A stretch of DNA of 24,570 nucleotides from Gemmatimonadales bacterium (GCA_041615815.1 JBFJCP010000044.1:1-24570); one strand, 5' to 3'. Shown: positions 1-24,570, counted from the first letter of the stretch. Program-made: numbers and translations. Notes: a model not told the origin generated them from the letters alone.

Positions 1-663
1 ATCCCTTGCCTCGCGTTGCTTCTTGCCGATCTCGTATTCGAAGATTTGCAGCTTGAACAAATCATTCTGGCTCACTTCATCGGACCCTGCGTCGAGCTCT
101 TCCTGCAACCGGTCTTTCGCCTTGGCCACTTCGGCCATCGCGTCGTCCACAACCGCGAGAAGCTCCTTTCCCAAGACGAGCCCCCAGTACAGCTCCCGCA
201 CCTGGAGCCGCACGGCGGCCTCTTTGCTGGCTACCTCGGCCTCCCCCGCTTCCACTCCGAACGCCGCTGCATCACGCAGACCGCTCAGTCTGCCGAATGT
301 CCACAGTGGCTGCACCATGTCCAGCGTGACCTCCGTCAAGGGCCGGAGATCCTTCAGGCCGGCGACGGTATCTGGCGACGTCAACACCCCCGTTGGGGTG
401 AAGGCGGCCCGGGCCCGCGGCACGGCGGTCCAGATGTTCCGTAGGTTCACCTCAGGCAGAAAGCGGGCGTGCGATACTTGGGCGTGCTTCAGTCGCGCGA
501 TCTCGACATTGCCCGTGGCTTGCTGCACCTGGACGCTATGCTGCAAGGCGAGATCCTCGCACTGTGCCAGGCTGAGCACCAACTGTTGGGGTGCCTGTCC
601 GAGGCACACGGCGGCGTACGAGCACGAAGCCCACAGGACGGAGACGACCACACGATAGCTCAT
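1..663 (-). CDS. TolC-family outer membrane efflux/channel protein (3' end runs off the window)
   Basis: Not in the ORF track; translated by hand from ATG at 663 and open to base 1: MSYRVVVSVLWASCSYAAVCLGQAPQQLVLSLAQCEDLALQHS...ARFLPEVNL...MVQPLWTFGRL...VRLQVRELYWGLV. It has a signal peptide, the 'LSLxxxxxLAL', 'FLPEV' and 'QPLWTFG' OEP-repeat hallmarks, and GGGGG just upstream. Confidence 0.88.
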   Translation of the reverse strand, partial: MSYRVVVSVLWASCSYAAVCLGQAPQQLVLSLAQCEDLALQHSVQVQQATGNVEIARLKHAQVSHARFLPEVNLRNIWTAVPRARAAFTPTGVLTSPDTVAGLKDLRPLTEVTLDMVQPLWTFGRLSGLRDAAAFGVEAGEAEVASKEAAVRLQVRELYWGLVLGKELLAVVDDAMAEVAKAKDRLQEELDAGSDEVSQNDLFKLQIFEYEIGKKQREARD

Positions 664-679
664 GCATTACCCCCGCTGG

Positions 680-1954
680 CTACTGCGCCTGCAGAATCAC
701 CCGAACCCCTGATTGTACGGTCGAGTCGGCGCTGCGGAGCGCCCGGATATCGTCGTAGTCGGCGTACGCATGGCCGCCCGGGGTATTGTTGGCATCCGAG
801 AGAATCGCAATCCCCACGGCTTCCTTGGATGGAAGGCCACCAAAGGTGTCTCGGTAGGCCTGCGTGATGTCGAACACATGGGTGCGCCACTCACCCAAAC
901 CGGCCTTGCCGCTGTCCGCCACCACCATCCAGGGCTTGCCGAGCCCACTCCGCTGCATGGCCGCGCCCACGGGCAGAGTGGAGCTCCACACATACTTCAC
1001 CGACTCCGGTACCAGACCCAGGATCCGACGGTACACGAAGTAGATACCGGCTGCACTATCGACTTTGTCGTGCCGTCGCTCATCGGCACCTTCCGGAATC
1101 TCGTGGACCCGCCAGCGGAACGAGACATAGGGGAATTCCTGGAGGTTCCACTTCACGTCTTTCGCGATGATTACGGACTGTCCGGTATCCCGGGCCGCCA
1201 GGTACTTGTTGTCACCTTCCTGATGCACGCGGTAGGGCTTGTGTTTGTCGTCGTCCTTGCCTTTCCACTGCCAACCCACCGGGAGTTCGTCCACGGTGCC
1301 TTCCTCGAAATCCTCCAAGACGACGAAGGGAGCGTCGCTGACTTGCGCCACCACGTAGGGAAAGGAGTATTTGTCCAGCATGCGCTTGGCGTCGCGGCCG
1401 TACCGCGCCGTGATTCGCTCGTTACCCGTGTGCAGGTCACGGATCTTCCACTGGCCGTCCGCCGTCTTGGCCATGTACAACGTGAGACCGTACGTCTCGC
1501 TACCAGCCCTCACGGAGCACTCGATGGTCGCTCGATCGGCCTGCTCGTCAGCGGTCGTGACACGCATCGTCGGTACCTTCCCGACTTCAGCGAGGCCTGA
1601 CACGATCTCGTTCTTGATGGCAATCTCGAGTGCGCTGGCCAAGCGCTCGCGCTCGTAGGGGCGGACCGGCGCGCCGGCGCTGCGGAGGACTTCAGCCGCG
1701 AGATGGTCTGCATCGAATGCGTCTTGGACCAGCGCGAGAAACTGTGCGGTGAACTCGCCCTCGCCAATGGCCGCTCGCCGCTCGAGCAGGTCACGCCACT
1801 GGTCGTAGTACCACTCGACGGCCGTTCGTGCATCGGCGGAATAGGTGTGCGGTGCGTCTCCGGGGCTCCGATCTCCAGGCACGAAGGCCAGGACAAATGT
1901 GGCCAAGGAGAGATACCCGAGTTTCTTGAGAGCGGTCATCGTGTTTCGTCCCAT
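680..1954 (-). CDS. Exported MlaC/Ttg2D-like lipid-binding domain fused to DUF3047
   Basis: ATG at 1954 (ATG at 1939 also possible) followed by a signal-like N-terminus. The N-half ends 'LYMAKTADGQWKIRDLHTGNERITARYGRD', matching the MlaC C-terminal W(K)xxD pattern. The C-half has the DUF3047 motifs 'PYVSFRWRV', 'GADER', 'DSAAGIY', 'KYVWSS', 'GEW' and 'ILSDANNT'. Confidence 0.78.
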   Translation of the reverse strand: MGRNTMTALKKLGYLSLATFVLAFVPGDRSPGDAPHTYSADARTAVEWYYDQWRDLLERRAAIGEGEFTAQFLALVQDAFDADHLAAEVLRSAGAPVRPYERERLASALEIAIKNEIVSGLAEVGKVPTMRVTTADEQADRATIECSVRAGSETYGLTLYMAKTADGQWKIRDLHTGNERITARYGRDAKRMLDKYSFPYVVAQVSDAPFVVLEDFEEGTVDELPVGWQWKGKDDDKHKPYRVHQEGDNKYLAARDTGQSVIIAKDVKWNLQEFPYVSFRWRVHEIPEGADERRHDKVDSAAGIYFVYRRILGLVPESVKYVWSSTLPVGAAMQRSGLGKPWMVVADSGKAGLGEWRTHVFDITQAYRDTFGGLPSKEAVGIAILSDANNTPGGHAYADYDDIRALRSADSTVQSGVRVILQAQ

Positions 1955-2267
1955 AGGGTTCCGCCTCTGGTAGGGCCGGTGCACCGACCCGCCTGCACAA
2001 GATACCCGTTCGACGGCTGCGAGGGTCCGGCACCCCCAGTCGGCTGTCGCAGCGGTGGCCGTATGAGCGGGTCGGCACACGGACAGCTGCGACGCCAGGA
2101 TAACTCAGAGCGGCCATGGCTGAAAAGGGTGGTCCTCCCCTCGAGGGTGTCCAGGGCGGTAGGACGGAGCCGGAGGTGCTTCGCATCACGCCACCATGCC
2201 CCGATTGTGGTGGTCGACGTATTACCTCTGAGGCGTTGCCACGCTGGAGGATCGCCGGTGCTCTTGC

Positions 2268-4184
2268 CTACGCGGCAGACTCCGGTGATGCAAAGAGACC
2301 GAGGTTGAGATGGTGGGACAGCTGGCTCAGCGCCGCGAACCCGCGTACGCTCGCACCCCGCTCATCCACCCGAGGCGAGAACGCGACGATGCCCATTTGG
2401 CCGGGGACGACCGTGACGATGGCTCCCGAAATGCCGCTCTTCCCAGGGAGTCCCACGTCAAAGGCAAACTGTCCCGAGGCGTCGTGCATCCCGCACGTGT
2501 ACATGACCGTGAGCACCCGCTGGACAACATCGGAATCCAGCAGTCGTTGGCGGGTGAGCGGGTGACGTCCACCTGCGGCAAGCAGCGCGCCCATCGCGGC
2601 GAGTTGGGTGGCCTTCACCCGCAGCGCGCACTGCCTGAGATAGAGATCCAGTGCCTCATCCACCCGCTCGATGATCCCGAAATTGCGCAGCAAGTAGGTG
2701 ATGGCTCGGTTGCGTGCCCCGAACCGATGCTCCGACACGTAAACGGTCTCGTCGAGCGGAAGCTCGCTCACGCCCGCCATGGCGGCGAAGGCCTGGGCGA
2801 GGCGCTTCCACCGGTCCTCGGACGTTCGGCCGGGCTGGAGTGAAGCGATCGTGATGGCGCCCGCGTTGCTCAAGGGATTGTGCGGACGTCGTGTGGCCGG
2901 ATCGAACTCAATCGCATTGTACGGGTTGCCACTGGGTTCCACACCAACTTTGGTATGGATTCCGTGCTCCCCGTGCTCGGCAAGCGCCAACGCGTAGCCG
3001 AAGGGGTTGGCGGCGGCTTGAATGGTGAACGCCTCCTCTGCATTCCCCACCGTCGCGACCTCCCCTGCCACCGTCACGGCCGCGAGGGCGAAGCGCTCCG
3101 GATCGGCAGCGGCCAGCTCCGGGATGTAGCTGGCAACGGCACCTCCCGAGCCGTGTCCGGTTGCCGTGCGGACCGTGTCGAGTGCGTTCTTCACTCGCGC
3201 GATGGAGATGGGTGGGGCTGCGGCCGGTGTGGGTGCCGTGGGATCGAACAGATGGAGCGACCGTCGGGTCGCGGTCTCTCGCAACGCCGCCATGCCGCGG
3301 ACGCTGTTGCCCTTCTCGTCCAGTCGTGGCGAGTACACGGCGAGGCCGAGCCGGCCGGGTACCACCGCGAGGATCGCGCCCGAGACGCCACTCTTGGCCG
3401 GCACGCCCACTTCCACCGCAAACTGTCCCGTTCCGTCGTACATCCCGCATGTGGAGAGGATGGCGAGCACATCGCGCACGACCTCGCGGGTGACGACGCG
3501 TTCCCCGGTCACCGGGTCTCTGCCGGCGGCCGCCAAGGTCCCCGCCATCCTGGCCAGGTCGCAGCAGGTGACCGCGGCGGAGCAGGCGCGGAAATAGAGG
3601 TCGACCGCGTCCTCCACCGGCTCGTCCAACATGCCGAGGTGGTGCATGAGGTGGGCGATGGCGCGGTTGCGGTCGCCGGTGGCCGCTTCCGATCGGTACA
3701 CCGACTCGTCGATGGCAAGATTGCGGCCCGCCCACCGGCCCAACGTCAAAAGCAGGTTGGCCTGTGCGGAGGCCGGCTGTTCCTCACAGAGAAGGCTCGC
3801 GACCACGATGGCGCCGGCGTTGATCATGGGATTGTGGGGCCGGTTGGTCCCGGACTCGACACGGACTACGGAGTTGAACGCATCGCCGCTCGGCTCGACG
3901 CCCACGCGACGGTGCACTGCAGTCCTCCCGAACCGCTCCAGGGCGGTAGCATACAGGAATGGCTTGCACACCGACTGGATGGTGAACGCGTGCGCCGCGT
4001 CACCCACCGCGGTCTCGTCTCCGGAAACCGAGCACACGGCGATGGCAAAGTGGTCCGGATCGGCCGTGGCCAGCTCGGGAATGTAGGTGGCCACGGCCCC
4101 ATCCCGCAGCGGGGTGTAGCGTTCGAGCAGCTCCTCGAGGAGTGCCTGGAGCTCACTCGGGCTGTCAATGGCGGGTGCGCGCAA
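2268..4184 (-). CDS. glsA: Glutaminase A family protein with two tandem glutaminase domains (second lacks catalytic residues)
   Basis: Two copies of G.VA.YIPELA, FTIQ, VGVEPSG, HNPxxNAGA, CGMxD and KSG(V/I)SG, joined by a Pro/Ala linker (DPTAPTPAAAPP, about 3205-3245). The TTG start at 4184 is uncertain. Confidence 0.92.
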   Translation of the reverse strand: MRAPAIDSPSELQALLEELLERYTPLRDGAVATYIPELATADPDHFAIAVCSVSGDETAVGDAAHAFTIQSVCKPFLYATALERFGRTAVHRRVGVEPSGDAFNSVVRVESGTNRPHNPMINAGAIVVASLLCEEQPASAQANLLLTLGRWAGRNLAIDESVYRSEAATGDRNRAIAHLMHHLGMLDEPVEDAVDLYFRACSAAVTCCDLARMAGTLAAAGRDPVTGERVVTREVVRDVLAILSTCGMYDGTGQFAVEVGVPAKSGVSGAILAVVPGRLGLAVYSPRLDEKGNSVRGMAALRETATRRSLHLFDPTAPTPAAAPPISIARVKNALDTVRTATGHGSGGAVASYIPELAAADPERFALAAVTVAGEVATVGNAEEAFTIQAAANPFGYALALAEHGEHGIHTKVGVEPSGNPYNAIEFDPATRRPHNPLSNAGAITIASLQPGRTSEDRWKRLAQAFAAMAGVSELPLDETVYVSEHRFGARNRAITYLLRNFGIIERVDEALDLYLRQCALRVKATQLAAMGALLAAGGRHPLTRQRLLDSDVVQRVLTVMYTCGMHDASGQFAFDVGLPGKSGISGAIVTVVPGQMGIVAFSPRVDERGASVRGFAALSQLSHHLNLGLFASPESAA

Positions 4185-4548
4185 GGGTCCCTGGGAGGCG
4201 TTCCTTTAGAGGATGGAGGGCCGCACGGCAGAACCGAAGCGGATCGGGAGGCTGAGGGGCAGCGAAGGTCGTAACTGCGCGGCAGCCAGGCCCTCTCTGC
4301 GCGCGGTCGCCATCGTGACACGCGCTCGGGAGTAGGAGCTGGCGCTTCGCCTCTAGCGCCAGACCGTGGCTACCGTAAGGGACGCCGAACCGCCCAAACC
4401 TCACTCTGGCCCGAGCCCGACTCGAGGTCTCCCCGCAGGTGAAGTTGCCAGACGCGCGCCGCCGCCTTCCCGCCCGTCTCCCTCAAGGAACCAGAGGCCG
4501 AGCCCGCTGGGGGGCGGTTGGGGACGGCGCTCGGCGAAAACGAAGGCG

Positions 4549-6162
4549 TTAGCCGTCCACGAACTCCTTGGCTTCGGTAGCGCCGAGGCGCTCGGTGTTC
4601 TGATCGTCGATCATGGCCAGCAGTTGCTCATAGTGCCGCTTTGCCCGCTCCACATCTCCAGTCTGTCGTGCCGCTCGTGCCGCGCCTAGCAGGGAGTGGT
4701 AGCGCTTGGGCCAGATCTCGAGCGAGGCTGTGTAGGCCTCCAATGCCTCGGCCGGCCGCTCGAGGCGCAGCAATAGATCGCCCAGGGCCTCGTATGGCGG
4801 ATACAGCGCGCCGGGCGTGACGGGGTGCTTATCGACGGACGCCTCTATTGTCGCCGCCTCTTGCATGCGTGCCACTGCGGCATCGACCTCCCCTTCCGCG
4901 TGCGCAATCCAGCCTGCGAGCACCAGTCGATCCGTTTCGATGTAGCGAGCGAAGGCCTGTTCGCCTGCCTGTTCAGCCTCGTCGCGCAGGGTCTTCATGC
5001 GCGCCTCGGCCATGCGTGCAGCATGCACGTCGCCGTGGTGGGCCGCTCCCAATCCCTTGGCGAACCACGTAATCGCTTCAGGCCACCAGAACCGGTCCCA
5101 CGGCAGATACTCGTGTTTCCTCACCGGCAGTGCCGCGGCTTCGTCCCACGCACGTCGTTCCACAGCATACCGCGCGGGCAGGGCGGCCAGATGGAAGGCG
5201 CTGATGAAGGTGCCTTGATGCGGAGAGCGTGGCAGGGTCTCATGCATGACGTCGGCGACCTTTTGGTCTGCGCCCTGCTGCAAGTACGCGTACGCCAGAT
5301 AGTCCATGGCGTGGGAGTAGTGGTGCGAGATGGCGTCGCCCGCTGGGAATCGCAGCGCCGCATCCGCCGATTTGCGGTTCCACTCGATCACGTCGGGCCA
5401 CGCGCCCAGCCGCACGAAGATGTGGGTGGGCATGTGTAGAGCGTGAGGGACGCTTGGCGCGATATCGTCATAGCTCCGGACGATATCGAGCGACTCGTCT
5501 GCCCGGCCTTGCACGTCGTTGGCGTGGATGGTGTAATGGATGGAGCCGGGATGGGTCGGTTGACGATCGTGAATGCGCTGTAACACCTCGGCGGCACGCG
5601 CCTGATGAAGCATCCGGTTCTCCGATATCGGTGCTACGGCGAGCTGCGAGAGCGCGTAGAGTGCTGCCGTTTCGATGTCGTCCTCGTGTGTGGCAAACGC
5701 ACCTGCCATTGCCGCTGCCCAGCGGTGGATCCGAGTCCACCATTCGGCGCTCTCGGGCTCACGATAGAACGCCGCAGCTGCCTCGACGAGTGCGCGCTCC
5801 CGATCGGTTACCGGCTCGAGTTCCATCGCACGCTTTACGGCAGCGGCCCCCCGCTGGAGATCGCTCCGCGACGGGCGGCTGGGCCACAACGGCTGAAAGA
5901 GTGTCATCGCGATTCCCCAGTGGGCCATGGCGCACGCGGGTGCTCGCGCTGCGATCTGCTCGAAGGCGGCCTGGGCCTCTACGTACATCATGTGATGCAA
6001 GAGGGCCACCGCACGGTCGAAGTCGGCCCGGACCTCCGGAGCGCAGGACACGCCGAACTTCACGGTTCCGATATCGTCATGGCCTTCATGATGCTCTTGA
6101 GCGAGGATGGTCGCGGGAGCGAGGATAATGAGAACGAGCCAGACAGCGATGGGCGTGCGCAT
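4549..6162 (-). CDS. Secreted TPR-repeat protein with His-rich conserved motifs
   Basis: ATG at 6162; signal peptide MRTPIAVWLVLIILAPATILA-Q; motifs 'GTVKFGVSC', 'CAMAHWGIAM', 'HPGSIHYTIH', 'PHALHMPTHIF'; C-terminal TPR helices. Confidence 0.8.
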   Translation of the reverse strand: MRTPIAVWLVLIILAPATILAQEHHEGHDDIGTVKFGVSCAPEVRADFDRAVALLHHMMYVEAQAAFEQIAARAPACAMAHWGIAMTLFQPLWPSRPSRSDLQRGAAAVKRAMELEPVTDRERALVEAAAAFYREPESAEWWTRIHRWAAAMAGAFATHEDDIETAALYALSQLAVAPISENRMLHQARAAEVLQRIHDRQPTHPGSIHYTIHANDVQGRADESLDIVRSYDDIAPSVPHALHMPTHIFVRLGAWPDVIEWNRKSADAALRFPAGDAISHHYSHAMDYLAYAYLQQGADQKVADVMHETLPRSPHQGTFISAFHLAALPARYAVERRAWDEAAALPVRKHEYLPWDRFWWPEAITWFAKGLGAAHHGDVHAARMAEARMKTLRDEAEQAGEQAFARYIETDRLVLAGWIAHAEGEVDAAVARMQEAATIEASVDKHPVTPGALYPPYEALGDLLLRLERPAEALEAYTASLEIWPKRYHSLLGAARAARQTGDVERAKRHYEQLLAMIDDQNTERLGATEAKEFVDG

Positions 6163-6302
6163 AACGAGAGTCTCACGGTTGAGGCTTCGCCTGATGATGG
6201 AAGGGGTCTGCGATACGCGCAAGGCCGGGGGGGCGTGGCTGTGTAACATGAAGTGATGATGACAACTCTCTCACCGCCTAGTCTGGGTACATTCCAGGCA
6301 TC

Positions 6303-7886
6303 ATGACCACACCTATCAGCCCCGAGTTCCTGACCCTCCAGGAGTACCTGGCGGGGCGCTACTCCATCGAGGCCGAACTGGGTCGTGGCGGCATGGGGAT
6401 CGTGCTGCTGGCGCGGGACGTGGCGCTCGACCGGCTGGTGGCCATCAAGCTCCTCCCGCCGGCCCTGGCCGCCAACGCCGAGTATCGAGCGCGTTTTCTG
6501 CGGGAGGCGCGCACCGCCGCAGGCCTGTCCCATCCCAACATCGTGCCGATTCACACGGTCGAGGAACACGACGAGCTGGTGTTCTTCGTAATGGGTTACG
6601 TGGACGGGGAGACCCTACGCGAGCGGGTGGAGCGCGGGGGACCCCTGACGCGGCTGGCCATGAAGCTGATGCAAGAGGTCGCGTGGGCCCTCGCCTACGC
6701 GCATCAACGTGGCGTCATCCATCGCGATATCAAGCCCGACAATATCATGATCGAGCAGGGCACCGATCGGGCGATGGTCACGGACTTCGGCATCGCGCTC
6801 GGCCGTCGCGACACCGAGCGGGGCCACGGAGAGGTGATCGGGACCGCGCGCTACATGAGCCCCGAGCAGGCGTGTGGAGAACCGGTGGATGCCAGGAGCG
6901 ATCTTTACTCACTGGGTGCCACCGTCTTCTACGCGCTGACCGGGCGGGCTCCCGTCGAGGGAAAGAACCTGCCCGCCATTCTGGTCAAGCAGGCTACGCA
7001 GCCGGTGCCGGCCATTCGCACCGTTCGGCCCGAGGTCCCCGCCAAGCTCGCGCAGGTCGTGGATCGCTGCCTCGCCATCGCGCCGGCAGATCGCTGGCAG
7101 ACGGGGGACGAGGTGGCACGTATGGCGGGCGAGGCACGCGGCCGGGAGCTGCGGGCACCGCCCGTCGTCCGGAGCTTCGTGCGGAACGCGCAGGTGACCA
7201 CGATGGTGATCATCGCGGTGGTCGTTGCGGGGCAGGGGATCACGATCAACGAAGCGGGTGTCGAGATCATCAACCTCGGCCCCGGGTTGATCGGCACGAT
7301 CCTCATCATTCAACTCGTGGCGACGGCCCGCCGCCTGTTACGCGAGGGCTACGCGTTCGCCGATATCCGGCAGGCGCTCCTGGCCGAGGCGCGGCTGCAG
7401 GAGGAAGAGGCCGACGAGCTCCAGCAGCGCCGGTGGCTCAGGTGGCTCAACAGCCGGTGGCATCGCATGTGGGCGGGCAAATTCGGTCGCTGGTTTTTCC
7501 GTGTGGCGGGATGGAAACTCGCCAAGCCAACACGTCACGCGCTTCCCTCGGCGGACGCCACCGAGTTCGTCCTGGGCCGGTCGACCCTTGCCGCGTACGA
7601 GGCCCTCTCGGACGAGGTGCGGCGCGAGGCCCGGGAAGTCCCCGACGTGGTCGAGCGTCTCGAGGACCGAGCCGAACGCCTGCGCGCAAGAGGCGAGACG
7701 GGCGAACCGCTAAACGAGACGATGGCGGCGCTCGAGAACCTGCGGCTCGCCATGCTCAAGCTGCAGGCCGGCATGGCATCGGTGAATGACCTGACCTTCC
7801 AGCTCGAGCGGGCCAAGGCGATTGGCGAAGCGGTGGACCGCCGGCTCGCGGCGCTCCGGGAAGTGGAGGAGATCGCACCGGGGTAG
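6303..7886 (+). CDS. Hanks-type Ser/Thr protein kinase with two TM helices and a C-terminal coiled-coil
   Basis: GRGGMG, VAIK, HRDIKPDN, DFG, GTARYMSPEQ and DLYSLG are all intact. Two hydrophobic segments follow the kinase domain, then a helical tail. Confidence 0.93.
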   Translation: MTTPISPEFLTLQEYLAGRYSIEAELGRGGMGIVLLARDVALDRLVAIKLLPPALAANAEYRARFLREARTAAGLSHPNIVPIHTVEEHDELVFFVMGYVDGETLRERVERGGPLTRLAMKLMQEVAWALAYAHQRGVIHRDIKPDNIMIEQGTDRAMVTDFGIALGRRDTERGHGEVIGTARYMSPEQACGEPVDARSDLYSLGATVFYALTGRAPVEGKNLPAILVKQATQPVPAIRTVRPEVPAKLAQVVDRCLAIAPADRWQTGDEVARMAGEARGRELRAPPVVRSFVRNAQVTTMVIIAVVVAGQGITINEAGVEIINLGPGLIGTILIIQLVATARRLLREGYAFADIRQALLAEARLQEEEADELQQRRWLRWLNSRWHRMWAGKFGRWFFRVAGWKLAKPTRHALPSADATEFVLGRSTLAAYEALSDEVRREAREVPDVVERLEDRAERLRARGETGEPLNETMAALENLRLAMLKLQAGMASVNDLTFQLERAKAIGEAVDRRLAALREVEEIAPG

Positions 7887-7974
7887 ATCCAGCCGTCCGT
7901 GATGGCCGCCGGACTGTCGGCTCAATCCAGTTCCACGATCGCTTTGCTGCTCCGCACCTCGAGAGGGAAGGCCC

Positions 7975-9258
7975 TCACTCGTCCGTCAACTCCGCCAGAC
8001 GCTCGGCCAGCGAGGGCCGCCGCTTTCCGGGCGGGGCCGCGGCCGGCACCGGCATCTCGACCGTGGTGACCGGCAGCTTCCCGAGCGAGCCGAACGCGTC
8101 GTGGAGAAACACGGCACGGGCACCCTCGGCGGCAGGCAGGAGCACGGCATCTCCCTTCGCTCCGATCGAAGGAATCGATACGCGAAACGGCTCGTTCTCG
8201 TCGGCGACCCTGGGGCACTGCGGCATCTCGAGCAGGCAGCCGTGCGCGTTGTAATTGAGAAGCTGCGCCTGCCACTCCCTACCAGACTGGTCGCTTACCC
8301 TGACGTCACGCCGCCGACCCGGCCGCCGCTCCAGGATCCGGCGCTCTTTGCACTCGGCCGCGGCGGCTGCGCCCACCATCACACCGCGCACGTCGCGGAG
8401 CGGCGTGTCATTCACAAAGGCGTCATAGATGGCCAGGACGGTTTTGGGATCCTCGATGGGCACGAGGTGATCCCCCCGCTCGATCATGGCGAACTCGCCG
8501 GACGGGCAACGTTCGACCACCGCCAAGGCCTCGAACGGTGCCGTGAAATGATCGTACTTGGACGTGAACACCAGCGTGCGGCACGAGAGGGTACCACCGA
8601 GACGTTCGTTGAACAAACGGGCGGAGTTGTGACGGTAGCGGAGGTGCTCGACATTCGTGAGCTCCATCATTCCCAGGTGCAGCCGTTCGATGAGCCGATT
8701 CGAGACCCGCGTAACATCGCGCTTGTGGAGATTGAGCAGATGGTGCACGACGGCATCCGCGAACTCCTCGTGCCGACCGTGGTCCAGGTACCAGAACGAG
8801 GAACGAAGCGCCTGGTCCACCCTCTGGCGAATCTGATCCGTGATCCCGCCTAGCAGCAGCCGCTCGACGCGTTCGGGGAACTGCTGCGCGAACGTGTACG
8901 CAATACCGCAGCCGTACGACAGCCCAACGGGAATCACGCGGTCCACGTGTTCCCCGTCTAGGAACCGGCGAAGCAGGTCCGCCAGATCCCCGAAGCCCAG
9001 TGCGGCGGACAGCTGATCGTTCTGTCCCTGGCCGGGCAGATCGACGAGCACGACTGGCCGCTGTGGCAAGAAATGCTTTACCTCGCGGTAAAACGACCAG
9101 GCGTTCTGAAACGCACCGCCAATGAACAGCAGGGGCGGCCGGTGTGCAGTGGATGCCGCGGCGAAGCTCCGGTGCTCGACGGTCCATTGGCCCAGCACCG
9201 TGCGCCTTGGATCACCGCGGAAACACGCCGTGTCGAATTGGTCGAACTGAAAGTCCAT
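7975..9258 (-). CDS. Alpha/beta hydrolase with C-terminal PilZ-like domain
   Basis: Probable ATG at 9258. Motifs 'IGGAFQ', 'VDLPGQG', nucleophile elbow GLSYG (8911-8925), Asp in 'KYDHF' and His in 'GDHLV'. The tail has 'ERRILERR' and 'NYNAHGCLL'. Confidence 0.8.
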   Translation of the reverse strand: MDFQFDQFDTACFRGDPRRTVLGQWTVEHRSFAAASTAHRPPLLFIGGAFQNAWSFYREVKHFLPQRPVVLVDLPGQGQNDQLSAALGFGDLADLLRRFLDGEHVDRVIPVGLSYGCGIAYTFAQQFPERVERLLLGGITDQIRQRVDQALRSSFWYLDHGRHEEFADAVVHHLLNLHKRDVTRVSNRLIERLHLGMMELTNVEHLRYRHNSARLFNERLGGTLSCRTLVFTSKYDHFTAPFEALAVVERCPSGEFAMIERGDHLVPIEDPKTVLAIYDAFVNDTPLRDVRGVMVGAAAAAECKERRILERRPGRRRDVRVSDQSGREWQAQLLNYNAHGCLLEMPQCPRVADENEPFRVSIPSIGAKGDAVLLPAAEGARAVFLHDAFGSLGKLPVTTVEMPVPAAAPPGKRRPSLAERLAELTDE

Positions 9259-9465
9259 GGTTGGCGTTGGATTTGAGAAAAATTCGCTAAGCACGCCGCG
9301 ATGATGCGAGCGGCGGGCGAAGTCGCGGCGAACATACGCCGACGAGCGCGGGTCAGCTAGTTCGGAAGCAGGAGCTGCGGAGCCGCGATGCGGTGAGGAG
9401 CCCGAACCGGCATAGGGCGGATCACGGTCGCATTCCCGCGGCACCCTGGTTGTGTTGCGTCCTTG

Positions 9466-10002
9466 TTATCTGCCAGACAGCTCGAGTATCTCCGCCCACT
9501 CGACCTCGATCCACCCACCCACTGCGGCATCGGTATCGTCGTCGTTCTCGATCTGGCCGCCGTAGGGTCGCTTGCCGGCCGATACCTTCATCAGGATCCG
9601 CACTTCCTTCCCGGCCACCGCGGCATCTCCGCGGAGCCGTACGCGAAACACGAATCCTGAGGTCTGCACGTGATGCGTCTCGAAGGCGTCGGTCAGGCGG
9701 ATCGTGAGCGCGTGCCCGAACGTATTCCCCCGTCGCCCACGCTCAGGCGCCGGCACGAAAAGCGTGGCTTCGGCCTGAGGATCGTCGTCGTGATCGAAGC
9801 GGAGATTGAGTCCCTCCGCGCGGGTCTTGCTCCCCAACTGCTGCCAACCATCGCCCGGGTCGTGTGCGGTCACCCGAATCAGGGGGCGGGCGCGGTCCAA
9901 GTCGACTTGGGACACTCGCCGAGGGCCGGCTTGCTTGGCCCTCACGATCAGGATGAGCACCATGAGGCCGAAGAAGGCAAGAAAGACGATTATCCAGGTC
10001 AT
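9466..10002 (-). CDS. Hypothetical protein with N-terminal membrane anchor
   Basis: ATG at 10002 preceded by GGAAGA. MTWIIVFLAFFGLMVLILIV is a single TM helix, followed by a beta-rich soluble region. Confidence 0.7.
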   Translation of the reverse strand: MTWIIVFLAFFGLMVLILIVRAKQAGPRRVSQVDLDRARPLIRVTAHDPGDGWQQLGSKTRAEGLNLRFDHDDDPQAEATLFVPAPERGRRGNTFGHALTIRLTDAFETHHVQTSGFVFRVRLRGDAAVAGKEVRILMKVSAGKRPYGGQIENDDDTDAAVGGWIEVEWAEILELSGR

Positions 10003-10346
10003 CGCATCTTCCGTTCGTGGGGAGCGGGTATTGGTGATGCGTCGGAGGGCAATGTTGCGACCAATTCTAACGTCCGCGCTCCTCGAAGCGACGGGTCCGG
10101 CACGAGTCTGCCTTTTGTCGAGTGGCATGTCTAAGATGCCGTGTAGGGGCCGAGCGAGCCAGCGGACGGGTGTCGGACGTCATGCTCGCGCGGCGTGGGG
10201 ATGGCATCCCTTCCATGGCATCTCACCGTGGAGATCGAGATGGTGGTGGAGGCGACGGAGCGGTGATCTCCCTTCAGTGTCGGTAGGCTGCTGCGATGCC
10301 TGAGGAGAGCTTCTCGGCGCAGAGCGCCCGCGTGATCGGGTGCAGA

Positions 10347-12269
10347 TCACCCCAGGAGCAGGACGAACACGCGAAACCCGAAGGCCAACGAAGCGAGCGT
10401 CAGGACCGTGAGCGCTCCGGCTACGAGTCCCGCCTCGGTCCAATTCCTGAGCGGGTCGCTCCCGAAGCGGTGTCGAGGAAAATCGGGCAAATCGAAAAAC
10501 GTCATGTCTCCTGGATAGTACCGCAGCCGAATTCCTTGCTGGGAGCACGGCGTCTCCATTTCCTGACCTGGCCACGACACCCGCCGCGCGCTGCCTTCGC
10601 ACCCGGCCCGGACTTGGCGGGTGAGTGCGTGGTCGTCGAAGCGGTGGGGCATGTCGAGAAAAGCATCGCTTGCGTCGCGTTTGAAGCGCAGGTGCTTGAC
10701 CGTTCCTTTCGGATCGGTGAACTCGAACTGCCAATGGTGAACGAACGTCAGCCCGAATGACTGCTTGACGGTCTCGCGCCGATGGGTGGCGGTCGCGTCG
10801 ACCACCACTCCGCGTTTCAGCGACTCGGGCGTGGCGTCGATCCTAGGCGTCAGGACACCCAACCCCGTTGCCACCCACCAGAGCATTCCGGCGAACACGG
10901 CGAGCGAGAGGACAGGCCGGAATAGGGGCCGCAGCGACGCTGGGATCCGGAGTTCCGTAGAGGAGCTCGGAGCATGAGGCAGACGGTGAGCCGCATCGAT
11001 CATCGGGACCTGAAGCGGGCGCACCGGTGTGATCTCCCGCAGCCCGCGGCAGAAGGCGCGGCGAGCGTCGAGATCGAGCCAGTAGTCGGCATGGCCGCCG
11101 ACGATGCGGCGTGACTGCCCCGTTGAGATGTCTCGTCCCTCGAAGGCTGCCAGGCCGAGGTCGCCACCGACGGCGTCTCCTGGGCGGTAGATATTCATCC
11201 AATGAAACTTGTGCAGGCGCCCCGCAATCAGGTCGACCCCGTCTTCGATCGTTTCCGGAAACAGAATGCGGGGAAAGAAAGGCAGCACGTAGCGTCGCAG
11301 CGGCGAGCCCATCGTCACCAACAGCACGCGGTGTGTCTTGCGCCAGGCACCCGAGTGCGTGAGCGAATCGAGCGCGATCACCGTACCCAGCCCTTGTCCC
11401 ACCAGAACGAACTCGGCATCCTCCCCGGTGTCTTGGCGTGCCTGGCGAATCGCTTTGTCGAGTGCCTTCTGAATCCGGATGCGATACCCCGGCTCGCCGA
11501 GATACCGGAAGCCGTCGACCATCATCTTGAGAGAACCGCGAATTGGGCGCGTCCAGCGCGCGCGGAGGACGAGCAGCGAGCCGAACACGACAGCGCACCA
11601 GGCGAGCGCAGCGAAGCCGCTCAGGACGAATGCAGCCGCTCCCAGCAAGCCGATGGATGCCCATAGGAGCATGCCATCGGCGGCGAAGAGGCCAATCACG
11701 ATGATCAATGGCGGCTGGAGCAACAGGAGGAGAATGCTCCGAAACGTGATGATGACCGCACGCGGGGACAACGTGAAGCAAAGACGCAGGGCCGCGAGCG
11801 CCAGGAGTGCGGTCAGGCCGCTGGCGATACCCAACGTCGTCCAATCGATAGCGGCGACCAGCCACCGAAGTGGGGGCGTATGGGTAGGGAGACCGTACCA
11901 GGCGGCAGGGGCCAGCACAAGGACCTCGGCCGTAATCTCGAGCGCCACCATTGCGACCAGCGCCGGCACCAACCACTGAAGCAGCCCGTGTAGTCGGGCC
12001 TGCCACGTGCCGAGTACCCCATCCACATAGTTGGCGCGGAACTGCAACCCCAGGCCCGACACCGCCCTCATGAGAGCAGCGTTCCGCTTCAAGAACCGGT
12101 ACAGGTTGCGCAAGCCCGTATGACTCGGGCGGGGGACCATGCGGTCCCAGTCGAACTCCACGGTCTCGACTCTGTCGTAGAGCTCCGCGTGCTCGAAGTT
12201 GGCATTGACCACTTGCGCGATCTTGCCGCGCGGTCCCGATCCGTGAATGGCTATGGCGGGTACAGGCAC
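10347..12269 (-). CDS. Polytopic membrane protein with an interrupted alpha/beta-hydrolase-like fold (nucleophile Ser absent)
   Basis: GTG at 12269 with GGAG RBS. Order of motifs: 'IAIHGSG', several TM helices, 'LVGQGLGTVIA', 'LVTMGSPL', 'WMNIYRPGDAVG', 'HADYW', then TM-soluble loop-TM. Confidence 0.78.
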   Translation of the reverse strand: MPVPAIAIHGSGPRGKIAQVVNANFEHAELYDRVETVEFDWDRMVPRPSHTGLRNLYRFLKRNAALMRAVSGLGLQFRANYVDGVLGTWQARLHGLLQWLVPALVAMVALEITAEVLVLAPAAWYGLPTHTPPLRWLVAAIDWTTLGIASGLTALLALAALRLCFTLSPRAVIITFRSILLLLLQPPLIIVIGLFAADGMLLWASIGLLGAAAFVLSGFAALAWCAVVFGSLLVLRARWTRPIRGSLKMMVDGFRYLGEPGYRIRIQKALDKAIRQARQDTGEDAEFVLVGQGLGTVIALDSLTHSGAWRKTHRVLLVTMGSPLRRYVLPFFPRILFPETIEDGVDLIAGRLHKFHWMNIYRPGDAVGGDLGLAAFEGRDISTGQSRRIVGGHADYWLDLDARRAFCRGLREITPVRPLQVPMIDAAHRLPHAPSSSTELRIPASLRPLFRPVLSLAVFAGMLWWVATGLGVLTPRIDATPESLKRGVVVDATATHRRETVKQSFGLTFVHHWQFEFTDPKGTVKHLRFKRDASDAFLDMPHRFDDHALTRQVRAGCEGSARRVSWPGQEMETPCSQQGIRLRYYPGDMTFFDLPDFPRHRFGSDPLRNWTEAGLVAGALTVLTLASLAFGFRVFVLLLG

Positions 12270-12762
12270 GACGTGGCTCCCGGCTGGAGACCGATTGGTT
12301 GACTCGCTGAGCGAGGGGGCGCGGTAGAAGCGTGCTCGTGGAAGGGCGATGCGACGCTCCCGCAGGTGGGCGCGCTATCAGGTACATGGTAGGGAATCGC
12401 TCGCCGCCTGACCGCGGGCGATATCACAAACGGTTCGTGACGTGCTCCGTCCAATCCATTGCGGTGCTCACGTCAGGCTGTGGCACTCGCCGCTGGGATG
12501 CCTTGCCGGCCCCGTTCCGTGGGTGGTGGAGGGAGCCGCGCTGTCCTGGTATCGCTTCGTGGTCACGGGATCGGGGCAGCTGCGGCGTTCTTCGTGGTCG
12601 GGGGTAAGAGGTGAGCGTCGGGAGCGCAGGATGACGGCTATCTCGCTTCTTCAAGCTCCCAGGTGGGAAAGAGAGAGACCCGCCAGATGCTGTCCGTGAG
12701 GGGCAGCACCGCGTGGAGGCGGTGGGCCGCGCTGTGTGGCGCCTGCCGCGCAACGCTTCCGA

Positions 12763-14022
12763 TCACCACTCATGCTCGCCCTCCTCGTCCATCGTCCGGG
12801 TCGATGCTTCTTTCCTGCGCTGCAATCGAGCCGCCACCGCCTCGGCTTCGCGCATGACGCGCAACAGATTCTCGCCCGCCAGCTTACGCAGAGCACCGTC
12901 CGACCACCCACGGTTCGCCAACTCCACGAACAAGGCGGGGAACGTCGAGACGTCCTCGAGCCCGGTCACGTACGTCGGAATCCCATCGAAGTCACTGCCC
13001 AGCCCCACGTGGTCGATCCCGGCCACGTCCCGAATGTGCTCCAGGTGATCGGCGACGTCGGCGATGCCGACCGGTGGTCCCGGATTCTCGGCGCGCCAGC
13101 GCTCGAGCTCCCGCTCGATGCCTGCCCGGTCGTTGCCAAACCGCTGCTGGATGTCCACCTGGGCCACTTGCTGCGAACGTTCGTCATACAACCGATAGGC
13201 CTCGGACACATAGGGCGGGTAGAACACCTGCATCACCACACCGCCGTTGTCCTTGAGCCGGGCCAGGATCGAATCGGGGACGTTCCGCACGTGGTCGGTC
13301 AACGCGCGCGCTCCGGAGTGTGAGAAGATGACGGGTGCCTCCGCCACATTGAGCGCGTCGCTCATCGTGGCCGGCGAGACGTGAGACAGGTCCACCAGCA
13401 TCCCCAGTCGATTCATCTCGCGCACGACTTCTTCGCCAAACGCCGAGAGTCCGTCGTTCACCGGCTCGTCGGTGGCGGAGTCCGCCCAGTCGGTGTTGGC
13501 GAAGTGGGCTAGCGTCATGTACCGGACACCCAGGTGGTAGTAGGCCCGGAGCGCGCCAAGCGAGTTCTCGATGACGTGGCCCCCCTCGATCCCCAGCAGC
13601 GACGCGATCTTCCCGCGGCCAAAGGCCTGCATGATCTCGGATGCCGTGGTCGCGAGCTCGAAATGATCCGAATACCGAGCGATGGTGCGCAGCGCGATGT
13701 CGATCTGCTCGAGCTGTTGCCGGGCCGGCCGGGGCTCGGTGACGTTGACATGCACGGACCAGAACTGCGCGCCCACCAGACCCCGCCGCAGCCGCTCCAG
13801 GTCCGTATTGCCCGGGGTCGGCAAGCGCAGGTCGTAGGCCGCCACGTCGCCGAGTCCCCCCTCGGCGGCCTCGCGGATGGCGCCGGGGAGATCGTTGTGT
13901 CCATCGACGAGTGGGATCTCCGCCAGGATTCGCTGGACGCGTTGGAGGGCCGTTTCCTGGGCCAGTGCGAGACCAGGGACCGCGATCAGGAGCAGGTTCA
14001 CGAACAGGAGGAGCCGGATCAT
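12763..14022 (-). CDS. Secreted dipeptidase, peptidase family M19 (renal/membrane dipeptidase)
   Basis: Signal peptide MIRLLLFVNLLLIAVPGLALA from ATG 14022; motifs DGHND, GAQFWS, GIEGGH, DLSH, FSHS and GSDFDG. Confidence 0.93.
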   Translation of the reverse strand: MIRLLLFVNLLLIAVPGLALAQETALQRVQRILAEIPLVDGHNDLPGAIREAAEGGLGDVAAYDLRLPTPGNTDLERLRRGLVGAQFWSVHVNVTEPRPARQQLEQIDIALRTIARYSDHFELATTASEIMQAFGRGKIASLLGIEGGHVIENSLGALRAYYHLGVRYMTLAHFANTDWADSATDEPVNDGLSAFGEEVVREMNRLGMLVDLSHVSPATMSDALNVAEAPVIFSHSGARALTDHVRNVPDSILARLKDNGGVVMQVFYPPYVSEAYRLYDERSQQVAQVDIQQRFGNDRAGIERELERWRAENPGPPVGIADVADHLEHIRDVAGIDHVGLGSDFDGIPTYVTGLEDVSTFPALFVELANRGWSDGALRKLAGENLLRVMREAEAVAARLQRRKEASTRTMDEEGEHEW

Positions 14023-14238
14023 CGTTCGCTCGGCGGCTGGAGGCACGATTCGCTTCGACGTCTCGCCAAGATGCAGAGCGAATCCGGAGAGCGCGAGGGG
14101 GACGGAGATCGGGGGAACGGAACCTACGGCGGGCGAGCGCCCTGGCTCGTGAGCCGGTACGGGGCATCCCGAAATCCTACACCGCGTGTTAACGTATCGT
14201 GACAGATAGTGATCGTTCCGGTCAAAAGGGGAGTCTCC

Positions 14239-14730
14239 GTGGCGTTGATTGAATGCCCCGAATGCGGGCGGGAAGTCTCGAGCAGCGCGGCCGCATGTCC
14301 CGACTGTGCGTACCCCATCGGGACCGGAACGTCTGGAGTTTCTCTTCCGGTACCGCAGGGGTCGCCGGCACCGAGCATGTGGAGGATGGCGCTACCGCTC
14401 CTCGGCAGAGTGCTGCTGGGCACGATCTTGGCCAGCGTCGGGATGGCCGAGGAGCAGTCGGTGGCGGCCCTGATTGGTGGGCTGATCATCGGTGGCTCGG
14501 CGATCCCCGCGTGGTACCGTGCGAAGATCGAACGGATGAGGGCCAGCAGGTCCACCGCGGAGGTCGATGCTCGTTTGGATAATCGCATAACGGAACTGGA
14601 GCAGCGCCACCAACACCAGTTTGCAAATCTCGAACGCATCCACCAGGGTCAGCTCACGGAGCTCGAGGAACGGGTAGATTTCGCAGAACGGTTGCTCACC
14701 AAACGCGCAATCCCGGACCAGCCTGGCTAA
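14239..14730 (+). CDS. Zinc-ribbon-containing membrane protein (2 TM + coiled-coil)
   Basis: GTG at 14239 after AGGGGAG; CPEC...CPDC zinc ribbon; two TM helices; coiled-coil ending ELEERVDFAERLL. Confidence 0.82.
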   Translation: MALIECPECGREVSSSAAACPDCAYPIGTGTSGVSLPVPQGSPAPSMWRMALPLLGRVLLGTILASVGMAEEQSVAALIGGLIIGGSAIPAWYRAKIERMRASRSTAEVDARLDNRITELEQRHQHQFANLERIHQGQLTELEERVDFAERLLTKRAIPDQPG

Positions 14731-14781
14731 TTGGCTCGGCTTGGGTGGAGACATGGCTTGGACAACGAGTGACGGGCATTG

Positions 14782-15732
14782 ATGACGGGCAACCCCATAT
14801 CGCCATTCCTCGATCGCCAAGGAGTGATGATCCTGGACGGGGGGCTCGCAACCGAGCTGGAGGCACGCGGTTGTGATCTCCGCGATGAGCTCTGGTCGGC
14901 CAAGGTGCTCATCGAAGATCCCGGCCTGCTGCAGCAGGTCCACGCGGACTACCTGGCCGCCGGTGCGGACTGCATCGCGGGTGCCAGCTATCAGGCAAGC
15001 TTCGAAGGATTCCGCCGCCGGAACTTCAACGAAGACGAGGCTGCCGAGTTGTTGCGGCTATCGGTGCGTCTCGCCGTTCAGGTCCGAGACGCGTTCTGGA
15101 GTGATCCCGCTAACCGAACCGGTCGTCTGCGGCCGTTGGTTGCCGCCAGCGTGGGTCCCTACGGGGCCGCGCTCGCCGATGGTTCGGAGTACACCGGCCG
15201 CTACGACCTCGATGAAGCCGGACTACGCGCGTTCCACCGTCAGCGGTGGCACGTGCTGGCCACGAGTGGTGCCGATGTGATGGCGTGCGAGACCATTCCG
15301 TCTCCCGTGGAGGGTCGTGTCCTGCTCGGCCTACTGCACGAAACGCCGCGGGCGTATGGCTGGTTCAGCTTCAGCTGTCGTGATGACGAACGGGTGAGCG
15401 ATGGAACACCGTTGGCCGAGACGATCGCTGCCTTTCACGATCAGCCGCAGGTGGTGGCGGTCGGGGTGAACTGCACGGCGCCGAGCCTCGTACCGCGTCT
15501 CATTGCCGAGTCACGGCACGCCGTAGACAAGCCGATCGTGGTGTATCCCAACTCCGGCGAGGGATGGGATGCGCAAAGGAAGTGCTGGACGGGAACCGCA
15601 GAGGCGGTGGACTTCGCGTCTGCCAGCGCGGAGTGGCACGCTGCAGGAGCGGGTCTCATCGGCGGGTGCTGCCGCACGGGCCCGCGGCACATTCGAGAGA
15701 TCAGGGAGCGGCTGGTTGGCCGGTTGGCGTGA
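14782..15732 (+). CDS. mmuM: Homocysteine S-methyltransferase
   Basis: LDGGLATELE, LWSA, ASVGPYGAALADGSEYTG, ACETIP; Zn-ligand motifs GVNC and GGCC; VYPNSGE. Confidence 0.93.
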   Translation: MTGNPISPFLDRQGVMILDGGLATELEARGCDLRDELWSAKVLIEDPGLLQQVHADYLAAGADCIAGASYQASFEGFRRRNFNEDEAAELLRLSVRLAVQVRDAFWSDPANRTGRLRPLVAASVGPYGAALADGSEYTGRYDLDEAGLRAFHRQRWHVLATSGADVMACETIPSPVEGRVLLGLLHETPRAYGWFSFSCRDDERVSDGTPLAETIAAFHDQPQVVAVGVNCTAPSLVPRLIAESRHAVDKPIVVYPNSGEGWDAQRKCWTGTAEAVDFASASAEWHAAGAGLIGGCCRTGPRHIREIRERLVGRLA

Positions 15733-15838
15733 GGTAATAAAGGAAAACACTCTTCCGCGGCGTATTGCTCGGGCGTCAGCGGCCTCGTAGTCTTCTAGGA
15801 GATGTACGCACTCGGCCCGCTATTCGGAGACCCGTGAG

Positions 15839-16099
15839 ATGCCCTTTTTTCGGTGTACCATATGCCAGGACGATGGCAGTCCCATCGCCAAGAACGTCAC
15901 GGTCATGCTTGCGGAGACGAAGCGCGACGAGTGGTACGGCACCATCACCGCGGCCCACCTGACGAGCCTCGGTTCCGGCGAGCGGTATCTCCTGCAGCTC
16001 GAGGACGGGAGAAAAGGCGAGTTCCTCGTCCGCAGGAACACCCAAGCGGGCGATGTCGACCGTGCCATCGCCATTCGGGGAACCGGTCCACTGGAATAA
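15839..16099 (+). CDS. Small hypothetical beta-rich protein
   Basis: 86-aa ORF with GGAG upstream and typical GC3-rich codons; fills an otherwise empty gap. Confidence 0.62.
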   Translation: MPFFRCTICQDDGSPIAKNVTVMLAETKRDEWYGTITAAHLTSLGSGERYLLQLEDGRKGEFLVRRNTQAGDVDRAIAIRGTGPLE

Positions 16100-16289
16100 G
16101 CAAGGCGGTCATCCGGCTCGCTTCGCGCGTGCCTGAGCAGCGGTAGTCACGGCGAACGCTCCGTACAGGGCTCGAACGTCGCGTGCGACGTCTTCGTTCG
16201 CACCCAGATGAAGGCGTTTGTGAAGCCACTAATGCGTTCGTAGCGGTGCTCCCCGTGCAGCGCGCTCTGTGGCGCGCCGCGTCGAAGCT

Positions 16290-16829
16290 CTAGAATGAAT
16301 CCTTCACGAGCCGACCTTGCCACGGAAACGTGCCGCCCAGTGGTCCCCTGTCGTTGGTGAAAACGAGCGTCGTGCCTTTGAGGTCGCCACCACCTCGTAA
16401 GCGAAACAGCTGACCGGCGGGAACAAAGAACTTGCGCACAGGGAGACTATACCGGCCATTCAGTGTTCCGGAAATCGCTTTCCCCTTGAGCTCTGAGACC
16501 TCCACCGAGAAGGTGCCGCCGAGCCACCCATTGCCCTCCTGGTTCCAGGCACCTCGCTGATCGATGACACCCTGGGCCACGAGATCGCCGGAAAACCTCA
16601 CTTCGACAATCATCCGTTTGACCCAAAGGAAGCCGTTCGGTTTGAACTCAAAATCCAAAAAGAGCGGTGGATTTGGAAAATCGAACTCGCCACTGAGGTC
16701 GGTGCCGAGCGCGGCAGCGACCGACGGCTCGATTGTCAGCCCGGATAAGTCCGGCGCAAGAGGCTGATCACAACTGGCGACAATGAATACGGTAGCAAGC
16801 GGTGCGAAAAGCGAGAGACGTCTTGCCAT
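16290..16829 (-). CDS. Hypothetical lipoprotein (predicted beta-barrel-like)
   Basis: ATG at 16829 after GGGGGTG; MARRLSLFAPLATVFIVAS-C lipobox; Gly/aromatic alternating beta-strand pattern. Confidence 0.7.
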   Translation of the reverse strand: MARRLSLFAPLATVFIVASCDQPLAPDLSGLTIEPSVAAALGTDLSGEFDFPNPPLFLDFEFKPNGFLWVKRMIVEVRFSGDLVAQGVIDQRGAWNQEGNGWLGGTFSVEVSELKGKAISGTLNGRYSLPVRKFFVPAGQLFRLRGGGDLKGTTLVFTNDRGPLGGTFPWQGRLVKDSF

Positions 16830-17090
16830 GAGACACCCCCAGACGGCCGTAGTCACGTATGCTCGGCGTGCTTGCGCCAGAGGAGCGCCGGCCGCGGCAC
16901 GGGGGGATGTCGTGACGGTGGATCCACCAGCGGGATCGCCGATCGGAACCGTTGACAACTTCAATAAGACGCGAGAGGCTTACTGTTGCCTTACCGAACA
17001 GATCGGCGGTGGCCAGAACTTCGCAGTCTTTCTACCGGGTCTCGAATTCCCAAAGGACCTCCCCGTCTTGAAGGCGCTCCCGGCGATCCC

Positions 17091-17471
17091 ATCTTTGATT
17101 CCCCGCGATCACCGGATCCCAGAGATTCATCTTGCGGAGCAAGGCCTGAAACCGGGGATGCTGGCGTAGGTCCTGAGGCACGCGCGGTTCACTCCTCATC
17201 AGCCAGGGAAGCCACACATGTGGTGGGTCGTATTCGAGCCAGCGCAGCGCCGTGTCGAAATCGCCAAGCAGAATGTAGATCCGCCCCAGCGGCAATGCGG
17301 ACTCGCAGCAGGGGGCTCCGCCTCCAATGCGGCGACGATGGCGAGCGCATCATCGGTGCGCCCGGCACCAGCGTAGGCAGCAATCAAGAATCCCACGAGT
17401 CGCGGTGCGGTGGCGGCAGCCGACTCCGGACTCAGCGCCACCTCGATCTCGCTCGCGATGGCCCCGTGCGA
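17091..17471 (-). pseudogene. Degenerate, internally deleted duplicate of the 3' end of the 18174-20525 kinase gene
   Basis: 17091-17423 aligns to 18173-18506 (about 92-93% by my manual count) and 17424-17471 aligns to 19170-19216. There is a 1-nt deletion near 17303, a 1-nt insertion near 17462, a TGA->AGA change at the stop, and no start or kinase domain. Confidence 0.92.
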
Positions 17472-17611
17472 GCGTTTCCTCCCGCTCGCTTTAGTGGTGC
17501 GTCGCGCTGGTATCGACGAGCGCGGGCGGCCCCCTGCCTGCCTCGACGCGACGCATCGGCAGCTGAAGGAGGGTGTTCTAACCCTGCTCTGAAGCCGATC
17601 TGGTTGGCCGC

Positions 17612-17983
17612 CTAGCCCAGCACCACGATGCCCGCGCTCATCAACAACATGAAGAATGCGGGCAGCGATTTGACCGGTGGGTCTTTCACCTTCACGTGCA
17701 TCGCAAGGGCTCCCACCATCAACACGACCACCACAGCTGCCGCAGGTCGCACGAGCGCTGGTACCCACAGACCGACGATCAGGAGTACTGCCGAACCGAT
17801 CTTCAGAGCACCGATCAAGTAGAAGAACCACTCTGGCAGACCGTACGCCGCGAACTCCTCTTTCAGCGACTGCGCGGCCCCGCCGCGATACGCCGTCGAC
17901 GACTTGGCCCGCACCAGCCACACGTTGAGGAGTCCCAACGCGACGCTGACCTGCAGAATGGTCACAACGGTGATTGACGGCAT
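17612..17983 (-). CDS. DoxX-like family membrane protein
   Basis: '[11 protein letters not shown]', 'GALKI...LLIVG' and '[14 protein letters not shown]'; four hydrophobic helices; ATG at 17983. Confidence 0.85.
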
Positions 17984-18173
17984 GCACGTATCCCATTCGT
18001 ATTCAGTTGCCTCCAAAGGTACTCGATCGCCCTCGCGTGAAACACCGCGAGATCGTATGCGCCTGGCCGGGAGGCCACGATGGATCGGGTGGGAATTACG
18101 ACATGAGCTGCCTCATTTCCAATGTGCGGGAATTCGTCGTGCGGATGAGACGGATCGTGGACCCGCTATTCGA

Positions 18174-20525
18174 TCATTGATTTACCGCGATCATCGGATC
18201 CCAAAGATTCATTTTGCGGAGCAAAGCCTGAAACCGGGGATGCTGGCGTAGCTCCGGAGGCACGCGCGGTTCACTCCTCATCAGCCAGGGAAGCCACACA
18301 TGTGGTGGGTCGTATTCGAGCCAGCGCAGCGCCGTGTCGAAATCGCCAAGCAAGATGTAGATCCGCGCCAGCGTCAATGCGGACATCGCGGTGGGGGGCG
18401 CCGCTTCCAATGCGGCGACGATGGCGAGCGCATCATCGGGGCGCCCGGCACCGGCGTAGGCGGCAGCCAAGAATCCCACGAGTCGCGGTGCGGCGGCGGC
18501 AGCCGATTCAAATGCCGTGATGGCATCCTCCCACTGTCCCGCCAACTCGTAGGTGGTCCCGAGCGCCAGCGCGCCAACCGGTGCGCCGGGCTGCAGTGTT
18601 TTGGCCTTCTCCGCAGCGGCGATCCCGTCGTCCAAGCGGCCCGCCTGCGCGTATAGTGGACCGAGCCAGGCCGTGTGCAGTGGAGTGAACGGGTCGAGGT
18701 CCCGGGCCCGTTCGTGCTCCTCAATCGCTTGGTCCAGGCGGTCGAAGAGCGCAAGGTACCATGCGTAGTGATAGTGGTTCATGGGCAGGCTTGGGTTCAA
18801 TGCGTTGGCACGTTGGAATGCCTGCTCCGCTCCCTCCCAATCGTGTTCGTAGTAGGTCTTGACCGCGGCGAGTCCGGCCCATCCGTCTGCGAGGCTGGGG
18901 TCGAGCTTGACCGCACGCTCGGCAGCGGCCGTGGCACGCGCACGAGCTTCGGGTGTGGGGTTGAAGCTGTGGCCGATGGTGATGTAACCGTATGCCAAGC
19001 CTGCCCACGCGAGGGCATCCACGGGATTGCGGTCCACGGCGTCGTGGAGATGCCGGAGACCCTCGGCGACGTCCTCGGGTGTGGCGCGATTCAGGTGGTA
19101 CATGCCTTTGAGGTATGCCTCGTAGACACCGGGATCCACCGTCGTCGCGCGCTCCAAGCGCAATTCCGCCTCCGGACTCAGCGCCACCTCGATCTCGCTC
19201 GCGATGGCCCGTGCGATACCCCGGTAGAGCGCCACCACGTTGGGGAGATTGCCATCGTATGCGCCCTGCCACATGGGCAGATTGGAACCCGGGTCGATGA
19301 GCCGTGTTTCGATCTCGACGCTGTCACGATCGCGGAACACACCTCCTTCGAGCACCGCATCAACATCGAGCTCGCGCGCGATCTCCTGGATCGGCTTGTC
19401 GACGTTTCGATACTGCATGACGGAACCTCGCGCGATCACGGTGACGCCGGTTTGCGCCAACTCCGAGATCAGTGCCTCGTGGACGCCGTCGACGAAGTAC
19501 TCCTGGGCCGTATCGCCGGAAAGGTTGGTCAGCGGCAAGACGGCCAACGCCTGGACCCGTGGCGTCTCCATCACGCCGGCCAGCCACCACGTTACGACGG
19601 CCACGACCACCAACGCGGCTCCCACCAGTGCATGGCGCCGGAGACGAGGCGACCGTACGCGTGCCACGACCGTTTCGCTGGTGAGCGCCTTGGCAAACTC
19701 GGACGCGCTGGTGAAGCGGTCATCCGGGTCCTTTGCCAACGCCCGTGCAACCGCTCGCTCGACGAACAGCGGAATATTCGGATCGATCGTTCGGAGGCTC
19801 GGCACGGTTGAGGCCATGTGTTTGGCCAACAGGGCCATCGGTGTGGCCCCGTGGAACGGTGTTCGGCCGCCGACCATCTCGTAGACCACGCAGCCCAGCG
19901 CGTATACGTCCGTACGCGCATCGACCGTCTCCAAGCCGCCCGCCTGTTCCGGGCTCATGTAGGCCGGCGTGCCGAGCGCCATGCCGGTTCCCGTGAGACG
20001 CTCACCGCCGGCTGCCTCCACCGCGCGCGCAATCCCGAAGTCCGCGACCACGGCTTGGTCACCGGTCAACAAGATGTTCTCGGGCTTGATATCGCGATGC
20101 ACCACACCACGCTCGTGCGCGTACGTGAGTGCGGACGCAATCTGATCGGCAATCCGAACGGCGTCTGCAATTTCGAGCGCTCCCTCCCGTTCGAGCCGGT
20201 TCCGCAGGGATTCGCCCTCGACGAATGGCATGACGTAGTACATGAACACCGGGCCACCATCGCCCGGTCCCGCGGTCCCGCTGTCGAAAAGCGGCAGGAT
20301 GTGTGGATGGGAGAGCTTGGCCGCGATCTCGATCTCGCGGAGGAAGCGGTCGGGGCCGAGCGTGGCGGCGAGCTCGGGGCGAAGGACCTTGATGGCGACC
20401 TTGCGCCCGTGCTTCACATCCTCGGCCAGGTAGACGGTTGCCATGCCGCCTTCGCCCAGGCGGCGCTCGAGCTCGTAGCGGCCGGCGAGAGCGGTCGAGA
20501 GGCCGGTGGGTAGGGCTTCGGTCAC
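18174..20525 (-). CDS. Ser/Thr kinase - TM - TolB-like N-terminal module - TPR protein
   Basis: GTG at 20525 overlaps the upstream TGA (GTGA). Motifs GEGGMA, VAIK, HRDIKPEN, DFG, GTPAYMSPEQ; a TM helix; 'LAVLPLTNLSGD..QEYFVDG', 'IARELDVDAVLEG'; TPRs; C-terminal 'LRQHPRFQALLRKM'. Confidence 0.94.
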   Translation of the reverse strand: MTEALPTGLSTALAGRYELERRLGEGGMATVYLAEDVKHGRKVAIKVLRPELAATLGPDRFLREIEIAAKLSHPHILPLFDSGTAGPGDGGPVFMYYVMPFVEGESLRNRLEREGALEIADAVRIADQIASALTYAHERGVVHRDIKPENILLTGDQAVVADFGIARAVEAAGGERLTGTGMALGTPAYMSPEQAGGLETVDARTDVYALGCVVYEMVGGRTPFHGATPMALLAKHMASTVPSLRTIDPNIPLFVERAVARALAKDPDDRFTSASEFAKALTSETVVARVRSPRLRRHALVGAALVVVAVVTWWLAGVMETPRVQALAVLPLTNLSGDTAQEYFVDGVHEALISELAQTGVTVIARGSVMQYRNVDKPIQEIARELDVDAVLEGGVFRDRDSVEIETRLIDPGSNLPMWQGAYDGNLPNVVALYRGIARAIASEIEVALSPEAELRLERATTVDPGVYEAYLKGMYHLNRATPEDVAEGLRHLHDAVDRNPVDALAWAGLAYGYITIGHSFNPTPEARARATAAAERAVKLDPSLADGWAGLAAVKTYYEHDWEGAEQAFQRANALNPSLPMNHYHYAWYLALFDRLDQAIEEHERARDLDPFTPLHTAWLGPLYAQAGRLDDGIAAAEKAKTLQPGAPVGALALGTTYELAGQWEDAITAFESAAAAAPRLVGFLAAAYAGAGRPDDALAIVAALEAAPPTAMSALTLARIYILLGDFDTALRWLEYDPPHVWLPWLMRSEPRVPPELRQHPRFQALLRKMNLWDPMIAVNQ

Positions 20526-23491
20526 TGTGGCTCTCCGCCGAGACGCACGAGGCGTTGCTTCACCTCTTCGACTTGCGGCTGAAGTCTTGGGTCGGCGTCC
20601 TGCCAGAGGTCGACGAAGCGCGCGTAGTACCGAGTAGCAGCGTCGCGCTGGCCCAATCGCTCGGCAATCTCTCCACGTCTGAGCGCCGTCGGTGCCTCGT
20701 ACAGCATGGCGTACGCATCGTGGGACACGAGCGACTCGTACCACGGCTGCGCTTCCGTGTCACGCCCCAGGGTCACGAGGATCTCACCGTGGAGGTACCG
20801 CTCGAGCAGGTGAGAGAAAAACGGTCGCCAGAGGTGGAGATCGGAGTCCGAGCCCCGCCGTCGGTATGGGATCTGCTCGAGCAGCGCCAGCGCATCCGCA
20901 TGTCTGGCTTCCCGCCACAGAATGTGGGAACGAACGGCATCACCGAGGTCACGGGCAATGAAGGTCCACGTCCCTCCGTCGCTCTCACCGAGGCGCTCCA
21001 CTGAGTCTGCATATTGGCGTGCCGCACGGTGTTCACCGAGGCGCGCGTTGACCACTCCCAGCAGGTATGCCCGGAGGTGGGGGTGGAGCGCATACGCATG
21101 ACCCCTCGTTACGGCCGGCGTGGCCGAGGCGTCCCATCGCTCCAGATCGATCCGCACCTGGGCGAGCTCGGAATCCGGGACTTCGATGAACGGCAGCGTG
21201 GCGAGCATGGCACGATGTTCCACGGTTCCTGACATGTCGAGCGGTTCCGCTTTGCGAAGCTCCTCGAGCGCCGCTCGTCCCTGGCCGCGGGCCATGGCGA
21301 GCGCAGCCACGAGGCCATGACCGCGCGCCCGTGTAGGCGGCGCGCGTTGGGGCGCCGTCATGAATCCGGCGAGTCGCTCCACCTCACCGAGATCATCCAG
21401 CAGAAAGGCTGTGTGCATCACCGTCGCGGTGAGGTCCGCGTCGCTCGCCCGTTCCAGCTCCACACGCAGCTGGGCGCGAGCAGCTGAATCTCCTTGTAAT
21501 GCCGCGTGGGTTGCTCCGGCCCACAACTCGAACGTGGCGGTCCGATCCAGCCGGCGGAAGAGGGCATCGAACTCCGCATACCGTCGTTCCAGGGCGGCGA
21601 CCTCCATCAGATGCACCAGTGCACGATTGTGGGTCGAGTCCAGCGCCAACACGCGCTCCAATGGCGCCCGCGCCCCGCTGATCGACCAGCCCCAGAGCGG
21701 ACCGTTGATCAGCAAGAGATTCCCAAGCCAGAACCAGCCCTCCACTTCATCGGGATAGCGGGCAACAAGGTCGCGATACAGGCTCACGGACGCGACCACG
21801 TCCCGTTCCAAGGTGACGAAGGCCTCGAGCACCTGCCGGTCGCGCGGAGAGAGGCGGTGCGCGTGCCGGAGGGCCCGTGCCGCGGCGCCGCGCGTGATGG
21901 CAGGCGGTCCGTCCGTGCCCCACCCAGCGAGAGTTGCCAGGCGATAGTTGGCGAGGGCGAACGCCGTGTCCGTCTCGACGGCTCGAGCGAACGCCCACCG
22001 GGCGTCGCTCCATCGTCCCGCGCGAAGCAGGTGCTCGCCATCGAGATACGCTTTGAGCGCATCGAGCGACGGGGACGTGCGGCTGGCGAGACGCGCGAAC
22101 CGCTGCGTCGCGTCGCCGTACCGCTCGGCCAGCAACTCGGCGACGAGGCGGTCCACCAACTCGAACAGCTCGGCAGTGGTTCCTTCGAGGCTCGCTAACG
22201 CCAACGGGGTATCTTGCTCCCTGGTGCTGAACAGTGAACCGCGCAGTTGTAGGCGACCGCCGACCTCGACTACGCTCCCCAGGACGTAAAGCCCGGCCCC
22301 GGCTTGCTCGGCCAGTACGCTCGCTCGTGCCGGATCGACGCGGCCTTCCAGGGGCCGCACCAAGCTCATCACGGCGTGGGGATCGATGCTCCGCAGCTCG
22401 CCGGCACCGTCCAACTTGGTGCTCAAGAGATCCATCATTCCCTCGCCGAGGTAGGCAAGCTCCTCGCTGCCCCGCACCTCGAAGGGGAAGACCGCGACGG
22501 CATTCTCGGCGAGTGGCGCCTCTTCGGCGGCCTGTGATCCAAACACGAACCATGCGACACTCGCACCCAAGACTGTGAGCATCACTGCTCCCAACACGAG
22601 GGAGCGGGATCGCGGCCTTCGACGTGCGGTGTGATCCGGTGGCGATGCCGTGCCGGCCGCCAGCGCGTCTGCAAACGAGCGCGCCGTTGCGAACCGGTCG
22701 GCGGGCACCTTGGCGAGCGCCTTCTCGACAGCTCGTTCGACATTGTCCGGAATCGTTGGCCGCAGGGTCCGCAGCCGAGGCACGGGATCGATCGAATGCC
22801 GGGCGATGACAGCCGCGGTGCTCGGGCCCGTAAAGGGCGGCTGGCCCCCAACCATCTCGTACAGCACACAGGCGAGTCCGTACACGTCGCTTCGCCCATC
22901 GAGATCGCTCTCACCCGTCGCTTGCTCTGGCGACATGTACTCCGGCGTTCCGACCACCAAGCCCGTCTCGGTCAGCCGCTCACCGCCGGCCGACGTGACA
23001 GCCCGGGCGATACCGAAGTCTGCTACTCGCGCATGCCCTGCGGCCAGCAAGATGTTCTCCGGCTTGATGTCCCGATGCACGATGTCGTGCCGGTGTGCAA
23101 AGTCGAGGGCGTCCGCGACCTGGTGGGTGATCTGGAAGGCATCGTCAATGGGAAGGTGCTTCTCGCGATTCAGCCGATCGCGCAGCGTCTCGCCCTCGAC
23201 ATAAGGCATGACATAATAAAGGAAACCGTTGGCGTGGCCCGAATCGAGCAGCGGCAGGATATGGGGATGGTCGAGGCGGGCAGTAATCTCGATTTCGCGG
23301 AGGAAGCGGTCAGAGCCAAGCGCGAGTGCGATCTCGGGTTTCAGGACCTTGATGGCGACTAGGCGATGGTTCTTGAGGTCCTCGGCGAGGTAGACGGTCG
23401 CCATGCCGCCTTCGCCCAGGCGGCGCTCGAGCTTGTAGCGGCCGGCGAGGGCGGTCGTGAGGCGCTCGAGCTGAGACGCTTCGTTCGTCAC
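20522..23491 (-). CDS. Ser/Thr kinase - TM - TolB-like module - TPR protein
   Basis: GTG at 23491 with GGAG RBS; intact kinase motifs; a TM helix; 'VAVFPFEV...YLGEGMMDLL'; TPRs; C-terminal 'YARFVDLWQDADPRLQP'. Confidence 0.94.
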   Translation of the reverse strand: MTNEASQLERLTTALAGRYKLERRLGEGGMATVYLAEDLKNHRLVAIKVLKPEIALALGSDRFLREIEITARLDHPHILPLLDSGHANGFLYYVMPYVEGETLRDRLNREKHLPIDDAFQITHQVADALDFAHRHDIVHRDIKPENILLAAGHARVADFGIARAVTSAGGERLTETGLVVGTPEYMSPEQATGESDLDGRSDVYGLACVLYEMVGGQPPFTGPSTAAVIARHSIDPVPRLRTLRPTIPDNVERAVEKALAKVPADRFATARSFADALAAGTASPPDHTARRRPRSRSLVLGAVMLTVLGASVAWFVFGSQAAEEAPLAENAVAVFPFEVRGSEELAYLGEGMMDLLSTKLDGAGELRSIDPHAVMSLVRPLEGRVDPARASVLAEQAGAGLYVLGSVVEVGGRLQLRGSLFSTREQDTPLALASLEGTTAELFELVDRLVAELLAERYGDATQRFARLASRTSPSLDALKAYLDGEHLLRAGRWSDARWAFARAVETDTAFALANYRLATLAGWGTDGPPAITRGAAARALRHAHRLSPRDRQVLEAFVTLERDVVASVSLYRDLVARYPDEVEGWFWLGNLLLINGPLWGWSISGARAPLERVLALDSTHNRALVHLMEVAALERRYAEFDALFRRLDRTATFELWAGATHAALQGDSAARAQLRVELERASDADLTATVMHTAFLLDDLGEVERLAGFMTAPQRAPPTRARGHGLVAALAMARGQGRAALEELRKAEPLDMSGTVEHRAMLATLPFIEVPDSELAQVRIDLERWDASATPAVTRGHAYALHPHLRAYLLGVVNARLGEHRAARQYADSVERLGESDGGTWTFIARDLGDAVRSHILWREARHADALALLEQIPYRRRGSDSDLHLWRPFFSHLLERYLHGEILVTLGRDTEAQPWYESLVSHDAYAMLYEAPTALRRGEIAERLGQRDAATRYYARFVDLWQDADPRLQPQVEEVKQRLVRLGGEPQ

Positions 23492-23750
23492 TGGGTACGG
23501 CTCCGTGGGTGGAGCGCTGTAAAGATGGTCGTTGGTGGGCGAGCCGGCCAGGGCGCGGTGGCTGACCCAACCACCCTGGCAACGCCAAGCGCCCGGCGGC
23601 GATGGAAGTTGCGCAGCTCTCGTTGGATGAATGGGTTGGCCGCCGCCACACGCCCGGTCCGGCTTCTATCGGACGGAGGTGGGACGCGGTACTTTCTGCC
23701 AATATCCGTCGAGCGCGTTCGGCGGGCCAGCCCAATCAAAAGGATAGACT

Positions 23751-24254
23751 ATGCAGCCACATCAGCGCTTGTTAGGACTCGCCACGTTGCTCGCACTCGT
23801 GGCCTGTCAACCCAGACCGGCCGGCGAGGCCTCGGCGGCGGGTGACGTGATGGAAGACCTCGCAGCGGTACGGAGTACCATCGAAGCCACCGAGAAGCAA
23901 TGGTCTGCGGCGTATCTGGCGGGGGACGCCGCCGGAATCGGCAGTCTCTACGCCGAGGATGCCGCGTCGATTGGGGCGGGTGAGTGGTATCGTGGCCGCG
24001 TGGCCATCGCCCAAGACATGCAGGCGCACTTCGACACGGTGACGATCAGTGCTCGCGAGGACATCACCGAAGAGGTCATCCTGCTCGGCGATCACGCATT
24101 CGAGGTGGGGCGCTACTCCTGGACCGGCGTTTCCAAGAAGAACGGCGCGGCGATGAGCGGAAAGGGCCGCTATACGGTGCTTTGGCGCAAGGGCGCCGAC
24201 GGTACCTGGCGAATCCTGCGCGACATGGGAAGTGAGGCGCCGCCCGGGATGTAG
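23751..24254 (+). CDS. NTF2-like (DUF4440/SnoaL/YybH) lipoprotein
   Basis: AAGGA RBS; lipobox LVA-C; 'WSAAYLAGDA...LYAEDA', 'AFEVGRY', 'GRYTVLWRKGADGTWRI..D'. Confidence 0.88.
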   Translation: MQPHQRLLGLATLLALVACQPRPAGEASAAGDVMEDLAAVRSTIEATEKQWSAAYLAGDAAGIGSLYAEDAASIGAGEWYRGRVAIAQDMQAHFDTVTISAREDITEEVILLGDHAFEVGRYSWTGVSKKNGAAMSGKGRYTVLWRKGADGTWRILRDMGSEAPPGM

Positions 24255-24347
24255 AACGCCGCAACGGAGATCCAGGGGTCGGAGAGAGCCTCACTCGTCC
24301 GGTAACTCCCCGCAGGCGCTCCGCCGGTGAGGGCGCCGCCAACCGAA

Positions 24348-24391
24348 ACCAAAGACCGGTCCGGCTACAGGTCGCCGGATCGGTCTTTGGT
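24348..24391. terminator. 18-bp stem / 8-nt loop inverted repeat, candidate terminator
   Basis: ACCAAAGACCGGTCCGGC-tacaggtc-GCCGGATCGGTCTTTGGT, with one G.U pair on the + strand. On the - strand it is followed by TTCGGTT. It lies 93 bp after the DUF4440 stop. Confidence 0.55.
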
Positions 24392-24423
24392 GCATCGGGA
24401 CGGCCGGATGTGATACGACGTGG

Positions 24424-24570
24424 GCCGCCTCAGTGGCGGCCAAATCATGTCGAAGCGTGGGCTGCCGAATCACGCCGGGACTTCGTGCACAAGATGCAGA
24501 TATGCCTCAAGGAACTCCGCGGAACCGCTGTCTGGCTCGCGATCCTGCGACGCATCGGCAGTCCCGAACG
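24424..24570 (+). pseudogene. Four-helix-bundle protein (23S rRNA IVP / Avd-like family) fragment, apparently frameshifted and 5'-truncated; runs off the window
   Basis: Not in the ORF track. 24443-24570 reads NHVEAWAAESRRDFVHKMQICLKELRGTAVWLAILRR, close to the family pattern 'NxxEAxxAESxxDFxHKxxIxLKELxETxxWL'. The preceding 'AASVAA' (24424-24441) is in a different frame. Confidence 0.72.

Follow-up and report, generated by a model that had tools for sequence, protein, structure and literature searches.

A tandem glutaminase of a Gemmatimonadales bacterium pairs a complete active site with a conserved second domain that lacks the catalytic triad

The window, a stretch of 24,570 nucleotides from a Gemmatimonadales bacterium, encodes on its minus strand (2268..4184) a glutaminase, P0001, in which two catalytic domains are fused, the first with its active site complete and the second without its three catalytic residues and with the residues of the ligand pocket still in place. 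Comparison of related sequences shows that the second domain is kept by purifying selection, and sequence and predicted structure together lean towards its being a ligand-binding pseudoenzyme that regulates the active twin. Whilst the fold, the chemistry and the general logic of such an arrangement are already known, no earlier description of a glutaminase that joins an active domain to a conserved dead one was met with in the literature searched, which was largely open access.

The open frame runs from a TTG start at 4184 to a TAG stop ending at 2268 and encodes 638 amino acids; a Pfam scan finds two PF04960 matches in it, and the two halves, which are 48% identical across 286 columns, are joined by a Pro/Ala-rich linker (3210..3236, about residues 317-325; all features of the gene given here lie on the minus strand). 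Domain 1 (3237..4163, about residues 8-316) is a complete GlsA domain, scoring 360 bits against TIGR03814, glutaminase A (cut-off 255), and 386 bits against PF04960 (cut-off 27). The triad of human glutaminase is S286, K289 and Y466, according to PMC13218152, and PMC4929687 reports that S286A, K289A and Y466A each lower the activity of human KGA, that the substrate analogue DON is contacted by Q285 and E381 at its alpha-amino and by N335 and Y414 at its alpha-carboxyl group, and that N388, Y249 and V484 of the human enzyme are further ligand contacts. In domain 1 the SxxK motif is S71-V-C-K74 (3963..3974, with the codon of S71 at 3972-3974 and that of K74 at 3963-3965), the catalytic Tyr249 (3438..3440) aligns with human Y466, the pocket residues Q70, N122, E166, N173 and Y197 correspond to human Q285, N335, E381, N388 and Y414, V267 is present, and the YIP lid (Y34-I-P) is intact. 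The sequence-only reading had assigned an SxxK motif and an active-site Tyr to this domain, and the codons of S71, K74 and Y249 are indeed where it put them; the ranges that it gave for the motifs of the two domains cover SVCK and AAAN, whereas the Gln it included in each lies one codon further upstream. With these motifs intact, domain 1 almost certainly hydrolyses glutamine to glutamate and ammonia.

Domain 2 (2283..3209, about residues 326-634) reaches 312 bits against TIGR03814 (cut-off 255) and on its sequence is a member of the glutaminase fold family that is not classed as an active glutaminase. An AxxN motif (3006..3017, with A390 at 3015-3017 and N393 at 3006-3008) stands in place of SxxK and His567 (2484..2486) in place of the catalytic Tyr, and A390, N393 and H567 align with human S286, K289 and Y466, in agreement with the earlier claim that the triad had been replaced at these codons. 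The pocket residues Q389, N440, E485, N492 and Y515 are kept, as is Y353. Considering what each single mutation does to the human enzyme, domain 2 is very likely incapable of hydrolysing glutamine. The sequence-only reading had also listed NAGA, E..Y.SE, RNRA, LY..QC and KSGISG as retained; all five are present, but E..Y.SE is not a family motif, its final Glu (E485) alone being invariant and the Ser before it kept in 15% of type-A second domains (defined below). Furthermore the suggestion that only three changes had occurred in an otherwise conserved domain does not hold, as about 20 family-conserved positions are relaxed or changed, and domain 2 has acquired conserved positions of its own, namely N420, P421 and the R530-equivalent. 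Of these Asn420 (2925..2927), at the start of the equivalent of the activation loop, is found in 98% of type-A second domains against about 1% or less of single-domain enzymes.

An assembly artefact was considered and ruled out, as the protein cluster comprises five members on 20 contigs and a contig from run X1, which may be the source sample, covers the whole gene with two differences. At 3206 and 3918 all four runs compared differ from the window, the former altering residue 327; at these places the window genome has either an allele of its own or an error of assembly. This genome is 95.7% complete and the tandem gene is the sole glutaminase gene found in it. The neighbouring genes, for a TPR protein upstream and for an MlaC-like domain fused to DUF3047 downstream (680-1954, minus strand), are hundreds of bases off and without evident link to it. 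No sigma-70 promoter or terminator was matched at 1900-4700, no sigma-54-like site was found upstream of the gene (two matches in the window against 1.9 expected), Rfam gave no match in the window or in nine loci, and the 216 nt upstream of the gene fold no better than shuffled sequences (z -0.63). Elsewhere in the window there are three Ser/Thr kinase genes (6303-7886, which was Pfam-scanned, 18174-20744 and 20522-23491), two with long C-terminal extensions, and near-identical peptide text, which occurs twice in the ORF list (17032-17450 and 18174-18660), suggests that the 3' end of the kinase-TPR gene (18174-20744) has been partly duplicated at a distance of about 1.2 kb.

The loss of the triad is not peculiar to this gene. 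A family search was surveyed through the best 120 of 7735 matches, which with one exception are between 608 and 690 amino acids in length, and an alignment was made of the window protein and 119 other tandem proteins drawn from them. Among these best 120 of 7735 matches none of the aligned proteins has two complete sites, the Ser-x-x-Lys motif and the catalytic Tyr occur in all 119 full-length first domains, and the catalytic Lys is absent from domain 2 in 110. In those 110 second domains, again from the best 120 of 7735, the Lys position is Asn in 104 and Lys in none, the Ser is replaced by Ala in 86 and by Gly in one and kept in the other 23, and the Tyr position is His in 94, Asn in nine, Tyr in six and Phe in one, so that the double-domain homologues, whose collection had been proposed as a check, bear out the replacements seen in the window. 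The equivalents of Q285, E381 and N388 are retained in all 110, that of Y414 in 109 and that of N335 in 108; 96 of the domains also have the lid Tyr. The 101 tandems among them without Asn at the Tyr position are here called type A and the nine with Asn there type B. As a control, the catalytic Lys is present in 206 of 211 single-domain matches, which were chosen by their likeness to the window protein and are not a random sample, and the five exceptions carry Lys-to-Asn and group among second domains in the tree; the loss of Lys is therefore not a matter of chance.

Some of these sequences merit separate mention. The other ten of the best 120 of 7735 matches (type C) are reciprocal, in that domain 2 carries a triad and domain 1, with its triad present, has Arg for E381; the lid Tyr is absent from both domains. 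Cyanobacterial sequences (L004, L058, Myxosarcina) belong to type C as well. Across the members P0062, P0070, P0079, P0093, P0097, P0114, P0116, P0117, P0119, P0120, P0244, L004 and L058 the E381 position of domain 1 is Arg or Lys with Ser-Lys-Tyr intact. It could be speculated that this change either blocks glutamine or fits the site to a substrate that has no alpha-amino group, 2-oxoglutaramate for example. A single-domain glutaminase in a Gordonia record (L081) has His at the catalytic Tyr with SxxK intact. Of the five single-domain exceptions, L106, P0122 and P0159 were rejected as stand-alone dead domains, since short contigs and a longer member of the cluster make them look like parts of tandem genes; P0125 (316 aa) and P0147 (342 aa) may be stand-alone dead glutaminase domains or fragments. 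Cultured bacteria also carry tandems with the dead second domain, namely Sulfidibacter corallicola, Acanthopleuribacter pedis and Engelhardtia mirabilis, and the database name of these tandem proteins is plain "glutaminase A".

Tandem glutaminases with one dead domain appear to have arisen several times independently. In a FastTree tree of 460 domains, from which the catalytic, E381 and lid columns had been removed, 99 of 100 type-A first domains fall into a single clade (0.91) beside the single glutaminase of G346, a genome of the same genus (58% identical), eight of nine type-B first domains fall elsewhere and each type-C domain forms a clade of its own (1.0); the basal grouping of type-A with type-B second domains is weakly supported (0.19-0.69). 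A further kind, type D, which is absent from the tree, is represented by two tandem genes in one genome, G1132 (L156:2287-4272 and L156:9900-11966), that bracket amtB, PII, glnA and a Band 7 gene; its domain 2 has Ala, Val and Tyr at the triad and keeps all five pocket residues. P0250 has a Lys-to-Val second domain that resembles type D. A profile search added long double glutaminases (P0247-P0380), most of those scanned having ankyrin repeats and two being from the protists Palpitomonas and Rhodelphis. Two full domains are found in 24 long proteins, which include one bacterial type A; both triads are present in two of the 24, one triad in 20 and none in two, and of the 24 triad-defective domains 13 have only 0-2 pocket residues and eight have all five. 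A retained dead domain thus need not keep its pocket, though the domains that have lost it are also more diverged overall, retaining 25-38 of 52 core residues as compared with at least 37. Loss of Lys with retention of the five pocket residues is seen in separate lineages, both in type D and in some of the protist-type proteins.

That the second domain is under selection is indicated by several comparisons. Among 100 type-A proteins from the best 120 of 7735 matches, first domains share on average 55.9% and second domains 53.6% pairwise identity, the domain-2 tree has a length of 33.2 and the domain-1 tree one of 29.1, and 40 of 48 supported splits of the domain-1 tree recur in the domain-2 tree and 39 of 49 in the reverse direction; the two halves within one protein are 35-53% identical. 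A related strain in run X7 differs from the window in domain 2 (residues 326-590) by 13 synonymous and 10 non-synonymous changes (pN/pS 0.28, p = 0.0025), three of the latter 10 coming from a contig of depth 2.8, and none alters a pocket residue or A390, N393 or H567. Domain 1 shows 10 synonymous and five non-synonymous differences, an incomplete list for which no ratio is given. The family-wide recurrence of the same substitutions, a rate near that of domain 1 and a pN/pS below 1 together support the selected pseudoenzyme that the sequence-only reading had proposed, and random decay, which it had named beforehand as the outcome that would count against it, was not seen and is rejected on the fixed substitutions, the largely congruent domain trees and the polymorphism ratio. 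For the pocket in particular the enrichment is borderline, since 28 of the 52 other positions that active domains conserve are likewise held at 95% or higher in domain 2, as against five of five for the pocket (Fisher p = 0.057). The lid of type-A second domains is partly relaxed, with the Tyr in 86% and the Ile in 28%, and the Ser before E381 is found in the 15% given above.

An AlphaFold2 model of the protein, built on the 119-row alignment, has a pLDDT of 95.2 and a pTM of 0.94, and both modelled halves match solved glutaminases (residues 326-633 against 1U60: Z 48.0, rmsd 1.3 A over 307 residues). When the halves were predicted as separate chains they scored 0.80 against 0.00 for the best control, with a contact agreement between runs of at least 94% and a partner pLDDT of at least 91; with the mark used for such scores, 116 of 157 solved complexes pass, as do two of 215 mismatched pairs. 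As similar glutaminase complexes have already been solved, the prediction may possibly be a memory of known dimers. In the model 28 of 33 interface positions of domain 1 map onto interface positions of domain 2, which describes a pseudo-twofold, and on this axis Tyr562 (2499..2501) is predicted to touch Ser244 of domain 1 (3453-3455), both residues aligning with human His461; this predicted contact may again reflect memory of solved dimers. The earlier suggestion of a built-in dimer partner is thus backed by prediction, and it is highly probable that the halves pack across the pseudo-twofold in the manner of the known glutaminase dimer. The helix that follows H567 is modelled as packing on two elements of domain 1, the EPSG loop and the helix that leads to Y249, and a signal could plausibly travel this way.

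The known glutaminases provide a frame for these predictions. Escherichia coli YbaS (1U60), Bacillus subtilis YbgJ (1MKI) and Micrococcus Mglu (3AGD) share the fold of both halves, and domain 1 has the same whole triad and pocket as these enzymes; in contrast to the fused pair described here, the second member of which is without S, K and Y, each of their solved chains has one catalytic domain. A tetramer is common to YbaS, YbgJ and the human enzymes (PMC8130709). Human GLS (KGA/GAC) has the same pocket residues, and the predicted contact between the halves falls at its H461 twofold position. According to PMC13218152 human H461 contacts its own twin at the monomer-monomer interface, and H461L alters phosphate dependence and glutamate inhibition by a mechanism that is called unclear. 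Human GLS is a homo-oligomer of equal sites under phosphate and filament regulation, whereas the chain described here is asymmetric. The closest parallel to domain 2 is the human Y466W protein (7SBM, 7SBN), which, according to PMC8800119, was crystallised with glutamine and served as a reporter of glutamine binding with cooperativity between subunits, so that glutamine is still bound when Tyr466 is substituted. Y466W is however a single engineered change and domain 2 has three natural, fixed substitutions in one half. Lid closure is reported to be critical for high-affinity binding (PMC8800119), and the alanine mutants of PMC4929687 affected substrate binding.

Tandem genes are patchily distributed, being found in 1 of 401 genomes sampled from the window's own phylum, 2 of 321 from its own family, 9 of 401 from the phylum of a planctomycete, 1 of 401 from that of an acidobacterium and 1 of 251 cyanobacterial genomes (the centre genome itself), and in none of 201 genomes of the phylum of G404 or six of that of G403. 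When genomes were scanned with the whole alignment, tandem genes accounted for three of 80 loci and most were single-domain genes, which were used as an outgroup; a pattern scan of metagenomes returned three short loci. ATP-grasp/alpha-E/transglutaminase genes lie next to the type-A gene at all eight other loci that come from whole genomes, and wider cuts around the loci contain CP-ATP-grasp, alpha-E, amidotransferase-transglutaminase and DUF2126 genes. In the planctomycete sample a transglutaminase-fusion or alpha-E gene lies within 1.5 kb of the type-A gene at seven of seven loci, whereas the system is that close at none of 11 single-domain and neither of two type-B loci; no statistic is attached to this link because the planctomycete genomes are kin and not independent. 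The link is repeated in G1779, from the window's own family. A fusion of GATase_4 (class II glutamine amidotransferase) with transglutaminase is present at L148:8650-10515, L149:4941-6788, L150:8628-10520, L152:12166-14751 and L153:3450-6179, and in L148, L149, L150 and L153 it is directly upstream of the tandem glutaminase. Some single-domain glutaminases also adjoin glutamine synthetase (L018, L129, L130, L132).

In the window genome, at 95.7% completeness, the ATP-grasp system gave no tblastn match with four queries and no PF14403 match, so this operon cannot be taken as needed there. Nor was there a match to PII (PF00543), or to an ammonium transporter with the one query used; three glutamine synthetase-like matches were found. 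The Anbu operon, to which the CP-ATP-grasp/alpha-E/transglutaminase system is related, is described as unexplained, and Anbu as up-regulated in Pseudomonas putida under nitrogen limitation, in PMC6376114 and PMC5666114, and the word "glutaminase" is absent from PMC5666114. The type-A tandem glutaminases of the relatives are in or beside this "Anbu-type" operon, whereas the system was not found in the window genome.

The following scheme would be consistent with these observations. Domain 1 would split glutamine to glutamate and ammonia, and domain 2, which selection has kept, would not, but would fold onto domain 1 as the usual dimer partner. An L-amino acid would probably be held in domain 2 through the alpha-amino and alpha-carboxyl groups, its side chain being read by Asn393 and His567. 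Occupancy of this pocket may then be passed through the interface helix (residues 562-575) to two parts of domain 1, the helix that carries Tyr249 and the EPSG loop, a step that is somewhat favoured on the model. Only tentatively can a direction be given to the effect, namely that glutamine switches domain 1 on, such that only abundant glutamine would be split and no futile cycle with glutamine synthetase would arise; inhibition by glutamate would be the next guess. The family pattern, selection, the predicted dimer, the Y466W analogy, the ankyrin control and the gene context count for a regulatory domain 2, and against it count the relaxed lid, the borderline enrichment of the pocket, the greater divergence of the decayed controls, the possible memory in the complex prediction, the missing ATP-grasp operon and unrelated neighbours in the window genome, and the single-domain genes beside glutamine synthetase.

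Domain 2 might instead merely stabilise domain 1, with the pocket persisting for structural reasons and no regulatory ligand. Such a scaffold fits the conservation of the predicted interface, which is 0.73 against 0.64 for the rest of domain 2, together with the tetramer shared by YbaS, YbgJ and the human enzymes, the relaxed lid and the borderline pocket enrichment. It would not call for Asn and His to be fixed at the old catalytic positions in 104 and 94 of 110 second domains (best 120 of 7735 matches), other dead domains persist in 13 of 24 cases despite the loss of the pocket, and type D and some protist-type proteins lose Lys and yet keep all five pocket residues; this explanation is accordingly considered unlikely. 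That domain 2 binds glutamine or glutamate and signals to, or holds substrate or product for, an outside partner (the ATP-grasp ligase, alpha-E or the amidotransferase-transglutaminase) would account for the planctomycete loci and the recurrence in G1779. It is made less likely still by the window genome, in which the system was unmatched, by the kinship of the planctomycete genomes and by the Pfam scan, which finds a kinase or DNA-binding output domain in none of 33 two-domain matches.

The fixation of His and Asn, the Ser kept in 23 of 110 and the new conserved positions would also suit a new enzyme, in which His567 and Asn393, with Ser where it is kept, carry out another reaction on an alpha-amino acid. 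Nevertheless Ala occupies the place of the nucleophile in 86 of 110 second domains (best 120 of 7735 matches), and the spread of Asn, Tyr and Phe at the His position in the same sample sits badly with a single catalytic residue, so that a new activity seems improbable. A recent duplicate in the course of decay, which the patchiness of the gene (1 of 401 genomes of its own phylum) might suggest, is very hard to reconcile with halves that are 35-53% identical, with largely congruent trees and similar rates, and with the excess of synonymous polymorphism (pN/pS 0.28).

The regulatory reading of domain 2 has precedents outside the family. Mammalian hexokinase I and eukaryotic phosphofructokinase each combine an active domain with a catalytically dead regulatory copy, and in both the regulation is proven. 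The logic would be the same, that is duplication, fusion and the use of a former active site as the likely effector site, but their folds are unrelated to glutaminase and the regulation of the protein described here is inferred only. A wider and doubtful proposal is that duplication together with loss of Lys has on several occasions, in protists as well as in bacteria, made a glutamine sensor of the glutaminase fold, and that the type-A enzyme is self-gated, reads nitrogen status and sets the supply of glutamate and ammonia to the ATP-grasp/alpha-E/transglutaminase system; in the window genome, where no PII was found, the dead domain would then be the glutamine gauge.

Behind the name "glutaminase A" is concealed a fixed architecture in which one half is dead. 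Should this half bind glutamine or glutamate and control its twin, these proteins would constitute a new metabolite-sensing module in bacterial nitrogen metabolism, and the link of the type-A genes to the ATP-grasp/alpha-E/transglutaminase operon offers that system a glutamate/glutamine partner. If true, they would also provide a natural asymmetric dimer in which to follow communication across the glutaminase twofold, which is relevant to the human enzyme as a drug target.
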